Of a DNA stretch of 64,000 nt, positions 1 through 64,000 are shown piece after piece. Positions within the stretch are counted from its first letter, which is position 1, and each line of letters begins with the position of its first letter. The position numbers were made by a program, and so were the translations under genes. Location: positions 5,939-69,938 of the forward strand of contig CAYFWJ010000002.1 in assembly GCA_964346755.1 (NCBI GenBank), written 5' to 3'. Under the pieces are notes generated by a model. That model worked only from the letters and a program-made list of their open reading frames with translations. It did no database searches and had not been told where the DNA came from. The DNA comes from an uncultured Ectothiorhodospiraceae bacterium. Lineage in GTDB: Bacteria > Pseudomonadota > Gammaproteobacteria > CAYFWJ01.

Positions 1-78
1 CCCGAGCGGCTCGGGGCGTGGCATGAACGCCTGACCTGACATGTGCCAACCCGAGTGCACCTCAACCCAACCCGTTGA

Positions 79-900
79 TTGATGCCTGAGCGAACCGTCT
101 ACTTCCTCTCCGACCGAACGGGGATCACCGTCGAAACGGTCGGACACATGCTCTTGACGCAGTTCGAGCAGGTCCCGTTTCGTTCGGTCAATTGGCCATT
201 CATCGACGATTCGACCAAGGCCGACGAGGTTGTGGCCGCCATCAACCGTTCGGCCCAGGAAGACGGTCTACGCCCGTTGGTGTTCAGCACGCTGGTCGAC
301 GCCGACATGCGGGCGATCATTCGGGCCTCGCAGGGGGTATTCTTTGATCTGTTCGACGCCTTCATCGATCGGTTGGAAGCGGAGTTGGGGGTTCCGTCAT
401 CGCCGATGCAAGGGCGCTCCCATAGCATGGGGGCCGTCGCCCGCTACGATACCCGCATCAGCGCCCTGAACTACGCCTTGAATCACGACGATGGGCTCGC
501 CCGTCAGGGCTACGAGGGCGCCGATATCCTGCTCCTCGGGGTGTCTCGCTCCGGCAAGACGCCGACCTGCCTCTACCTCGCCCTGCAGTATGGCCTGTTC
601 GCTGCGAACTACCCGTTGACCGAGGACGATCTCGATACGCACACCTTGCCGGCCGGCCTGGAGCCCTATCGCCCCAAACTCTTCGGTTTGACCATCACAC
701 CGCAAAGGCTTCAGCAGATCCGAAGTGAACGGCGGCCGAATCGAACGTACTCCGCCTTGGATCAATGCCGCTATGAAGTGCGTCGAGCCGAGCAGCTCTA
801 CCTCCGCGAGCGCATCCCGTATCTGGATACCAGTGCAATCTCCGTGGAAGAGATCAGCACCACGGTCCTTCATCGAATGCATCTTGAGCGACGTTTTTGA
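79..900 (+). CDS. ppsR: Phosphoenolpyruvate synthase regulatory protein (PEP synthetase kinase/pyrophosphorylase, DUF299 family)
   Basis: The 273-aa ORF aligns along its length with E. coli YdiA/PpsR, including the P-loop-like motif GVSRSGKTP. The window starts inside what is probably the ppsA-ppsR divergent region. Confidence 0.85.
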   Translation: MMPERTVYFLSDRTGITVETVGHMLLTQFEQVPFRSVNWPFIDDSTKADEVVAAINRSAQEDGLRPLVFSTLVDADMRAIIRASQGVFFDLFDAFIDRLEAELGVPSSPMQGRSHSMGAVARYDTRISALNYALNHDDGLARQGYEGADILLLGVSRSGKTPTCLYLALQYGLFAANYPLTEDDLDTHTLPAGLEPYRPKLFGLTITPQRLQQIRSERRPNRTYSALDQCRYEVRRAEQLYLRERIPYLDTSAISVEEISTTVLHRMHLERRF

Positions 901-934
901 GCGGTTCAGGGGGGGTCGGCGAGCGGTGCCTTCG

Positions 935-2827
935 TTAGTCCTCGAGGTAGGTGTAGCCCGATAGGCCATTGGCGAGGATCTCGGTGCATCGATCCCGTTG
1001 CTGCGGGGATAGGCCGGCGGCCTCAAGCTTGGCCGCAAAGGCGGAATGGATCCGCTCGGGGTCAAAGTGGACGTAGCGTAACAGGGCATCGATGGTATCG
1101 CCCTGTTCCGGTTGGCTCAGGTGATACCCGCCGTCGGCGGTCAACTCGATGTTGATCGAGTCCGTATCGCCGAAGAGGTTGTGGAGATCGCCGAGGATCT
1201 CTTGATAGGCCCCGACGAGGAAGATCCCCAGCAGATAGGGCGTGTCGTCTGTCAGCGCGTGCACCGGAAGCGTCGGTTCAATGCCATCCGGCCCCACGTA
1301 GGCCTGGATCTGCCCGTCGGAGTCGCAGGTGAGATCCCCCACGACAGCCCGGCGCTCGGGGCGCTCATTTAGGCGGCTCAAGGGGAGGATGGGGAAGACC
1401 TGGTCGATCCCCCAGACATCCGGCGTCGATTGGAAGACGGAGAAGTTACAGAAGTATTTATCCGCGAGCTTCTCATTGAGTTCCTGCTGGATCGCTGGGG
1501 CTTGCCGAGGATGCGTCTCAAGCCATTGCCGAACTCGAGCACAGGTGTGGATGTAGAGTTGTTCGGCCAGGGCCCGTTGTTCGAGGGATAGGACACCGTA
1601 GGTGTATAGATCCTGTGCCTCGGCGAGCCAGTACGCGGCGTCGTGGTAACGCTCGGTTGCCGAGAGTTCGGGGTCGTCCTCCGTCAGGGCACGGAGATTG
1701 TGCAGAATGGCCGGCGCCTCCGAGGACAACGGCAGGGCGGGTTCGCTCGGCTCGATCACCTCCGTATCGATGACCGAGGTGATCAAGACCGCGTGGTGGG
1801 CGGCCATCGCCCGTCCGGCCTCGGTGATCAGATGGGGATGGGGCAGGTCCTGTTCAGCGCATACCTCGCGGAAGGTCCGCACCACGTTGTTGGCATACTC
1901 GCGGAGACCGTAGTTGATCGAACAATCGCCCCGGCTACGCGTGCCTTCGTAGTCGATACCGAGGCCTCCACCCACGTCGACAATCCCCATGGGGGCACCG
2001 AGCTGACAGAATTCGCTGTAATAGCGGGCCGCCTCCCGCAAACCGTTTTGAATGGCCCGGATGTTGGCGATCTGTGACCCCATATGGAAATGCAACATCC
2101 GCAACCAATGCAATCGCCCGGTGGCCCGCAGCCGTTCGACGGCGGCTTGGGCTTGGGCGGCGGAGAGGCCGAATTTCGATTTCTCGCCCCCGGTGTTCTG
2201 CCAATTGCCTGTGCCCAAGGAGGCGAGTCGTATCCTTAGTCCGAGTAGGGGCTCGATGCCGAGTTCCTCGGCAACGGCTGCGATCCGATCCAGCTCCGAG
2301 GGCTTCTCGATGACCAGATAAACGGGATGACCGAGGGCCCGACCGATCAGGGCGAGCCGGATGTACTCGCGATCCTTGTAGCCGTTGCACACGATGAGCC
2401 CGTCCGGTTGCCGTGCCAGGGCAAGCACGGCAATGAGCTCGGGTTTGCTACCCGCCTCGAGGCCGACTCGGTCGCCGTGCTCAAGGATGCGCTCCACCAC
2501 ACTACGCTGTTGATTCACCTTGATCGGATACACCGCTGTGTAGCCGCCGGTGTAGCCCATCTCGTCCCGGGCACCAGCAAAGGCGTCACACAACCGGCGA
2601 ACGCGGTCATCCAGGATATCTTGGAAACGACACAGGAGTGGAAGCTGCAGGTCGTAATCCCGGGCGGCACGGGGAATCGACTCGAGGGCGATGCCCGGAT
2701 GATCCGGCCGGAGGTTCCGGCCGATGATGACCCGGCCGTCCGGAGCGATGTCGACGTATCCCTCCCCCCAGACCTTGGTGCGGTAGGTGGTGCGAGCGCT
2801 GGCGATGGTCCAGCCGGTGTTCGACAT
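935..2827 (-). CDS. speA: Biosynthetic arginine decarboxylase
   Basis: The 630-aa ORF is collinear with E. coli SpeA (VYPIKVNQ, GSKPEL, CNGYKDREYIRLALIG, EKSKFGL, HFHxGSQ and GYTYLED at the C-terminus). Confidence 0.9.
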   Translation of the reverse strand: MSNTGWTIASARTTYRTKVWGEGYVDIAPDGRVIIGRNLRPDHPGIALESIPRAARDYDLQLPLLCRFQDILDDRVRRLCDAFAGARDEMGYTGGYTAVYPIKVNQQRSVVERILEHGDRVGLEAGSKPELIAVLALARQPDGLIVCNGYKDREYIRLALIGRALGHPVYLVIEKPSELDRIAAVAEELGIEPLLGLRIRLASLGTGNWQNTGGEKSKFGLSAAQAQAAVERLRATGRLHWLRMLHFHMGSQIANIRAIQNGLREAARYYSEFCQLGAPMGIVDVGGGLGIDYEGTRSRGDCSINYGLREYANNVVRTFREVCAEQDLPHPHLITEAGRAMAAHHAVLITSVIDTEVIEPSEPALPLSSEAPAILHNLRALTEDDPELSATERYHDAAYWLAEAQDLYTYGVLSLEQRALAEQLYIHTCARVRQWLETHPRQAPAIQQELNEKLADKYFCNFSVFQSTPDVWGIDQVFPILPLSRLNERPERRAVVGDLTCDSDGQIQAYVGPDGIEPTLPVHALTDDTPYLLGIFLVGAYQEILGDLHNLFGDTDSINIELTADGGYHLSQPEQGDTIDALLRYVHFDPERIHSAFAAKLEAAGLSPQQRDRCTEILANGLSGYTYLED

Positions 2828-2906
2828 GGGGACTCCCTAGGACCTCTTAAGGCGGCGTGGAACCCGTGAGCCCATCCGGAAGATGCTCCGCGTCGCCGCG
2901 GTCCGC

Positions 2907-4127
2907 TCAGTCGCGAAAACGCCGGAACACCAGGCTGGCGTTGGTCCCGCCGAATCCGAAGCTATTGGACAGGATGGTATCGAGTCGCCTATCCGACGTC
3001 AGGGCTTGGACGATGGGCACACCCGCAGCCTGAGGGTCGAGCTGTTCGATGTTGACGGAGGGCGCGATGAAGCCTTCGTGCATCATGATCAGACTGTAGA
3101 CGGCCTCATGGGCGCCGGCGGCCCCTAGGGCGTGACCGGTTAGGGATTTGGTCGAGGCGACGCGTGGGACCGCTTCGCCGAAGACCTCGCGCAGGGCATC
3201 CAACTCACGGCCATCGCCGGCGGGTGTGCCGGTACCGTGGGCGTTGATGTAATCGATCTCGTGGGCGTCGACCCCTTCAAGGGCCAGGCCCATGGCACGC
3301 GCCGCTCCCTCGCCGGACGGCTGCACCATGTCGTAGCCATCCGAGGTTGCCCCGTAGCCGATGAGCTCGGCATAGATCGGTGCCCCTCTCGCTTGGGCGT
3401 GTTCCAGGGCCTCGAGCACTAGCATGCCACCCCCACCGGAGATCACGAAGCCGTCTCGGTTTTGATCATAGGGCCGCGAGGCGCGTTCCGGGGCGTCATT
3501 GAATTGGCTCGAGAGGGCGCCCATGGCGTCGAACATTAAGCTCTGGGTCCAGTGAAGCTCCTCGCCACCGCCAGCGAATACCACGTCTTGTTTACCCAGC
3601 TGAATGAGCTCCATGGCATTGCCGATGCAGTGGGCGCTGGTGGCACAGGCCGAGCTGATGGAGTAGTTCACCCCCAGGATCTTGAACGGGGTCCCCAGGC
3701 ACGCGGAGGTCGTCGAACCCATGGTTCGTGTGACCCGGTAGGGCCCGACGCGGCGAACCCCTTTTTGACGCAAGACATCGGCGGCCTCGACGACGTTGGC
3801 CGTCGAGGCGCCACCGGAGCCGACGATCAGGCCGGTCTTGGGGTGCGAGACCTCGGTCTCTGAGAGACCCGCGTCGGCGATCGCATCCGCCATGGCCACA
3901 TAGGCGTAGGCGGCCGCATCGCCCATGAAGCGTAGTAGCTTCCGGTCGATCCGCGCCTCGAGGTCGATATCCAACGCCCCGTGGACCTGAGAGCGAAAGC
4001 CGTATTCCGCATAATCCGGTGCCGAAACGATACCGCCGCGGCCGGCCCGAAGGGCGTCTCGAACCGTGTCTCGATCGTTGCCGATGCTGGAGACAACGCC
4101 CATACCCGTGACAACAACCCGTCTCAA
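2907..4127 (-). CDS. fabB: 3-oxoacyl-ACP synthase I (beta-ketoacyl-ACP synthase)
   Basis: KAS I/II signature with active-site Cys in the SACATS context and HGTGT. The annotated ORF has an N-terminal extension that overlaps fabA. A probable TTG start at 4127 is preceded by AGGGGA and lies 10 nt after the fabA stop, giving a roughly 406-aa product typical of FabB. Confidence 0.8.
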
Positions 4128-4137
4128 CGTCGTTCCC

Positions 4138-4671
4138 CTAGAAATTCTCGGTGGTGATGAAAAGCCCAACCCGGAGATCCTTGGCGACGTAGATCTCGCG
4201 GTCGTCCACACTCATGGTCGCGTCGCCGATCCCCATGGTGAGCTTGCGGCGAATGATTCGCTTCATGTGAACGGCGTAATCCACCCGCTGGGACGTCGGC
4301 AGAACTTGGCCAGCGTATTTGACTTCGCCGACACCGAGGGCGCGACCACGCCCTTCGCCTCCGCTCCAGCCGAGGAAGAAGCCAATGAGCTGCCACATGG
4401 CATCCAGCCCCAGGCACCCCGGCATCACCGGATCCCCTTGGAAATGGCAATCGAAGAACCAGAGATCCGGTTGGATGGCCAGCTCGGCCCGAATCAGGCC
4501 GCGTTCGAAATCGCCTCCCGTGTCGCTGATGTGACTGATCCGGTCGAACATCAGCATGGGCGGCATCGGCAATTGCGGATTGCCGGGGCCGAATAGCTCA
4601 CCGCGGCCGCAGGCGAGGAGGTCTTCGAATTCGTATCGATCGCGCCGAGGCGCCGGGTCGTGTGTTTCCAC
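4138..4671 (-). CDS. fabA: 3-hydroxydecanoyl-ACP dehydratase/isomerase
   Basis: Strong identity to E. coli FabA (DLLASGRGELFG, [28 protein letters not shown]). A GTG start at 4671 matches the E. coli N-terminus; the longer ATG ORF reaching 4734 is unlikely. Confidence 0.8.
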
Positions 4672-4787
4672 CGTTGCCAATCGTCGTCGTAACTCGAAAC
4701 CGGGGACGGTACCGAGAGCGGCACCGGATTGCAACGTCTATCGGTCGACGTCAACCATAGGGCGCGGTTCGACCTGGGGCGCTCGCG

Positions 4788-6347
4788 CTAGCTGTCCTTG
4801 AGCCAACGGACGTTGTAGAGATCGAGGCGCCGATCTTGTAGGTTGCGTACGCTGCCCGACAGACGCAGCTCCTTGAGTTTATCGAGGTCCAGGTCCGAGA
4901 TGAGGGTCATCTCGGTGTTCGGCGTCGCCTCGTCCGCGATGGCGTCGTGGGGAAAGGCGAAATCCGACGGCGTGAACACAGCGGCCTGCGAGTATTGCAT
5001 ATCGCTGTTCTCGACCTTCGGCAGGTTGCCGACGCTGCCTGTGGTGATCACGTAGCACTCGTTCTCGATCGCCCGGGCTTGGCCGCAGCGACGCACCCGC
5101 AAATAGGCATTGCGGGTGTCGGTCCAGAAGGGCACGAACAGCAGCTGCATCCCTTGCTCGCCGAGCAGGCGGGTCAATTCGGGGAACTCAACATCGTAGC
5201 AGATCAGGATCCCGACCTTGCCCGCGTCGGTCTGGAAGACCTGTAGCTCGTTACCCCCTTGCAGGCCCCAGTAGGTCGCCTCGTCCGGCGTGATATGGAG
5301 CTTGTATTGGCGGTCGATGGTGCCGTCGCGATGACACAGGTAACACACGTTGCGCAGGACCTGATCCTGGTACTCCGGCATGCTCCCGGCGATGATATTG
5401 ATGTTATAGACGATGGCCAGCTCCGCCATCTTGTCCCGCAGTGGCTCGGTGTATTGGGCGAGATCGCGGATCGCCTGTGCCGGGTTGTCTTGATTGAATT
5501 GCGCCATGAGCGGGATGTTGAAGAACTCCGGGAACAGCAGAAAGTCGGCCTGATAGCCAGCGACTGCGTCGACGAAGAACTCCACCTGTTGCAGGAGCTC
5601 CTCGAGGCTACCGACCGAGCGCATCTGCCATTGCACGGCCCCGATACGGATCACGCGCTTGGGGGCCGTCACCGTACTCGCCGGGTCCTCATAGTGGATA
5701 TTGGTCCACTCCAACAAGACCGCATACCCACGGGATTCCGAATCCTCAGGGGAATAACCGGGAATCAGCCCGCGGATATGGAAGTCGTTCGCAAGCTGGA
5801 AGCTCAGGACCGGGTCGAAGATCTCTTTGGCCTTGACCTGTTCGACGTAATCGCTCGGCGTCATCGTATCCATGTGGCGCGCATACCCGGGGATGCGTCC
5901 ACCGACGACGAAGGCTCGAAGGTTCAGCTTGCGACACAGCGCCTTGCGGGCGTCGTAGAGGCGGCGGCCGAGACGCATACCCCGATAATCGGGATGCACG
6001 AAGATATCCACGCCATACAGCGTGTCTCCGTGGGGGTCATGGGTCGTCAAAAAACCGTTGCCCGTGATCTGCCGGTAGGTGTGGCGATCACCAAAGCGCC
6101 GGTAATCGACGATCAGGCTGATCGCGGCGGCCACGACGCGGCCGTGATCCTCAATGCATAACTGACCTTCGGGGAAACGCGTGACCTGGGCGGCGAATTG
6201 CTTCTCCGCCCAGGCACCGCCGAGACTGGGATAGACTCGGTCCATGATCTCGGCCAGATCCGGGTAGTCGACCGGGGTCAAGGTGCGGAGGCTCAGGTTG
6301 TGCTGACGTTCGGAGACTTCGGGCGTTGAGATCGCCTCATGATTCAT
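4788..6347 (-). CDS. Bifunctional GNAT N-acetyltransferase / carbon-nitrogen hydrolase (nitrilase superfamily) fusion protein
   Basis: The N-terminal ~170 aa form a GNAT fold (acetyl-CoA motif RGMRLGRRLY). The C-terminal ~300 aa form a CN-hydrolase domain with the catalytic E-K-C triad context (FPEFF, ILICYDVEFPE). Confidence 0.75.
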   Translation of the reverse strand: MNHEAISTPEVSERQHNLSLRTLTPVDYPDLAEIMDRVYPSLGGAWAEKQFAAQVTRFPEGQLCIEDHGRVVAAAISLIVDYRRFGDRHTYRQITGNGFLTTHDPHGDTLYGVDIFVHPDYRGMRLGRRLYDARKALCRKLNLRAFVVGGRIPGYARHMDTMTPSDYVEQVKAKEIFDPVLSFQLANDFHIRGLIPGYSPEDSESRGYAVLLEWTNIHYEDPASTVTAPKRVIRIGAVQWQMRSVGSLEELLQQVEFFVDAVAGYQADFLLFPEFFNIPLMAQFNQDNPAQAIRDLAQYTEPLRDKMAELAIVYNINIIAGSMPEYQDQVLRNVCYLCHRDGTIDRQYKLHITPDEATYWGLQGGNELQVFQTDAGKVGILICYDVEFPELTRLLGEQGMQLLFVPFWTDTRNAYLRVRRCGQARAIENECYVITTGSVGNLPKVENSDMQYSQAAVFTPSDFAFPHDAIADEATPNTEMTLISDLDLDKLKELRLSGSVRNLQDRRLDLYNVRWLKDS

Positions 6348-6664
6348 GGCGGGCAGCTCGTTGACGGGGCTTGGGTTGAACGGCGTCCGCGGCCATAGGC
6401 GAGCGGGCGGTGTCCGTCAGGGGGCGGTTCATGGCCATGCAGCCCGCCCGATGGGCGTCGCCCGCACCCGCCCCGAGGCGTCGTGGTGTCACCGCCTTGG
6501 GTTCGATCGTTGGTGCCAAGCGCAACAGCCAATCCAGGATAGTCAAGGGCAAGGCCTCCGGTCAAAGGGCTGCCGTTCGGGTCGGTGGCACGCGTCGCGG
6601 CGTGAAATTCCCCATCGGCATCGCGTTGATCCGAGGTCCTCGAGGAGGCATGCTAACCTCTTGT

Positions 6665-6683
6665 GATGTCATTGTTCGACATC
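6665..6683. promoter_or_regulatory. Inverted repeat GATGTC-N7-GACATC in the divergent intergenic region between the GNAT-nitrilase gene and the Rrf2 regulator gene (candidate Rrf2 operator)
   Basis: Read directly from the sequence (GATGTCATTGTTCGACATC) about 90 bp upstream of the Rrf2 start, in a locally AT-richer stretch. Confidence 0.3.
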
Positions 6684-6768
6684 GAGCCGGTGGGGATCGC
6701 GCGCCTCCCGGCGGCTCGCCGATGACTCAACCCATCCCCGCGACGAGCGATGAGGCCGTCATGCCATC

Positions 6769-7215
6769 ATGCACCTGACCCAGCAGACCGACTATGCCCT
6801 TCGCGTGCTCATGTACCTCGCCTTGAGTCGGGAACGACGCGTGACGGTCTCGGAGCTGTCCGAGCGGCTGGATATCGCCCGTAACCACCTCACCAAAATC
6901 GTCCATCGTCTGGCCCGCGAGGGTTTGGTCCTTACGGTTCGTGGACCCCAAGGGGGCGTGACGCTCGCGAAAGAGCCGGCGACGATTCGGGTCGGGTACG
7001 TGGTGCGACGAACGGAACCCACCTTGAAACCCGTCGATTGCCAGCAACCGGGGTGTCCGCTGGCTAGCGCTTGCCGACTCGCCTCGGTTTGGGAGCGGGC
7101 TCGAGATGCCTTTCTCCGAGAGCTCGATGAGTGCAGCGTTGCGGATCTCGTCGTGAATCGCCACGAGCTTTTGCCGCTGTTGGAGCGGACAGATCTCGAT
7201 TCGTCGACGGGCTAG
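6769..7215 (+). CDS. Rrf2 family transcriptional regulator (IscR/NsrR-like, putative Fe-S cluster ligand cysteines)
   Basis: N-terminal wHTH (TDYALRVLMYLA, VSELSERLDI, LTKIVHRLAREGLV) and three cysteines spaced CxxxxCxxxxxC, typical of cluster-binding Rrf2 proteins. It is divergent from the GNAT-nitrilase gene, and its 3' end overlaps the 3' end of the convergent sirtuin gene by 4 nt. Confidence 0.8.
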   Translation: MHLTQQTDYALRVLMYLALSRERRVTVSELSERLDIARNHLTKIVHRLAREGLVLTVRGPQGGVTLAKEPATIRVGYVVRRTEPTLKPVDCQQPGCPLASACRLASVWERARDAFLRELDECSVADLVVNRHELLPLLERTDLDSSTG

Positions 7216-8234
7216 GTCGAGTCGATCTCGGCTCGAGGGGGGCCTCCTCCTTGGGTTGACTCGGTTGGTCGGTCGGGACGGTGCGGGTTGCCAGGCCCCG
7301 ATCCGGTTGGTGATCGGTCCTCGAATAACGTGGGCAGGATGGTCTCGCATGAACCATCGAGCTTTTCCCACGCGAGGTCGTCCGCTCGGGTCCGTCCGCG
7401 GTTGAGGATCAGGATCGGGATACCGATTTGGGCCGCGTGGCGACAGAAGCGGTACCCTGAGTAGACCATCAGGGACGAGCCCACGACAACCATCAGGTCA
7501 CTCCGCGCGAGGGCTGAGTAGGCTGCGTCGACTCGTTCGCTGGGCATGGATTCGCCGAAGAAGACGACATCCGGTTTGAGCACCCCACGGCACCGTGGAC
7601 AGGCGGGCACTTGAAAGCGTCCGGCGACCGGCTCGCTTCGCTCCGCATCGCCGTCGGGAGCGCTCGGGGCCGGTTCGATGCGGTCCGGTACCCCATTGAG
7701 GTGAGCCAACTGCTCTTGGAAGTCTACGCGGCTCAGTCGGAACGCACAATCGAGGCAAATCACATCCGCGAGTCGTCCGTGGAGTTCCAGGACGTCGGTC
7801 GACCCCGCGGTCTGATGGAGACCGTCGACGTTTTGGGTGACGAGTCGCTCGACCCGGCCTCGGTGCTCCAATCGTGCCAAGGCCGTATGCGCCGAATTCG
7901 GGCGAGCGCGACGCAGCCGTTCCCACCCGACCTGACTGCGGGCCCAGTAGCGTTGCCGAGCCGTTGGGTCAGCAACGAAGGACTGGTACCGCATGGGCTG
8001 CGGTCGTTTCCAATCCCCGCCGGCGTCTCGATAATCCGGTATTCCACTGGGTGTGCTGCACCCGGCCCCGGTTAACACGAAGAGCCGCGTGAACTCCCTC
8101 AGCCGAACCCGAACACGGTCCAGGGCGGTGTGCGACTCGGTCACTGGCCATTGCCCCCGGGTTGGCCCTCGCCGTTGAGCGGGAGCGGCGGTTGGGGGTA
8201 GCGTTCCGGGCGGTTCATGGGTCGCCGGCCTCAC
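7212..8234 (-). CDS. NAD-dependent protein deacylase, Sir2 family (sirtuin)
   Basis: Sirtuin motifs GAGxSxxSGIPDYR, QNVDGLH and a Zn ribbon CxxC...CxxC are present. It has a ~45-aa N-terminal extension and a Pro/Gly-rich low-complexity C-terminal tail. Its start overlaps the upstream ORF by 20 nt. Confidence 0.8.
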   Translation of the reverse strand: MRPATHEPPGTLPPTAAPAQRRGPTRGQWPVTESHTALDRVRVRLREFTRLFVLTGAGCSTPSGIPDYRDAGGDWKRPQPMRYQSFVADPTARQRYWARSQVGWERLRRARPNSAHTALARLEHRGRVERLVTQNVDGLHQTAGSTDVLELHGRLADVICLDCAFRLSRVDFQEQLAHLNGVPDRIEPAPSAPDGDAERSEPVAGRFQVPACPRCRGVLKPDVVFFGESMPSERVDAAYSALARSDLMVVVGSSLMVYSGYRFCRHAAQIGIPILILNRGRTRADDLAWEKLDGSCETILPTLFEDRSPTGSGPGNPHRPDRPTESTQGGGPPRAEIDST

Positions 8235-9117
8235 CGCGCTTCACGGGTAGGTTCAGCGCCTCGCCGAGTCGCTCCAGGGCCGACCAGCCCTGCGCCTCGT
8301 CGGATACGCGAAGGATGGCGATCCGTCCGCCGTGGGGGGCCCCGGCGTCGGTCAAATCCCACTCCAGCTGGATGCCGTCCGCTGCCAATCGGGCCTGTAG
8401 CGCGGTATCCTTTGCGACCGGGCCGCTCGCGTCGGTGAAGCATGAGAAGACATAGCCGCCTGGGGGTGGCCCCCGCTGCGCCCATCGGCCGGTGTCGACC
8501 AGCCGCGCCCAATCGCGCACCCAACCCGGTCCGTAGAACTCGATAAAGGCGTTGGATCCGCGCAGATGGGCCTCGATGACGTAGCCTTGCAGGAGCTCGA
8601 AGTTGGTGATCCCCGTGTAATCCGGCAGATTTGCGGCGATCCATTCGGTTAACTGGGCCTCGATGGCGGGGGCGGAGCCCCCGATGCGCCAATAGACCGG
8701 ACGGGTGTCGACCCGTTGCGGTGAGGCGCTGGTATGGGCGAACCACACGGCCCGCCCCGATTGGACCATAACGTCGGTGCTCGTTTGCTCACCGGTGAGC
8801 AGCTCCGACCAAAAATACCCGGGCTCCTCGGGGATGGCCTCGGCCGAGACGGGGCGGGCCCCCTTGGATAGGCCGAAGAGATTCGTGATGGGCTTGAGGA
8901 AGACGGTCGTCTCCGGGGCGAACCCGTAACGGGCCGGGGGAACGCCCGTCGGCGCCGCCGTGACCCCCTGGGTCAGGGCGAGCTCCAGCTTGTTGTAGAC
9001 CCAACGGTGTCGCGGATTGAGGCGCCAGGCCTCGGCATCGCTGACGCCGATGGCGCGATAGGGCTCTACCTCCGCGAAGATGTGGCGTCGACGCGGCAAA
9101 ATGCCATAGAACGGCAT
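8215..9117 (-). CDS. Hypothetical protein, possibly ATP-grasp-like fold (unassigned)
   Basis: This 300-aa ORF is packed tightly between the Mo-oxidoreductase (4-nt gap) and the sirtuin (20-nt overlap). There are weak ATP-grasp-like segments (FLKPITNLFGLSKGA, IEFYGPG), but no family could be assigned by eye. Confidence 0.55.
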   Translation of the reverse strand: MPFYGILPRRRHIFAEVEPYRAIGVSDAEAWRLNPRHRWVYNKLELALTQGVTAAPTGVPPARYGFAPETTVFLKPITNLFGLSKGARPVSAEAIPEEPGYFWSELLTGEQTSTDVMVQSGRAVWFAHTSASPQRVDTRPVYWRIGGSAPAIEAQLTEWIAANLPDYTGITNFELLQGYVIEAHLRGSNAFIEFYGPGWVRDWARLVDTGRWAQRGPPPGGYVFSCFTDASGPVAKDTALQARLAADGIQLEWDLTDAGAPHGGRIAILRVSDEAQGWSALERLGEALNLPVKRGEAGDP

Positions 9118-9120
9118 CCG

Positions 9121-11226
9121 TCAAACCTTCTCAACGTTGCACAGGGCGGATTTGAAGGGCGGGAAGCCACTGATCGGGTCCAGGGCCCGATCGTCGGTCA
9201 ACTCGTTGACATTGGCCTCGGCCCAGCCATGGAAGCAGTGTACGACCCCTGGCTGGAGACGATCCGTTAGCTCGGCGATGAAGCGGACCGCGCCGCGCTC
9301 CGTGCCGACGCGGACGGAATCGCCGGTCTGAATCCCGCGCGCCGCGGCATCCGTCGGGTGAAGTTGCGCGCGAGGGACGGGGTCCGTCGCCGCAATATGC
9401 GGGACGTTGTGCTGCTGGGAATGGGTGTAGGCCTTGCTGCGCCCCCCCGAGGTCAGGACCAGCGGATAGCGCTCGGCGAGGTCCGGTCGGGAGACCGGGC
9501 TCTCGGCGGGTTCCTGATAGATCGGGAGGCCGTCGTAGCCGGCTGACCGCAACTCCTCGGAATCGAACTCGATCCGCCCGCTCCACGTCGGGAACCCTTT
9601 GACGGTATAGAGTCGATCGGCGTCTTCGAGCTCGGCGAGCATCTCGGTCCAGACCGTCGCTCCCTCGGGGTCGTTGAAGGCGGCATCGCGAATGGATTCC
9701 GGGAGGCCGCTGGCTTGCACGTCGATGGCCGCTTGCAGATTGCCGTGCCAGAACGTTGCCGGGTCCTCGAGGCGACAACCGAGATCGAGAAAGATCTGGG
9801 CGTCGGAACGGGCCTCACCACGCGGGGGGAGAACGGCCTCGCGGTAGCGCACCTCCCCCTTGAATTGACATCCCGGATAGGCAATCAGGGTGGGGCGCTC
9901 AAGGGCCGTGGCTGCCGGCAGCACGAGATCCGCGTGGCGGGTTGCCTCGTTGTGGAAGAAGTCGGTGCAGACGCTGAACTCGAGTTGGTTCAGGCCCTCC
10001 ACGAAGCGACGGGAATTGGGAAACATGGTGCTGTTGATCCCCATCGCGACCAGCCCCCGCAGTCGCGTTGATCCCTCACCCTGCATGCAGTCGTTCATGA
10101 GCATGCTCTGGGCGGCAGGCCAGTAGCGGGTCCAGATCGGGAAGCGATCGTCACCGATTCGGGGCGGTAGTGCCTCGATCCGCTCCTGGAACCGGTCGAT
10201 CGGGGTCGGGGTATACTTGTCCAGGAAGAAACGGTTTCCCCCCTGGTTATCCACGTTACCGGTGGTTGCCGCGAGTAGGATGATGGCCCGATGGTTCTGG
10301 AACCCGTTGCTGTGTTGAACCGTGGCGGTTGGCGAGAGCACCAGTTGGGCGGGGCCTTGCGTTGCGTAGAGTCGAGCGGCCTCTTCGAGTTGCGCCGTCG
10401 GAATGCCGCAGATGGCGGCTGTGCGTTCCGGGGTGAAGGCCTGCACATAGGCTCGAAACGCCTCAACGCCGGTCGCCCACTCCCTGAGCAGGTCCTCGTC
10501 GGCCCAGCCATTGGCGAAGATGACATGGTGCATGCCCAAGGCGAGGGCGCCATCGGTGCCGGGGCGGATCTGCAGATGGAGATCGGCGGCCTCTGCCGTC
10601 TCGCTCCGCCGGGGGTCCACGACCACGAGGGTCCGGCCGGCTCGCTGATCCAAGATGTGATGGCGCTCGTAGGGCATCACCGAGTGGGGCGGATTGGTCG
10701 ACCAGACTATGAGTGTCCGGGTTTGGGGCTGTTCCAGCAGGCTGGAACTCTTCAAACGATACCCGTACGTCAGCTTCTCGGCGACGAGTGTGGCCGAAAA
10801 ACAGCACCCCGACTCCGTCAGATAATTCGGTGAGCCGAAGGTGTGCGCGAGCCGTTGGAGGAAGGGTCTCGCCTCTTTGGTGTAACCGGCGAAGAAGCCG
10901 ACGGATTCCGGCCCATAGCGCTGCCGCAGGTCTTTGAGTCGTTCGGCGATCGTGTCGAGTGCCTCATCCCAGTCAATGCGTTCGAATGCCCCATGACCCC
11001 GCTGGCCGGTCCGTTTGAGCGGGTACAGGAGGCGGTCCGGATGGTTCTGACGGCCGAGCTGCCCGGTGCCACGCAGGCAGGGGGGGCCCTGAAGCCGGCG
11101 GATCGCCCCCGAGGCGTCCCGTTCGACTCGAAAGACACAATTGGCATCGCACTCGTAACACGTGGTGCGTTGGGTAGGAGTCGGTTGGGATTGGTTATCG
11201 CGGAGAGCGGAGGGGGTCGCGCTCAT
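9121..11226 (-). CDS. Molybdopterin-dependent oxidoreductase, MopB (bis-MGD) family, cytoplasmic, with N-terminal 4Fe-4S cysteine cluster
   Basis: N-terminal CxxCxxxC...C cluster (CYECDANCVF...C) followed by molybdopterin oxidoreductase domains (GCPNCx-like region, HNEAT, a C-terminal molydop-binding beta-barrel). No signal peptide. First gene of a three-gene minus-strand operon. Confidence 0.8.
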   Translation of the reverse strand: MSATPSALRDNQSQPTPTQRTTCYECDANCVFRVERDASGAIRRLQGPPCLRGTGQLGRQNHPDRLLYPLKRTGQRGHGAFERIDWDEALDTIAERLKDLRQRYGPESVGFFAGYTKEARPFLQRLAHTFGSPNYLTESGCCFSATLVAEKLTYGYRLKSSSLLEQPQTRTLIVWSTNPPHSVMPYERHHILDQRAGRTLVVVDPRRSETAEAADLHLQIRPGTDGALALGMHHVIFANGWADEDLLREWATGVEAFRAYVQAFTPERTAAICGIPTAQLEEAARLYATQGPAQLVLSPTATVQHSNGFQNHRAIILLAATTGNVDNQGGNRFFLDKYTPTPIDRFQERIEALPPRIGDDRFPIWTRYWPAAQSMLMNDCMQGEGSTRLRGLVAMGINSTMFPNSRRFVEGLNQLEFSVCTDFFHNEATRHADLVLPAATALERPTLIAYPGCQFKGEVRYREAVLPPRGEARSDAQIFLDLGCRLEDPATFWHGNLQAAIDVQASGLPESIRDAAFNDPEGATVWTEMLAELEDADRLYTVKGFPTWSGRIEFDSEELRSAGYDGLPIYQEPAESPVSRPDLAERYPLVLTSGGRSKAYTHSQQHNVPHIAATDPVPRAQLHPTDAAARGIQTGDSVRVGTERGAVRFIAELTDRLQPGVVHCFHGWAEANVNELTDDRALDPISGFPPFKSALCNVEKV

Positions 11227-11620
11227 AGGTCGTCGTCGTCCTCGTGCGTCAGCGACAAGTGTTTCGATGGGTTAGTAGACAATGGAACGGTGCGTCGATT
11301 CAAGCGCGGTCTTGGGCCGTTTTTTTGTCTTGTACAATAGAACAGGCATCGGTCGATGCGCGCCCGAGGAGAATCGATTCGGCTGATATCGCCGCTCGGT
11401 TGGGTTGCTGCATTCGAGAATGGCACCCGCCGTGGGTCGACCCCACATTCGCTCGATCGGGCTATCCGCTGAGGGTGCGATCGTACCTCGGGGTGAGGCA
11501 GCACGCGCGCGCTGGCGCGATGGATCCCCGGGCGGGTGGTTCTCCGGGGCGACCCGAGACCGGCTCGGTCTCGCAGCGACGCTCGCTTGGCCGGCGCACC
11601 CGCAGGTGATTGACCCACCG

Positions 11621-11647
11621 AGCACGGTGCGGTGAGCACGGTGCGGT
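11621..11647. repeat. Perfect 13-bp tandem duplication AGCACGGTGCGGT x2 separated by a single G
   Basis: Read directly from the sequence in the 0.87-kb MopB/HiPIP intergenic region. Confidence 0.8.
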
Positions 11648-11685
11648 CGGGCCGGTCGCTGTGGGCCGGCTTCGACCGCACCGTG
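11637..11685. repeat. 13-bp perfect inverted repeat CACGGTGCGGTCG / CGACCGCACCGTG with a 23-nt GC-rich spacer, giving a large potential hairpin
   Basis: Read directly from the sequence. The left arm is the second tandem copy, so alternative stems are possible. Confidence 0.75.
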
Positions 11686-12092
11686 GGCTGGGATCACCCG
11701 GGGGCGGCCGTGGGGAGGCTCGCCGTCCGGGGACGCCGTGGATCCCTTCTTGAAGGCTCGTTGATCGCCATCATCCGGGCGATCAACGCACTCGGCGGCG
11801 AGGCCCCGAACCGCCTCGCCGTCTGACGCCGGATCCGATGGTTAGCCGTTGGGTTGGGTCACCGGAGTTAATCAAGGCAGGGCACGATCCTGACCGAGAG
11901 ACGCGAGCCAACCGACAGGTTGGTCTGTATTCCATCGAACTTCATTTGGTGTGACGAGCCAAAAAATTGGGCAAAACGGTTGAACGGGATCTGGACCGAT
12001 GCCATCGTAATCATATGGAGTCGTACTACACTAACGCTGGGCTAACCGCTCAACGGATCCATCCTTACGTTTTCCGATACGAGGTGATGACT

Positions 12093-12395
12093 ATGCATCA
12101 ATCCGATCGTCGTGCGTTTCTCAAGAAGAGCCTGATCGGTCTGGCTGCGCTGCCCTTCGGCGCTGGCGTTCTGAGCACCCGGGCCCTGGCCGCGGACATG
12201 CCGATGCTGACCGAGGACAACCCCCAGGCGAAGGCCCTCCAATACGCGGCGGATGCCAGCGCGGCCGGTGCTCCCTCGGGCCAGGTCTGCACCAACTGCA
12301 TGCATTACAAAGCAGAGAATCAGGGCTGCGCCCTGTTCCCCGGCTACTCCGTCCACAAGAACGGCTGGTGCTCCGCCTGGGCCGCAGCTTCGTAA
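12093..12395 (+). CDS. High-potential iron-sulfur protein (HiPIP) precursor with Tat signal peptide
   Basis: Twin-arginine motif SDRRAFLKK with an AxA cleavage region, then the HiPIP 4-Cys pattern (CxxCxxY...C...WC). The annotated ORF starts at 11967, but a GAGGTG RBS supports the ATG at 12093 (MHQSDRRAFL...). Confidence 0.85.
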   Translation: MHQSDRRAFLKKSLIGLAALPFGAGVLSTRALAADMPMLTEDNPQAKALQYAADASAAGAPSGQVCTNCMHYKAENQGCALFPGYSVHKNGWCSAWAAAS

Positions 12396-12440
12396 GCGAC
12401 GGACCGGCTCGATTCGCAGTCGGCACCTGACCGCCCTTGA

Positions 12441-12469
12441 GGCGCCATCCGCCGTCATCGGATGGCGCC
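12441..12469 (+). terminator. GC-rich hairpin (11-bp perfect stem GGCGCCATCCG/CGGATGGCGCC, 7-nt loop) 45 nt downstream of the HiPIP stop
   Basis: Inverted repeat seen in the sequence. There is no U-tract, so an intrinsic-terminator role is only inferred. Confidence 0.45.
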
Positions 12470-13194
12470 GCCCTACCCATCGGCCAGCCTGACGGGAATC
12501 GGCCGATGGAAACGGGTTTGCCGCTTTTGAAGTGTACTGCCCGTCGGTTGGATTGCATCAATCCCATTGGCATCGAATTAGAGCTCGCCAGCCACCATGT
12601 CGAATCAACTCGCCTCTCTACCTGATTATTATTATCATTCTTTTGCTGGATTGCAACCCTACGCTTAATCCGGTTTAGGTCTGATGGCCGAGTTCCAGAT
12701 AGGGATGACCGCCCCTTGCGCCCAGATGCGATCTGGCTCGTTCGGTGAGATCGCGTTGCAACGCGGGTTGCTCTCGATAGGCTCCGCTGGCCGAGTTGTC
12801 CCGGATCGATTGGAAGGGGAAGGGCTTGACCCTCGAGGCCGCCCGGATAACCGCGTTTCCCCCGTCGAATATGATGACCGTCGGGGAGTAATCGACGCCC
12901 AAGGCGTCGGTCCCTACTCGAGCGGTTGTTGGGGTGCGCTCGGGGGTCGGGATCGGCGTACGGCTCCAGCGATTGACTTGGATCGCTTGGATGTCGTTGA
13001 GTCGTTTGCCGGTCGTGGGGTGGCTGAGGTTGTCGAGGGTCGGTCGCGGGCCAGGCGCGGTGCCGGTTTTGGGCGGGCCCAGCGGGTCCTGGGGCCTTGG
13101 GATTCAGGCGTCGCTGGGGAACGCTTCAGGAGGTGCTACGCGGTTGATTGCCACGGCGAGTTTGGCTCGGTCACGAGGGGCCGGCCGCCACGCG

Positions 13195-13235
13195 GGGCAG
13201 TCCGAGCCGGGGGGTTGTAGCGGCTCGGACTGCCC
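13195..13235 (-). terminator. 15-bp perfect stem hairpin (GGGCAGTCCGAGCCG / CGGCTCGGACTGCCC, 11-nt loop) just downstream of the rpiA stop
   Basis: Inverted repeat seen in the sequence about 30 nt after the rpiA stop codon. No U-tract. Confidence 0.45.
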
Positions 13236-13263
13236 CGGGACTCGAGGCCCTGCGGGCCGCTGC

Positions 13264-13932
13264 TCAGTTAACGGTCTTCTTGAGTTTCCGAACGCCGTCA
13301 TCCCCCCCGAGAAGCAAGATGTCAGCCGGCTCGAGGGCGAACAACCCGACGGTGACGACACCGGGTAGGTTGTTAAGCTCCGCCTCGAGCTTTGCGGGCT
13401 CCAAGATCTCGAGGTTGTGGACGTCGAGGATGCTGTTCCCGTTGTCCGTGACGAACCCCTCCCGCCACCGGGGTGAGCCATGGCGACGAGCGATTTGACG
13501 GGCGACCAGGCTCCGGGCCATCGGGATAACCTCGATCGGTAACGGGAAGCCTCCGAGCACCGGCACCAGCTTGGATTCATCGACGACACAGATAAAGGTC
13601 TGGGCTGCTGCCGTCAGGATCTTCTCCCGGGTCAGGGCACCGCCTCCCCCCTTGATGAGCTGGAGATACTTGTTGGCTTCGTCGGCGCCGTCGACGTAAA
13701 GGGGTAGATCGCCGACGGAATTGAGTTCGTAGACCGGGATGCCGTGGTCCTTGAGCCGTTGCGTCGTGGCCTCGGAGCTGGAGACGGCCCCGTCGATTCG
13801 ATGTTTGACCGGGGCGAGTGCCTCGATAAAGAGGTTGACCGTCGACCCCGTGCCGACGCCGATGATATCGCCGTCATTGATGTATTCGAGGGCGGCCTCG
13901 GCGGCGCGCCGTTTTCTGTCGTCCTGGCTCAT
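13264..13932 (-). CDS. rpiA: Ribose-5-phosphate isomerase A
   Basis: RpiA motifs GVGTGST, KGGGGA and DGADE; 222 aa. Confidence 0.9.
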
Positions 13933-14292
13933 AAGCGCTATGCCTTCGACTGGTGGTCGTTCGGACGGGCCCGCAGAAGCGCCGAGTTCCCGTCGCGATG
14001 GATGGGGCGGGTGCTTGGGCCGTTTGCGTCACGGACGTGGGTGGATTGCAGCAACGCCGGTTACGAGCGATGGCGACGCGGTTCATCGCCTCGGCGGTTC
14101 GCTCGTGTGTCACGGCTTGGGGATCGATACCCCAGGGTTCGATGCCCGCTCCGACGGCGGTCGGCCGTTGAACCGGTAGCCGCCCTGGATCCAGGTGATG
14201 CGGTGGTCGGTACCAATCCCGTACACTATCGATCATACCTTCGCCCATCGCCAGCGCCAACGGCGGTGCGGCCCGTACTATACAGGCTTGCC

Positions 14293-15864
14293 ATGCCCGA
14301 TTCGTATATCAAACGCATCCTCAACGCTCGGGTTTACGATGTCGCCATCGAATCCCCGCTGGATCCCCTCCCGCGTTTGTCTCGGCGCCTCGGCAATCCG
14401 ATCACGCTGAAGCGCGAAGATCTCCAACCTGTCTTCTCGTTCAAGCTTCGGGGGGCGTACAACCGAATCCAACGGTTGGTGCAGAGCAGCGGGTCGCCGA
14501 TCGGTGCCATCGTCGCCGCCTCCGCGGGTAATCACGCGCAGGGGGTGTCGTTGGCGGCCCAACGTCTCGGGCTCGAGGCGCTCATCGTGATGCCTCGCAC
14601 GACCCCAGAGATTAAGGTGGATGCGGTCCGTGCCCTCGGCGGGACCCCCATACTGCATGGGGACGGGGTGGACGAGGCCTTCGACAAAGCGAAATCCCTC
14701 CTCGAGGCCGCCCCGGACCGGGTCTTCATCCCGCCGTTCGATGATCCCGATGTGATCGCGGGTCAAGGAACGATCGGCCGGGAGATCCTGCATCAGCATC
14801 GAGGCGATCCGCAGGCGATCTTTGTCCCGGTGGGGGGCGGTGGCTTGATCGCCGGAATTGCCGCCTATGTCAAATATCTGCGACCCGATATTCGGGTCAT
14901 CGGGGTCGAGCCCGACGATGCCCCCACCTTGGCGGTGGCCCTCGAGGCCGGGGAGCCGGTGATGCTTGATCAGGTCGGGTTGTTCAACGACGGGGTCGCC
15001 GTTCGGCGAGTCGGGGTCGAGACCTTTCGCGTTGCCCGTGAGCGGGTGGATGAAGTCGTCCGCGTCACCAGCGATGAGGTGTGTGCTGCGATCAAGGATA
15101 TCTTCGAGGATACCCGGGCGATCGCCGAGCCGGCTGGCGCTTTGGCCATTGCCGGTTTGAAACGGGTCGTGGAGCGCGATGGCCTGCGGGATACCGAGCT
15201 CGTGGCCATCAACAGCGGGGCGAATACGAATTTCGATCGTCTGCGCCACGTGGCCGAGCGGGCCGAACTCGGGGAGCGACGCGAGGCGATCCTGGCGGTG
15301 ACTATCCCCGAGCACTCCGGGAGTTTTCGCAGGTTCTGTCGGGTCCTCGAGCAACGGGCGATTACCGAGTTCAACTATCGCTACGCGGATCCGACGCGTG
15401 CTCACGTCTTCGTGGGGCTGCAATTACGTCACGGCGCGGATGAACGGGTCGCCGTGATCACCGCCCTGCGGGACGCGGGTTATGCCGTGCTCGATCTGTC
15501 CGATAACGAGATCGCCAAATTGCATATTCGCTACATGGTGGGGGGCCATGCGCCCCAAGCCAAGGACGAGCGCATCATTCGATTCGAATTCCCAGAACGG
15601 CCGGGCGCATTACTGCGCTTTCTCGAGACCATGGGAGAAGACTGGAATATCAGCCTATTTCACTACCGTAATCATGGTGCCGCCTACGGCCGGGTGCTTG
15701 CTGGGGTCCAGGTTCCTGAGCCCCAGCAGCAGGCCTTCCAGCGTTTCCTGGGGCAGCTTGGGTATACCTATTGGGAAGAGACCGAGAATCCCGCCTACGC
15801 CTTGTTCCTCGGCCTACAGGAGCACGACCTCAACCTGATCGCCCAAGGGGGTGAATTGACATGA
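14293..15864 (+). CDS. ilvA: Biosynthetic threonine dehydratase (threonine ammonia-lyase) with tandem C-terminal ACT-like regulatory domains
   Basis: PLP-fold region (SFKLRGA, GNHAQG, GGGGL) followed by two regulatory repeats. The true start is MPDSYIKRIL at 14293. The upstream part of the 706-aa ORF (13744-14292) is antisense to rpiA and spurious. Confidence 0.85.
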   Translation: MPDSYIKRILNARVYDVAIESPLDPLPRLSRRLGNPITLKREDLQPVFSFKLRGAYNRIQRLVQSSGSPIGAIVAASAGNHAQGVSLAAQRLGLEALIVMPRTTPEIKVDAVRALGGTPILHGDGVDEAFDKAKSLLEAAPDRVFIPPFDDPDVIAGQGTIGREILHQHRGDPQAIFVPVGGGGLIAGIAAYVKYLRPDIRVIGVEPDDAPTLAVALEAGEPVMLDQVGLFNDGVAVRRVGVETFRVARERVDEVVRVTSDEVCAAIKDIFEDTRAIAEPAGALAIAGLKRVVERDGLRDTELVAINSGANTNFDRLRHVAERAELGERREAILAVTIPEHSGSFRRFCRVLEQRAITEFNYRYADPTRAHVFVGLQLRHGADERVAVITALRDAGYAVLDLSDNEIAKLHIRYMVGGHAPQAKDERIIRFEFPERPGALLRFLETMGEDWNISLFHYRNHGAAYGRVLAGVQVPEPQQQAFQRFLGQLGYTYWEETENPAYALFLGLQEHDLNLIAQGGELT

Positions 15865-16304
15865 GTCCATCCTATTGGATCGCCGTGACCCATCAGAATC
15901 GGCGCGAGATTACCAATCACGCCGGTCGCTGTCGGCGTTTTCGTGCCTATGGGATCGGCGAGGGGCGCATCGTCGAGCAACGGGATTGGGAGATCCCCAA
16001 GGAAGCGACATTGCACGAAAACCACGGCCAGGGGGTGCCGGAGGCCTTCGCGGGTATTCGGGTCCTGATCAGCGCCGGTATGGGACCGGGCCTGGTTCGT
16101 CGGTTAGCAGCGGCCGGGATCGAGGCCTATGTCACCGACACGACGGATCCGGATACGGCCGTTGCCGAGTACCTCGAAGGGACCCTCTCCACGCGGCCAC
16201 CAGGGTGTGCGGAGGATGACCCGGATGCCGCCACGCCCGCGCCCCGAAAGGGCGCCGGTCACGATCCGGGTCACGGGCATGGGGGGTGCGGTCATGCCCA
16301 TTGA
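15861..16304 (+). CDS. NifX/NafY/NifB-C-terminal-like dinitrogenase FeMo-cofactor-binding domain protein with His/Gly-rich C-terminal tail
   Basis: The 147-aa product has the domain pattern (HFGHx-like ENHGQG, then a G-rich ISAGMGPGLVRRLAAAGIEAYV segment) and a C-terminal HDPGHGHGGCGHAH tail. Its start overlaps the ilvA stop (ATGA). Confidence 0.6.
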   Translation: MSPSYWIAVTHQNRREITNHAGRCRRFRAYGIGEGRIVEQRDWEIPKEATLHENHGQGVPEAFAGIRVLISAGMGPGLVRRLAAAGIEAYVTDTTDPDTAVAEYLEGTLSTRPPGCAEDDPDAATPAPRKGAGHDPGHGHGGCGHAH

Positions 16305-16415
16305 TGCCAACGCTCACCCCCGACTCCGGAGTGTGGTGGTGTCCCCTCGCCCCGGTCCGGCCTCCACCCCGGCGGTGTGCGGCCACCGCCTGGCGCGCTG
16401 GATGGGAGGCCCCGT

Positions 16416-17198
16416 ATGAGGCTTGAGGCCTTGTTGCTCGATGTGGACGGGACCTTGGCCGATACCGAACGTCACGGCCATCGCGTCGCCTTCAATCAGG
16501 CCTTCCAGGAAGCGGGATTGGATTGGCATTGGGACGCGGCCCGCTACGGCGAGTTGCTTGCGATCACGGGGGGTAAGGAGCGCATACGGCATTTCGTGGA
16601 GACCGATCGGCCCGAGTGGCCCGATCCCGATGATCCGGCGGCCTTCATCGCCGAGTTACATCGTTCCAAGACCCGGCATTACGTCGCCCTCCTACAACAG
16701 GGGGGAATCCCGCTGCGGCCCGGTGTCGAGCGCCTGCTCAACGAAGCGCGGCGGACCGGAGTGCGTCTGGCGATCGCTACGACCACGACCCCGGAAAACG
16801 TCACGACGCTGTTGACGCATACCCTGGGACCCGATTCCGTGGACTGGTTCGAGGTCCTGGCAGCGGGGGATGTCGTACCCGCTAAGAAACCTGCTCCGGA
16901 TATCTACACATACACCTTAGAGCGAATGGGGCTTCCGCCACAGGGGTGTTTGGCCCTCGAGGACTCGGAGAATGGCCTCACCTCCGCTCGGGCTGCGGGT
17001 GTCCCCACCGTCGTGACGGTCAACGACTACACCCGCGAGCAGGATTTCCGCGGTGCGCTGGCCGTGCTCGATCACCTTGGGGACCCGGGGTGCGATGCCA
17101 ATCGTCTGGATGCGCCGGGCGGGCCGGTGGCTTATGTCGATATCCCGTATCTGGAGGGTCTTTTGAGCCAGGCCAATCGACGGCTGGGGTCGAGCTGA
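16416..17198 (+). CDS. cbbY: HAD-superfamily hydrolase, CbbY-like (putative xylulose-1,5-bisphosphate phosphatase)
   Basis: HAD motif I LLLDVDGTLADTE and a CbbY-like overall pattern. A good GGGAGG RBS precedes the ATG at 16416; the longer ORF starting at 16377 is unlikely. Confidence 0.7.
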   Translation: MRLEALLLDVDGTLADTERHGHRVAFNQAFQEAGLDWHWDAARYGELLAITGGKERIRHFVETDRPEWPDPDDPAAFIAELHRSKTRHYVALLQQGGIPLRPGVERLLNEARRTGVRLAIATTTTPENVTTLLTHTLGPDSVDWFEVLAAGDVVPAKKPAPDIYTYTLERMGLPPQGCLALEDSENGLTSARAAGVPTVVTVNDYTREQDFRGALAVLDHLGDPGCDANRLDAPGGPVAYVDIPYLEGLLSQANRRLGSS

Positions 17199-17339
17199 CC
17201 CCGGGCGCAGGTCCGCTCAAGGGCGCGTGGCTGCCCTGGGGCATTAGGGCGTCGGCTCACGCAGGGTTCGAGGCCGAGCCCCGGTCTGAACCGTTCGGCA
17301 TGAGTGCACGGCCTCTCCCTAGGATACGGCTTAGGCGGC

Positions 17340-18743
17340 CTAGCGGAATCGCTCGGGGGATTCGATCTCGCCGCCGGGTGAGGCGTCGACTGCAACAACC
17401 CGACAGCGGAGACGGCCGTCCGCGAGGATGAGGGTGAGCTCTTGATCGACTGAAACCTGGTCCGAACGACGCAGGATGCTGCCGCCATCGCCCTGACGGG
17501 CGATGGCGTAACCCCGCGTCAGCGTCGCCTGAGGGCCGAGCGCCCCGAGGGATCGCTCCAGCTGGGCAATCCGTTGGCGGTCGGTTCGGATGCGACGTTC
17601 CATGGCCCGGTTCAGGCGTGTGGCCAGTTCGCGGAGGCGCTTGGCCCGTCGTGTGATGCCGCGCTGCGGAAATTGCTGGTGCACGCGGGTTGCGAGGGCC
17701 CGCAGGATCTCCTGTCGGCGCCGCACGCGAGACGCGATCGCCCGTTCTAGGCGGGATTGAGATTCGTCGAGTCGTTGAGCCCGTCGTTGAACGAGGCGTT
17801 CGGGGTTTTGGCGGAGCAGGCGTCCAGCGAGTTCTTCGAGCCTCGTTCGATCGCGGGTGGCCCGAGCGATCGAGCCGCGATGGAGGCGTCGTTCGAGTGA
17901 GTGGATGCGGTCGAGCCAATCCCTTCGATGGGGGGATGCGGCCTCGGCGGCGGCCGAGGGGGTGGCACCGCGCAGATCGGCGACGAGGTCCACGATGGTG
18001 ACATCCACTTCATGGCCGACTCCAGCAACGACTGGCACGGGGCTCGCGGCGATCGCCCGAGCCACCGCTTCATCATTAAAGGCCTGAAGATCTTCTAGGC
18101 TGCCGCCGCCGCGTACCATCAAGAGCAAATCGCATTGGCCCCAGCGCTGGGCGCGGTCGAGCGCCTGACAAAGGGAGGCGGCGGCGTCTTGACCTTGGAC
18201 CAAGGCGGGTATGACGATGAGAGGGATAAAGGGTGCGCGGCGTGCGAAGACCGACAGGACATCCTGAAGGGCCGCCCCCGACTCGGAGGTGATGACCCCG
18301 ACACGTCGAGGGAAGCGGGGCAAGGGACGCTTGCGCTCGGGGGCGAACAATCCTTCCACTTCGAGACGCCCGCGGAGTCGCTCGAAGGCCTGCTTGAGGT
18401 CCCCTTCGCCGGCCTCCTCCAGGTGCTCCAAGATGAGCTGGAAATCACCGCGCGCGGGATAGAGACTGACCCGGCCCGCCGCGCGTACGTGCATCCCGGC
18501 CCGGGGGCTGACGACCGTATGGCGGTTGCGAAGCCGAAACATAACGCAACGGACTTGGGCCGCCTCGTCCTTGAGTGAGAAATACCAGTGGCCTGAGGCC
18601 GGGCGGGCGAGGTTCGACAGTTCGCCTTCGATCCAGACCAATCCGAGCTGGCCCTCGAGCAGTTGACGGACCTGCTCGTTGAGCTCCGTGACGGTCCATA
18701 CGTGTATCGGAGCGGCGGGTTTCACCGTCATGGGGTTGTCCAA
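17340..18743 (-). CDS. xseA: Exodeoxyribonuclease VII large subunit
   Basis: N-terminal OB-fold (VWIEGELSNLARPASGHWYFSLKD) and a coiled-coil, Arg-rich C-terminus; collinear with E. coli XseA. Confidence 0.9.
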   Translation of the reverse strand: MDNPMTVKPAAPIHVWTVTELNEQVRQLLEGQLGLVWIEGELSNLARPASGHWYFSLKDEAAQVRCVMFRLRNRHTVVSPRAGMHVRAAGRVSLYPARGDFQLILEHLEEAGEGDLKQAFERLRGRLEVEGLFAPERKRPLPRFPRRVGVITSESGAALQDVLSVFARRAPFIPLIVIPALVQGQDAAASLCQALDRAQRWGQCDLLLMVRGGGSLEDLQAFNDEAVARAIAASPVPVVAGVGHEVDVTIVDLVADLRGATPSAAAEAASPHRRDWLDRIHSLERRLHRGSIARATRDRTRLEELAGRLLRQNPERLVQRRAQRLDESQSRLERAIASRVRRRQEILRALATRVHQQFPQRGITRRAKRLRELATRLNRAMERRIRTDRQRIAQLERSLGALGPQATLTRGYAIARQGDGGSILRRSDQVSVDQELTLILADGRLRCRVVAVDASPGGEIESPERFR

Positions 18744-19453
18744 TGGGTCGCGGGGAGACGGGTGTCGGGACTCGAACGGCGTGGCGGACGGCCGAGTCGT
18801 CCGGTGAGGGCGCGGTTAGGATCGAGGCTCGGCCTGCGTGGAGCCACCGGACGGCGCGAGGGCCATCGTGCGCCGATGGTATACCGCTCCGGCCAGGTCC
18901 ACCGCTTGGGCATCGTCCCCCGGCTCGGTAGCCGCCTGGGTGTCATCGAGTCGATCCTGGGGGTCGCGCTAGTCATCGCCCTGGGGCTTGGCCTTCGTCA
19001 CGCGTTCTTGAGGCTTCGGCCGGGTCGTCTCGAAGCCGGTTTCCGGGGCGCGGCAATCCATTTCAACGGTAGCCGGAGGCCCGTCTTCGGTCATCAGCTG
19101 CCGCTGTTGGGCGCAACCCGCGGTCAAGATGGGTCACAGAGGAACAGGCCGCTGGCAAGGATCGCACAGCACGGCGAATCGAGCGGGGCGGGACGAGCGA
19201 CATGGGCGGATACATCTCGTCATAGACGTCGAGCGATTACGGGGGGCCGGTTCGTGGCCGGTGGATCGGTGATCAGCGGCACCATCGGCATGGGATAATA
19301 CCTGACCTGCGGTAAGGGCGCGTGTCATTCAAGGCTCCGCGTTGGTCCGTCGAACGGGGCGGAGGGCCGGTCGGATGCCGCGCTCGGACCAGGGGCTTCG
19401 AGTCCTTCCGAGTATCGGTTATAATCTCGGGTTTATCGTGATCTCGCCGAGAG

Positions 19454-20926
19454 TTGACCATGCGTCTGATCCAGGAAGCGCTCACCTTCGATGACGTTTT
19501 GTTGGTCCCCGCCTACTCCGATGTTGTCCCGGAGGAGGTGCGCCTCAAGACGCGTTTGACGCGAGGCATCGAGCTCAACGTGCCGTTGGTCTCGGCCGCC
19601 ATGGACACGGTGACCGAGTCGCGGCTTGCCATCGCGCTAGCCCAAGAGGGGGGCATTGGGATTATCCACAAGAATCTCACGGTCGATCAACAGGCGAACG
19701 AGGTTCGCACCGTCAAGAAATACGAGAGCGGTGTGATCAAGGAGCCGATTACAATCGCCCCGGATGTGAGCATCCGCTCGGTCCTCGAACTGACGCGGGC
19801 CCATTCCATCTCCGGCGTGCCCGTGGTGGACGGCCGTCGCTTGGTCGGTATCGTGACGAGTCGTGACCTGCGATTCGAGACCAATCTGGATCAGCCGGTT
19901 GCGGCGATCATGACCCCGCGGGACCATCTGGTGACGGTACGCGAGGGCGCGGACCGCGACGCCATCCTGAGTCTGATGCATAAGCACCGTATCGAAAAGG
20001 TCCTGGTCGTCGACGATGCCTTCGAGTTGCGCGGTTTGGTGACGGTCAAGGATATCCAAAAGGCGAGCGACTATCCGAATGCCTGTAAGGACGATCAAGA
20101 GCGGTTGCGCGTCGGGGCCGGCGTAGGCACCGGGCCCGATAGCGAGACGCGGGTTGCAGCGCTCGTCGAGGCGGGGGCAGATCTCGTCGTTGTGGATACG
20201 GCGCATGGCCATTCACGCCGGGTCATCGAGCAGGTGCGCGATATCAAGGTCCGGTACCCGGACCTTGCGGTGATTGCTGGCAACATCGCCACAGCGGAGG
20301 GGGCTTGGGCCCTGCGAGACGCCGGCGTGGATGGGGTGAAGGTTGGCATCGGGCCCGGCTCGATCTGTACGACGCGCATCGTTGCCGGGGTTGGCGTCCC
20401 CCAAGTGACGGCCGTCGCCGAGGTGGCCGAGGCCCTCCAGGGAACGGATATTCCGCTAATCGCCGATGGTGGGGTTCGCTACTCCGGGGATCTGACGAAG
20501 GCCATTGCAGCTGGGGCCCATGCGGTCATGATCGGCAGTATGTTTGCTGGAACGGAAGAGGCTCCCGGTGAGGTCGAGCTCTACCAGGGGCGGTCTTACA
20601 AGAGCTATCGCGGTATGGGGTCCATCGCCGCGATGCAGCAGGGGTCCAGTGATCGGTACTTTCAGGAGTCGGCTGCCAGTAGCGGACGCAAGCTGGTGCC
20701 GGAGGGCATCGAGGGGCGCGTACCCTACAAAGGTAGTGTGCTGACGATCATCCGCCAGCTAATCGGTGGCCTGAGGTCGGGGATGGGCTACGTCGGCTGT
20801 CGAGACGTCGAGTCGATGCGCACGGAACCTCGTTTCGTCCGCATTACCGGGGCAGGCATGCGCGAGAGTCACGTGCACGACGTCTCGATCACCAAAGAAT
20901 CCCCGAACTATCGGGTGGATAGCTGA
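19454..20926 (+). CDS. guaB: Inosine-5-prime-monophosphate dehydrogenase
   Basis: IMPDH barrel with a CBS pair and the catalytic loop [11 protein letters not shown]. The stop overlaps the guaA start. Confidence 0.95.
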
Positions 20927-22512
20927 TGAGCACCCATCCGGATCCGGATCCGCATCGGGATTGGATCCTGATCGTGGATTTCGGATCCCAGTATACGCAG
21001 TTGATCGCCCGTCGCGTGCGCGAGGCGAACGTCTACTGTCGTATCTTGCCCTGGAATCGTTTGGATGATGCCGTCCCAATCCCCCATGGGGTGATCCTCT
21101 CCGGGGGGCCGGAATCGGTCCTATTCGATGTTCCCCCTCGAATCCCGGCGTTCCTTCTGGGGTGGCAAGTCCCGATCCTCGGGATCTGTTACGGGATGCA
21201 GGCCCTCGCAGCCCAGCTCGGGGGGCGTGTCGAGCCGAGTGAGACGCGCGAATTCGGATATGCCCAGGTTCGCGCGCGCGGGCACTCTCGATTGCTGGCG
21301 GGTATCGAGGATACCCGCAACGCCGAGGGGCACGGGCTTCTGGATGTGTGGATGAGTCACGGTGACCGCGTCAGCGCCCTACCGCCCGGCTTCAAACCCA
21401 TCGCCAGTACCGAGAATGCGCCCTTGGCCGGGATGGCCGATGACGAGCGGGCTTGGTACGGCCTGCAATTCCACCCCGAGGTGACCCACACCCCTCAAGG
21501 GGCCGCCATCATTCACCGCTTTGTGCGAGACCTGTGTGCGTGTCGCCCCTTGTGGACGGCAACGCACATCATCGAGGATCAGGTGGCGACCGTGCGGGAC
21601 CGCGTCCCCGCCGAAGACGGAGTCGTGCTGGGGCTCTCAGGGGGGGTCGACTCCGCGGTCACGGCCGCACTGCTGCATCGCGCGCTGGGTGATCGGTTGG
21701 TGTGCCTGTTCGTCGATACCGGGTTGTTGCGCCAGGGTGAGGCCGATCAGGTGATGGCCACGCTCGGTCATCAGCTCGGGGTCGATGTGCGCTTGATCGA
21801 CGCCTCGGAGCGGTTTCTGGCTGCACTGCAGGGAATCGACGACCCGGAAGAGAAGCGTCGGACGATCGGCCGGTTGTTCATCGAGGTCTTCGAGGAGACC
21901 GCCACTCAGCTTCATGCCGTTCGCTGGCTCGCCCAGGGTACCATCTATCCGGATGTAATCGAGTCCGCCGGGCGGTCGGATGGATCGGCCAAGGTCATTA
22001 AATCCCATCACAATGTGGGCGGCCTTCCGGAGCGGATGGGTCTGCAACTGTTGGAGCCACTCCGCGAATTGTTCAAAGACGAGGTTCGGGCCATCGGCCG
22101 TCGTCTTGGACTTCCGAGTGAGCTGCTGGCACGACACCCGTTCCCGGGCCCTGGGTTGGCAGTACGCGTGTTGGGGCCGGTGACACCCGAGGCCTTGGAA
22201 ATCCTGCGGCGCGTCGACGCGATCTTCCTAGCGGAGCTTACGAAGGCAGACCTATACCGCCGAGTCGATCAAGCCTTCGCGGTTTATTTGCCGGTTTCGA
22301 GCGTCGGCGTAACGGGGGATTACCGTCACTACGGGCCCGTCATGGCCCTACGCGCCGTGTCCACGACGGACTATATGACCGCCGTTTGGTCTCGGCTACC
22401 GGAGGACGTCCTAGACCATGTGGCGCGCCGCATCCTCAATGAGGTCCCAGAGGTATCACGGGTCGTCTATGACATCTCGGGGAAGCCGCCTGCGACGATT
22501 GAGTGGGAGTAG
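20926..22512 (+). CDS. guaA: GMP synthase (glutamine-hydrolysing)
   Basis: GATase1 domain (catalytic Cys in GICYGMQ) plus an ATP-PPase domain (SGGVDS) and a C-terminal dimerisation domain ending ...IEWE. Confidence 0.95.
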
Positions 22513-22580
22513 GAGACGAGTCCATCCGGTGTGCCTCATACGAATGCTATCCTTGAGAAAGTCAAAGGGTTTCGCCGCTC

Positions 22581-24230
22581 GTGCCCGTCGAGTCGCCTTG
22601 TCGCTGGCCCCACGTTATCGTGGTCGGAGTGTTTATGATCCCAATGGACGATGCTTCAACACGTCGAGATTTTGAGCTGCAACACAAGTGTCCGCACCTC
22701 GAAGCCCTGGCGGGAAGGGCCTCCATGGAGGTCATTGACGGGTGCATCGAGCGAATTGCCACCGACAACCGGGCGACCCTTGATTGTACGGCGCGGACCG
22801 AATCCCTTGAAGGCTTTGCCACGGCCTATACGGCGCTTGTGCAACGTTTCTGGTCCGTTGCCCGGCGGGGGCGCGCGGTCTCGAGCGACGAGGAAACAGT
22901 GCGGGGGCGGCTGCGGGACTTGGTTCAGGAGCTGATTGTCGGCTATAACCTGGTGATCAATGACCGCTTGCAACAGGACGCGGTTCCGGATCGCTCGGGG
23001 CTGACCCGGAGCGTCGAGCGTTGTGTGCGTTTCCTCGGTCTACTCGTCGTCGACAGCTACGGTCGGTATCAGGCGCCAGCGGATCGGGTTTGGTACGGCC
23101 TGCACCGTTTCTTCTTGTTCGCCGAGCAACAGGGGATTCAGGATCTGGAAGTTAGTCGTCCGGGCAGCGTCATCCCGAGCAGCATCCTACAGACCTATAA
23201 GCGTATCCTGCTCGTGGCCCTTGCGGATCCCTATCGGTTGGCGCCCGGCGATATCTGGGTGGTTTATCAGCAGCTTGATTACTCGCGATCGTGGGTCGAT
23301 CGGTGCCGGATCGGCGATCAACCCACGGGCGAGGAGAGCTCGGGATTCGTCCTCGATTTGGGGAGCGATGACCGGGCGAAACCGTTGTTGCCGGAAGAAA
23401 AGGCCTTTTTGAAGACCAAGCAGAATCGTCTTGTGGACCTACACGATTTCGTCGATGCCATCGAGGAATCGCTCATGGATCGAGAGCTGAGCCATGAGGG
23501 CAGCGAGGCGACTGGGTCGGCAGAGCGCCAGGGTTCGAATCCGGGCGTCACGATCCCCGAGCGGGGCATTGACGATCGGGTGGGCCAATCGGCTTTGCGT
23601 CGGGCCTTACACAGCTGGCGTCGTTCGGCTCAACGGCAATACCCGCGACAGCCCCGGGAAGATTGGGTGGAGTTGATCATGGGTTTTCGGGGGGTTCAGA
23701 ACTATGTTGACGAATTAGAACAACCCTCCAACGGCAGGGAGCTGCGCAGCCGCTCCGCGTATCGCCGCGGCCGACGATTCTTTCAGCTGATCGACGAGAG
23801 CTCCGGTGGCCTGGGTTTCCATGCACCCAAAAGTCGCATGGGGGAATCGATTCATGTGGGACAAACCGTGCTAAGGACATCCGAATCAAGCTTTAACGAG
23901 CGCTCGCCGGTGCGCTTGGGCGTTATCCGCTGGCTGAATGAACTCGGTGATGACGGGGTCCGCTTCGGTTTGGAACTCTTCGGCGATCAGGTGACGAGTG
24001 TTCAGATCCATCCCTCGGATGCATCGGTCGCAAAACCCATCGTTGGGGTCTACGCGCGATTCAGTATCGTCGATGAGGAGGGGGGGGTAGTGGTTAGTTC
24101 ACCCGGGGTCTACAGTCCAAGCCGTCACCTTGTGCTCGAGCGTCGCAACCAACGGTGGACGGTTTACGCAACGCGCCTCCTCAGTGCAACCATGGATCAG
24201 GAACTCTTCGCCTGCCGTTTGGCCCGCTGA
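22581..24230 (+). CDS. Hypothetical protein (549 aa) with C-terminal PilZ-like motifs (possible c-di-GMP receptor)
   Basis: The ORF is long with GC3-rich codons. The C-terminal third carries RRGRR immediately before DESSGG (RxxxR / DxSxGG-like), followed by beta-strand-like segments (VRLGVIRWL, VRFGLELFGD). The N-terminal ~350 aa are unassigned. The start could instead be an internal Met (MIPMDD...). Confidence 0.5.
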   Translation: MPVESPCRWPHVIVVGVFMIPMDDASTRRDFELQHKCPHLEALAGRASMEVIDGCIERIATDNRATLDCTARTESLEGFATAYTALVQRFWSVARRGRAVSSDEETVRGRLRDLVQELIVGYNLVINDRLQQDAVPDRSGLTRSVERCVRFLGLLVVDSYGRYQAPADRVWYGLHRFFLFAEQQGIQDLEVSRPGSVIPSSILQTYKRILLVALADPYRLAPGDIWVVYQQLDYSRSWVDRCRIGDQPTGEESSGFVLDLGSDDRAKPLLPEEKAFLKTKQNRLVDLHDFVDAIEESLMDRELSHEGSEATGSAERQGSNPGVTIPERGIDDRVGQSALRRALHSWRRSAQRQYPRQPREDWVELIMGFRGVQNYVDELEQPSNGRELRSRSAYRRGRRFFQLIDESSGGLGFHAPKSRMGESIHVGQTVLRTSESSFNERSPVRLGVIRWLNELGDDGVRFGLELFGDQVTSVQIHPSDASVAKPIVGVYARFSIVDEEGGVVVSSPGVYSPSRHLVLERRNQRWTVYATRLLSATMDQELFACRLAR

Positions 24231-24399
24231 TCCCCATGAATGCTAGGCTCGGTTACATGTTATAGCCACCGCTCCGGCGATGGCCGGATACAAAAAGATG
24301 GCGTCGACCATGGTTCGGGCCGTTTCTTGCGTCTGGCGAGCAAACCAAACGGCCACTTCACCCGCTGGCCATTGACGGGCTGGGATTTCCTGAGGCTGT

Positions 24400-24801
24400 T
24401 TACTTGATGACTTTGAGATTCGGACGCTTGCGCGCTCCTTTGTCCTGAGGGGGGTCTGTTGATTCGTGATCCGGAGGTGGAACCGGGTCCGGCTCATCGT
24501 CGCTGAACAACATGCCTTGGCCGTTCTCGCGGGCGTAGATCGCAACGACCGCGTGGACTGGGAAATCGAGCCGGCGGGGCTGCCCACCGAAGCGTGCTTG
24601 ACAGACGACACGGTCGTTCCCCAAGTCCAAGCTTTGCACCGCACGCGGCGAGAGATTGAGGACGATTTGTTGATCTTGGATATATTCTTGTGGCAACTCG
24701 GCTTCGCCGATGCGCGCATCGACGATGACGTGTGGGGTCATGTCGTTATCGACGATCCATTCATAAATGGCGCGGATGAGATAGGGACGGCTCGGAGTCA
24801 T
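24400..24801 (-). CDS. sspB: ClpXP protease specificity-enhancing factor (stringent starvation protein B)
   Basis: Collinear with E. coli SspB (RPYLxRAxYEWxxDN, PHxxVD, GQIVLNxxPRAV, AIYAREN, C-terminal ...LKVIK, a ClpX-binding tail). An AGGAAGGA RBS precedes the ATG at 24801. Confidence 0.85.
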   Translation of the reverse strand: MTPSRPYLIRAIYEWIVDNDMTPHVIVDARIGEAELPQEYIQDQQIVLNLSPRAVQSLDLGNDRVVCQARFGGQPRRLDFPVHAVVAIYARENGQGMLFSDDEPDPVPPPDHESTDPPQDKGARKRPNLKVIK

Positions 24802-24863
24802 AGCAATTCGCCCGGCACGATGTAACAGTCGAGATCCTTCGTATCTCGCGTGCAGTTCGGAAG

Positions 24864-25490
24864 TCAGGGGCGCATTTCCCGCTCCGCCTCGGTGAGGCTT
24901 GTTCGAAAGGCGGGCCGACAGAACATGCGTTCCGCATAGTCTAGGATGGGCGTTGCCTCGCTCGGGAGTTCGATGCCCCAGTGCGGCAATCGCCACAGGA
25001 TGGGCGTGATATAGCAGTCAAGTAAAGAGAATTCGTCACTTAGGAAAAACGTTTTCAAAGCGAAGAGGTCGATCGCGGCCGTGAGACTGTCTCGCAGTCG
25101 CTTGCGCGCTCGACTCATGGCACGATCGCTTTTCCCGTTCAGTTCGCCGACGAGGCCGTACCAGTCGTGCTCGATGCGGTGAAGCGCGAGACGGGTTTTG
25201 GCTCGGGAAACGGGGTCGACAGGCATCAGCGGCGGATGTGGAAACCGTTCGTCGAGGTACTCCATGATGACCCGTGAATCGTACAGGGATAGGTCCCGGT
25301 CGACGAGCGTCGGTAACGATTCGTAGGGCGTGACCGCCCCCTGGTGTGTCGATCGCTGCTCGGGATCGACTTCGACCACATCGACACTAATATCCTTCTC
25401 GGCCAACACAATTCGAGCGCGATGACTTTCGGAGTCCTGAGACGACGAAAACAGCGTCATGGAGGAACGACGGGTAGCGACGGACGCCAT
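24864..25490 (-). CDS. sspA: Stringent starvation protein A (GST-like RNA polymerase-associated protein)
   Basis: The N-terminus MASVATRRSSMTLFSS...SHRARIVLAEK matches E. coli SspA MAVAANKRSVMTLFSG...SHQVRIVLAEK. Confidence 0.9.
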   Translation of the reverse strand: MASVATRRSSMTLFSSSQDSESHRARIVLAEKDISVDVVEVDPEQRSTHQGAVTPYESLPTLVDRDLSLYDSRVIMEYLDERFPHPPLMPVDPVSRAKTRLALHRIEHDWYGLVGELNGKSDRAMSRARKRLRDSLTAAIDLFALKTFFLSDEFSLLDCYITPILWRLPHWGIELPSEATPILDYAERMFCRPAFRTSLTEAEREMRP

Positions 25491-25609
25491 TCAAAACCTC
25501 AATTGGGCCTACGAGATCCCATGAAGCCATGGCGTCCTGTCCCGTTCGCTCAGGGTGAGCGGATACCGAGAACGACACGACTCGGGGCATCCCTGCCCGA
25601 GCCCGGTCA

Positions 25610-26401
25610 TCAGTGGACGTCTTTCCAGTACTCACGCTTCAGGTAGTAGGCAACGATCAAGAAGAGCCCGAGATACAACAAGACCCACATTCCAATGCGT
25701 GGGCGGTCCAGCTTGGCCGGTTCAGCCAAGTAAACCATAAAGTTTACCAGATCTCGGATCATCATGTCGTACTCGGACGGGGTAAGTTCACCCGGTTGTA
25801 CGATCTCGAAACCATCGATGATCTTGGTCGTCTCCCCGTCGGCGGCCTGCGCCCCCCCGCCGTGGTCTCCACTGGGGATTGTCTTATACACCGGCTTTTG
25901 TAGCCCTTGGAGCTCCCAAAGCACGTGTGGCATGCCGACCCCGGCAAACACAGCGTTATTGACGCCGAGGGGGCGTGAGTCATCCACGTAGAAGGTCCGC
26001 AGATAGGTGTACAGCCAATCGGCCCCCCGTGAGCGTGCCGTCAACGTGAGATCGGGCGGGGCGTTGCCGAACGCGGACTCCCCGTACGATTCCGTCATGG
26101 CGTTCGTCATCTGATCGGCGAGCTCTTGATTCCCCACGGTCAGGTTGTTCTCAACCTGCTCTTTGGTGAGGCCGAGATCTTTGACCAAATGGCTATACCG
26201 CATGTAAGTTGCGGAGTGGCAGCCCATGCAGTAGTTTACGAAGTACTTCGCACCACGCTGCAACGAGGCTTGGTTGTTGAGGTTGATGTCTACCTCATCC
26301 AAGGGATAACTCTGGCCGCCCGCGGCCGATGCCAGCGGGATACCGCTGACGAGCCAGACGCCGGTGAGCAGCAAAGCAAACAACAGGGACGAAGGCCTCA
26401 T
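25610..26401 (-). CDS. petC: Cytochrome c1 (ubiquinol-cytochrome c reductase subunit)
   Basis: Signal peptide, the heme motif CMGCHS and a C-terminal TM anchor. Third gene of the petABC operon. Confidence 0.9.
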   Translation of the reverse strand: MRPSSLLFALLLTGVWLVSGIPLASAAGGQSYPLDEVDINLNNQASLQRGAKYFVNYCMGCHSATYMRYSHLVKDLGLTKEQVENNLTVGNQELADQMTNAMTESYGESAFGNAPPDLTLTARSRGADWLYTYLRTFYVDDSRPLGVNNAVFAGVGMPHVLWELQGLQKPVYKTIPSGDHGGGAQAADGETTKIIDGFEIVQPGELTPSEYDMMIRDLVNFMVYLAEPAKLDRPRIGMWVLLYLGLFLIVAYYLKREYWKDVH

Positions 26402-27627
26402 GTGTGGAACCTCACGCGCTCAGGTTCGGGTTTTGTCGGATCCATCGCCGTGTAGAACGGCATGAGGAGGAAGAAGGCAAAGTAGATTACCGTAAAGATC
26501 TGGCTCAGAACCGTCAGGGTCGGTGTCGCGGGCTGCATGCCGAGCCAGCCGAGCACCAGAAAGCTCACGATAAACAGGCTGAGCCAGGTCTGATGCATCC
26601 AACCCCGATACCGGATGGACTTCACCCGCCCTCGATCGAGCCATGGCAGGAAGAAGAGCAAGGCGATCGCGGCGAACATGGCCACCACCCCGAGGAACTT
26701 GTCCGGGACCGCCCTTAGGATCGCGTAGAAGGGCGTGAAGTACCAAACTGGGGCGATGTGTTCGGGGGTCTGAAGCGGATCAGCTGGTATAAAGTTCGCA
26801 TGCTCCAGGAAGTACCCGTTCATCTCAGGCATAAAGAAGACGACACCAGAGAACAGCATCAGGAACACGACCAACCCGACGGTATCCTTCACGGTGTAGT
26901 AGGGATGAAAGGGGATACCATCGAGGGGAATGCCGTTCTCATCCTTTTTCTTCTTGATCTCGATCCCGTCGGGATTGTTGGAGCCCACCTCATGAAGGGC
27001 CATGATGTGGACGACGACGAGCCCCAGCAGGACGATCGGCATCGCGATGACATGAAGGGAGAAGAATCGGTTGAGTGTGGCATCGGAGATCACGTAATCG
27101 CCCCGAATCCACAAAGCAAGATCCTCGCCGAAATACGGGATCGCGCCGAACAGCGAGATGATGACCTGGGCGCCCCAGTACGACATCTGTCCCCAGGGGA
27201 GCAGATAACCCATGAAGGCCTCAGCCATGAGCACCAGGTAGATCAGCATGCCGAGAATCCACACCAGTTCGCGCGGCTTGCGGTATGAGCCGTAGATCAG
27301 CGCACGGAACATATGGAGATACACGACAATAAAGAAGAACGATGCACCGGTCGAGTGCATGTAGCGGATCAGCCAACCCCACGGCACATCCCGCATGATG
27401 TATTCGACCGACGCGAAGGCCTGCTGGGCGTCCGGTTTGTAATGCATCGTGAGGAAAATGCCGGTCACGATTTGAATGACCAGCACGACGATGGAAAGCG
27501 CCCCGAAGTAGTACCAGAAGTTGAAGTTCTTGGGGGCGTAGTATTTAGCGAGGTGATCGTTCCAGATCGCTAAAAGCGGGAAACGATCATCAACCCAGCG
27601 AACCAGGTTCATCGCGGGATTTGCCAT
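26398..27627 (-). CDS. petB: Cytochrome b (ubiquinol-cytochrome c reductase subunit)
   Basis: Cytochrome b heme-ligand histidines and conserved motifs (PEW-like region, LPWGQMSYWGA). Overlaps petC by 4 nt. Confidence 0.9.
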   Translation of the reverse strand: MANPAMNLVRWVDDRFPLLAIWNDHLAKYYAPKNFNFWYYFGALSIVVLVIQIVTGIFLTMHYKPDAQQAFASVEYIMRDVPWGWLIRYMHSTGASFFFIVVYLHMFRALIYGSYRKPRELVWILGMLIYLVLMAEAFMGYLLPWGQMSYWGAQVIISLFGAIPYFGEDLALWIRGDYVISDATLNRFFSLHVIAMPIVLLGLVVVHIMALHEVGSNNPDGIEIKKKKDENGIPLDGIPFHPYYTVKDTVGLVVFLMLFSGVVFFMPEMNGYFLEHANFIPADPLQTPEHIAPVWYFTPFYAILRAVPDKFLGVVAMFAAIALLFFLPWLDRGRVKSIRYRGWMHQTWLSLFIVSFLVLGWLGMQPATPTLTVLSQIFTVIYFAFFLLMPFYTAMDPTKPEPERVRFHT

Positions 27628-28223
27628 TAGGCTGTACCTCCGTCTTCACCAACCACGATTTCATTGTCTGATGCATATCGATACGGTGGCACGGCAAGGT
27701 TCGTCGGCGCTGGAACGCCCTTGTAGACCCGACCCGCGAGGTCGAACCGGGAACCGTGACAAGGACAGAAAAACCCGCCGTGCCAAGTCTTACCGAATTC
27801 ATCGCTGTCGACGTCCGGTCGATAGCTCGGAGAGCATCCCAGATGCGTGCAAACCCCGACGAGTACGGCGACCTCCGGACGGATGGACCGTGTGGGGTTC
27901 TGGGTGTACGAGGGCTGCTGCGAGGTGACTTCGGAATCCGGGTCAGCCAGCGCCGATGCGTGCTCTTGGAGGAGCTCGAGCTGGCGTTCGGTCCGCTTGA
28001 CGATCCAAATCGGCTTACCTCGCCAGTCAACCGTCACTAACTGCCCCGGTTCCAGTTTTCCGACATTCACCTCGACGGGTGCCCCACTGGCCTTTGCCTT
28101 GACACTCGGGTTCATAGAGGCGACGAATGGGGCAGCTGCCGCAGCAACTCCCGCGCCTCCAACGACCGCCGTCGTTGTCGTCAGGAAGCGACGGCGGCTC
28201 ATATCGACATCACTTTCGGCCAT
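27627..28223 (-). CDS. petA: Ubiquinol-cytochrome c reductase Rieske iron-sulfur subunit
   Basis: Tat motif SRRRFL and Rieske boxes CTHLGC and CPCHGS. Confidence 0.9.
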   Translation of the reverse strand: MAESDVDMSRRRFLTTTTAVVGGAGVAAAAAPFVASMNPSVKAKASGAPVEVNVGKLEPGQLVTVDWRGKPIWIVKRTERQLELLQEHASALADPDSEVTSQQPSYTQNPTRSIRPEVAVLVGVCTHLGCSPSYRPDVDSDEFGKTWHGGFFCPCHGSRFDLAGRVYKGVPAPTNLAVPPYRYASDNEIVVGEDGGTA

Positions 28224-28333
28224 AGAATTCGTTCTCCCCGATGGAATCCAGGATTGAATCGTGTGGTTTCGCGTGTGCAGTACCCTGAGCGGCCTCGAGC
28301 GCAGCCGTTATCCGGTCCGCTTTATATGGGCCT

Positions 28334-28346
28334 GGCTAATTTAGCC
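28334..28346. promoter_or_regulatory. Perfect 13-bp palindrome GGCTAAATTAGCC about 110 bp upstream of the petA start codon (candidate operator)
   Basis: Read directly from the sequence. A regulatory role is inferred only from its position. Confidence 0.3.
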
Positions 28347-29022
28347 CACTCATGAGTCCTCAGTCGCGGCGGACGAATCGGTACGACCGTCGCTTATGCG
28401 CCGCTTGTTGCGCGCCATGAAGATGTTGCTGAGTAGTCGAACCGAACGCGGGTATGGAGGACCGGTGACATGCGCAAGGCTGGCGACGGGTTCCGTCCTA
28501 GGCGAATCGCAGGGTGTGACGATGTGCTCAAGGCATCGTTCCCAAGATAACCCTAACACCTTAGCAGGCACAGGATCGCCTACTCACAGGGGCTTTGCAA
28601 GGTTTTTAAATTAATAAAAGACTGAACATGATGAATTTATAAGTGAATAAAATCAAGTAATAAACGGGTGAGGATCACCGGTCGCTCGACGCTCGACAGA
28701 ACCGGCCCTCGGTTTCCCGAATCGGGCGTCCTGAGCCGTTCGTTCTAGGGGATGGGACCGATCAAGCCGCAAGAGATTCACCGCAAACGGATGTCAATAA
28801 TCCAGGCAATCGTGATCTGGATTGGGCATTGCGAGTGGCCCGTTACGTTTCGTCGGAGCTCGAAAAAATCAGCGCACTTGTCTAAGAAAATCGGACGGTT
28901 CGATGGTATGTGTTGTAGGTCGCGTATCGCGTTCATTCGTCAACCGATGGACGCGCGGCCTCGGTAAAGTGCGCCTCGGTGTGCCTCTTTCGGGATCCAC
29001 TCGACCATGCTAATTTCAAGCT

Positions 29023-30198
29023 ATGAAGTACACCCTACGTCTTATTGCTCGCGGGATCGTCATCGGTCTCGCCGTAGCTTATGTCGTGACGCTACTCGTC
29101 GAGGAGCCCACCCGGAATCCCGATGCGACGGTGTCCGTTCGCGAGCTCCCGCCCGCAGCGGGCCCCACACCGGTGACAAACCAAAGGGGGAGCGCCACCG
29201 AAGCGGGGTCGTACGCAGATGCCGTCGAGCAGGCGGCATCTGCCGTGGTGAGTATTCATAGCGCCCGTTCGTTCAGGCTCGAAGATCACCCGCCGCTATC
29301 GGATCCTTCCCTCCGCCGGTTCTTCGAGGGGCCAGACGGGAGGCTACAGCCCCGTGATGAGGAAAGCCTTGGCTCAGGGGTCCTGGTGAGTCCGGAGGGA
29401 TACCTCCTGACGAATCACCACGTCATTCACTCGGCGGAGGACATCCGAGTCCAGTTCTCGGATAACCGTTCGACACCGGCCGAACTCGTCGGCAGCGACC
29501 CGGATACGGATTTGGCGGTTCTCCGCGTGGACCTGGTGAATCTCCCCCAACCGGTCACGTTCGGTAATGCCGATCGATTAAGAGTCGGTGATGTGGTTTT
29601 GGCGATCGGTAATCCCTTCGGCGTCGGGCTCACGGTCACCCAAGGCATCGTCAGTGCGATCGGGCGGGACCGGCTGGGGCTCAGCACCTACGAGGACTTC
29701 ATCCAAACCGATGCGGCGATCAATCCCGGGAATTCGGGCGGTGCCTTGATCAATACACAAGGAGACTTGGTCGGTATTAACACGGCGATCTTCTCGCAGT
29801 CGGGTGGATCCCAGGGGATTGGATTCGCGATCCCGAGCAATCTTGCGCAATCGATCCTGACCAACCTCATCCAGAGCGGTGAAGTCGTGCGGGGCTGGCT
29901 CGGCGTTCAAGTCCAAGACCTGGACGCGCCTTTGGCCGACTCCTTCGATTTGACGAGCGCCCAAGGGGCCTTGGTGGCTGGCGTGGTGGACGATGGGCCG
30001 GCTGCCGAGGCCGGTTTAGAACCCGAAGACGTTATCACGCGAATCGGTGATCGCGAGATTACGGATGTGAAGGATCTGCTTTACGTGGTCGGACGCCAGA
30101 CCCCCGGTGATCAGGTTCAGGTGACGGCCATTCGCGATGGGGAATCGATCACGCTTGCGGCTCAGCTTAGCAAGCGACCGTCGTCGGCAGAGCGGTAA
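29023..30198 (+). CDS. Periplasmic trypsin-like serine endoprotease with a single PDZ domain (DegS/AlgW-type, Do/HtrA family)
   Basis: N-terminal TM anchor, a protease domain with GNSGGAL (Ser) plus His and Asp contexts, and one C-terminal PDZ domain. At 391 aa it is too short to be DegP/DegQ. Confidence 0.85.
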   Translation: MKYTLRLIARGIVIGLAVAYVVTLLVEEPTRNPDATVSVRELPPAAGPTPVTNQRGSATEAGSYADAVEQAASAVVSIHSARSFRLEDHPPLSDPSLRRFFEGPDGRLQPRDEESLGSGVLVSPEGYLLTNHHVIHSAEDIRVQFSDNRSTPAELVGSDPDTDLAVLRVDLVNLPQPVTFGNADRLRVGDVVLAIGNPFGVGLTVTQGIVSAIGRDRLGLSTYEDFIQTDAAINPGNSGGALINTQGDLVGINTAIFSQSGGSQGIGFAIPSNLAQSILTNLIQSGEVVRGWLGVQVQDLDAPLADSFDLTSAQGALVAGVVDDGPAAEAGLEPEDVITRIGDREITDVKDLLYVVGRQTPGDQVQVTAIRDGESITLAAQLSKRPSSAER

Positions 30199-30298
30199 CC
30201 CGCGCGGCAGCCCATCCCCTCGAAGTCCAGAGGCGATGACTCGGGGGAAATGATACCGAGTTTCACTGGGGGTGATGAGTGGGGTTTGGGGTCTTTTC

Positions 30299-31444
30299 TT
30301 AGCGGTCTGCGAGGATATCGCTGAGGTTCTCGAGAAATTGATCGTTCTCGTCGGGTGTACCGATGGTGACCCGCACACAATCGGCGAGCTTGGGATCACC
30401 GGAGCGACCGAGGTTTTTGATCAAGATCTTACGCTCGAGAAGCGCATCGCAGAGGGTTTGCGCAGGTTGGTTAAGCGTGCGCACTAAAAGGAAATTGGCC
30501 GAGCTCGGGAATACGCGGATACCCTCAAGCCCCCCCAGGGCTTGATAAATCCGGTCACGCTCTCGACGAATAGCTTCTGTCTGACGCCGATAGGCGGCGG
30601 CATGGTCCAGGGCGACCGTGACGGCCGTTTGGGTCAAGGCGTTGATGTTATAGGGGAGCCGGATCTTGTCCAGCTCCTCGATCCAGGCTTGAGGCGCCGC
30701 AAGGTAGCCGAGGCGGGCGCCGGCCAGACCGAGCTTGGAGAGGGTGCCCATGACCACGACATTCGGGAATGCACCGAGGGCATCGATAAGGGTCGCGTCA
30801 GCGAACGGTTGGTAAGCCTCGTCGATGACGACAAGCCCAGGGGTCTGTTCCGCAATCGCGAGAAGGTGCTCCCGATCCCACAGATTGCCCGTTGGGTTAT
30901 TGGGGTAGGCGAGGAATACGAGGCTGGGTTGCTGAGCTTGGATCACCTCGACGAACCCTTTGATGTCCAGGCTGAAGTCGTCGTCCCGAAGTGGAACGGC
31001 CGTAAACGGGCATCCCAGGTAGGTGGCCACGAGCCGATACATCGCGAATGAGGGTTCCGGGGCGAGCACGGGCCGCTCGGTGCCAGAAAGGGCAATAACG
31101 AGGAGCTGGATCAGCTCATCGGAGCCGTTGCCGAGCAGGAGATCGCACCCCTCGGGCAACCTGAGGAAGCCTCGTAGGCGTCTGCGGACCGCCTGTGCTT
31201 GCGGGTCCGGGTACCGGTGCAGGGGTGTTTCACCTAACCGCTGCTGCCACGCCTCACGCACCTCGGGGGGTGCCGGATAGGGGTTCTCCATGGCATCCAG
31301 CTTGATCAGGCCGGTTGCATCCGCAACCGAATAGGCCTGCGACCGTTGGATTTCCGGACGCACCCAGGCCGCGATGCAGGCTTGACTTGTTCGCTGCGAT
31401 TGCGCTCCGGCCTCGAATGACCGGCTTTCCGGTTGCCCCTTCAT
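30299..31444 (-). CDS. hisC: Histidinol-phosphate aminotransferase
   Basis: Class II aminotransferase with the PLP lysine in the GTLSKxxGLAGxRLGY context; follows hisD. The N-terminus may be ~25 aa shorter than annotated. Confidence 0.85.
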   Translation of the reverse strand: MKGQPESRSFEAGAQSQRTSQACIAAWVRPEIQRSQAYSVADATGLIKLDAMENPYPAPPEVREAWQQRLGETPLHRYPDPQAQAVRRRLRGFLRLPEGCDLLLGNGSDELIQLLVIALSGTERPVLAPEPSFAMYRLVATYLGCPFTAVPLRDDDFSLDIKGFVEVIQAQQPSLVFLAYPNNPTGNLWDREHLLAIAEQTPGLVVIDEAYQPFADATLIDALGAFPNVVVMGTLSKLGLAGARLGYLAAPQAWIEELDKIRLPYNINALTQTAVTVALDHAAAYRRQTEAIRRERDRIYQALGGLEGIRVFPSSANFLLVRTLNQPAQTLCDALLERKILIKNLGRSGDPKLADCVRVTIGTPDENDQFLENLSDILADR

Positions 31445-31510
31445 CGTACCCCTCGTCGTTGGCGTCGCCCGTTCGCTTGCTTGGCCTCGCCCGACCGATC
31501 CATGGGAAGG

Positions 31511-32830
31511 TCAGTCGCCGCGGGTTTCTGATGACCCGCGGAGTCGTGCCGAGCGCGCGTGGGCCGTGAGCCCCTCCCCATCAGCCAGCGTCCCGGCGGG
31601 CTCCGCCAGGAAAGCGGCCCCGTTCGCTGAACAATCCAATAACGAGGTACGCTTTTGGAAGTCATAGACCCCGAGCGGGGAGGCGAAGCGTGCGTTCCGT
31701 CCGGTGGGAAGCACATGGTTCGGGCCGGCACAATAATCCCCGAGTGCCTCGGCGCTGTACCGACCCAAGAATAGGGCCCCCGCGTGGCGAATCCTGGCCG
31801 CCAGGCCTTTGGGATCGGCGACCGCAAGCTCCAGGTGCTCCGGTGCCAAGTAGTTGGCGACGCGCGCGGCTTCGTCCAGGTCACTGACCTGGATCATCGC
31901 GCCCCGCTGTTCGAGGGACTGACGGATGATCGCATGGCGGCTCATCCGGTCGAGGCGTTCGGTGATGACATCGGCTACGTCGCCGAGGAGCTGTCGATCG
32001 GGGGTGATCAGTGTGGCCTGGGCCTCCTCGTCGTGTTCCGCCTGAGCGAAGAGGTCCATCGCGATCCACTCCGGGTCATTGGTGTCATCGGCGATGATGA
32101 CGACTTCGGATGGGCCGGCGACCATATCGATGCCGACCGTCCCATAGACGAGCCGCTTCGCTGTCGCGACATAGGCATTGCCTGGACCGACGATCTTGTC
32201 GACGGCGGGCACGGTCGAGGTACCGAAGGCAAGGGCGGCGATGGCCTGGGCACCCCCGATGGTGAATACGCGGTCAACACCAGCGACGGCTGCTGCCGCG
32301 AGGACCAAGTCGCTCAATTCACCCCCCGGCGCAGGTACCGTCATCAGGATTTCGCTCACGCCGGCGACGCGTGCCGGTATTGCGTTCATCAACACGGACG
32401 ATGGGTAAGCCGCTTTGCCACCGGGCACGTACAACCCCACCCGATCGAGGGGTGTAATCCGCTGACCCAGCACCGTTCCTCGGTTGTCCTCGTACTCCCA
32501 GGAGGCCATGCGTTGTCGCTCGGCGTAGGAACGGATGCGTTCGGCCGCGAATTCGAGCGCCTCCCGCCGTTGTTGAGATAGACGGTTTAGGGCCTCATGG
32601 AGTCGGTTCGGCGGCAATTCGAGGGCCCTTGGATCCGCTGGGTCGAGTCCGTCAAACTGCTGCGTGTAGCCGAGTACCGCCGTGTCACCCCGCGTGCGAA
32701 CATCATCCAGAATACTGTGGACAACGGCGACGATCTCGCGGTCAAGCTCCGCGCTCCAGGCGGTCCGCGCATCCAATTGGGTCCAGAAATCCGGCTCCAG
32801 GCTATTGAGGTAACAGAGTTCCACCGTCAT
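31511..32830 (-). CDS. hisD: Histidinol dehydrogenase
   Basis: HisD signature ([15 protein letters not shown], GPGNxYV, AQAEHD, Zn-ligand His/Asp). hisG is not adjacent. Confidence 0.9.
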
Positions 32831-33053
32831 CGGCTGATCCTCGGCTGATTGGGACTCACGGGCACGGGTCTGACTTGGGGGGTTCCGGAGCGTCGATTCA
32901 TCGCCCTTGCAGGGGATGTGGATCGCTCGGGCGGCGAGGGTTGTCGACGTCAGCGGTCGCCTTGCCCGTGGATGAGCGTTGTTGTGGGTTGCCTCAACCC
33001 CCCGTCGCGATGCTCCTCATTCAGCGAAGGCATTCGCTCCTGGCTCCATCGGT

Positions 33054-34967
33054 CTAGAGGTCCTCTTTGACCTCGATGTCGGCTCGAGCCCTCAAGCCTT
33101 GTAAAAAGGCCTGAAAGTCGGCATCGCCCCAGGCTTGCTCAATACGGCGTCGCTCTTGCTCAGGCGGGGCGTCGCTTGACCCGGGACGGACATCGGTTAG
33201 CCGGGCCACCGTATAGTCCCCGTCGCTTAGTTGAGCTGTGACGACATGGGGTTTGTCGAGGTTGGAATCGAGTGGGACTGCGAACGCCGCCCGCCGGAGC
33301 TCGAGCGGGAGGTCGGATGCGTTGCGCCCGAACCAGCGCAGGTCGTGGATGCTCACCGCTTCGGCGTTCCCGCTGAGTGCGCTCAGCTCGACATCCGGAT
33401 CGTCCCGCAAGCGTTCAGCCAGGGAGCGACCGCGAGAAGCGGCGCGGGATCGGGCTTGTTGCTCCGTCACCGCCCGGACGACCTGGGCTCGAACCTCATC
33501 CAAGGGTCTGACCTGCGGGGGTTCGTGACCCTCGACGCGCAGCACCACCACCTCATTGGTGCCGACCTCGACCGGGTCGCTGTTCATTCGCTCGTTCAAT
33601 AGCTCGTCACTGAAAGCCGTCTGACGGACCTTCGGGGTGCTTGCGATGCCGTCCCCGTTCGAAGCGGTAAACCAATCGGTGGTTTGAATCTCAAGCCCCA
33701 GTTGCTGTGCTGCGGGCTGAAGGGAATTGGGGTTTTCGTAGGCGAGATTGACGAGCGTGTCGTATTGATCATAAAAGAGATCATCGGCCTCGCGTCGTCG
33801 ATAGTCGGCTGCGAGTTCGCCGCGGACCGCTTCAAACGGTTCGACGCTGCCGCCCTCGATGGCTTCCAGTTTGATCAGATGGACGCCGAATTGGGTCTCG
33901 ACCGGCTGACTGATTGCGCCTGATTCCTCAAGGTTGAATAAGGCGTTCTCAAACGGTTCGACCATCATCCCGCGAGCGACCTCGCCGAGTTGACCGCCTT
34001 GCGGTGCCGATCCCGGGTCATCCGAATGCGCGCGCGCGAGTTCGGCAAAGGTGGCCTCATCGTTCAGTATCTGCGCCCGGAGGGATCGGGCCTCTGCGAT
34101 GAGGGAATCCGTGGCGGACGAGTCGCCGTTCTCCTCCGAGGTTAGGAGGATATGCCGGGCCGTCCGGCGCTCTTCGGTGGTATAGCGCTGCTTCTCTTCT
34201 TGGTATAACGCTTTCAGGTCGGCGGTCGTCGGTTCGATGGAGTCCGCAATCTGGGCGGCGCTGAGCTTCAAATACGCGACGCGAACCCGCTCGGGCCGAC
34301 GGAATTGGTCCGCATTGGCCTCGTAATACTGGCGGATGGTGGCATTGTCCGGTTGGATCTGCGTCTCGAAGGTCTCCGATTCGACGCGTAACCAACCGAG
34401 CCGGCGCTCTTGACCGCGAAGGCGTGTCTGTTCGCGCCATCCTTGCTCGGTTATAAATGCGCTATTCTGAAGGCCTTGGCGGATCTGACTCACCGTCAAG
34501 TCTTGCCGCAGCTGGGACTCGAAGCGGCCGGGCGACAAGCCGACCGACTGGAGTTGGGCCTCATAGGCGCTGCGGCTGAATTGTCCGTTTTCCCGAAAGA
34601 CGTCGAAACCACTCAGGCGTTGGAGGACCAGGTCATCTGCGGCGCGCAAGCCATGCTGCGCTGCTGCCTGTCGGAGTAACTCTCGGTCGATCAGCCCGTC
34701 GAGCACCCGCTGCTTGAGGCCGATTTGTTGGAAGAAGTCGGCCGAGACTTGATCGGATAACTGTTGTTGGAGTCGCTGGCGGGTTCTCAGATATTCCTCT
34801 TCGAAGGCGCGCGGCGGGATCTTCGTGCCATCGACCTGGGCCACGTAGTTCTCACCGCCGCCGCCGAGGTATTCCCCGATGCCCCAGAGGACGAACGGAA
34901 TGCTGATCAGGAATACAATGACATAGGCAAGCCATCCTCGGATGCCTTCGCGAATGGACTGTAGCAT
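33054..34967 (-). CDS. ppiD: Periplasmic chaperone PpiD (SurA-like peptidyl-prolyl isomerase, membrane anchored)
   Basis: N-terminal TM anchor (WLAYVIVFLISIPFVLWG), SurA-N and parvulin-like domains, and conserved placement after hupB as in E. coli. Confidence 0.85.
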   Translation of the reverse strand: MLQSIREGIRGWLAYVIVFLISIPFVLWGIGEYLGGGGENYVAQVDGTKIPPRAFEEEYLRTRQRLQQQLSDQVSADFFQQIGLKQRVLDGLIDRELLRQAAAQHGLRAADDLVLQRLSGFDVFRENGQFSRSAYEAQLQSVGLSPGRFESQLRQDLTVSQIRQGLQNSAFITEQGWREQTRLRGQERRLGWLRVESETFETQIQPDNATIRQYYEANADQFRRPERVRVAYLKLSAAQIADSIEPTTADLKALYQEEKQRYTTEERRTARHILLTSEENGDSSATDSLIAEARSLRAQILNDEATFAELARAHSDDPGSAPQGGQLGEVARGMMVEPFENALFNLEESGAISQPVETQFGVHLIKLEAIEGGSVEPFEAVRGELAADYRRREADDLFYDQYDTLVNLAYENPNSLQPAAQQLGLEIQTTDWFTASNGDGIASTPKVRQTAFSDELLNERMNSDPVEVGTNEVVVLRVEGHEPPQVRPLDEVRAQVVRAVTEQQARSRAASRGRSLAERLRDDPDVELSALSGNAEAVSIHDLRWFGRNASDLPLELRRAAFAVPLDSNLDKPHVVTAQLSDGDYTVARLTDVRPGSSDAPPEQERRRIEQAWGDADFQAFLQGLRARADIEVKEDL

Positions 34968-35072
34968 GATGGGGTTGAACCGTCTTACGAGCGAATCGGT
35001 TGGGGTCGTATTCGACCGCTGGTGATTATGCTATCAAAAAAAAGGGCGCCATCGGCGCCCTTTTTCGGTCGT

Positions 35073-35149
35073 TGGCGGAGTGGACGGGACTTGAACCCGC
35101 GACCCCCGGCGTGACAGGCCGGTATTCTGACCAGCTGAACTACCACTCC
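35073..35149 (-). tRNA. tRNA-Asp (anticodon GTC)
   Basis: The reverse complement folds as a cloverleaf: acceptor GGAGTGG/CCACTCC, D-arm AGTTCAGCTGGTCAGAAT, anticodon loop CTGTCAC, T-arm GGTTCAAGTCC and an encoded CCA. Near-identical to E. coli tRNA-Asp. Confidence 0.9.
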
Positions 35150-35172
35150 GACTTAAAACTTAAGATCCTTAA

Positions 35173-35248
35173 TGGTGGGTGCTGAGGGATTCGAACCCCC
35201 GACCCTCGCCTTGTAAGGGCGACGCTCTCCCAGCTGAGCTAAGCACCC
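35173..35248 (-). tRNA. tRNA-Val (anticodon TAC)
   Basis: The reverse complement GGGTGCTTAGCTCAGCTGGGAGAGCGTCGCCCTTACAAGGCGAGGGTCGGGGGTTCGAATCCCTCAGCACCCACCA has the anticodon loop CTTACAA, the T-loop GGTTCGAATCC and CCA. Confidence 0.9.
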
Positions 35249-35265
35249 TTACCCCAATCGAAGGT

Positions 35266-35538
35266 TTAGTTTACCGCATCCTTCAATGCTTTTCCAGCCT
35301 TGAACGACGGGACCTTCGATGCGGGAATCTCCATTTCCTTGCCGGTCTGTGGGTTTCGACCCGTTCGGCCCTCGCGCTCTCGTACGAGAAAGGACCCGAA
35401 GCCCACGATGGTCACTTGATCTCCCTCCTGGAGGGTCTTTGTTATCGTGTCGATAACGGCGTCAACGGCGCGAGACGCCGCAGCTTTCGGCAAGTCCGCG
35501 GATTCTGCAACGGCGTTAACCAGCTCGGTTTTATTCAT
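35266..35538 (-). CDS. hupB: DNA-binding protein HU-beta
   Basis: 90 aa; the HU signature GFGxF...R.GRNPxTGxxxxIxA is present. Confidence 0.95.
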
Positions 35539-35826
35539 TGCCCCCAGTTCCTGTCATCGGCGATGCATCTCGAGTCGTTATTCCTCGAGGCACCGAAAGG
35601 CGGATTTTTCGACCCGTCAGGCAGAGACGGCAGAACATCCGCCCCGGCCGTCTCGTGTCGTTATAGCAAGGCCGTTTTTCCGCGTCAACCGGGCTCCGGG
35701 CCAGGGTCCTCGGGGGCGCGGCGGGTGATTTCTGCCTGAATGGCTGTTTCGAATTCACCCGCCTTGCTTCGAGCGGAGGCGTGTATTCAGCCCCCCGTCC
35801 TTAAAAAAGCCTGTAAGAGAAGGATC

Positions 35827-38268
35827 TTAGTGGTGGCGCGGCGCTCGGCGCTCACGTTCCAATTCACTCTCTTGGGTCGTTTCGAGTGGCGCGCTCTCCG
35901 TTCGTTCCTCATCGAGGGGGGCGGGTTGATGCACCAACGCGACATCGAGCACCTCATCGATCCAGGTAACAGCCTGTATATCAAGCTTGTTCTGGATATT
36001 CTTGGGAATCTCACGGAGGTCCTTCTTGTTCTCGGCCGGGATGAGCACCGTCCGAATGCCTCCCCGATGGGCCGCTAGGAGTTTCTCCTTGAGTCCGCCG
36101 ATTGGCAGGACTTCTCCCCGCAGCGTGATCTCGCCCGTCATCGCCACATCGGCTCGGACCGGTATTCGGGTATAAGCCGATACGATGGCGGTGCACATCG
36201 CGATCCCCGCGCTCGGGCCATCCTTGGGTGTAGCCCCTTCCGGTACGTGCACGTGAAGATCGAAGCTGTCGAGCTCCTCGGGCTTCACTCCGAGGGCGGG
36301 CGACCGGCTCCGCATGACGGTCATGGCCGCTTGGACCGACTCCTGCATGATATCGCCGAGCTGGCCGGTGTGCTGAAGCTTGCCCTTGCCGCGCATGATG
36401 GCTGCTTCGATCGTCAACAACTCACCACCGACTTGGGTCCAAGCGAGCCCCGTGGCTTGGCCGATGCGATCCTGCTCCTCGGCGATACCGAACCGGTATT
36501 TGCGTACCCCGAGGTATCGATCCAGGGTCTTTGGTGTAATCGAGAGTCGTTTCTGGACAGGCTTCTGGGCCAGTTGTCGCACCGATTTACGGCAGACCTT
36601 GGCGATTTCCCGCTCCAGGTTTCGAACCCCGGCCTCCCGCGTGTAATAGCGGACGATGTCTCGAGTCGCGGCCTCGCTGAACTGGATCTCGTTGGCCTTC
36701 AATCCGTTCTGTTTGATCTGTTTGGGGATCAGATAACGGGTCGCGATGTTGGCCTTTTCATCCTCGGTGTATCCGGGGAGCCGGATGACCTCCATCCGGT
36801 CCAGCAGCGGCTCGGGGATGTTCATGGTATTGGCGGTCGCCACGAACATCACGTCCGAGAGATCGAATTCGACCTCGAGATAGTGGTCACTAAAGGTATT
36901 GTTCTGCTCAGGGTCGAGCACCTCCAGGAGGGCGGATGCCGGATCGCCCCGGAAGTCCATCGCCATTTTGTCAACTTCATCGAGCAAGAACAGCGGGTTA
37001 CGGGTTCCTGTTTTGGACAAACTCTGGATGATCTTGCCCGGGAGCGAACCGATGTAGGTGCGCCGGTGCCCCCGGATCTCCGCCTCGTCGCGCACACCCC
37101 CGAGCGACATCCGGGTAAACTTGCGATTCGTCGCACGGGCGATGGAGCGCCCCAGAGAGGTCTTGCCGACGCCTGGAGGACCAACCAGGCAGAGGATTGG
37201 CCCCTTGAGCTTGCGGACTCGGGATTGGACCGCGAGATACTCGAGGATGCGTTGCTTGACCTCTTCCAGCCCGTAGTGGTCTTCATCGAGCACACGCTCG
37301 GATCGTTCCAGATCGTTCCGGACCTTGGAGCGCTTCTTCCAGGGTAGGCTCACCAACCAATCGATGTAGTTTCGCACGACGGTCGCCTCGGCGGACATCG
37401 GCGACATCATCTTGAGCTTGTTCAACTCCGCAGTCGCCTTGTCCTTGGCCTCCTTGCTCATCCCCGCTTTCTCGATACGATTCTGTAGATCTTCGGTCTC
37501 GTTGGGTACCTCCTCGAGCTCGCCCAGTTCCTTTTGGATCGCCTTCATCTGCTCGTTTAGGTAGTACTCCCGCTGGCTTTTCTCCATCTGCTGCTTGACG
37601 CGACCGCGGATACGCTTTTCCATTTGCAGCAGATCGATCTCGCCTTCAATCAACCCCATCAAGTGTTCGAGCCGCTCTCGTACTCCATCGATCTCGAGTA
37701 CGCGCTGCTTTTCCTCAAGCTTGAGCGACATATGGGCCGCGATCGTGTCGGCGACCCGGCCGGGATCTTCGATACCCGCCAGGGAGGTTAGCACCTCCGG
37801 TGGGACGTTCTTCTTGAGCTTGACGTATTGATCGAACAGGTTAATGGCGGAACGATTGAGGACTTCGGCTTCGCGTTCCTCGATCCCTTCCTGGGGTTCA
37901 AGGACGCGGAGCTGTCCCACGTAGTAGTCGTCCTGCTCGAAGAGATCCAGGCTGCGAGCCCGTTTGCGACCTTCGACGAGCACCTTGATGGTTCCGTCCG
38001 GCAGCTTGAGCATCTGGAGGATACTCGCCAGCGTGCCCACTTCATGGACATCGTCGATGCTCGGCTCGTCCACCTCGGGATTCTTTTGGGCGATCAGAAA
38101 TATCTGCTTATCTTCTTGATTTGCAGCGTTGAGGGCCTGAATGGACTTTTGGCGCCCCACGAACAGGGGGATGACCATGTGCGGATAGACGACGACATCG
38201 CGAAGCGGCAGAACCGGAACGGCTGCCAGCTCATTTGCGTCGACGGCAGAGTGGTTTTCAGAATCCAT
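35827..38268 (-). CDS. lon: ATP-dependent Lon protease
   Basis: The N-terminus [23 protein letters not shown], the Walker [10 protein letters not shown], the catalytic Ser (PKDGPSAG) and Lys are all present. Confidence 0.95.
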
Positions 38269-38337
38269 GGAATTGCTCGCCTCGGCCTGAAGTTAAGCGA
38301 CCCGCTGGGGGAAGGAGTGACTCGGGGGCTATACGCG

Positions 38338-38365
38338 ATTTAAGGACCGTACTGCGGAATTTCAA
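38338..38365 (-). promoter_or_regulatory. Candidate sigma-32 heat-shock promoter for lon (-35 TTGAAA, 14-nt spacer, -10 CCTTAAAT)
   Basis: Minus-strand reading GGTTGAAATTCCGCAGTACGGTCCTTAAATCG about 70-95 nt upstream of the lon ATG. It matches the TTGAAA-N13-15-CCCCATNT consensus at 6/6 and 5/8 positions. Confidence 0.35.
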
Positions 38366-38664
38366 CCGATCCCTTGAGCGGGTGGCAGTCGCTGCGTCAG
38401 CGGTGAGTCCCCCGCAGACGCTGGCCCGGACCCCGAAACGAAGCGAGTGATTGCGTGGGCTTCGAGACGTGTCGCGTGCGGGCGTCTCTCGGCATCGGTG
38501 GGATGCGTCGTCCTGGGGCAGTACGTGGGTGAGAATGACCCCTCGGGTTGGTACGCGACCCCGAGGGGGTACCATGTGACGGGTTGACTCGGGCGAGCGG
38601 CGCTGAACACGCGAAACCGATTCATCGACCCGTAGAGGCGACGAATGCCCCAGCGGGCTAGTAA

Positions 38665-38685
38665 CCGGCATCCCAATGATGCCGG
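38665..38685 (-). terminator. Hairpin (8-bp stem CCGGCATC/GATGCCGG, 5-nt loop) about 55 nt downstream of the clpX stop
   Basis: Inverted repeat in the sequence, followed on the minus strand by a short T-containing stretch (GGTTACT). Confidence 0.35.
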
Positions 38686-38739
38686 AGGTTACCACCGCAT
38701 ACCACGCTCGATGCCGTTGAGACGCCGCGGAACCAGCCG

Positions 38740-40005
38740 CTAGAGTTCATCCGACCCGGTTGCCCGTTTGCCTTCACCCCCGTCGAAGAGTAAGAAGGGC
38801 TTGGCATCGCCGTTGATGACGACTTCATCGATCACGACTTTGCGCAGTCCATCGGTTGAGGGTAGATCGTACATGATGTCCAACAAGACGTTCTCGAGGA
38901 TCGTTCGAAGCCCTCGAGCCCCGGTCCCTCGATCCAGGGCATTGCGGGAGATCGCACGCAAGGCGTCCTCACGGAATTCGATCTCACAGCCCTCCATCTC
39001 GAACAGCTTGTGGTACTGCTTGGTCAGGGCATTCTTGGGCTCGGTCAAGATCTGGATTAGGGCGTCTTCATCGAGCTCGTCCAGGGTCGCTGTGACCGGC
39101 AGGCGCCCGACGAACTCCGGAATGAGCCCGTATTGGATTAGATCCTCCGGCTCTACCTGACTGATCATCTCCCCGAGTGAACCCCGGTCTTGCTGACTCT
39201 TGACCTCGGCGCTGAAGCCGACTCCCCCCCGTTCCGAGCGTTGCTGGATCACCTTCTCGAGTCCGGAGAAAGCGCCTCCGCAGATAAACAGGATATTGCT
39301 GGTATCGACCTGCAGGAACTCCTGCTGGGGGTGTTTGCGACCCCCCTGGGGAGGAACGGACGCGGTGGTTCCCTCGATGAGCTTCAATAGGGCCTGCTGA
39401 ACACCCTCGCCGGATACATCGCGGGTAATCGACGGGTTATCGGATTTGCGTGAGATCTTGTCGATCTCGTCGATGTAGACGATGCCCATCTGGGCCTTCT
39501 CGACATCGTAGTCGCATTTTTGCAGGAGTTTTTGAATGATATTCTCGACGTCCTCGCCGACGTAGCCTGCCTCGGTCAACGTGGTGGCATCGGCGATCGT
39601 GAACGGGACATTGAGTAGGCGGGCTAGTGTCTCGGCCAACAGGGTCTTGCCCGAACCGGTCGGACCGATCAGCAAGATGTTGGTCTTGGAGAGATCGACG
39701 CCGTCTTTCGCCCCATGGGCCTCCATGCGCTTGTAGTGATTGTAGACGGCCACGGAGAGGGTGCGTTTGGCCCGCTCCTGACCGATCACATACTCGTCGA
39801 GAACCTGATTAATATCGTAGGGTTTGGGCAGTTGGCTTCGGCCAGTGTCTGACTGTTCCTGGATCTCCTCGCGAATGATGTCGTTACATAACTCGACACA
39901 TTCGTCGCAAATGAACACGGAGGGCCCCGCGATCAGTTTGCGTACCTCATGTTGACTCTTCCCGCAGAAAGAGCAGTACAAGACCTTGCCGTTATCTTCG
40001 CTCAT
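38740..40005 (-). CDS. clpX: ATP-dependent Clp protease ATP-binding subunit ClpX
   Basis: Zn-binding N-domain (CSFCGK...CDEC), Walker A GPTGSGKT and the GYVG pore loop. The start is [15 protein letters not shown] at 40005 with a GAGG RBS; the longer upstream ORF is unlikely. Confidence 0.95.
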
Positions 40006-40213
40006 AGGTGGAACCTCTGCACTATCCCGGCTGATCGCTAACGTAGCCCAAACCCGGAGCCGCTGCAACGCGATCGATGAACCCACGAGGTGCCCACTTC
40101 CTCCCCTGGAGACACTCGAGTTATTTGCTGCAGTTCGCCGCACGGGCGCCGTTCGGTTTGCCAATGCATCGGCAGGGAGCGATCGGACACCGCGCATTCG
40201 AACCCGTTGAGCC

Positions 40214-40861
40214 CTATTCGGATAGCGGTTTATCCCGCTGTCTCAACACCTTGTCGACAATTCCGTAATCCGCTGAGGCTTCTGCGCCCATAAAGAAGTC
40301 TCGCTCCGAGTCCTGTGCCACGCGCTCCAGGTCTTGTCCGGTATGTCGGGACAAGATCTCGTTGATTTGTTCACGGGCTTTCAAGATCTCCCGAGCGTGG
40401 ATCTCCACATCCGTGGCCTGCCCCTGGAACCCGCCGAGGGGCTGGTGGATCATGACCCGGGAGTGCGGTAGGCAATAGCGCTTGCCCTCCGCTCCAGCCG
40501 CTAGAAGGATGGCCCCCATGCTGGCGGCTTGTCCAATGCAGAGGGTGCTAACCTCGCTACGGATGAACTGCATCGTGTCGTAGATCGCGAGTCCTGCGCT
40601 CACGGAACCGCCGGGCGAGTTGATATAGATGGAAATCTCTTTGTCCGGGTTCTCCGATTCCAGGAACAAAAGCTGAGCGATGACCACGTTGGCCATGTAG
40701 TCCTCGACGGGTCCTACCAGAAAGATGACCCGTTCTTTGAGTAGGCGCGAGTAAATGTCGTAGGCCCGTTCGCCTCGCGCGGTCTGCTCGACGACCATCG
40801 GGACCAGGTTAAGGTCCTGCGGCCCGGGGTTGTTCGGGGGTTGAGTGGGTTCGTTCGGCAT
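40214..40861 (-). CDS. clpP: ATP-dependent Clp protease proteolytic subunit ClpP
   Basis: Catalytic triad contexts GxAASMG (Ser), HQP (His) and the Asp region. An AGGGGT RBS supports the MPNEP start at 40861; the annotated N-terminal extension is unlikely. Confidence 0.9.
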
Positions 40862-40887
40862 GGTGTACCCCTGGTTCGTCATCATTC

Positions 40888-42192
40888 TCAGGCGCCAGTT
40901 ACAAGATCTTGGTAGCGAACCGATTGACGCGTTACGCGGGCGTTGGTTAGCAACCACTCCACCATGGCCTCCTCGGTTGCGATAATCCGCAGATTGGTCA
41001 TCGCCTCGCGGTCGCTGCGCACGTGTCGGGCCGCACTTTCGGGGTCATCGTAATCCTGCGCGACACGTTCCACGATCGTATCGATTCGCGCTTGATCCGC
41101 CTCGATCCCTTGGTGGCGGATCAGTTCGCTGAGTATCAAGCCACGGGCGACCCGGCGTTCGGCCTCGCCCCGAATGGCCTGGGTTATGGCGTCGGACTCG
41201 TGGTCCTCGTTTAATCCGTTTTGACTCAAGTTCTCCCGAAGTCGACCCATCTCTTCGTCAACCAACGCGTTGGGTACCGGGATCGGGTAGTGCGCGACGA
41301 GGGCATCCATGACCTGCTTCCTCATCTGATCTTTGAGTCGACGCTGCAGATCCTGTTCCATTTGGCGCTGCAGGATGGCTTCGAGCGATTCGGTGTTGTC
41401 CGCTCCAAGTCCTAACGCTTGGCGTACGGCCTCGTCGGTTCGAGGGTTCTCGCTTGAGGGAGGCCGCTCGATCCGATTGATACGGACCTCGAACTGAACG
41501 TTTCGGCCGGCCACCCGGGTATTCGAGTGTTGCTCTGGGAACGAGGTCTCGATTGTCTTGGACTCACCCGTCGTTGCGCCGACCAGTGCTGTTTCCAACT
41601 CGGCGAGGCTGCTTTGCGCTCCGAGTTCGATCACGCTGCCCTCGGCGTCTTCCTCCTCAAGGTGCTCGCCTTCCCGGAAGACCCGATAATCGACGGTTAG
41701 ACGATCATTCCATTCAGCAGGGCGATCGTTCGCCGGTTGCCAATGGCCGTGCCGCTTGCGCAGATAGCCGAGGGCCTCGGCCACATCCTCCGGGGTGATC
41801 TCCGATTCCGGTACGGTGATCTCGATTTGCGTCGGGTCACCCACCTCAATGACCGGATAAGTCTCAAAGACGACCGTGAACTCGACCGGTTTGCCCGACT
41901 CGACGTTAAGGCCTTCAATGCTGGGGGTACCGACGGGGCTGGCCTCCTGTTGCTTCAGTGCCTCATCGACACCCGTGCGCAGTAGGGTTTCGAGGGCCTC
42001 ACGCTGCGCCTGATCGCCGAAGCGTTGGCGCGCGACCCGAAGGGGGACCTTGCCGGGCCGGAAGCCATCGACCCGCGTTCGCTGGCTCAGCTCACGAATG
42101 CGGTTGTCGACGCGTTGCTCGAGATCACCTTCCGGTATGTGAACGCGCAAGCGCCGTTGGATGCCTTCACTCGCTTCGACCGATACCTGCAT
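40888..42192 (-). CDS. tig: Trigger factor
   Basis: The N-terminus [15 protein letters not shown] matches E. coli MQVSVETTQGLGRRV; the ribosome-binding GFRPGKVP motif is present. Confidence 0.95.
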
Positions 42193-42495
42193 GAACCCGA
42201 TCACCTCGCAAATGCGTTTCTATCATAAAGCGTGTTGTATCCGGCACCTGACCCATGACGGGGCAATCGATGAACCGATGGGGGGTGGTTGTGCCCCGTT
42301 GACCCGGATTCGAGGCCGCCGTTTAGCCCGGCGAATCGCCTCTAACATGCCTGGGTGACTGCGACATTGAATACATAACGTCCTAAACTAGGGGCGATGG
42401 CAAGCAAAGACAAGGGGCTCAAGTCATGATCGGCGTCGTTAGACCTGGATGAGGCGAATAGGGGGTAGGCAACGGGAAGAATCGCAAAGGAGAGG

Positions 42496-42584
<89 letters not shown>

Positions 42585-42937
42585 TGGGTTGGGTCAGCCA
42601 GAGCGCACGCGACGACACCGATCACCTTGCACGGAGGTTTGACATCCGATCGATGCGTTGGCCTCGGCCTAATGAGCTGCACACGCGCCAACCGGCTCCA
42701 ATCCCCCAACGTGCCTGGAGCCCTGTCGATCAAAGCATCCTCAGCTTGGCGCATGATCCCGCGTTCGATGTCAGCATGAGCCGGCTGACGCCGTTCCCGG
42801 ATCCTGGGGATGTCGTTAGCTGTTAGCCTCTCTCCGCACGTGCTTTGTCAACGGATCCACGACCGGGATGACCCCGCGGGTCCTGCCATGCGATCAATGC
42901 AGTCAGTCGATCCCTTGATCGGCTTGTGCCAGACCGG

Positions 42938-43348
42938 CTAGTTCGACTCTGACTCGGAGCCGCGACGTTTCAAGCGTAAGAGCTCGCGTCGGTCTCGCTT
43001 GGTCGGACGGTCGGGAGCGCCTTCTGGACGCGTTTGCTGGCGAATCGAAGCCTCCCGTTGTCGCTGTTGCAGGCTCGCCGAGGTTTCTTCGTAGAGCTTT
43101 TGGGCCTCCTCGGCAGGCCCGCGGCGCGGGCTCAAACCCTGCACGATCACGGTCATCTCCGCGGCGCCTCGGCGAATTCGGATTCGCTCGCCGACCTTGA
43201 GTTCACGGGAGGGCTTAGTCCGCTCCTCATTGACTTGGACCTTACCTCCGCGCACGGCTTCTGTTGCGAGGCTCCGGGTTTTGTAGAAACGCGCGGCCCA
43301 AAGCCACTTGTCCAAACGGATCGAGCTATTATTCGCGCTTTCCGACAT
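42938..43348 (-). CDS. hslR: Ribosome-associated heat shock protein Hsp15 (S4-domain RNA-binding)
   Basis: IRLDKWLWAARFYKTRSLA is the S4 domain signature of HslR. The C-terminus is basic. Confidence 0.85.
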   Translation of the reverse strand: MSESANNSSIRLDKWLWAARFYKTRSLATEAVRGGKVQVNEERTKPSRELKVGERIRIRRGAAEMTVIVQGLSPRRGPAEEAQKLYEETSASLQQRQREASIRQQTRPEGAPDRPTKRDRRELLRLKRRGSESESN

Positions 43349-43501
43349 GGGTTCGTTTAAGTCCAGGTCGGTATGAGCTTATACGACTTGCATGGTAGAT
43401 CGAGTCGTTCGATGAGATCAAACGATCATCGTCTGAGTTCGTATCGAGGCGTCTAATCGGCCTTGCATCACCGTCGCGATCCCGGGTCGAGGCATTACCG
43501 A

Positions 43502-43789
43502 TCACGATTCGCGGCGAACGGTAGCCGACAACGTATGCTCCCCGCTCGCATCGGGTAGTATCACATTCAGCTCAAGCTTTTCGTAATTGTCTTCCCGTTG
43601 CCAGTTCACGTTAACCGCCTCGTCATCCACGGGCACGTACTGGCGCACCACGGCCAAGATCTCCTGCTCGAGTCGCGGGAGATACTCGGGGCTGTCGCGG
43701 TGTCGGCGTTCGTGGGAGATGACGATTTGGAGTCGCTCCTTGGCAAGACTCGCTTTGGTCTTCTTCGAGGATTGAAAGAGTCCCAACAT
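43502..43789 (-). CDS. minE: Cell division topological specificity factor MinE
   Basis: 95 aa; the N-terminus LFxSxKKTxAxxAKERLQIV is typical of MinE. Follows minD. Confidence 0.9.
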   Translation of the reverse strand: MLGLFQSSKKTKASLAKERLQIVISHERRHRDSPEYLPRLEQEILAVVRQYVPVDDEAVNVNWQREDNYEKLELNVILPDASGEHTLSATVRRES

Positions 43790-43802
43790 GCTTACGCACC
43801 CG

Positions 43803-44612
43803 CTAGCTTCTGAAAATCCGTCCGATGAAGCCGCGTCGCTCCGAGTCGACGAAGCGAAACGGCAATTCGTTACCTAAGAGCCGTTCGACCGAATCCTGGT
43901 AGGCCTGGCCAGCCGTGCTGGAATCCTCGAAGACCACGGGTTTGCCCTCGTTCGACGCGTTCAATACCGCTTGCGATTCGGGGATGATCCCGAGCAGCGG
44001 GATCGAAAGGATCTCTTGGACATCGTCGACGGATAACATATCGCCGCTTTGCACGCGTCGGGGCTGATAGCGCGTCAACAGAAGCCATTCGCGGATCCCG
44101 GAGCGCTCTTGCTCCGCTCGTTGGGATTGGCTCGCGACGAGCCCGAGGATCCGGTCGGAGTCGCGTACGGAGGAGACTTCGGGGTTGGTGACCACGACGG
44201 CTTCATCCGCGTAGTAAAGCGCCATCCGGGCCCCGTGCTCGATACCGGCTGGCGAATCGCAGATGACGTAATCAAAATCCCGCCGCAGCTCATCCAAGAC
44301 GCGGCCCACCCCGTCTTGGGTCAAGGCCTGTTTGTCTCGGGTCTGGGAGGCCGGCAAGATAAATAGGCCGTTGACTCGCTTATCTCGAATCAACGCTTGG
44401 TTGAGTTTGGCTTCGCCGTTGATGACGTTGACGAAGTCGAATACCACGCGTCGCTCGACCCCCATAATCAAGTCGAGGTTGCGGAGTCCGACATCAAAAT
44501 CGACGACGGCTGTCTTGAATCCCTTCAATGCCAATCCTGCCCCGATGGAGGCGCAGGTTGTTGTTTTGCCAACCCCGCCTTTTCCTGACGTGATGACGAT
44601 GATCTTGGCCAC
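43803..44612 (-). CDS. minD: Septum site-determining ATPase MinD
   Basis: Deviant Walker A KGGVGKTT and a C-terminal amphipathic helix. Confidence 0.95.
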   Translation of the reverse strand: MAKIIVITSGKGGVGKTTTCASIGAGLALKGFKTAVVDFDVGLRNLDLIMGVERRVVFDFVNVINGEAKLNQALIRDKRVNGLFILPASQTRDKQALTQDGVGRVLDELRRDFDYVICDSPAGIEHGARMALYYADEAVVVTNPEVSSVRDSDRILGLVASQSQRAEQERSGIREWLLLTRYQPRRVQSGDMLSVDDVQEILSIPLLGIIPESQAVLNASNEGKPVVFEDSSTAGQAYQDSVERLLGNELPFRFVDSERRGFIGRIFRS

Positions 44613-44681
44613 AGATGCTAACCCCCGGCAAGCGGATATCGTTGTTTCAGGTGTTCACCGCCGTTGCGCACTCATGGATGC

Positions 44682-45509
44682 TCAGAGCGCATCGATCCGT
44701 AGTTGCCCGTCTTGGAGGTACACCTGAACGGCTTGAGAAGGATCGTTTGGCGGGATGTCTTCACTGACGCGATATTGACCCGCGATCGCGACCAACTCGG
44801 CTCGCAACGATCGGCAGAAGATGCGCGCCGTCTCGTCACCCGCGACTCCGGCCAGGGCCCGGCCCCGTAACGGACCATACAGATGAATGTGCCCATCCGC
44901 CATCACCTCGGCCCCCGGGCTAACCGCTCCGAGGATGACGAGATCGCCACGTCGCGCGTAGACCTGCTGGCCGGAGCGTATCGGCCGCGCGATGACCTGA
45001 GTCGTGCCTCCCTTCGATACTCGCCCATCACCCCCTGCGTCGTGATCGCTGCGATCGATGGCTTCGGCGCCGCCGCTGGCGAGGATCTCCGCGGACTTGG
45101 CAGGTGCGGCGCTGCGGGGGGTATCGCTGGCAGGTTCCGGAGGGGCGGTGGTTGCCCCGGCGGCGGGTTGGCGACTCGAGGCCTGTCGAGGGTCCGGCCA
45201 TAGGCCCAAGCCTTGTGCCTTGATCAAGGTGTCGAGCTCGTCCCAAGGGCCCCGCTGGATTGCGATCGGTCGGATCCCACGGCGTCGGAGCTCGCTCAGA
45301 AGGGCGGACAAAAGGGTTATCGACGGGAGCGCCGGGAGTGCACTGAGATTCAGGACGATCGGCATCTCCTGGAGGAGGCCGGGTGCCCGGGCCAAGGCGT
45401 CATCGAGCTGCTGGGTGACGGCCTCGGTATCGGCGATGAAGAGATGGAAGAAGGTGACCGTGGTCATTCGGCCCTTCAATTCGAATGCCTTCGTGCTGTC
45501 TACCATCAT
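44682..45509 (-). CDS. minC: Septum site-determining protein MinC
   Basis: An N-terminal domain (FELKG..T...F), a Pro/Ala-rich linker and a C-terminal beta-helical domain with GDxxxGA repeats. The start is probably MMVDST at 45509, giving 276 aa. Confidence 0.85.
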   Translation of the reverse strand: MMVDSTKAFELKGRMTTVTFFHLFIADTEAVTQQLDDALARAPGLLQEMPIVLNLSALPALPSITLLSALLSELRRRGIRPIAIQRGPWDELDTLIKAQGLGLWPDPRQASSRQPAAGATTAPPEPASDTPRSAAPAKSAEILASGGAEAIDRSDHDAGGDGRVSKGGTTQVIARPIRSGQQVYARRGDLVILGAVSPGAEVMADGHIHLYGPLRGRALAGVAGDETARIFCRSLRAELVAIAGQYRVSEDIPPNDPSQAVQVYLQDGQLRIDAL

Positions 45510-45622
45510 CTCGCTATGGCCTGTCGTCCTAGGCGCCCGATGCATGCCGAGGCCGGTGAGGTGGCCCGACAGGTTCGGTCGGTGGGGGTTACACGACGTT
45601 GTAGATGAAAGCGGCCCGTTGC

Positions 45623-46081
45623 TCACGCCCCACGGGCGCTGACTGGGGCGCATTCGGCGACGATATAGCCCTCCAGCGTGTCCTCCGCTACCTCGTGCTC
45701 ACTCAGCGTCCAGCCGACGATCGATGCGGAGCTCGCCTGAGTGGATTCGGGGCGAGCGCTTCGCAATGGATGCCATGATGGCAGATCCTTGCCCTCGGCC
45801 ATGCGACGATAGCCACACGTCGTTGGCAGCCAGGCTCGAGCCTCGTCGAGTCGCTCCGGCGTGAGTCTCAGGCAATCAGGAACATAGGAAAAGCGCTCGG
45901 GGTAATTGCGACATCGTCCGCTGGCGCAATCTAGCAGGTGACAGCTGACGTTGGTCAGGAAGATGCGCCCTGTCTCGAGGTCTTCGAGCTTGTGCAGGCA
46001 GCATTGACCGCAGCCATCACACAGCGCTTCCCATTCGTTGGCCGTCATTTCTGAAAGGGTTTTTTCACGCCAAAAGGCCAT
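45623..46081 (-). CDS. ycgN: UPF0260 family cysteine-rich protein YcgN
   Basis: EWEALCDGCGQCCLHKL matches E. coli YcgN (EWESLCDGCGQCCLHKL). Conserved neighbour of minC. Confidence 0.85.
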   Translation of the reverse strand: MAFWREKTLSEMTANEWEALCDGCGQCCLHKLEDLETGRIFLTNVSCHLLDCASGRCRNYPERFSYVPDCLRLTPERLDEARAWLPTTCGYRRMAEGKDLPSWHPLRSARPESTQASSASIVGWTLSEHEVAEDTLEGYIVAECAPVSARGA

Positions 46082-46321
46082 GGTTCGATCTGCTATCTCG
46101 GGTGCTCACGGTCAGCCTGCATCATACGTCCGAAAGGGTAGCACAGCATGTGGCCTTGACGTAGAGGGGGATGATTCTCAAGCGGCGGAGACATCCGTTC
46201 AAGGCCTTGGCGGTGGCGGGAACGGACGGGAGGCAGGCGCTTCGTGCCCCCGACGGTCGGTCGGCAGCAGACACGCATCGGGCGCTCGGCTAGGCGCCCG
46301 ATGAATCGCCGGATCCGTAGC

Positions 46322-48226
46322 TCAGGCGAGGACCCCATTGAGACGTCGGACAAAGGCTGCCGGGTCCCGGAGTTGGCCCCCCTCGGCGAGGACGGCTTGG
46401 TCGAACAAGATGTGCGCGAGATCCGTGAACCGATCCGTATCCGTTTCATCCTTGAGTTTGCGCACCAATCGGTGCTCCGGATTCAGCTCGAGCGCTGGTT
46501 TTTGGGTCGGGAAGTCGTGCCCCGATTCGCGCAGGAGGCGTTGCATATACAGGGCCATGTCGTGTTCGCCGAGGACGATGCATGAGGGGGAGTCGACGAG
46601 TCGGTGGGAGAGCCGAACCTCCGAGACCTCCTCGCCGAGCGCGGATTTGACCCGCTCGATGATCGGTTCCAACTCCTGTTCCTCAGCGGATTCGACGGAT
46701 TCCTCTGGGGTCTCGGTACCGATGCCGCTGAGCTCGATGTCGCCTTTCGCAACGGATTTGAAGGCGATGCCCTGATACTCCGTCACATGGGCCATTGCCC
46801 ACTCATCGACCCGGTCTGGCATCAGCAAGACTTCGATCCCCTTCTTGCGAAAGATCTCGAGGTGGGGACTGTTCCGGGCTGCGGCGAGGTTGTCGGCGGT
46901 CAGGATGTAGATGTTTTCCTGACCTTCGAGCATCCGTTCGCGGTATTGGGCGAGACTGACGCTCGGTTCGTCGGCGTGGTCGTCGTGGGTCGAATGGAAA
47001 CGGAGCAGCTCGAGAATCGCCTCTTGATTGGACCGATCCTCGACGGGCCCTTCCTTCAGCACGCGCCCGAACTCGTTCCAGAAGCGTTGATAACGCTCGG
47101 CATCCTTATCGGCAACGTCTTTGAGCAGCCCGAGGACCTTTTTGACCGAGGCGGCACGAATCGAATCGATGACCCGGTTATTCTGCAGGATCTCGCGGGA
47201 GATATTCAACGGCAGGTCGTTCGAGTCGACGACCCCCCGCACGAAGCGTAGGTAACGCGGCATGAGTTGCTCGGCGTCATCCATGATGAACACGCGCTGG
47301 ACGTAGAGCTTCACGCCGTGCCGTTGGTCCCGGTCCCAAAGATCAAACGGGGCGCGGGCTGGGATGTAGAGCAGGCTGGTGTATTCCGTTCGACCCTCCA
47401 CGTGATTGTGGATCCAGGCCAACGGGTCCTCGAAGTCGTGGGCAACGTGTTTGTAGAACTCCTTGTATTCTTCATCGGAGATCTCAGTCTTCGGGCGCGC
47501 CCAGAGGGCCGATGCGCGATTCACGACGGTGTAAACGGGCGTCCCATCCTCTTCGGTCTTCGGATTCCCCTCCTCGTCGCGCTCGGGCATCTCGACGGGT
47601 AATGGGATGTGGTCGGAATACCGGGTGATGATGGACCGGAGCCGGTAATCGTCCAGGAGTTCGTCTTCGCCTTCCTTGAGGTGGAGGGTGACGGTGGTTC
47701 CTCGGTCGGAGCGCTCGGTGGTCTCGAGGGTGTAGCTCCCCGACCCATCGGACTCCCAGCGCACGCCGTGTTCGCGTCCCATACCGGCGCGTCGGGTCGT
47801 CAGGGTGATTCGATCGGCGATGATGAACGAGGAGTAGAAGCCGACGCCGAATTGGCCGATGAGTTGGCTGTCCTTGGCTTGGTCCCCGCTCAGGGATTCC
47901 ACGAACTGGCGGGTGCCTGAGCGCGCGATTGTGCCGATATTCTCGATGACTTCGTCGCGCGACATGCCGATCCCGTTGTCCGTTACCGAGATCGTCCGGG
48001 CGGTGGCATCGAAGTCGACGCGCACGCGCAGGTCACTTTCGCCCTCGAAGAGGGCATCATCGCTTAGGGCTTCGAAACGCAGCTTGTCGCAGGCATCTGC
48101 GGCGTTGGAGATCAGTTCGCGGAGGAATATCTCCTTATTGGAATAGACCGCGTTGATCATGAGGTGCAGCAGTTGCTGCACCTCCGCCTGGAATGCATGG
48201 GTTTCCTTCGGAGACTCGGTAGTCAT
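46322..48226 (-). CDS. htpG: Molecular chaperone HtpG (Hsp90)
   Basis: GHKL ATPase N-domain (FQAEVQQLLHLMINAVYSNKEIFLRELISNAADA), with middle and C-terminal domains. Starts at MTTESPKETHAF (48226). Confidence 0.95.
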   Translation of the reverse strand: MTTESPKETHAFQAEVQQLLHLMINAVYSNKEIFLRELISNAADACDKLRFEALSDDALFEGESDLRVRVDFDATARTISVTDNGIGMSRDEVIENIGTIARSGTRQFVESLSGDQAKDSQLIGQFGVGFYSSFIIADRITLTTRRAGMGREHGVRWESDGSGSYTLETTERSDRGTTVTLHLKEGEDELLDDYRLRSIITRYSDHIPLPVEMPERDEEGNPKTEEDGTPVYTVVNRASALWARPKTEISDEEYKEFYKHVAHDFEDPLAWIHNHVEGRTEYTSLLYIPARAPFDLWDRDQRHGVKLYVQRVFIMDDAEQLMPRYLRFVRGVVDSNDLPLNISREILQNNRVIDSIRAASVKKVLGLLKDVADKDAERYQRFWNEFGRVLKEGPVEDRSNQEAILELLRFHSTHDDHADEPSVSLAQYRERMLEGQENIYILTADNLAAARNSPHLEIFRKKGIEVLLMPDRVDEWAMAHVTEYQGIAFKSVAKGDIELSGIGTETPEESVESAEEQELEPIIERVKSALGEEVSEVRLSHRLVDSPSCIVLGEHDMALYMQRLLRESGHDFPTQKPALELNPEHRLVRKLKDETDTDRFTDLAHILFDQAVLAEGGQLRDPAAFVRRLNGVLA

Positions 48227-48356
48227 GGGCTTGCTGGTTGCTGTCGTTGTTGGGCGTGCCCTTGGGGATACGGTCAACCGTCGGACTTTTCAAGACGCGC
48301 GATACCGGGTCAGGCCTGTCCCGGCGAATCCGGTACCGCAGCGGTGGGGCCAGCGC

Positions 48357-48737
48357 TTACTTCGACTCGGCGGCCGCCTTGCGGCGTGGCTTGTTGATCC
48401 GTTCCTTGATGCGGGCGGCCTTGCCGGTCCGTCCCCGGAGGTAGTACAGCTTGGCTCGTCGCACCTTGCCTCGGCGCTTGACCTCGATGCGGGAGACATT
48501 GGGGCTGTAGAGGGGAAAGACCCGTTCGACCCCTTCGCCATGGGACTGCTTGCGAACGGTGAACGTGGAATTGACGCCGCGGTTTCGACGCGCGATCACA
48601 ACCCCCTCGAAGGGCTGCAACCGCTCCCGGTTGCCCTCTTTGACCTTGACCCGGACCACCACCGTGTCGCCGGGTGCGAATTCGGGGATGGATTTATCCA
48701 TCTGCTCGGCTTCGAGCTCGGCGATGATGTTGCTCAT
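48357..48737 (-). CDS. rplS: 50S ribosomal protein L19
   Basis: L19 signature (FxPGDTVxVxVKVxEGxRERxQxFEGVVI); basic C-terminal extension. Confidence 0.95.
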
Positions 48738-48812
48738 GAGCTAACCCTCTACATAACGAATCATGGATGACCGGTTGATGCGCCCGATGTTCCGAAACCG
48801 CAGCGATCGATC

Positions 48813-49553
48813 TCAGAGATCCTCGGTCACGAAGCGCGTCAATCGATTGCTATCTCGGTTGTCCCACACGCGCCGAGTCAGGAGATCGGGGCGATACAGC
48901 CACGTACGTCCGATGGCTTGCCGGCGACGCCATTCCGCAATGGCGGCATGATCTCCACTCAACAGGACCTCGGGCACACCACCCGCTGCATTACGTTCCG
49001 GCCGGGTGTAGTGGGGACAATCCAATAAACCGTCGCTGAACGAGTCCTCGGCTGCCGATCCCGCGTTACCGAGGACGCCCGGCAACTGGCGTGTGACGGC
49101 ATCGATGATGGCCATCGCCGGTAGCTCGCCCCCGGAAAGCACGTAGTCGCCAAGCGAGCGCTCCTCATCGACACAGGTATCGATGAACCGTTGGTCGATG
49201 CCCTCATAGCGGCCGGCCAGTAAAAAGAGCCCTTCGTTTGCTTCCGCCCACCGTTGAATCGTCGGTTGGTCTAACGGGATTCCTTGAGGCGAGAGGTAGA
49301 TGAGCGGTCGAGGTCCGATGGCCGCGCGGGCGGCCTCGACGGTCGTGAGCAGCGGTTGGAACTGCATCACCATCCCAGGGCCCCCGCCATAGGGGCGGTC
49401 ATCGACGCGTCGTTGGGGGTCCTCGGTGTAGTCTCGAGGGTTCCAAAGCCCCAAGGCGATGGATTCGCGTTCCCGAGCACGACGCACGATCCCATGCTCG
49501 CCGACTTGGCGGACCAAATCAGGAAAGAGTGTGATGATATCGAAGCGGAACAC
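48813..49553 (-). CDS. trmD: tRNA (guanine37-N1)-methyltransferase
   Basis: SPOUT trefoil-knot motifs (DxxTLFP, YGGGPGMV, GRYEGIDxR, SxGDYVLSGGE). Confidence 0.95.
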   Translation of the reverse strand: MFRFDIITLFPDLVRQVGEHGIVRRARERESIALGLWNPRDYTEDPQRRVDDRPYGGGPGMVMQFQPLLTTVEAARAAIGPRPLIYLSPQGIPLDQPTIQRWAEANEGLFLLAGRYEGIDQRFIDTCVDEERSLGDYVLSGGELPAMAIIDAVTRQLPGVLGNAGSAAEDSFSDGLLDCPHYTRPERNAAGGVPEVLLSGDHAAIAEWRRRQAIGRTWLYRPDLLTRRVWDNRDSNRLTRFVTEDL

Positions 49554-49612
49554 CGCCCCCTCCCTTAGGTCCGTGCCGTCAGATGGTTTGCCGGCAGGCC
49601 TGATGGCTCCCG

Positions 49613-50179
49613 TCAGCCGCCGGTCTCGGTGAGAAAATCCGGGTGCCAGTCGACTTCGATCCGGCGTTGATCCCAGTCGACCCGCTGGACGATCGTCTCG
49701 GGCACGAAGGGGATGAGGTGTTCACGACCCCGCTGATCTTGCACGATCATGATCGGATGGGCCCCGCTTTCCATGTGGCCGCTGACCCGCCCCAGCGGGT
49801 TACCTTCGGGGCCGACCACCGGCAGATCGTAGAGGTCGATCCAGTAGTAGGTGCCCGCGGGCGCTGGGGGCAATTGGTCGCGGTGGATGGCGATCGGCGC
49901 GTTGAGCAACCCCCGCGCGTCGGTGCGGTCATCCCAGCCAGCCAGCTTGGCCACGAGGCTCTTGCCGTGGCGACGACCGGCTTCTAGGTGAAGCCACTGC
50001 CCCAGGCTCGGGGCCGCGATATACCAGGGATCGTACTCGAGGATCGCGTCTCGTGGGTCGGTCTCCGAATGGATCCTTAACCACCCCCGCACACCATACA
50101 GACCGGCTATGCGTCCGACGGTGATCAATTCAAGCGCATCGGCCCCCGCGGGTCGTTCGATACGTGCCCCGGCCCCCAT
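49613..50179 (-). CDS. rimM: Ribosome maturation factor RimM
   Basis: GxxxGVRGWL N-domain and a PRC barrel (YYWxDLxxL). Confidence 0.9.
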   Translation of the reverse strand: MGAGARIERPAGADALELITVGRIAGLYGVRGWLRIHSETDPRDAILEYDPWYIAAPSLGQWLHLEAGRRHGKSLVAKLAGWDDRTDARGLLNAPIAIHRDQLPPAPAGTYYWIDLYDLPVVGPEGNPLGRVSGHMESGAHPIMIVQDQRGREHLIPFVPETIVQRVDWDQRRIEVDWHPDFLTETGG

Positions 50180-50191
50180 CTGCGGCTCCGG

Positions 50192-50488
50192 TTAGGCCTC
50201 CGAGGAGGCCACGGTCTCACTCGAGGTTTCCGGTTCCGCCGGCGTGTTGCGACGGGCCTCCTTGATGAGGGCTGCAACGCGTTCTGTCGGTCGCGCCCCG
50301 CGCGCGACCCATTCCGCCGCACGGGTGGTATCGAGCCTCAAGCGCTCCTCTTGGCCCCGTGCGACGGGGTTGAAAAACCCGAGCTGTTCGACGAAGCGAC
50401 CGTCCCGTGGGCTCAGGTCGGGCGATACCACAATCCGGTAGAATGGTTGTCGAATCGCTCCAGCGCGCGCTAATCGAATCTTTAACAT
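50192..50488 (-). CDS. rpsP: 30S ribosomal protein S16
   Basis: [21 protein letters not shown] is the S16 signature. Confidence 0.95.
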
Positions 50489-50598
50489 GGCCTCATATAC
50501 CCCGTGTGGCTGATCTCGAACGCTCGATCAGCGATCTGCGAAAAGCCGCTAAGTCTAGCATTGTGAATCAGGTTGTCGGAAGCGATCGGTGTTCCTGT

Positions 50599-51957
50599 CT
50601 ACGGGGTCGGGGGTCCCATGCCTTGACCGAATTGCTTGAGCATGCGCTCCATACCCCCTTTCGAGGCCTTCTTCATGAACTTTTGCATCTGTGTGTGCTG
50701 CTTCAAGAGCCGGTTGACATCCTGGACCTGAGTCCCGGATCCTGCGGCGATGCGGCGTTTGCGTGAGGCCTTGATGAGGGCCGGGTGACGCCGTTCATGG
50801 GGGGTCATCGAGTTGATGATCGCGATCATGCGCCGGACCTCCCGGTCCCCGTCATCGGTGTTCATCGATGCCATGGAGCCGGCCATCTGACCGGGCAACT
50901 TGTCCATGAAGCCCCCCATGCCCCCCATGCGCTGCATCTGCTGAAGCTGCGTTTGGAGATCCCGGAGGTCGAACCCCTTGCCCTTCTTCAGTTTCTTGGC
51001 GAGTCGGTCGGCTTGGTCGTGGTCGACTTGGGACTGGGCCTGCTCGGCGAGGCTGACGATGTCCCCCATGCCGAGGATGCGCGAGGCGACTCGTTCGGGG
51101 TAGAAGGGCTCGAGTGCTTGGGTCTTCTCGCCGACGCCGAGGAATTTGATGGGGGCCCCGGTGACGTGTCGAACGGATAACGCGGCACCCCCTCGGGCAT
51201 CGCCGTCGGTCTTGGTCAGGATGATCCCGGTCAGTGGCAAGGCGTCGTGAAAGGCCTTGGCGCTCGTCACCGCGTCTTGTCCGGTCATGCTGTCGACGAC
51301 GAAGAGGGTCTCAACGGGTTCAAGCCGGCCGTGCAATCCGGACACCTCCGTCATCATCCCCGCGTCCACGTGGAGTCGGCCGGCCGTGTCGACGATCAGC
51401 GCGTCCAGATGGTGGCTGCGGGCGTACGCCAGGGCTCGATCGGCGATCGTATCCGGGGATTCCGTCGAGGCGCTCGGCAGGAATTCGACCCCGGCCTGCT
51501 CGGCGACCGTCGCCAATTGGTCGATGGCCGCCGGGCGGTAGACGTCCGTGCTGACCACGCCGACGCGTTTGCGGCCCTGTTGGGTCAGCCACAGACCGAG
51601 TTTTCCGGCGGTCGTGGTCTTGCCGGCCCCCTGCAGCCCCGCCAGGAGGATCACGGCCGGTGGCTGCGTCTGCAGATTCAGGGCCTCGTTGGTCTTGCCC
51701 ATGACCTGCACGAGTTCGTCGTGCACGATCTTGACAAGGGCTTGGCCGGGGGAGAGGCTTTTGAGCACCTCTTGCCCGACGGCTCGCTCGCGGACCTTGG
51801 CGATGAATTCGCGGACCACGGGCAAGGCGACGTCGGCCTCCAAAAGGGCCATGCGGACATCGCGTAGGGCATCTTTGATATTGTCCTCGGTCAATCGACC
51901 CTGCCCCCGGAGGTGCTTGACGGTCTCGCCGAGGCGTTGACTTAGGCTCTCGAACAT
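50599..51957 (-). CDS. ffh: Signal recognition particle protein Ffh
   Basis: NG domain (GLQGAGKTTT, DTAGR, TKTDGDARGG) and a Met-rich M domain. Confidence 0.95.
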   Translation of the reverse strand: MFESLSQRLGETVKHLRGQGRLTEDNIKDALRDVRMALLEADVALPVVREFIAKVRERAVGQEVLKSLSPGQALVKIVHDELVQVMGKTNEALNLQTQPPAVILLAGLQGAGKTTTAGKLGLWLTQQGRKRVGVVSTDVYRPAAIDQLATVAEQAGVEFLPSASTESPDTIADRALAYARSHHLDALIVDTAGRLHVDAGMMTEVSGLHGRLEPVETLFVVDSMTGQDAVTSAKAFHDALPLTGIILTKTDGDARGGAALSVRHVTGAPIKFLGVGEKTQALEPFYPERVASRILGMGDIVSLAEQAQSQVDHDQADRLAKKLKKGKGFDLRDLQTQLQQMQRMGGMGGFMDKLPGQMAGSMASMNTDDGDREVRRMIAIINSMTPHERRHPALIKASRKRRIAAGSGTQVQDVNRLLKQHTQMQKFMKKASKGGMERMLKQFGQGMGPPTP

Positions 51958-52089
51958 AGCTCGCTTTCCGATTTACAATCCGGCTTCGATCACGCCATTT
52001 TATTGGGCAAAGCGCTCGGATGACACGTCGTGCGATCTTGATCGACTCGCCGACGGATCTCGACCGGTCGCGCCAGGAAGAACCTCTTT

Positions 52090-52908
52090 ATGCTCTCAAT
52101 TGCCTTCGTGCTCATTGCCCTGATCGCCTATCTTACGGCCGCGGCCACGTTGGGCTGGCCCCTGTGGCGTGGCCCTGAGCCCGTCCGCAGGCGCCTCCAT
52201 GTCGGGGGCGCCGTGTTGTTGACCGGGGTTGCATTGGCGGCCCACGGGGCGCTTCTGTGGCAATCGATCTACCTGCACGAAGGCATCAATCTGGGGGTAT
52301 TTAACGCCCTCTCGCTGCTTGGTTGGATGTTGGTGCTCCTGTGGTTGATCGGTCTTTCGACCGAGCCCCTCGAGAACCTCGCCTTGTTCATCTTGCCGCT
52401 CGCCGGCCTCACGGCGATCCTCGGCGAGGTCTTCCCCAGTGATCATCTGGTTCCGGTGGAGGGTCAGCTGGGGCTCGGCTTTCATATCCTCGTCTCCGTC
52501 GTCGCCTACGGCATATTGACCCTGGCCGCGCTGCACGCCGTCGTCGTGGGGATTCAAGATCAGCGATTGCGCGGTCATCGGGCAGGACGGTTTCTGAGGA
52601 CACTCCCTTCGCTGCAGGCGATGGAAAACCTGCTGTTCGAGATGATAATGGCAGGATTTGTGCTGCTGACCTTGAGCCTTCTTAGTGGATTCCTATTCCT
52701 GGAGGATATATTCGCTCAACACCTGGTCCACAAGACCGCTCTATCCATTCTCGCCTGGTTCGTCTTCGGGTCACTCCTCGTCGGTCGAATGGCGGTCGGG
52801 TGGCGCGGCCGAACCGCGATCCGTTGGACTCTGGGTGGATTCGCCAGCCTGATGCTCGCGTACTTCGGCTCTAAGATCGTGCTTGAGTTAATCCTCAACC
52901 GCATCTGA
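52090..52908 (+). CDS. ypjD: Cytochrome c assembly family inner membrane protein YpjD (CcsA-like)
   Basis: Polytopic membrane protein with a W-rich CcsA-like fold. Divergent from ffh, as in E. coli. Confidence 0.75.
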   Translation: MLSIAFVLIALIAYLTAAATLGWPLWRGPEPVRRRLHVGGAVLLTGVALAAHGALLWQSIYLHEGINLGVFNALSLLGWMLVLLWLIGLSTEPLENLALFILPLAGLTAILGEVFPSDHLVPVEGQLGLGFHILVSVVAYGILTLAALHAVVVGIQDQRLRGHRAGRFLRTLPSLQAMENLLFEMIMAGFVLLTLSLLSGFLFLEDIFAQHLVHKTALSILAWFVFGSLLVGRMAVGWRGRTAIRWTLGGFASLMLAYFGSKIVLELILNRI

Positions 52909-53032
52909 TCTTCATCGCGGTGCTCGGCCGGGCGGCTTGAAATTCATCGAGGCTGCCGCCCATCCCCCTTGACAGTTCGTATGTCTGTCAGTCAAATAGC
53001 CCAACATCCTGTTATTTAAGGATTGGAGCTCC

Positions 53033-54319
53033 TTGAACGAGATTCCCACCGGCGCCCTTTTGGGCGTCCTGCTCGTGCTTATCGCCCTGTCGGGTTTTTT
53101 CTCGGGATCCGAAACGGGTCTCATGACGCTCAACCGCTATCGCCTGCGGCATCGCGCCCGGGAGGGTCATCGGGCGGCGCGCCGAACCCAGGCACTATTG
53201 GAGCGGCCGGATCGCCTCATCGGTCTGATCCTCCTCGGCAACAACTTCATCAACATCCTCGCTTCGTCGATCGCCACGTTGATCGCGATCCGCGTATGGG
53301 GTGAGGCCGGCATTACCTTGGCCGCGATGATCCTGACCTTTGTGATCTTGATCTTCGCCGAGGTCGCACCCAAGACCATGGCGGCCCTGCATCCCGAGCG
53401 CTTAGCGTTTCCGGCGGCTTGGGTCTATACCCCTTTACTGCGGATTCTCTACCCCGTGGTCTGGGTCATCAACAGCTTGGCGAATGGCTTGTTACGCCTC
53501 ATTGGGGTGGTGATGCTTGCGGACAGTGGACAAAGCTTGAGTCGCGAAGAGTTGCGCACCGTCGTCAACGAATCGGGCACGCGATTGCCGCCGCGTCATC
53601 GGCAGATGCTGGTCGGTGTGCTCGACCTGGAACAGGTGACGGTCGAAGATATCATGATCCCCCGCAACGAGATGGTCGGGATCGACCTCGATGAGCCGTG
53701 GGAGGATATCCTCGAACAGTTGGTCAATAGCCCGTACACGCGATTGCCCGCCTATCACGGGACCATCGACCACCTCGCGGGCTTTGTCCATCTCCGTCGC
53801 CTCATCCCGCTGCTCAGTCGCGATGAGTTGACCCGCGAGCGTTTGGAACAGAACCTTCAGGATCCCTACTACATACCAGAAAACACGCCGTTAAACAAGC
53901 AGCTACTGAATTTCCAGAAGAGCCGGCGACGCATCGGTGTCCTGGTCGATGAGTACGGGGACATCCGCGGGCTCGTCACGCTCGAAGACATCCTCGAAGA
54001 GATTGTCGGGGAATTCACGACGGATCCGGCCGCTTACAACAAGCATATTCATCCCGAACAGGACGGCAGCTATCTCGTCGACGGCAGCGCCCATGTCCGT
54101 GAGGTCAATCGGGCCCTGCATCTGGATCTCCCCACGGATGGACCCCGAACCCTGAACGGCTTGATCCTCGAATACTTGGAGATGATCCCCGAGCCGGGAA
54201 CCAGTCTACTCATTGCCGGGTACCCCATCGAGATCATCCAGACGAAGGATAATGCTGTCCGGAAGACCCGTATCCAGCCGGGGATGCGCCGCCATGCTTC
54301 CATCTCGTTCCCCCGTTGA
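53033..54319 (+). CDS. HlyC/CorC family transporter (DUF21-CBS pair-CorC_HlyC; YfjD/CNNM-like)
   Basis: N-terminal DUF21 TM domain (FFSGSETGLMTLNRYRL), a CBS pair and a C-terminal transporter-associated domain. Gene order ffh-ypjD-yfjD is conserved with E. coli. Confidence 0.85.
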   Translation: MNEIPTGALLGVLLVLIALSGFFSGSETGLMTLNRYRLRHRAREGHRAARRTQALLERPDRLIGLILLGNNFINILASSIATLIAIRVWGEAGITLAAMILTFVILIFAEVAPKTMAALHPERLAFPAAWVYTPLLRILYPVVWVINSLANGLLRLIGVVMLADSGQSLSREELRTVVNESGTRLPPRHRQMLVGVLDLEQVTVEDIMIPRNEMVGIDLDEPWEDILEQLVNSPYTRLPAYHGTIDHLAGFVHLRRLIPLLSRDELTRERLEQNLQDPYYIPENTPLNKQLLNFQKSRRRIGVLVDEYGDIRGLVTLEDILEEIVGEFTTDPAAYNKHIHPEQDGSYLVDGSAHVREVNRALHLDLPTDGPRTLNGLILEYLEMIPEPGTSLLIAGYPIEIIQTKDNAVRKTRIQPGMRRHASISFPR

Positions 54320-54331
54320 ACGGAGCGGGCC

Positions 54332-55681
54332 GTGGCCAAAGGACGACAACGCTATTACTGCACCGAGTGCGGCCATTCCTTTCTGCAATGGGCGGGTCGT
54401 TGCGCCCACTGTGGGGCGTGGAACAGCCTGGTGGAAACGCCGGAGGCCTCATCGGCGACCCGCGGTTGGGCCGGGGGGACGAATGCCACGGTCTGTTCCC
54501 CGAGCGAGGTACCCCTCGATGAGACCAGCCGGTTGTCGGTCGGGCTCTCGGAGCTCGATCGGGTACTCGGTGGTGGATTAGTCAACGGTTCCGTCATCCT
54601 CCTCGGCGGTGATCCGGGGATCGGTAAGTCGACGCTTTTGATCCAGACCCTGGCGCAACTTCGGGGGACCCGGTCGCTCTACGTCACCGGTGAGGAATCC
54701 CTCACTCAGGTCGTCCTCCGTATCCGGCGGCTTGAGTTGCCCGAGGAGCATCTGCGGTTGGTCATGGAGACCCATCTTGACGCCATCCTTGCCGCGGCCG
54801 ATCGGGAACAGCCGAGTGTCATCGTCGTCGACTCTGTTCAAACCCTATACCGGGACGATCTGAATTCCGCGCCCGGCTCCGTTCCCCAAGTCCGTGAAAG
54901 CACGGCCGAGCTCGTTCGGTATGCCAAGCAAACCGGGCGGACCGTCATCCTCGTGGGACATGTCACCAAAGAAGGTGCGATCGCCGGTCCCCGGGTGCTC
55001 GAGCACATGGTCGATACCGTGCTCTACTTCGAGGGGGAGAGCGGAAGCCGCTTGCGGGTGATCCGCGCAATCAAGAATCGCTTCGGTACCATTAACGAAC
55101 TCGGCGTCTTTGCCATGAGCGAGCGGGGACTTAAACCCGTCTCCAATCCCTCGGCCCTGTTCCTGACGCGCTATGGGCGGGCCGCGGGCGCGGCGGTCAC
55201 CGTCATGCAGGAAGGGACGCGGCCGTTGCTTGTCGAGGTCCAGGCCCTGGTCGAGGAGAGTGCCCTGGCCCAGCCCCGACGCGTTGCGGTCGGTTTCGAT
55301 GGGAATCGGCTTAATCTGTTGTTGGCGGTTCTTCACCGACACGGCGGGGTTCGGCTGTACGGTCAAGATGTCTTTGTCAATGTGGTCGGCGGGCTCCGAC
55401 TGACGGAAACCGCCGTCGACCTCGGCATTCTCTGTGCGATCCTTTCCAGTTTCCGCGACCGGCCCTTGGAGGCGGGTGTCTTCGGGTTCGGCGAGATCGG
55501 GTTGACCGGTGAGCTACGGCCGGTTCCAAACGGCCCGGAGCGACTTCGGGAGGCTGCCAAACACGGCTTCCAGCGAGCCATCGTGCCCCGTGGTAATGCC
55601 CCTAAGGCCAACCAAACCCCATCCGGGCTCGAGGTGGTGCCCGTGACATCGATCGGCGAGGCCCTCGAGGCCGCCCTCTGA
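54332..55681 (+). CDS. radA: DNA repair protein RadA (Sms)
   Basis: C4 zinc finger (CTECGxxxxxWxGRCxxCGAWNS), the RecA-like Walker A GDPGIGKST, KNRFG and a Lon-like C-domain. Confidence 0.95.
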   Translation: MAKGRQRYYCTECGHSFLQWAGRCAHCGAWNSLVETPEASSATRGWAGGTNATVCSPSEVPLDETSRLSVGLSELDRVLGGGLVNGSVILLGGDPGIGKSTLLIQTLAQLRGTRSLYVTGEESLTQVVLRIRRLELPEEHLRLVMETHLDAILAAADREQPSVIVVDSVQTLYRDDLNSAPGSVPQVRESTAELVRYAKQTGRTVILVGHVTKEGAIAGPRVLEHMVDTVLYFEGESGSRLRVIRAIKNRFGTINELGVFAMSERGLKPVSNPSALFLTRYGRAAGAAVTVMQEGTRPLLVEVQALVEESALAQPRRVAVGFDGNRLNLLLAVLHRHGGVRLYGQDVFVNVVGGLRLTETAVDLGILCAILSSFRDRPLEAGVFGFGEIGLTGELRPVPNGPERLREAAKHGFQRAIVPRGNAPKANQTPSGLEVVPVTSIGEALEAAL

Positions 55682-55811
55682 GATGGCGGTTGATCGTGCC
55701 CATCGGTATGCGATTTGACCCCCCTGACGGGTCCAGGTAGTGTCTCCCGTCAAGACGTTGCGTCCGCGCAGACACGACCTGTGAGGCGTACGTAATTGGA
55801 GAGGGGTAGAT

Positions 55812-56051
55812 ATGAGCACAACCCGTGAGGCGGTGGACTTCGATACGCTCATCGCCGAATTGGAGACCCTCGTCGCACGCTTGGAGCAGGGCGACGAGAA
55901 TCTCGAGCAATCGCTGCATGATTTCGAGCGCGGGACGGAACTGGTCAAGCGCTGCCAGCGGGCCCTTGATGCCGCTGAGCAGCGGATCCAGGTGTTACGC
56001 GATGGTGATGATGGGCCGACTTGGACTGACCTCGAAGATGACCGCCGCTGA
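55812..56051 (+). CDS. xseB: Exodeoxyribonuclease VII small subunit
   Basis: 79 aa; XseB helical hairpin pattern (FExxxxELExIVxxLExGDxxLExSLxxFERG). Confidence 0.9.
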   Translation: MSTTREAVDFDTLIAELETLVARLEQGDENLEQSLHDFERGTELVKRCQRALDAAEQRIQVLRDGDDGPTWTDLEDDRR

Positions 56052-56943
56052 TCAACAACTCCACGAGGTGATGCACTACTACCGCGGACGAGTCGATGGG
56101 GTGCTCGAGCACTGGCTTCCGTCGGCCGTACTCAACCCGAATCGCCTCCACGCGGCCATGCGCTACAGTGTGCTGGGCAGTGGCAAGCGCATCCGACCGT
56201 TATTGGTGTATTTCGCCGGGCAGGCCGTGCAAGCCGCGCCGTCCGCCCTCGATGGGCCAGCATGCGTTGTCGAGTTGATTCACGCGTATTCGCTGATTCA
56301 TGATGACTTGCCGGCCATGGACGATGACGATCTCCGCCGTGGACAGCCAACCTGCCACCGGGCCTTCGATGAGGCGACGGCGATCCTCGCCGGTGATGCG
56401 TTGCAGGCCCTCGCATTCCAGATCCTGGCCAGCGATCCCGCCATCGAGGCGACGCCCGAGGATCGCCTCGCCATGATCCATGCCCTTGCGAACGCGGCGG
56501 GCTCCCGCGGCATGGCTGGCGGTCAGGCCATCGATCTGGCCGCGGTCGGTGCCGCATTGGATCTGGCCGAGTTGGAGCATATGCATCTCCACAAGACCGG
56601 TGCCTTGATACGGACCGCCGTCCATCTTGGGGCCTTGAGCCGACCGGGCATCGCACCGACCGAGCAAGACGCCCTCGATCGTTACGCCAAGGCCGTTGGT
56701 CTGGCCTTTCAGATCCGCGACGATATCATCGACATTCGGTCGGATACGGCGACCCTCGGTAAGACGGCCGGCAAGGATACGGAGCACCATAAACCGACCT
56801 ACGTCTCGCTGTTGGGCTTGGACCGCGCGGAGGGGCGTTGCCGCGAGTTACTGGATAGTGCCTTGAGCGATCTGGAGATCCTCGGAGAGCGTGCCCACCT
56901 CCTCGAGCGCCTTGCCCGATTCATCATCGAGCGAGACCATTGA
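56038..56943 (+). CDS. ispA: (2E,6E)-farnesyl diphosphate synthase
   Basis: FARM LIHDDLPAMDDDDLRRG and SARM FQIRDDIID motifs. The start is MTAADQQ at 56038, overlapping the xseB stop. The annotated 372-aa ORF is an out-of-frame-start artefact. Confidence 0.9.
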   Translation: MTAADQQLHEVMHYYRGRVDGVLEHWLPSAVLNPNRLHAAMRYSVLGSGKRIRPLLVYFAGQAVQAAPSALDGPACVVELIHAYSLIHDDLPAMDDDDLRRGQPTCHRAFDEATAILAGDALQALAFQILASDPAIEATPEDRLAMIHALANAAGSRGMAGGQAIDLAAVGAALDLAELEHMHLHKTGALIRTAVHLGALSRPGIAPTEQDALDRYAKAVGLAFQIRDDIIDIRSDTATLGKTAGKDTEHHKPTYVSLLGLDRAEGRCRELLDSALSDLEILGERAHLLERLARFIIERDH

Positions 56944-57097
56944 CGGCTGAGTCCCCGAAGCACTGAAGGGACCATCGGCCGATCAAGGGCCGCGGGCCGA
57001 GAATACCCGGGGACCCGCGAGCCGATCCCTTTGCACCGGCGTCGGCCCCGACCACGCCTTCGCCTCGAAGCCCACCCCGGAGATTCGACAGCACATC

Positions 57098-60000
57098 ATG
57101 GCGACGGACGTCTTGCTTCGTTGGAGCCTTCAGGCAGTATTCGACGGTCCCATCGTGACTCGGCTTCAGGCGGCGCACTCGGCGGATGCCGCATCGGTCA
57201 TCGGGCACGATCTCGGCTTGAAGGGGCCTGAGCTCGCGCTGATCTTCCAAGAGAGTTACGCCTATACCCTGGCGAGCGTCGCGGTGAGTCTCGTCGATCC
57301 GGAGGTTGCAAACCGACAATTCTGGCGTCGGTTGTTGCTCTCAAGCCTGCCGGAGGCCGTTCTCATCGGCATCCAAGACGAGTACTGGTCGCCGTTCGCC
57401 CGTCATCACGGCTTCGGTGCCGATTCCGATCGACAGCTTCGCCACCACGTGGTGCAGAGTTGCTATCGTTTGGCCGAGCAGCGGCAAGCGCTGTTTCCCG
57501 AAGACGGATTCCCGGAGACGATCGGGGGGGAGGCGGTGGTCGGGGCGCTACCGACTCAAGGCCTCAATGATTGGTTGCTGGGTCAGATCCACCACGCGCT
57601 ATCGATCCCACGGGGTATCCTGCACTTCCTCAAGCACCGCCAACTGCTCACGGATGGTTTCTTGTTCTTCGTGCGGGCCCAGTTGCGCGAGGACTCGCGG
57701 GTCTTGAATGCCCTGGGGCGTCTGGAACAGCAAGGCCTCTGGGTGGATCCCTTCGATTTACGCAAGAACTTCGCCGAGGTCGAGGCACGGGTCACCCAAC
57801 GTCTCCCGGCCAACTCCGCCGATGGCCGCGGGGGGCCTTCGGGGGCGGCAGGGGATCTACCGAACCGATTGCGGGAAGGGGTCGAGACCTGGGAACGTCA
57901 CTTCGGCGGGCTCGCGACCTTCTTGCATCGGTTCCAGCCCTGGGCGCAGCTGCCCAGCATCCATCCGGATAATGTGTTGGACACGCTGGATGAACTGATC
58001 CAACGGAATCTCAAGGGGGCCACGGCGACGGGTGAGGCCGACTCGGGCGCGTTCGAGCGCTCCTTCGAGTCGGCCAGCCCCGTCCCCGATGTTCCTCTGC
58101 CGGACGGCACCCAGTTGGAAGCCCTCCGGCAGCGTCTCGAACCCCTACTATTCAAGTACGGTTTGCTGACGCGCCTACGGGCCGGCGATCAATACACCAG
58201 CTTCGATGCCGAGGATCGCAATGGGGTGTTGGAGGCCGATGCCATCCTTCAAACCCTCTCGGAGCAGGCTGAGGGGTACACGGAGACAGGGCTGCTCCTC
58301 GCCAGTGCCCTCTTCGCGCTCGGCGAGTATGATCGCCCGATCGAGCTGCTCGAGCGTATCCGTGAGACGAGTCCTGGGGGGCGTTACCGGGCGCTGGCGA
58401 GTCACAACCTGTTTCAGGTCTACATGGCCCGAGGGGATCTACGCAGCGCCTATCGGGCCTATCGCCTGGCCGCCGAGGCGGATCCGGGGCGCTTTGCCCT
58501 CGTCGACTGGGAGCATTACGAGCCCCAGGAGCTCGAGGTCGCCGATGAAATGGGCTGCCTCTTTATCTGCCGGGATATCCACAACGATCGATTGGTCAGC
58601 ATCCGGACCTTTTGGGATGCGCGCGCGGGCTCGTTGGAGACGGCCTATCAAGAAGCCTTCGTGTTGCGGGAGTCCGCCGAAGAGGCGGTCCCCAAGCCCT
58701 TGGCCTATGGCTATGTCAGCCCCAAGGTTCGCGGTCGGCCGTACCTCGTGACGGACTATCGATCCCAGGCTTGGCATGGGGGTCGATGGTTCCAGGAGCA
58801 CGGGGTGATCGGGACGCAGCAGGCCATTCGGGTCGCCCTGCAGGCGGCCCAGATCCTCGCCACGGCCCATGCTCAGGAGATCTACCACCTTGATCTCAAG
58901 CCCGCCCAAGTCCTCCTGGAGCCTCGGCTTCAGGAGGGTTTTCGGGTGGTCTTGCGGGGCTTCGGTGCGGGCCATATCGGGCGTATCCAGCTGAATCTCC
59001 AAGAAGACCAGCTCATCGCGAATTTCATTAGCGTGGGTCTGAGCTACATGACCCGTGACGAGGAGTCCGGCGATGACGGGACGGCCCCGCCGGAGCACGA
59101 GCGCTTCGGGCAACTGCGCTTCGGGGCGAATCCGTTTGCACCCCCGGAGTTTCGCGGGGAACATCCCGGATTGCCGGGCGTCGCCAGCGATCTATTCGGT
59201 CTCGCGGCCTGCATCCTGTATCTACGCACGGGTCTGTACGCGGAGGAGTTTCATACCTACCAGCCTGCCGAGGGTCCCGAGGCGCGTTTGTTCGAGCAAC
59301 TCCAGCACTGCCTGGAACCCGACCCGGCGAAGCGCCCCAACTCTGCGATGACCCTCGCCGAACGACTGGAGACCCTCGATGGACACAGCCCGGATCTCGA
59401 CCGTTCGACCGCCCGTGCCCCGTCCGTGGGCACACTCAACATGGGCCAGGCCAAACGACTCCAGATCCGGGCCCAAACCCATCCCAACCGGCCCCTGAAG
59501 GCGGTTGCCTACGCCCCGGACGGTCGCCATCTCGCGATCAGCGGCGGGACCTTTCGGGCCCGTGACTATCGGGTCTATCTGTGGGACCTCAATGCGGCGT
59601 GTCTCACAGCGTCACTCGGGGGGCATACCGATACCGTTCAGGCATTGACCTTCAGCCCCGATGGGCGTTGGTTAGCGACCGGCTCCAATGACTTCACGAT
59701 CCGTTTATGGGATCGGAAGCAGGGCAGTTGCGCACGGATCCTGCGCCAGCACTCGGAGCAGGTTAACGGATTGACCTTCTCGCCCGATAGTCGCTACCTG
59801 CTCTCCGCGGGCGGGGACATGACCTTGCGTCTGTGGGCGATTGAGACCGGGCAACTGGTCCGCACCTTCCGCGGGCACACCGATTGGGTGAAGGCTGTGG
59901 CCTTCTCGCGGGACGGACGCCTCATCGCTTCCGGGGCCGCGGATGCGACGCTACGGCTGTGGGACGTCGCCGATGGCAAGCGACTCCAGGTCCTCGGCGA

Positions 60001-60547
60001 TAACCCGAGCTGGGTCCGCAGCGTCGCCTTCTCGCCCGGCGGCGAGCGGATCGCCGCCGCTACCGGTAATCTGGTGCGGATCTGGCAGATCGAGAGCGGG
60101 GAGCTGCTCCATACCCTGGCGGACCACACGGCCACGGTTCGCAGCCTAGTCTACTCGGCCGATGGGCAGTGGCTGGCCTCGGCGAGTAAAGATGGGACGA
60201 TCAAACTCATTCGGACGGCTGATCCCGACGCGGTTGGCTCCTTGGAGGGGCATCTGGCTGCGGTCAACGGGGTAGCCTTCTCGCCGACGGCGCCGCTGCT
60301 TGCCTCCGTGAGCGACGACAAAACGGTCAAGATGTGGGGGTTGGCAGGCGCTCGCGAGCTGGCGGAGCTCATCGTCTTGGAGCGTGATGAATGGATCGTC
60401 GCGACCCCGGAGGGTTATTTCGCGGCGAGTCCGGGGGGCGAGGAATTGGTGCAATTCGTCGTCGACGGGGCAAACGTTGCGACGTCCGAACAAATCGCGC
60501 CCTTTCGCTGGCCGGAGTACGTGGCGACGCGTTTACAATCGCCCTAG
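57098..60547 (+). CDS. Large multidomain protein: N-terminal unassigned/TPR-like region, central degenerate (pseudo)kinase-like domain, C-terminal 7-8-blade WD40 beta-propeller
   Basis: 1149 aa. The C-terminal third carries repeated WD40 units (HTDTVQALTFSPDGRWLATGSNDFTIRLWD, TLRLWAIETG, TLRLWDVADG, LVRIWQIESG, TIKLIRTAD, TVKMWGLAG). The central region has protein-kinase-like catalytic loop remnants HLDLKPAQ (consensus HRDLKPxN) and GFG in place of DFG; no glycine-rich loop is visible. Upstream there are TPR-like helices (ALASHNLFQVYMARGDLRSAYRAYRLAAEADPG). Confidence 0.75.
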   Translation: MATDVLLRWSLQAVFDGPIVTRLQAAHSADAASVIGHDLGLKGPELALIFQESYAYTLASVAVSLVDPEVANRQFWRRLLLSSLPEAVLIGIQDEYWSPFARHHGFGADSDRQLRHHVVQSCYRLAEQRQALFPEDGFPETIGGEAVVGALPTQGLNDWLLGQIHHALSIPRGILHFLKHRQLLTDGFLFFVRAQLREDSRVLNALGRLEQQGLWVDPFDLRKNFAEVEARVTQRLPANSADGRGGPSGAAGDLPNRLREGVETWERHFGGLATFLHRFQPWAQLPSIHPDNVLDTLDELIQRNLKGATATGEADSGAFERSFESASPVPDVPLPDGTQLEALRQRLEPLLFKYGLLTRLRAGDQYTSFDAEDRNGVLEADAILQTLSEQAEGYTETGLLLASALFALGEYDRPIELLERIRETSPGGRYRALASHNLFQVYMARGDLRSAYRAYRLAAEADPGRFALVDWEHYEPQELEVADEMGCLFICRDIHNDRLVSIRTFWDARAGSLETAYQEAFVLRESAEEAVPKPLAYGYVSPKVRGRPYLVTDYRSQAWHGGRWFQEHGVIGTQQAIRVALQAAQILATAHAQEIYHLDLKPAQVLLEPRLQEGFRVVLRGFGAGHIGRIQLNLQEDQLIANFISVGLSYMTRDEESGDDGTAPPEHERFGQLRFGANPFAPPEFRGEHPGLPGVASDLFGLAACILYLRTGLYAEEFHTYQPAEGPEARLFEQLQHCLEPDPAKRPNSAMTLAERLETLDGHSPDLDRSTARAPSVGTLNMGQAKRLQIRAQTHPNRPLKAVAYAPDGRHLAISGGTFRARDYRVYLWDLNAACLTASLGGHTDTVQALTFSPDGRWLATGSNDFTIRLWDRKQGSCARILRQHSEQVNGLTFSPDSRYLLSAGGDMTLRLWAIETGQLVRTFRGHTDWVKAVAFSRDGRLIASGAADATLRLWDVADGKRLQVLGDNPSWVRSVAFSPGGERIAAATGNLVRIWQIESGELLHTLADHTATVRSLVYSADGQWLASASKDGTIKLIRTADPDAVGSLEGHLAAVNGVAFSPTAPLLASVSDDKTVKMWGLAGARELAELIVLERDEWIVATPEGYFAASPGGEELVQFVVDGANVATSEQIAPFRWPEYVATRLQSP

Positions 60548-60691
60548 CGTGGATCTTTGCACGATCCGGCGAGTCGGATAATATCCGAGTCGACAACTCA
60601 AATATTGACGTCAAGGGCGATTGGGCACGTTTCCCATGCGGGAAGCGCCCCGCTAACCCGTCGTCCCCGGCCGAGAGGATTCCCTGGAACT

Positions 60692-61549
60692 ATGTCCCAT
60701 ACGCAGCCTTGCACCATTCCCGATGTGCAGAGTCTCGAGGATGCCCGTCGAATCCCGATCAACCAGGTAGGGATCAAGGGAATACGCCATCCGATTCGGG
60801 TCAAGGATCGCTCCGATGGGGAGCAGCGGACGATCGCGACGTTCAACATGTACGTCAACCTGCCGCATCACTTCAAGGGAACCCACATGTCCCGCTTCGT
60901 CCAATTGCTCAATGAGCAAGAGCGGGAGATGCACGTGCTGTCGTTCCAGGATCTTCTGGTGACCATGACCCATCGCTTGGAGGCCGAGGCGGGTCACATG
61001 ACGATGTCCTTTCCCTATTTCATCAATAAGCGGGCGCCGGTGACCGGGGTCGAGAGCCTCATGGACTACGAGGTCGAGCTGATCGGGGACTATCGGGCCG
61101 AGCGGCCGGAGATCTCCGTCAAGGTCGTCGTTCCGGTGACCAGCTTGTGTCCTTGTTCGAAGGAGATCTCCGCCTATGGGGCCCATAACCAGCGATCGCA
61201 TGTGACTGTGGGTGTAACCACCCAGGCCTTCGTCTGGTTAGAGGAGTTGGTCGAGCTGGTCGAATCGGAGGCGTCCTGCGAGTTGTTCGGTTTATTGAAG
61301 CGCCCGGACGAGAAGTATGTGACCGAGCGCGCCTACGATAACCCGAAATTCGTCGAAGACATGGTGCGCGATGTCGCCGCGCGCCTGCAACGGGATACCC
61401 GGGTCCTGGCGTATAGCGTCGAGTCGGAGAATTTCGAGTCCATCCACAACCATTCCGCCTACGCGCGGATCGAAGTGGACAAGCGGCGGGCGGTCCCGGC
61501 GTCGATGGGCGAGCGGGTCCTTGTTGACGAAGGGGCGTCGGGCGACTGA
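60692..61549 (+). CDS. folE2: GTP cyclohydrolase FolE2 (GTP cyclohydrolase IB, MptA/FolE2 family)
   Basis: Family motifs ([22 protein letters not shown], the metal-ligand Cys in [14 protein letters not shown]). The start is MSHTQP at 60692; the longer ATG at 60557 has no RBS. Confidence 0.8.
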
Positions 61550-61551
61550 TC

Positions 61552-62670
61552 TCAGCGCAACCGCGTGGCGAGATAGTCCAAGAGATCGCGCGCCGCGTCC
61601 TGTGCAACGGGGTCGACGACGGGGATCGCCTTGGTTGGCGCAGGCACGACGGCCAGTCGTGTGCCGGTTTCATCGCCCCGTAAGCGCAGCACAAACCGTC
61701 GGTCGGCATCAAACGCCTGGTGGATGATCGCCGGCGGTACCGCCTTGCCGAGGGGTTGCGACTCGCTGGCCATGGCCACGCGCACCAAGCCATCGTAGGC
61801 GCCGGGATCATGCTCGACGGCGAGCCGCTCGAGTCCGAGGACATCGAGCAGGTGGTTGACTCGTACCCAGGCCCGGGGGAAGCGATCGCTCAGTTCGATG
61901 TAGGTATCGACAGCCCCCTCGGCGTTCTCGGCGCGCACCAGCCGGGCGCGCGGTGTAGCGGCCCGTTGGAGATCCTCGGCGGAGTACCGGGTATCCGAGC
62001 CGGCGCCTAGGGTGATGGCGAGACGCGAGAGGAAGGCCGCCTCGAGGGCGGGGTCGTGGCCGGCATCCACCCATCGATCCGGTCCGGTCTCCCGGGGGTA
62101 TTTGACGAGGCGACGATGGGCCAGATAGATGTGCGTGTTCCCGTCGGCACGTCGAGCGAGTCGGACGCGGAATCGGTCAAGCCGCTCGGCGGTGCTGAGT
62201 TGACTCAACAACCGATGAACAAAATGCGTCTGGTCCTTGGGTAGGCGGACCCGATTCTCGGTCCATGCGGTCTCCATCAGACCGGCAGGTCGGTCTAGAC
62301 TTCGCAACGGCAAGCCGTGCTCGGGCCAAAAGGCCTCAAGCTGCGGCCAGATCGCCTCCGGATCCGCCGGCACGACCAGCCAGTAGACATCCCCGGCTGC
62401 CGCAAGCCGAATCCCCGACGCCCCGGTCGTCACGGCGATGGGGATCCGATCCGCGGAATGCTCACCACCGGGCGGCCCCTCGGGTTCGCGCCCCGGTTTC
62501 GGTGAGCCGCGATCCGCGGCCCCCTCCATCCCGTCCTCGGGGCGATCCGCTCGGGCCGCCGCCTGGTCCGTAGGCGGCGTTGTCGCGATGGGGCTACAAC
62601 CGCTGAGCCAGAGGGCTAAGGCGACTGCCCGGCCGATGTGACGCATCCGTACGGATCGTCCGAGGTTCAT
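61552..62670 (-). CDS. bamC: Outer membrane protein assembly factor BamC (lipoprotein NlpB)
   Basis: Lipoprotein signal with lipobox LSGC and a BamC-like length. It sits directly downstream of dapA, and its ATG overlaps the dapA stop (ATGA) as in E. coli dapA-bamC. The sequence is divergent, so the call rests partly on synteny. Confidence 0.6.
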   Translation of the reverse strand: MNLGRSVRMRHIGRAVALALWLSGCSPIATTPPTDQAAARADRPEDGMEGAADRGSPKPGREPEGPPGGEHSADRIPIAVTTGASGIRLAAAGDVYWLVVPADPEAIWPQLEAFWPEHGLPLRSLDRPAGLMETAWTENRVRLPKDQTHFVHRLLSQLSTAERLDRFRVRLARRADGNTHIYLAHRRLVKYPRETGPDRWVDAGHDPALEAAFLSRLAITLGAGSDTRYSAEDLQRAATPRARLVRAENAEGAVDTYIELSDRFPRAWVRVNHLLDVLGLERLAVEHDPGAYDGLVRVAMASESQPLGKAVPPAIIHQAFDADRRFVLRLRGDETGTRLAVVPAPTKAIPVVDPVAQDAARDLLDYLATRLR

Positions 62671-63545
62671 AGGATGCCGGCGGTTTGCAAGGGATCGCGA
62701 ACGCTCGTCTGATGGGCGGGCTCGAGCGGCGTCAAGGGCAACCGGATACCGGCGGGTATTCGGCCCATGGCATGGAGCGCCCACTTCACCGGGATGGGGT
62801 TGGGCTCGACGAACAGGGCTCGGTGAAGGGGCTGTAGTTGGTCGTCCAGGACTCGGGCCCGATCGACATTGCCCATCAGCAGTGCCTGATTCATCTCGAA
62901 CATGAGTTGGGGCGCGACATTCGCCGTGACGGATATGACACCCCGAGCATAGCCAAGGCGCATGGCCTCGAAGGTGATCGGGTCCTCGCCGCTCAGAAGA
63001 TCCAGTCGATCACTGCAGCACTGGGCAAGCTCGGCGAAGCGCTCGATCGATCCGCTCGCCTCTTTGAGGCCGACGATGTTGGGGATCTCGGCCAAACGTG
63101 AGACGGTCGACGGTAACAGATCGCAGCCGGTTCGGCCGGGGACGTTGTACATGATGAGCGGGAGGGCGACGGCCTCCGCGATCCCATGAAAGTGTCGATA
63201 CAGGCCTTCTTGCGTCGGCTTGTTGTAATAGGGGGTGACTGAGAGGCAGGCATCGGCTCCCGCCTCCAAGGCGCATCGGCTCAACGCGATGGCCTCTCGG
63301 GTTGCGTTGGCGCCGGTCCCGGCAATCACCGCGACGCGTCCCCGGACCGTGCGTACGGTGTGTTCGATCACGGCGCAGTGTTCGTCGTGATCGAGCGTTG
63401 GGGATTCGCCGGTCGTGCCGACGGAGACGATCCCGTTGCTGCCGGATTCGATGTGGAATTCGATGAGCCGAGTGAGCGCGGCGTAGTCGACCGCGCCATC
63501 CGGCTCCATTGGCGTCACTAGGGCCACAATGCTGCCGTGGAACAT
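62667..63545 (-). CDS. dapA: 4-hydroxy-tetrahydrodipicolinate synthase
   Basis: DHDPS motifs: GTTGESxTL, the active-site Lys in the NVxGLKEASG context, and YNxP. Confidence 0.95.
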   Translation of the reverse strand: MFHGSIVALVTPMEPDGAVDYAALTRLIEFHIESGSNGIVSVGTTGESPTLDHDEHCAVIEHTVRTVRGRVAVIAGTGANATREAIALSRCALEAGADACLSVTPYYNKPTQEGLYRHFHGIAEAVALPLIMYNVPGRTGCDLLPSTVSRLAEIPNIVGLKEASGSIERFAELAQCCSDRLDLLSGEDPITFEAMRLGYARGVISVTANVAPQLMFEMNQALLMGNVDRARVLDDQLQPLHRALFVEPNPIPVKWALHAMGRIPAGIRLPLTPLEPAHQTSVRDPLQTAGIL

Positions 63546-63788
63546 GGGAATGGGCCCCCGCTAGGCTGACTGAACAAAGGTCCATGCTAAACAGGCGCGC
63601 GAAACCTGGCAAGCGAGGTCCGCCGCGTTGCGCAGTCGATTCGGCGGTGTACACTGAGCGACTCGGGCGTCGATCGGCGCCTGGCACGGGATGGCGCCGA
63701 CTCGGAGGAGATCGGGATCGGTGATTCCCTCGAAACACGAAACACATTGGGTCGTCGGGTCAAGGCACGATTCGGTCAGCCCCCGATC

Positions 63789-64000
63789 ATGGGTCCTATC
63801 ATGCCGCAACAGCTCGTCGTCTCTGCCCTTGGCCACGACCGGCCCGGACTGGTGGCTTGGCTCAGCGCGCGTATTCAGGAGGCGGGTGGCAACATCCTCG
63901 ATAGCCGCATGACGATCCTCGGGGGCGAGTTCGCGGTGCTTTTGCTCGTGGACGGTGATGAGGCATCGCTTCGGGTGTTGAACGAGGCGCTTCCGGCGGC
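63789..64000 (+). CDS. gcvR: Glycine cleavage system transcriptional regulator GcvR (ACT-domain protein), 5-prime partial
   Basis: The reading frame from ATG 63789 gives MGPIMPQQLVVSALGHDRPGLVAWLSARIQEAGGNILDSRMTILGGEFAVLLLVDG..., which matches the E. coli GcvR N-terminus (FLVITALGADRPGIVN...IEDSRLAMLGEEF). It is divergent from dapA as in E. coli and is truncated by the window end. Confidence 0.75.
   Translation, partial: MGPIMPQQLVVSALGHDRPGLVAWLSARIQEAGGNILDSRMTILGGEFAVLLLVDGDEASLRVLNEALPA

Follow-up and report, generated by a model that had tools for sequence, protein, structure and literature searches.

A conserved gene pair of a molybdopterin enzyme and a compact ATP-grasp protein, with a possible place in ergothioneine metabolism

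Sulfur insertion in the biosynthesis of the antioxidant ergothioneine is known to proceed through EgtB, EanB or MES. To our knowledge none of these routes uses an ATP-grasp enzyme, and EgtA is a GCS2-type ligase rather than an ATP-grasp one. The literature searched gives no role for an ATP-grasp enzyme in ergothioneine pathways. It likewise gave no relevant paper joining acetylene hydratase or ergothioneine with ATP-grasp, and none on egtB/egtD neighbourhoods or on ergothioneine in Chromatiales or Thiothrix.

MES is the metallopterin-dependent ergothioneine synthase of Caldithrix abyssi (Beliaeva & Seebeck 2022, PMC9516567). It has a PLP cysteine desulfurase fused at its C-terminus. Acetylene hydratase, from Pelobacter/Syntrophotalea acetylenica (PDB 2e7z), is a cytoplasmic single-subunit MopB enzyme with a [4Fe-4S] cluster. 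Neither has an ATP-grasp partner.

The locus described here does. It lies in a window of 64,000 nucleotides, this being the whole stretch of DNA that was analysed, and its features are listed in Table 1. All four open reading frames of the original prediction were reproduced at their coordinates.

Table 1. Position of genes and junction features at the locus, in window coordinates.
Feature	Position	Strand	Description	Basis
MopB gene	9121..11226	(-)	701 aa; predicted cytoplasmic bis-MGD Mo/W enzyme	Pfam, motifs
ATP-grasp-fold protein gene (middle ORF)	8215..9117	(-)	300 aa	
Sirtuin gene, longest ORF	7212..8234	(-)	340 aa; class II, SIRT4-like, PRK05333	
Rrf2-family regulator gene	6769..7215	(+)	148 aa; C91/C96/C102	
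MopB stop, 3-nt spacer and Shine-Dalgarno-like GAGAAGG before the ATP-grasp ATG	9118..9135	(-)		Sequence reading
G5 run, G6 in sister assembly L082	8154..8158	(-)		Assembly comparison

The MopB protein matches Pfam PF00384 (147.5 bits) and PF01568 (94.4 bits), both over cut-off, while every NCBIfam model stays below its own. It had been described as a cytoplasmic Fe-S molybdopterin enzyme, and this is borne out: the N-terminal [4Fe-4S] motif C23-x2-C26-D27-x2-C30...C50 is present, and a signal or TAT motif is absent. The predicted metal ligand is C142, preceded by C141; it aligns with Cys141 of acetylene hydratase and Cys153 of the Caldithrix MES (CaMES). Across 121 MopB orthologues, residues C23, C26, D27, C30, C50, R52, C142 and F143 are invariant.

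Among the characterised proteins tested, MES gives the top score. In phmmer comparisons its N-modules reach 256 (CaMES) and 247 bits, against 224-228 for acetylene hydratase, whose structure 2e7z is the best PDB chain at 228 bits. Within the MopB superfamily, sequence comparison places the protein in the branch that contains acetylene hydratase and MES. Several other identities were tried and rejected. As a cytoplasmic formate dehydrogenase it scores 260.5 bits on TIGR01591, where the cut-off is 666, and the residue after the predicted ligand Cys142 is Phe, not the His of the expected Sec/Cys-His. As an assimilatory nitrate reductase (NasC/NasA) it scores 217 where 1100 is the cut-off, and 119 where it is 1000. 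Scores for DMSO, thiosulfate or TMAO reductases are far under the cut-offs.

The likeness to both relatives is partial. With MES it shares 31% identity over the full length, the four-Cys [4Fe-4S] motif and the Cys ligand. Unlike MES, it has no fused desulfurase (701 aa, two MopB domains only), no adjacent egtD in the window, an extra invariant Cys141, and Asp27 after the second cluster cysteine, where MES has Pro. Its hosts include aerobes and phototrophs, and not strict anaerobes alone. Like acetylene hydratase, it would be a cytoplasmic single-subunit enzyme with a [4Fe-4S] cluster. Asp27 does align with Asp13 of acetylene hydratase. The C-x2-C-D motif of that enzyme is conserved along with the equivalent of its Cys141 ligand, but identity to acetylene hydratase is only about 30%. 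Acetylene is reportedly (Seiffert et al. 2007) bound in a hydrophobic ring of Ile14, Ile113, Ile142, Trp179, Trp293 and Trp472. The three isoleucine positions were mapped, and they are not kept: they correspond to A28, T116 and F143.

The gene pair is what evolution has retained. Among 80 genome loci, 62 have a MopB orthologue 5’ of the ATP-grasp gene and in the same orientation, in 53 cases within 300 nt. The MopB orthologues in these syntenic loci show 58-64% identity, and the hosts span Chromatiaceae, Ectothiorhodospiraceae, Thioalkalivibrio, Thiohalorhabdus and Thiothrix. The nearest metagenome relatives, at 68-69% identity, also keep the pair. Clustering of open reading frames in the 80 loci turned up no third conserved flanking gene; one large cluster (‘cluster 2’) consists of antisense ORFs. 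Some relatives (L083, L087, L171 and L172) have neither partner. It is very probable that MopB and the ATP-grasp protein form a functional unit.

The junction between the two genes agrees with this arrangement. The MopB stop TGA (9123-9121) is followed by cgg and then by the ATP-grasp ATG at 9117, and the Shine-Dalgarno-like motif lies within the 3’ end of MopB, 8 nt 5’ of that ATG. Read this way, translational coupling is plausible. The tight packing that had been predicted therefore stands, with one correction: since only cgg separates the two codons, the spacer is 3 nt and not 4.

The product of the middle ORF is a compact protein of the ATP-grasp fold, a putative enzyme from an unannotated family. 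Its ATP-grasp-like nature had been suggested from the start, and the fold was indeed found. The possibility that the frame had been mis-called can be set aside: there are 272 homologues, and an alignment of 24 sequences has 59 invariant columns. The family as a whole comprises 879 representatives (about 880 sequence clusters).

Standard resources pass this family by. Pfam, NCBIfam and PADLOC have no match for the middle protein, nor for ten distant relatives. With 24 family members searched against Pfam, NCBIfam and PDB-sequence models the yield was zero, the best being GSH-S_ATP at E 0.14 for one member. A profile search of PDB sequences with the family gave chance matches only.

By analogy with other ATP-grasp enzymes, putative ATP/Mg motifs can be placed at K75-P76 with the loop N79-L80-x-G82, at N172-x-E174, and at E182-x-H184-x-R186-G-S-N189. 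In the alignment of 24 sequences position 75 is Lys or Arg, and P76, N79, G82, N172, E174, E182, H184, R186 and N189 are invariant, as is an N-terminal M-P-F-x-G. The ATP-grasp carboxylate-amine ligases BL00235/BacD, PurK, PurT, PurD and PylC are different: identity to them is 9-17% with no HMM-level similarity, and the window protein is about 100 aa shorter, with its own invariant M-P-F-x-G N-terminus.

Genes of this family adjoin egtB and egtD, which belong to the EgtA-E/EgtB-EgtD ergothioneine pathways. For an alphaproteobacterial subfamily 52 metagenome loci were informative, and in 49 of these the ATP-grasp gene stands directly 3’ of egtB-egtD. In a second lineage it is divergent to them. 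Soil Alphaproteobacteria that are close relatives of one another (73-93% identity) supply the majority of the egt-linked loci, which therefore amount to about four independent associations rather than 49.

The alphaproteobacterial subfamily and that of the window align end to end (hhalign probability 100%, about 35% identity), and the egt-linked proteins also keep the K, N-x-E and E-x-H-x-R motifs. Within the window’s own subfamily, Thiothrix caldifontis has, in this order, genes for the ATP-grasp protein, a DsrE-like protein, EgtB, EgtD and an EgtE-like class-V aminotransferase. In Thiohalocapsa ML1 the MopB and ATP-grasp genes are 6 kb away from egtB-egtD. Such cases are rare: only 2 of the 80 loci of this subfamily have egt genes within 8 kb, and EgtD occurs within 8 kb of the full pair at L058 only. 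In the 64-kb window itself a tblastn search with EgtD gave no match at E <1e-6, and egtB is likewise absent.

Taken on its own, the ATP-grasp family is likely tied to ergothioneine. MES and the window MopB would then both be linked to ergothioneine genes, directly in one case and via the partner gene family in the other. That MopB acts on the same metabolite as the ATP-grasp family is a tentative suggestion, for which the chances are somewhat below even.

The pair is conserved, the folds are assigned, MopB resembles MES and acetylene hydratase, and the ATP-grasp family has egtB/egtD neighbourhoods. From these observations we infer a substrate and a chemistry: on the favoured reading the two-gene cassette works in 2-thiohistidine (ergothioneine/hercynine) metabolism, a proposal to which about even chances can be given. 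The bond formed or cleaved by MopB would be at C2 of the imidazole of trimethylhistidine. This could be a C-S bond, as in MES, or a C-O bond with water via the conserved Asp27, on the model of acetylene hydratase. The ATP-grasp enzyme would use ATP to activate a group by acyl- or O-phosphorylation, and an amine, thiol or sulfide would then attack. The same ATP-grasp step would also be needed beside the O2-dependent EgtB route.

A bolder version is quite unlikely as it stands. Here MopB and the ATP-grasp enzyme would install the sulfur at C2 of ergothioneine, or restore it, by a route not yet described that needs ATP but not O2, and the family would also be an overlooked component of EgtB-type clusters in Alphaproteobacteria and possibly fungi. 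As an example, MopB might oxidise hercynine at C2 with water; the ATP-grasp enzyme would O-phosphorylate the resulting imidazolone, which would then exchange its phosphate for sulfide or persulfide.

An ATP-grasp gene beside egtB-egtD in soil Alphaproteobacteria, and beside a MES/acetylene-hydratase relative in sulfur-oxidising Gammaproteobacteria, suggests a missing ATP-dependent step in ergothioneine synthesis, modification or repair. If true, this would assign a function to a widely distributed clade of molybdenum/tungsten enzymes that so far lacks one.

The pair could also act on an unrelated small molecule; the distant ATP-grasp subfamily would then have a substrate of its own, to which its egt neighbourhood would point. 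For example, the metal site with Asp27 and Cys142 might add water or a hydroxyl group to an unsaturated or heteroaromatic compound, and the product might then be ligated, carboxylated or phosphorylated by the ATP-grasp enzyme. The invariant Asp after the second cluster cysteine, which is shared with acetylene hydratase but is Pro in MES, speaks for this, as do the loci, most of the total, with no egt genes nearby. Subfamilies at only 35% identity could differ in substrate, and other relatives adjoin, for instance, SulP, peptidase S15 or RCC1 genes. Yet the window’s own subfamily is found beside or near egtB-egtD in two genera, the mapped positions of the acetylene-hydratase ring are not kept, and the neighbourhoods suggest no alternative substrate. 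On balance an unrelated substrate is somewhat unlikely.

An ATP-grasp protein coupled this tightly to a MopB gene might instead be an accessory or maturation factor for that enzyme rather than a metabolic enzyme itself, making a RimK- or tubulin-tyrosine-ligase-like post-translational modification or aiding cofactor insertion. The lack of an electron-transfer partner in the cassette would fit, and so would the short length of the protein, about 100 aa below typical ligases, and its invariant N-terminus. A role of this kind is nonetheless highly unlikely.

The idea of a single pathway made up of MopB, ATP-grasp and Sir2, in which a redox step is coupled to NAD-dependent deacylation or ADP-ribosylation, is barely credible: the genes do share a strand, no terminator-like site lies between them in a promoter/terminator scan that did no better than shuffled sequence, and in L082 the sirtuin ATG overlaps the ATP-grasp stop, but no sirtuin is present within 8 kb on either side of the ATP-grasp gene in any of the 80 genome loci or the 3 nearest metagenome relatives, its start is ambiguous, and it is an ordinary member of its family. 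The original prediction had made this trio its functional unit and tied that reading to conservation in other genomes. L081 and L082, both of them assemblies of this organism, are the only cases in which the three genes occur together, so the reading fails; what is conserved is the pair. The sirtuin is a lineage-specific neighbour outside the conserved module, and its adjacency is incidental.

By its model score and motifs, the sirtuin is classed as an ordinary NF003738 class II Sir2 NAD-dependent deacylase. It scores 383 bits on that NCBIfam model (cut-off 305), covering residues 37-306, and like other NF003738/PRK05333 class II sirtuins (NAD-dependent protein deacetylases) it has GAG, QNVDGLH, His152 and a four-Cys zinc ribbon. 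A check of the catalytic His and the NAD pocket found His152 and the GAG motif at 56-58 (G56-A-G58), and the gene is intact; the Zn ribbon is formed by C160, C163, C212 and C215, as foreseen. A Pro/Gly-rich tail had been noted as well, and it is real, adding about 34 aa at the C-terminus beyond the model. The N-terminal extension, claimed at the same time, is probably an artefact of start-codon choice. A part in a defence system was considered and rejected, since PADLOC had no match.

The start codon deserves attention. The sister assembly L082, from the same organism, differs from the window at a single place in 3,241 nt, an extra G in the run of Table 1. This indel changes which upstream start is in frame, and the sirtuin start is therefore ambiguous. 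In L082, the ATG at window positions 8218-8216 is in frame with the sirtuin and overlaps the middle-ORF stop as ATGA, while in the window that same ATG runs for 25 codons and then meets a stop. The earliest start that both assemblies have is GTG 8144 (residue V31), 9 nt past the G-run. This is the probable start, predicted to give a 310-aa product.

With GTG 8144 there is a 70-nt gap to the middle ORF and zero overlap. The reported 20-nt overlap holds for the longest-ORF start, GTG 8234, only, and co-translation of the sirtuin was argued from a start codon that the indel makes unreliable. The JGI gene call of 260 aa, starting from M81, is too short; it drops the GAG NAD-binding motif. For annotation purposes, the lesson is that the sirtuin is there by incidental adjacency and that its start codon was probably mis-called.

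A search of Rfam over positions 6000-13000 gave zero matches, Moco riboswitch included. A HiPIP was considered as redox partner and rejected: it carries a twin-arginine signal peptide in its sequence, and is therefore periplasmic.

The regulator gene on the opposite strand is also a lineage-specific neighbour outside the conserved module. Its product scores 124 bits on the Rrf2 superfamily model TIGR00738, above the cut-off of 73, and 129 bits on the NsrR equivalog NF008240, below the cut-off of 182. It had been called an Fe-S Rrf2 regulator, and the three cluster cysteines C91, C96 and C102 were found. The convergent 4-nt overlap of this gene with the sirtuin gene is confirmed too: the palindrome CTAG at 7212-7215 is common to both stop codons.

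The locus holds an undescribed pair of enzymes with a testable link to ergothioneine. The original prediction, which joined MopB, the ORF in the middle and a Sir2 sirtuin into a single operon, was partly right; its real content is an enzyme pair, not a trio. Its positions for four ORFs agree with those found here.

ORFs at the locus, in window positions
Feature	Position	Strand	Product	Basis
MopB	9121-11226	(-)	701 aa	ORF call
Middle ORF (ATP-grasp)	8215-9117	(-)	300 aa	ORF call
Sir2, longest ORF	7212-8234	(-)	340 aa	ORF call
Rrf2	6769-7215	(+)		ORF call

The middle ORF is a genuine gene, with 272 homologues spread over Chromatiales, Thiotrichales and related groups. Of 80 genome loci that contain it, 62 have a MopB orthologue (58-64% identity) 5' of it on the same strand, no more than 300 nt away in 53. 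In twelve of the 80, MopB is missing although the available sequence is long enough to show it. Clustering all flanking ORFs of these loci yielded no third conserved neighbour; what surrounds the pair varies by lineage (aroA-cmk-rpsA, sensor kinases, ABC ATPases and others). The nearest metagenome relatives of MopB (68-69% identity) are followed by a 290-aa gene and then a convergent hexapeptide transferase. The pair is strongly conserved, unlike the trio.

In the window, only three bases separate the TGA of MopB (9123-9121) from the middle ORF's ATG, which has a GAGAAGG motif 8 nt 5' of it. The two genes do nearly abut, but the spacer is three bases rather than the claimed 4-nt gap. In two Ectothiorhodospiraceae MAGs (L001 5140-6827 and L004 8606-10506), the ATP-grasp gene stands without an upstream MopB, 3' of tig-clpP-clpX and 5' of an AXE1-like esterase gene and a second esterase gene.

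MopB carries both MopB domains (Pfam). All NCBIfam models score far under their cut-offs: formate dehydrogenase 260 versus 666, NasC 217 versus 1100 and PhsA 220 versus 694. [quoted passage not shown] MopB scores at least 256 bits against CaMES and at least 247 bits against EaMES, at 31% identity over the full length; the MES sequences were machine-read from the PDF supplement of PMC9516567, so these scores are lower bounds. They are slightly above the score to acetylene hydratase. By BLAST, MES and acetylene hydratase lie at about equal distances from MopB, both being nearer to it than to each other.

In 121 MopB orthologues C23, C26, D27, C30, C50, R52, C142 and F143 are invariant. The predicted metal-ligand position holds a Cys-Cys pair (C141 in 120/121, C142 in 121/121), whereas MES and acetylene hydratase have a single ligand Cys, which in both aligns with C142. 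The extra C141 could be a persulfide carrier. Asp13 of acetylene hydratase corresponds to D27, where MES has Pro. The mappable acetylene-ring positions are changed in MopB (A28, T116, F143). The fused desulfurase of MES is absent. Judged by sequence, MopB belongs to neither family and forms a third lineage within the acetylene-hydratase/MES branch.

The ATP-grasp protein is some 100 residues shorter than known ATP-grasp ligases. Conserved across its family are a Lys/Arg-Pro strand (K75-P76) with a Gly-rich loop after it, N172-x-E174 and E182-x-H184-x-R186-G-S-N189, all of which we take to be putative ATP and Mg sites by their likeness to ATP-grasp enzymes. The N-terminal M-P-F-x-G (residues 1-5) is invariant in all 24 aligned members, and MPF or MPI is common in distant subfamilies; once Met is cleaved off, the chain would begin with Pro. 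Searched by profile, 1.84 billion representative proteins gave 879 clusters at E <= 1e-3, of which the MopB-linked subfamily accounts for just three; no relative tested carries a family annotation. The window and alphaproteobacterial subfamilies can be aligned over their whole length (hhalign probability 100%, 35% identity).

It is the neighbours of these relatives that bring in ergothioneine. Three relatives on long contigs each have EgtB (DinB_2/FGE-sulfatase) and EgtD (Methyltransf_33) genes beside them. In the alphaproteobacterial subfamily, egtB-egtD lies directly 5' on the same strand in 49 of 52 loci, these being the ones with at least 2.4 kb of upstream sequence among 80 metagenome loci; since they are closely related, there are about four independent egt arrangements, not 49. 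In a more divergent lineage egtB-egtD is transcribed divergently from the ATP-grasp gene. Within the window's subfamily, Thiothrix caldifontis has, in this order, ATP-grasp, DsrE-like, EgtB, EgtD and EgtE-type class-V aminotransferase genes, and in Thiohalocapsa sp. ML1 the MopB and ATP-grasp genes are separated from egtB-egtD by 6 kb. The Thiothrix DsrE/DsrF-like sulfur-carrier gene (L064 8890-9324, (-)) sits between ATP-grasp and the egt genes. Two independent lines, the partner's gene neighbourhoods and MopB's nearest characterised relative, thus point to ergothioneine.

That the pair acts on an unrelated substrate is possible, if doubtful. Within the window's subfamily, egt genes are found nearby at just 2 of 80 loci, the 64-kb window contains neither egtB nor egtD, and some relatives of the ATP-grasp protein lack both MopB and egt neighbours. 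The literature searched offers no link between ATP-grasp enzymes and the making of ergothioneine.

No electron-transfer subunit accompanies the pair, and MopB keeps the acetylene-hydratase-type Asp plus an extra Cys beside the ligand Cys. If the ergothioneine link holds, MopB would act at C2 of hercynine or ergothioneine, forming or cleaving a bond there by MES-like sulfur transfer or by oxygenation with water-derived oxygen. The ATP-grasp enzyme would next activate an oxygen (of a carboxylate or of the imidazolone) as a phosphate ester, to be attacked by a thiol, sulfide or amine. Such activation would also be useful beside EgtB.

A role for the ATP-grasp protein as maturation factor for MopB would fit their adjacency, and appears improbable.

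One member of the ATP-grasp family, in the genome of the fungus Actinomortierella ambigua (L171 8001-8915, GCA_015849275.1), lies amid the clearly eukaryotic genes Rtf2, GOST, glutaredoxin and SulP, with no Egt1-like gene seen within 10 kb. Another (L172 4006-12942) has a SulP/STAS transporter on one side and a peptidase S15 gene on the other; within 5 kb are a D-Ala-D-Ala-ligase-like gene and a distinct MopB, which is larger than the window's, has an AhtL-like first domain and shares only 23% identity with it.

MopB, ATP-grasp and Sir2 as one unit is very hard to credit, tight spacing aside: neither Sir2 nor Rrf2 has a match in any of the 80 loci, so the trio fails the test of conservation in other genomes that the original prediction set for itself. 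The sirtuin is an ordinary family member (NF003738, 383 bits, cut-off 305), with the catalytic H152, the GAG motif at 56-58 and the zinc ribbon C160/C163/C212/C215. The 4-nt convergent overlap with Rrf2 is confirmed as a palindromic CTAG (7212-7215) common to both stop codons.

The predicted 20-nt overlap with the middle ORF follows from the longest-ORF start, GTG 8234. The window is a contig of JGI metagenome 3300012002 (L081), and the same organism has a second assembly, L082. Over 3,241 common nt, L082 matches the window except for a single added G in the 8154-8158 run (L082 1775-1790; on the (-) strand G5 in the window, G6 in L082), a difference that could reflect true polymorphism or an assembly error in the homopolymer. 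When the run has six G's, an ATG overlapping the middle-ORF stop (ATGA) reads into the sirtuin; when it has five, that start terminates after 25 codons and it is GTG 8234 that shares the sirtuin's frame, so the predicted N-terminal peptides are unrelated. Because of this, because the earliest common start is GTG 8144 (V31), 9 nt past the run, and because the NF003738 match begins only at residue 37, the extension at the N-terminus is probably an artefact, as is the overlap. The 260-aa JGI call is too short, as it excludes the GAG motif.

Upstream of MopB, some 0.8 kb (11227-12092) lacks a convincing gene; it has a terminator-like hairpin with T-run at 11306-11330 (+), and the JGI calls there are ORFs of 48 and 64 aa only. 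The divergent HiPIP gene (11967-12395, (+)) encodes a twin-arginine signal (RRAFLKK...); being periplasmic, HiPIP is an unlikely redox partner of the cytoplasmic MopB. At 4788-6347 (-) is a 519-aa fusion of GNAT acetyltransferase and carbon-nitrogen hydrolase (nitrilase-superfamily) domains, under every NCBIfam cut-off. A 549-aa ORF 3' of guaB-guaA (22581-24230, (+)) has no Pfam match at E <= 1e-5. Between 24000 and 30000, in the region of the cytochrome bc1 genes (petB 26398-27627, cytochrome c1 25610-26401), G+C is 0.57-0.59, lower than the roughly 0.63 of other parts; at 26-28 kb there is a positive AT skew (+0.13).

Follow-up and report, generated by a model that had tools for sequence, protein, structure and literature searches.

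A stand-alone NifX/NafY-fold protein with a His/Cys-rich tail, putatively a metal or metallocluster carrier, coupled to ilvA in a single bacterial lineage

Why should a protein with a FeMo-cofactor-type domain be tied to threonine dehydratase? The question is raised by an open reading frame (hereafter the ORF) in a 64,000-nucleotide stretch of DNA from an uncultured Ectothiorhodospiraceae bacterium (the window), where it lies between ilvA and cbbY. A preliminary description read the ORF as a NifX/NafY-like protein with a His-rich tail, and suggested a metallochaperone or metal-buffering protein co-opted into the ilvA transcript. The features of the locus are collected in Table 1.

Table 1. Features of the ilvA-ORF-cbbY locus, in window coordinates
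Feature	Position	Strand	Evidence or remark
ilvA, biosynthetic threonine ammonia-lyase, 523 aa, start MPDSY	14293..15864	+	NCBIfam NF009130 810 bits, TIGR01124 768 bits; Pfam PALP + Thr_dehydrat_C
16-residue IlvA C-terminal extension LQEHDLNLIAQGGELT, includes ribosome-binding site of the ORF	15814..15861	+	Not in relatives
Shine-Dalgarno-like AAGGGGGTG, 7 nt upstream of the ORF ATG	15845..15853	+	Read from sequence
ATGA overlap, ORF start and ilvA stop	15861..15864	+	Read from sequence
ORF, 147-aa NifX/NafY-fold protein, stop codon included	15861..16304	+	PF02579 45.6 bits; exact protein on 6 metagenome contigs; dN/dS 0.24
Folded core, residues 5-110, ribonuclease-H-like NifX/NafY/ORP fold	15873..16190	+	AF2 block pLDDT 91-97
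H20-A-G22-R-C24 motif	15918..15932	+	Profile alignment to 1p90: H20 = NafY His121, C24 = NafY Cys125
H52, clade-specific conserved His, loop after strand 3	16014..16016	+	His in 60/70 family members
Disordered tail, residues 111-147	16191..16301	+	pLDDT 53-66
Terminal metal-binding-type motif HDPGHGHGGCGHAH	16260..16301	+	Read from sequence
Spacer, 111 nt, without promoter-like or terminator-like site	16305..16415	+	102/111 identical in sister contig
cbbY, HAD-type xylulose-1,5-bisphosphate phosphatase homologue, 260 aa	16416..17198	+	CbbY matches; Pfam Hydrolase + HAD_2; start from gene calls

The ORF is a genuine gene, if a small one, and its product combines the NifX/NafY fold with a His/Cys-rich tail. 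A Pfam HMM scan of this product returned PF02579 (Nitro_FeMo-Co) at 45.6 bits (cutoff 26.3; E 9e-12), with the match spanning residues 15-105 and model positions 3-93 of 94 (91 covered), which bears out the domain first assigned to it. A missing PF02579 match or a lack of orthologs had been named beforehand as grounds for giving up this reading; instead, the match lies above the cutoff and 340 cluster representatives were found. While a word-indexed protein search gave only 3 relatives, it was an exhaustive HMMER search that revealed the family, with about 340 cluster representatives at E<=1e-3. Comparison with a 96%-identical relative, in which the terminal His/Cys motif is identical, gave a dN/dS of 0.24 based on 8 synonymous and 6 non-synonymous changes (14 substitutions in all). 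The GC3 of the ORF (0.70) is similar to that of the neighboring genes, and the window protein has all of the clade signature residues (Q12, N13, H20, G22, C24, R25, F27, and H52).

The fold was modeled with AF2 from a 70-sequence alignment, giving a mean pLDDT of 85.7 (91-97 for blocks of the core, 53-66 for those of the tail); a single-sequence model reached a pLDDT of 65.8, and a fold search with it gave weak matches only. When the alignment-based model was compared to the PDB with Foldseek, the best 15 matches were all PF02579 structures (TMt 0.50-0.75), including PH0822, NifX in the NifEN complex, TM1816, the NafY core, and the orange protein. The family profile matches the NafY core at E 7.8e-9, aligning GHFGSCLRF of NafY with gHaGrcrrF of the family (NHAGRC in the window protein). 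In NafY, His121 is a ligand of the cofactor (PMC6428710), while in NifX it is His35 that ligates NifB-co, and docking on NifE occurs through a flexible C-terminus (PMC13128457). Among 70 aligned family members, H20 and G22 are conserved in 70/70, H52 in 60/70, R25 in 57/70, and C24 in 54/70; the frequencies of all eight signature residues fall between 54/70 and 70/70. An arginine-rich patch surrounds the motif in the ORF protein (HAGRCRRF), and H52 is probably positioned near the predicted binding site.

The protein ends in ...GHDPGHGHGGCGHAH, with 5 His and 2 Cys within the 39 residues past position 108. The metal-binding-type tail noted from the outset is thus present, but it is not special to the ORF, being common to most of the clade: at least 3 His/Cys occur in the tail of 106 of 147 members, the median His + Cys content is 21% in tails and 4.8% in cores, and a Cys lies among the last 10 residues in 72/147. 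Tail length ranges from 3 to >100 residues, frequent ends are ...GGCGCxH, CxCxH, and (HG)n/(HD)n, and in tandem-domain members two PF02579 domains are joined by Gly/Cys/His linkers. Neither Cys24 nor the His/Cys tail is obligatory, since 16/70 members lack Cys24 and the tails of about a quarter of the clade hold few or no His/Cys. The clade tail ends appear similar to the tail of E. coli SlyD and to the CxxCGC site of HypB; the likeness to SlyD-type tails is only compositional, because one long family tail, run against PDB sequences with phmmer, matched nothing.

Despite its fold, the ORF protein does not take part in assembling nitrogenase. Its score against the NifX model TIGR02663 is 18 bits (E 0.0029) where the cutoff is 112, and no nif cluster is seen among the scanned window ORFs or recurs at the 79 family loci, on which grounds NifX proper was rejected. 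NifB (TIGR01290) was rejected because the 19.3-bit match falls far below the cutoff of about 343-344 and covers model positions 331-436 only, the N-terminal radical-SAM domain being absent. The His121/Cys125 motif of NafY is found in the ORF protein, but NafY identity was likewise rejected, as the protein has 147 aa, with its core starting at residue 5, and does not carry the N-terminal SAM-like targeting domain. Pfam/NCBIfam scans of 16 window ORFs turned up no nif gene; the remaining ORFs of the window were read only by eye. It is common for PF02579 proteins to be encoded outside nif clusters, and several such proteins have solved structures.

The ORF protein belongs instead to a widespread, uncharacterized PF02579 group outside nitrogen-fixation clusters, of which we found no study in the literature on PF02579 and NifX-like proteins. 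Its hosts are mostly sulfur-oxidizing and denitrifying beta- and gammaproteobacteria. A related-locus search was made with the 12 closest sequences. Over 79 genome loci the neighbors vary, among them an MBL-fold protein, an FNR-type regulator, and cydAB; the commonest, the MBL-fold protein, occurs at only 15 of the 79 loci, while sigma54-PAS regulators recur near family members at 5 loci. This genomic context is heterogeneous. It indicates no pathway. Two settings hint at low-oxygen respiration, namely that the Azovibrio family gene sits within a cydAB-Rieske-cydX operon and that the Competibacteraceae family genes adjoin FNR-type regulators. An FNR-box search upstream of family genes showed weak enrichment only, with boxes of <=2 mismatches at 14/79 loci, where about 6 were expected; near ilvA or the ORF itself there is none. 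Relatives are named 'NifX family' or 'nitrogen fixation protein' by the JGI and NCBI pipelines, an annotation that is misleading for such genes.

At the junction with ilvA, the ATGA first described as shared by the two genes is indeed present, with the ORF ATG at 15861-15863 and the ilvA TGA at 15862-15864. The ilvA product is called as 523 aa by gene callers in same-species contigs too, versus 502-512 aa in 110 of the 120 homologues listed, and the C-termini of all 19 non-self homologues displayed end in ...LFL or in ...LF plus 0-10 residues. In this lineage, the original ilvA stop appears to have been lost, with IlvA acquiring 16 residues that carry the ORF's ribosome-binding site, and the two frames then overlapping in the ATGA. 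Because of the lost stop, the extension with its ribosome-binding site, and the overlap, translation of the ORF from the ilvA transcript would be coupled to that of ilvA, and co-expression of the ORF protein with IlvA would therefore be obligatory. The 16-residue extension also indicates that the junction is recent. Between ilvA, the ORF, and cbbY, a search for promoters and terminators came up empty, and Rfam and tRNA scans returned nothing near the locus.

This coupling is real, but it is lineage-specific. The ilvA-ORF-cbbY order is confined to metagenome contigs that are nearly identical and come from the same organism, where the locus has rpiA, ilvA, cbbY, and xseA as neighbors, and it is kept in 9/9 contigs recovered for this organism group in two look-ups. 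Among the closest IlvA relatives, three with 68% identity retain rpiA and ilvA, with neither an ORF homologue nor cbbY downstream. Conservation of the order in relatives, which the preliminary description had proposed to check, was found at 0/79 family loci, and neither ilvA, HAD phosphatase/cbbY, nor nif genes are among the recurrent neighbors within three genes. The gene of the nearest relative in the family, at 49% identity, stands by itself, and the best locus in GTDB representative genomes is 51% identical. Since the arrangement is confined to same-organism contigs, what was called co-option into the ilvA transcript is the gene order of one lineage and not evidence for a shared pathway, and a functional link of the ORF protein to threonine dehydratase is not supported. 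Of the earlier proposal, then, the metal role still stands as the most plausible, while the tie to amino-acid biosynthesis or CbbY does not. A gene that overlaps a housekeeping gene in ATGA may lie there by a recent accident of gene order and have no functional link to it, which calls for caution in context-based inference.

The CbbY-like gene reported after the ORF was also recovered. Its product matches the CbbY of R. sphaeroides at E 3.7e-60 (4uar) and that of Arabidopsis at 1.3e-55 (4uav), compared to 1e-14 or worse for the next HAD families, and judged by these matches it is a genuine CbbY.

On balance, we lean toward the view that the ORF encodes a stand-alone PF02579 protein of an uncharacterized clade, a putative metal or metallocluster carrier that is not a nif protein and that sits behind ilvA as a peculiarity of its lineage. 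Homology and composition make a metal or metallocluster carrier the most likely role. The predicted His20/Cys24/His52 site of the core may accommodate either a metal ion or a small, anionic metallocluster of Fe-S or thiometallate type, while the flexible tail could collect metal ions, or add ligands and pass the cargo to a client protein.

Other accounts of the locus fare worse to differing degrees. That the ORF is spurious or decaying is scarcely credible: the selection test holds 14 substitutions only and the tail is of low sequence complexity, yet the Pfam score exceeds its threshold, the fold is confidently predicted, the clade signature residues are all retained, and dN/dS, GC3, and the upstream Shine-Dalgarno-like site all look like those of a gene. 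It is very unlikely that the protein is a true nitrogenase cofactor chaperone, a NifX/NafY/VnfX orthologue displaced from its nif cluster, as the fold, the cofactor-binding His and Cys shared with NafY, and the pipeline names given to relatives might suggest, because the TIGR02663 score falls short, the N-terminal domain of NafY is missing, nif genes neither occur in the 16 scanned ORFs nor recur at family loci, and the genes of relatives sit with cydAB, FNR-type regulators, and MBL-fold genes. About equally remote is a Calvin-cycle accessory working with CbbY from one operon, for although cbbY follows on the same strand, 111 nt downstream and with no terminator-like site between, a HAD/CbbY gene recurs at none of the 79 loci, neither gene is present at the corresponding place in the nearest IlvA relatives, and CbbY requires only Mg2+. 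A partner of the branched-chain amino-acid pathway, supplying or shielding a metal center required later in the pathway, such as the Fe-S clusters of IlvD or LeuCD, or modulating IlvA, would explain why co-expression is forced by the ATGA overlap and internal Shine-Dalgarno site and why all 9 contigs keep the arrangement. We consider it improbable, given that the IlvA cofactor is PLP, with no metal, that ilvA is a recurrent neighbor at none of the 79 loci, that the closest family relative stands alone, that the three 68%-identity IlvA relatives are not followed by an ORF homologue, and that the IlvA extension points to a recent junction.

A more serious contender, though still an unlikely one, places the function in the tail, which would act as a Ni/Zn/Co chaperone or buffer in the manner of SlyD, HypB, UreE, and CooJ, with the core as a scaffold or docking module. 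Tails common across the clade and spanning such a range of lengths are what a storage or buffer element would be expected to show, their ends appear to resemble those of E. coli SlyD and HypB CxxCGC, and TM1816, the best PDB sequence match, ends in HDHHHHEH. However, the invariant residues (H20 and G22) lie in the core and not the tail, roughly one member in four has a tail with little or no His/Cys, the likeness to known tails is compositional only, with the long family tail finding no phmmer match in PDB sequences, and hydrogenase, urease, CODH, and metal-transport genes do not recur among the neighbors at the 79 family loci. Returning to the carrier reading, a bolder form of it, speculative at this point, is that the clade may represent a type of metallochaperone not described before that combines a NafY-type His/Cys pocket with a SlyD-like tail (Gly/Cys/His linkers in the tandem forms), serving the maturation or repair of metal centers of low-oxygen respiration, with one copy hard-wired to ilvA expression here. 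The analysis delimits a proteobacterial clade by its His/Cys motif of NafY type, one further conserved His, and a tail that is recurrently rich in His/Cys, and these features supply specific residues and constructs for metal or cluster binding tests.

Comparison with known systems sets the protein among several relatives by fold. The top structural matches, PH0822, MTH1175, MJ0327, TA1041, TM1290, and TM1816, are stand-alone PF02579 proteins, and those of TM1816 type, from structural genomics, are presumably encoded outside nif clusters. TM1816 (Thermotoga maritima, 1o13/1t3v) is the best PDB sequence match (E 1.6e-10), and its C-terminus is also His-rich, whereas TM1816-type proteins carry HFGRA, with no Cys, in place of HAGRC, do not have the SQN and H52 clade signatures, and come from thermophilic anaerobes and archaea. 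The orange protein ORP (Desulfovibrio, PDB 2wfb) shares the fold (Foldseek E 2.6e-4), and is a non-nif PF02579 protein that binds an anionic Mo/Cu-sulfide cluster non-covalently; a sigma54-PAS regulator is also found at the orp locus. The best NCBIfam match of the ORF protein is to the C-terminal domain of MrpORP (NF041136), where 31.6 bits against a cutoff of 450, confinement to that domain, and the lack of a nearby ATPase partner led us to reject ORP/MrpORP membership; no Mrp/NBP35 ATPase was found in the window or among recurrent family neighbors. The hosts differ as well, being aerobic to microaerobic proteobacteria for the clade and strict anaerobes for ORP/MrpORP. The tails of SlyD, HypB, UreE, and CooJ appear to have a like composition and end motifs (HG/HD runs, ...GGCGCH-like ends), but those of SlyD, HypB, and UreE sit on unrelated folds (FKBP, GTPase, and UreE) and no homology to the clade tail was found; in this comparison, the ORF has no Ni-enzyme context, and its tail is predicted to be disordered.

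Closest in proposed mechanism are NafY and NifX, in which nitrogenase cofactor intermediates are held on one His and docking is by flexible termini. The NafY core (Azotobacter vinelandii, PDB 1p90) shares the fold (Foldseek E 2.3e-4, TMt 0.70) and the H-x-G-x-C-x-x-F motif at about 20% sequence identity, but NafY has an N-terminal targeting domain and belongs to a nif system, while the ORF protein consists of a core and His/Cys tail with no nif context. NifX, the NifB-co carrier (PDB 9ian, with NifEN), shares the fold at Foldseek E 2.5e-5 and is likewise small and single-domain, with one His ligand and a flexible docking C-terminus (PMC13128457); unlike the ORF and its product, nifX adjoins nifEN, and the NifX tail is not His/Cys-rich and docks by salt bridges.

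The 147-residue product of the ORF matches PF02579 at 45.6 bits (E 9e-12, spanning almost the full model; Pfam gathering threshold 26.3), in agreement with the preliminary description, which had reported a NifX/NafY-like protein with a metal-binding-type, His-rich tail (its C-terminal end is GHDPGHGHGGCGHAH), overlapping ilvA and followed by cbbY. All of these sequence elements were confirmed, and every part of that observation is thus correct. The GC3 of the ORF (0.70) is similar to that of the neighbouring genes, and comparison with a homologue at 96% identity from other metagenome contigs revealed eight synonymous and six non-synonymous changes (dN/dS 0.24; ilvA 0.075, cbbY 0.15), with the terminal His/Cys motif identical. 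An exhaustive HMMER search among 1.84 billion cluster representatives recovered 340 relatives at E≤1e-3 (92 at E≤1e-10). When one genome for each GTDB species was scanned with a pattern, 323 related loci emerged, the best only 51% identical, hosted mainly by Azonexus, Thiobacillus, Competibacter/Contendobacter, Thiomargarita, Parabeggiatoa, Sulfuricella, Guyparkeria, and Accumulibacter. The protein passes the cutoff of no NCBIfam model, and no papers on the clade were found in the literature. Sub-threshold matches cover only the NifX-like portions of curated families, and the assignments rejected were NifX proper (18 vs a cutoff of 112), NifB (19.3 vs 344; radical-SAM domain absent), MrpORP (31.6 vs 450; without the Mrp ATPase partner), and NafY, whose N-terminal domain is absent. 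PF02579 proteins that stand alone outside nif clusters are a familiar kind, and some of them have His-rich ends; the window gene is a new member of this kind, from an uncharacterised clade.

An AlphaFold2 model built from a family alignment of 70 sequences has a mean pLDDT of 85.7, where ten-residue blocks average 91-97 over residues 1-110 and 53-66 over residues 111-147, low values that predict a disordered tail. In a Foldseek search of the PDB, each of the 15 best matches is a PF02579 structure (E 1.5e-5 to 3.6e-4; target-normalised TM-scores 0.50-0.75; all lower matches E>0.08): PH0822, NifX bound to NifEN, TM1816, MTH1175, TA1041, MJ0327, the NafY core, TM1290, and the Desulfovibrio orange protein. 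The family profile itself matches TM1816 (1.6e-10) and the NafY core (7.8e-9; 1p90), aligning NafY GHFGSCLRFLVY with the family gHaGrcrrFlvy, such that H20 of the window protein equals NafY His121 and C24 equals Cys125 (1p90 chain positions 23 and 27, offset 98). The counterpart in NifX, His35, is a ligand of NifB-co, and this carrier docks on NifE via its flexible C-terminus (PMC13128457). Gapless extrapolation of the match coordinates (profile 4 = chain 21) would place the family His at NifX residue 35. Clade conservation is complete at H20 and G22 (70/70 each), followed by F27 (68/70), Q12 (62/70), H52 (60/70), R25 (57/70), N13 (56/70), and C24 (54/70), all of which are present in the window protein. 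Around the His/Cys motif lies a basic patch (HAGRCRRF) that would favour an anionic ligand.

The upstream gene encodes a biosynthetic threonine ammonia-lyase (NF009130, 810 bits; TIGR01124, 768 bits; Pfam PALP and two Thr_dehydrat_C stretches), whose true start is MPDSY... at 14293, giving 523 residues, as in the gene callers' output on sister contigs. By comparison, 110 of the 120 IlvA homologues listed have 502-512 residues, and the C-terminal extension is missing in 19 of 19 non-self homologues compared at that end, which stop at ...LFL or at ...LF plus 0-10 residues. Since the ORF's SD-like site also falls within its coding sequence, the extension suggests a recent gene junction. The ORF is translationally coupled to ilvA. 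By similarity, the HAD-family gene that follows downstream is a genuine CbbY homologue (E 3.7e-60 to the R. sphaeroides protein and 1.3e-55 to the Arabidopsis enzyme, vs 1e-14 or worse to other HAD phosphatases); gene callers start it at 16416, after a 111-nt spacer. No terminator-like or promoter-like sites were found between ilvA, the ORF, and cbbY, and thus the three are probably co-transcribed.

Coordinates of the ORF, its junction with ilvA, and other features of the window
Feature	Position	Strand	Remarks
ORF	15861..16304	+	147 aa
ATGA overlap	15861-15864		ATG of the ORF with TGA of upstream ilvA
SD-like site AAGGGGGTG	15845..15853		ATG of the ORF 7 nt further on
IlvA C-terminal extension LQEHDLNLIAQGGELT	15814..15861		16 residues; from comparison of IlvA homologue C-termini
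FNR-type palindrome TTGATCGCCATCAT	11761..11774		One mismatch; upstream of HiPIP gene
HiPIP gene	11967..12395		
300-aa ORF	8215..9117	-	Between Sir2 gene and cytoplasmic molybdopterin oxidoreductase
Molybdopterin oxidoreductase	9121..11226		
549-aa ORF	22581..24230	+	Homologues tagged FimW_N in precomputed data
41-codon ORF	about 18990..19115	-	Between xseA and guaB; L001 (compared contig) 5826..5951

Nine metagenome contigs, together one organism group, encode either the identical protein or its 96% variant, with cbbY downstream in all eight contigs that extend past the ORF and the full order rpiA(-)/ilvA/ORF/cbbY/xseA(-)/guaBA on the longer ones. The arrangement is confined to this group. 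IlvA homologue identity falls from 98% to 68% with none between (Thiohalobacter, Halothiobacillaceae, Ectothiorhodospiraceae). Three of these relatives keep rpiA(-)/ilvA(+), but the genes next in line are unrelated (EVE, 5-formyl-THF cyclo-ligase, zapAB), with neither a PF02579 gene nor cbbY behind ilvA. In the simplest history, the ORF gene, possibly with cbbY, would have inserted directly behind ilvA, which would then have lost its native stop, the frames ending in the ATGA overlap. P0004, the nearest relative in the family (49% identity; tail HHHHHDSDHHH), stands by itself, flanked by an MscK-type channel and a Y1 transposase (L090 4529..4963, also L091 and L092). Its contigs come from the same microbial-mat metagenomes, and in tetranucleotide composition they correlate with the window at 0.949 (other proteobacterial contigs compared, 0.80-0.89; same-species contig, 0.988); P0004 may be a paralogue in the window organism or a close relative. 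Sulfuricella and Sulfurimicrobium MAGs (L020 4943..5828 and L074 5158..6030) carry two adjacent same-strand family paralogues.

Neighbours within three genes were surveyed at 79 of the 323 loci, where an MBL-fold protein (15 loci), a divergent FNR-type regulator (14), cydB (10), cydA (9), a methyltransferase and DUF6858 (7 each), a multihaem cytochrome (6), and NUDIX, MiaB, and a sigma54-PAS activator (5 each) recur. An Azovibrio sp. MAG (L004 4566..8797) has a 48% relative within cydA-cydB-(bc1-type Rieske paralogue)-X-cydX-ybgE, then a multihaem cytochrome; the Rieske iron-sulfur subunit paralogue matches TIGR01416 at 202 bits. The relatives' loose ties to cydAB, Rieske, FNR-type, and sigma54-PAS genes are a hint of low-oxygen respiration; the neighbourhoods are too heterogeneous for a client to be assigned. 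Canonical FNR boxes are weakly enriched upstream of family genes, and none was found near the window ORF. Across the window, TTGATN4ATCAA matches with at most two mismatches number 30 vs 13.4 ± 3.5 expected, for which a compositional cause is possible given the GATC in many of them. The 300-aa and 549-aa ORFs are without a Pfam match at E≤1e-4, and the 41-codon ORF, called consistently on four sister contigs, has no Pfam match.

The ilvA-ORF coupling is real and limited to one lineage. In the 79 family loci, ilvA is not a recurrent neighbour, nor are HAD phosphatases or nif genes. A genuine partnership with IlvA or the branched-chain amino-acid pathway is improbable. Still more so, each on its own, are an accessory of CbbY, a spurious ORF, and a nitrogenase chaperone. 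The window holds housekeeping genes (speA, fabAB, rpiA, ilvA, cbbY, xseA, guaBA, sspAB, petABC, hisCD, lon/clpXP/tig, minCDE, htpG, ffh to rplS, an Rrf2 regulator, Sir2, a molybdopterin oxidoreductase, and HiPIP), and no nif genes were seen in it (16 ORFs by Pfam or NCBIfam, the others by eye from translations).

The protein has the PF02579 fold, a ligand-type His/Cys motif, an additional conserved His, a basic patch, and a His/Cys tail predicted to be disordered. The reading to which we give slightly better than even chances is a carrier of metal or a metallocluster that uses both core and tail. By analogy with NifX/NafY, the core would hold a metal ion or small anionic metallocluster, while the tail may catch metal or give capping ligands and mediate hand-over to a client. 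A Ni/Zn/Co buffer driven purely by the tail is a less likely, secondary possibility. The tail is a common feature of the clade rather than peculiar to the window gene: three or more His/Cys follow the core in 106 of the 147 family members whose core is complete, the final ten residues include a Cys in 72, and C-x(0-2)-C motifs occur in 54, with a median His+Cys content of 21% in tails vs 4.8% in cores. Recurrent ends are GGCGSH, GCGCSH, CGCGGHAH, and CNCHH. Among P0014, P0021, P0041, P0072, and P0005, tandem relatives of 300-370 aa join two PF02579 stretches by long Gly/Cys/His linkers, and one relative carries a fused DUF134 HTH domain. A direct sequence search of the PDB with one long family tail gave no match, and so the likeness to tails of known metalloproteins is one of resemblance only. 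In composition, the clade tails resemble the metal-binding tails of SlyD, HypB, UreE, and CooJ, and within the fold itself TM1816 ends in a similarly His-rich HDHHHHEH.
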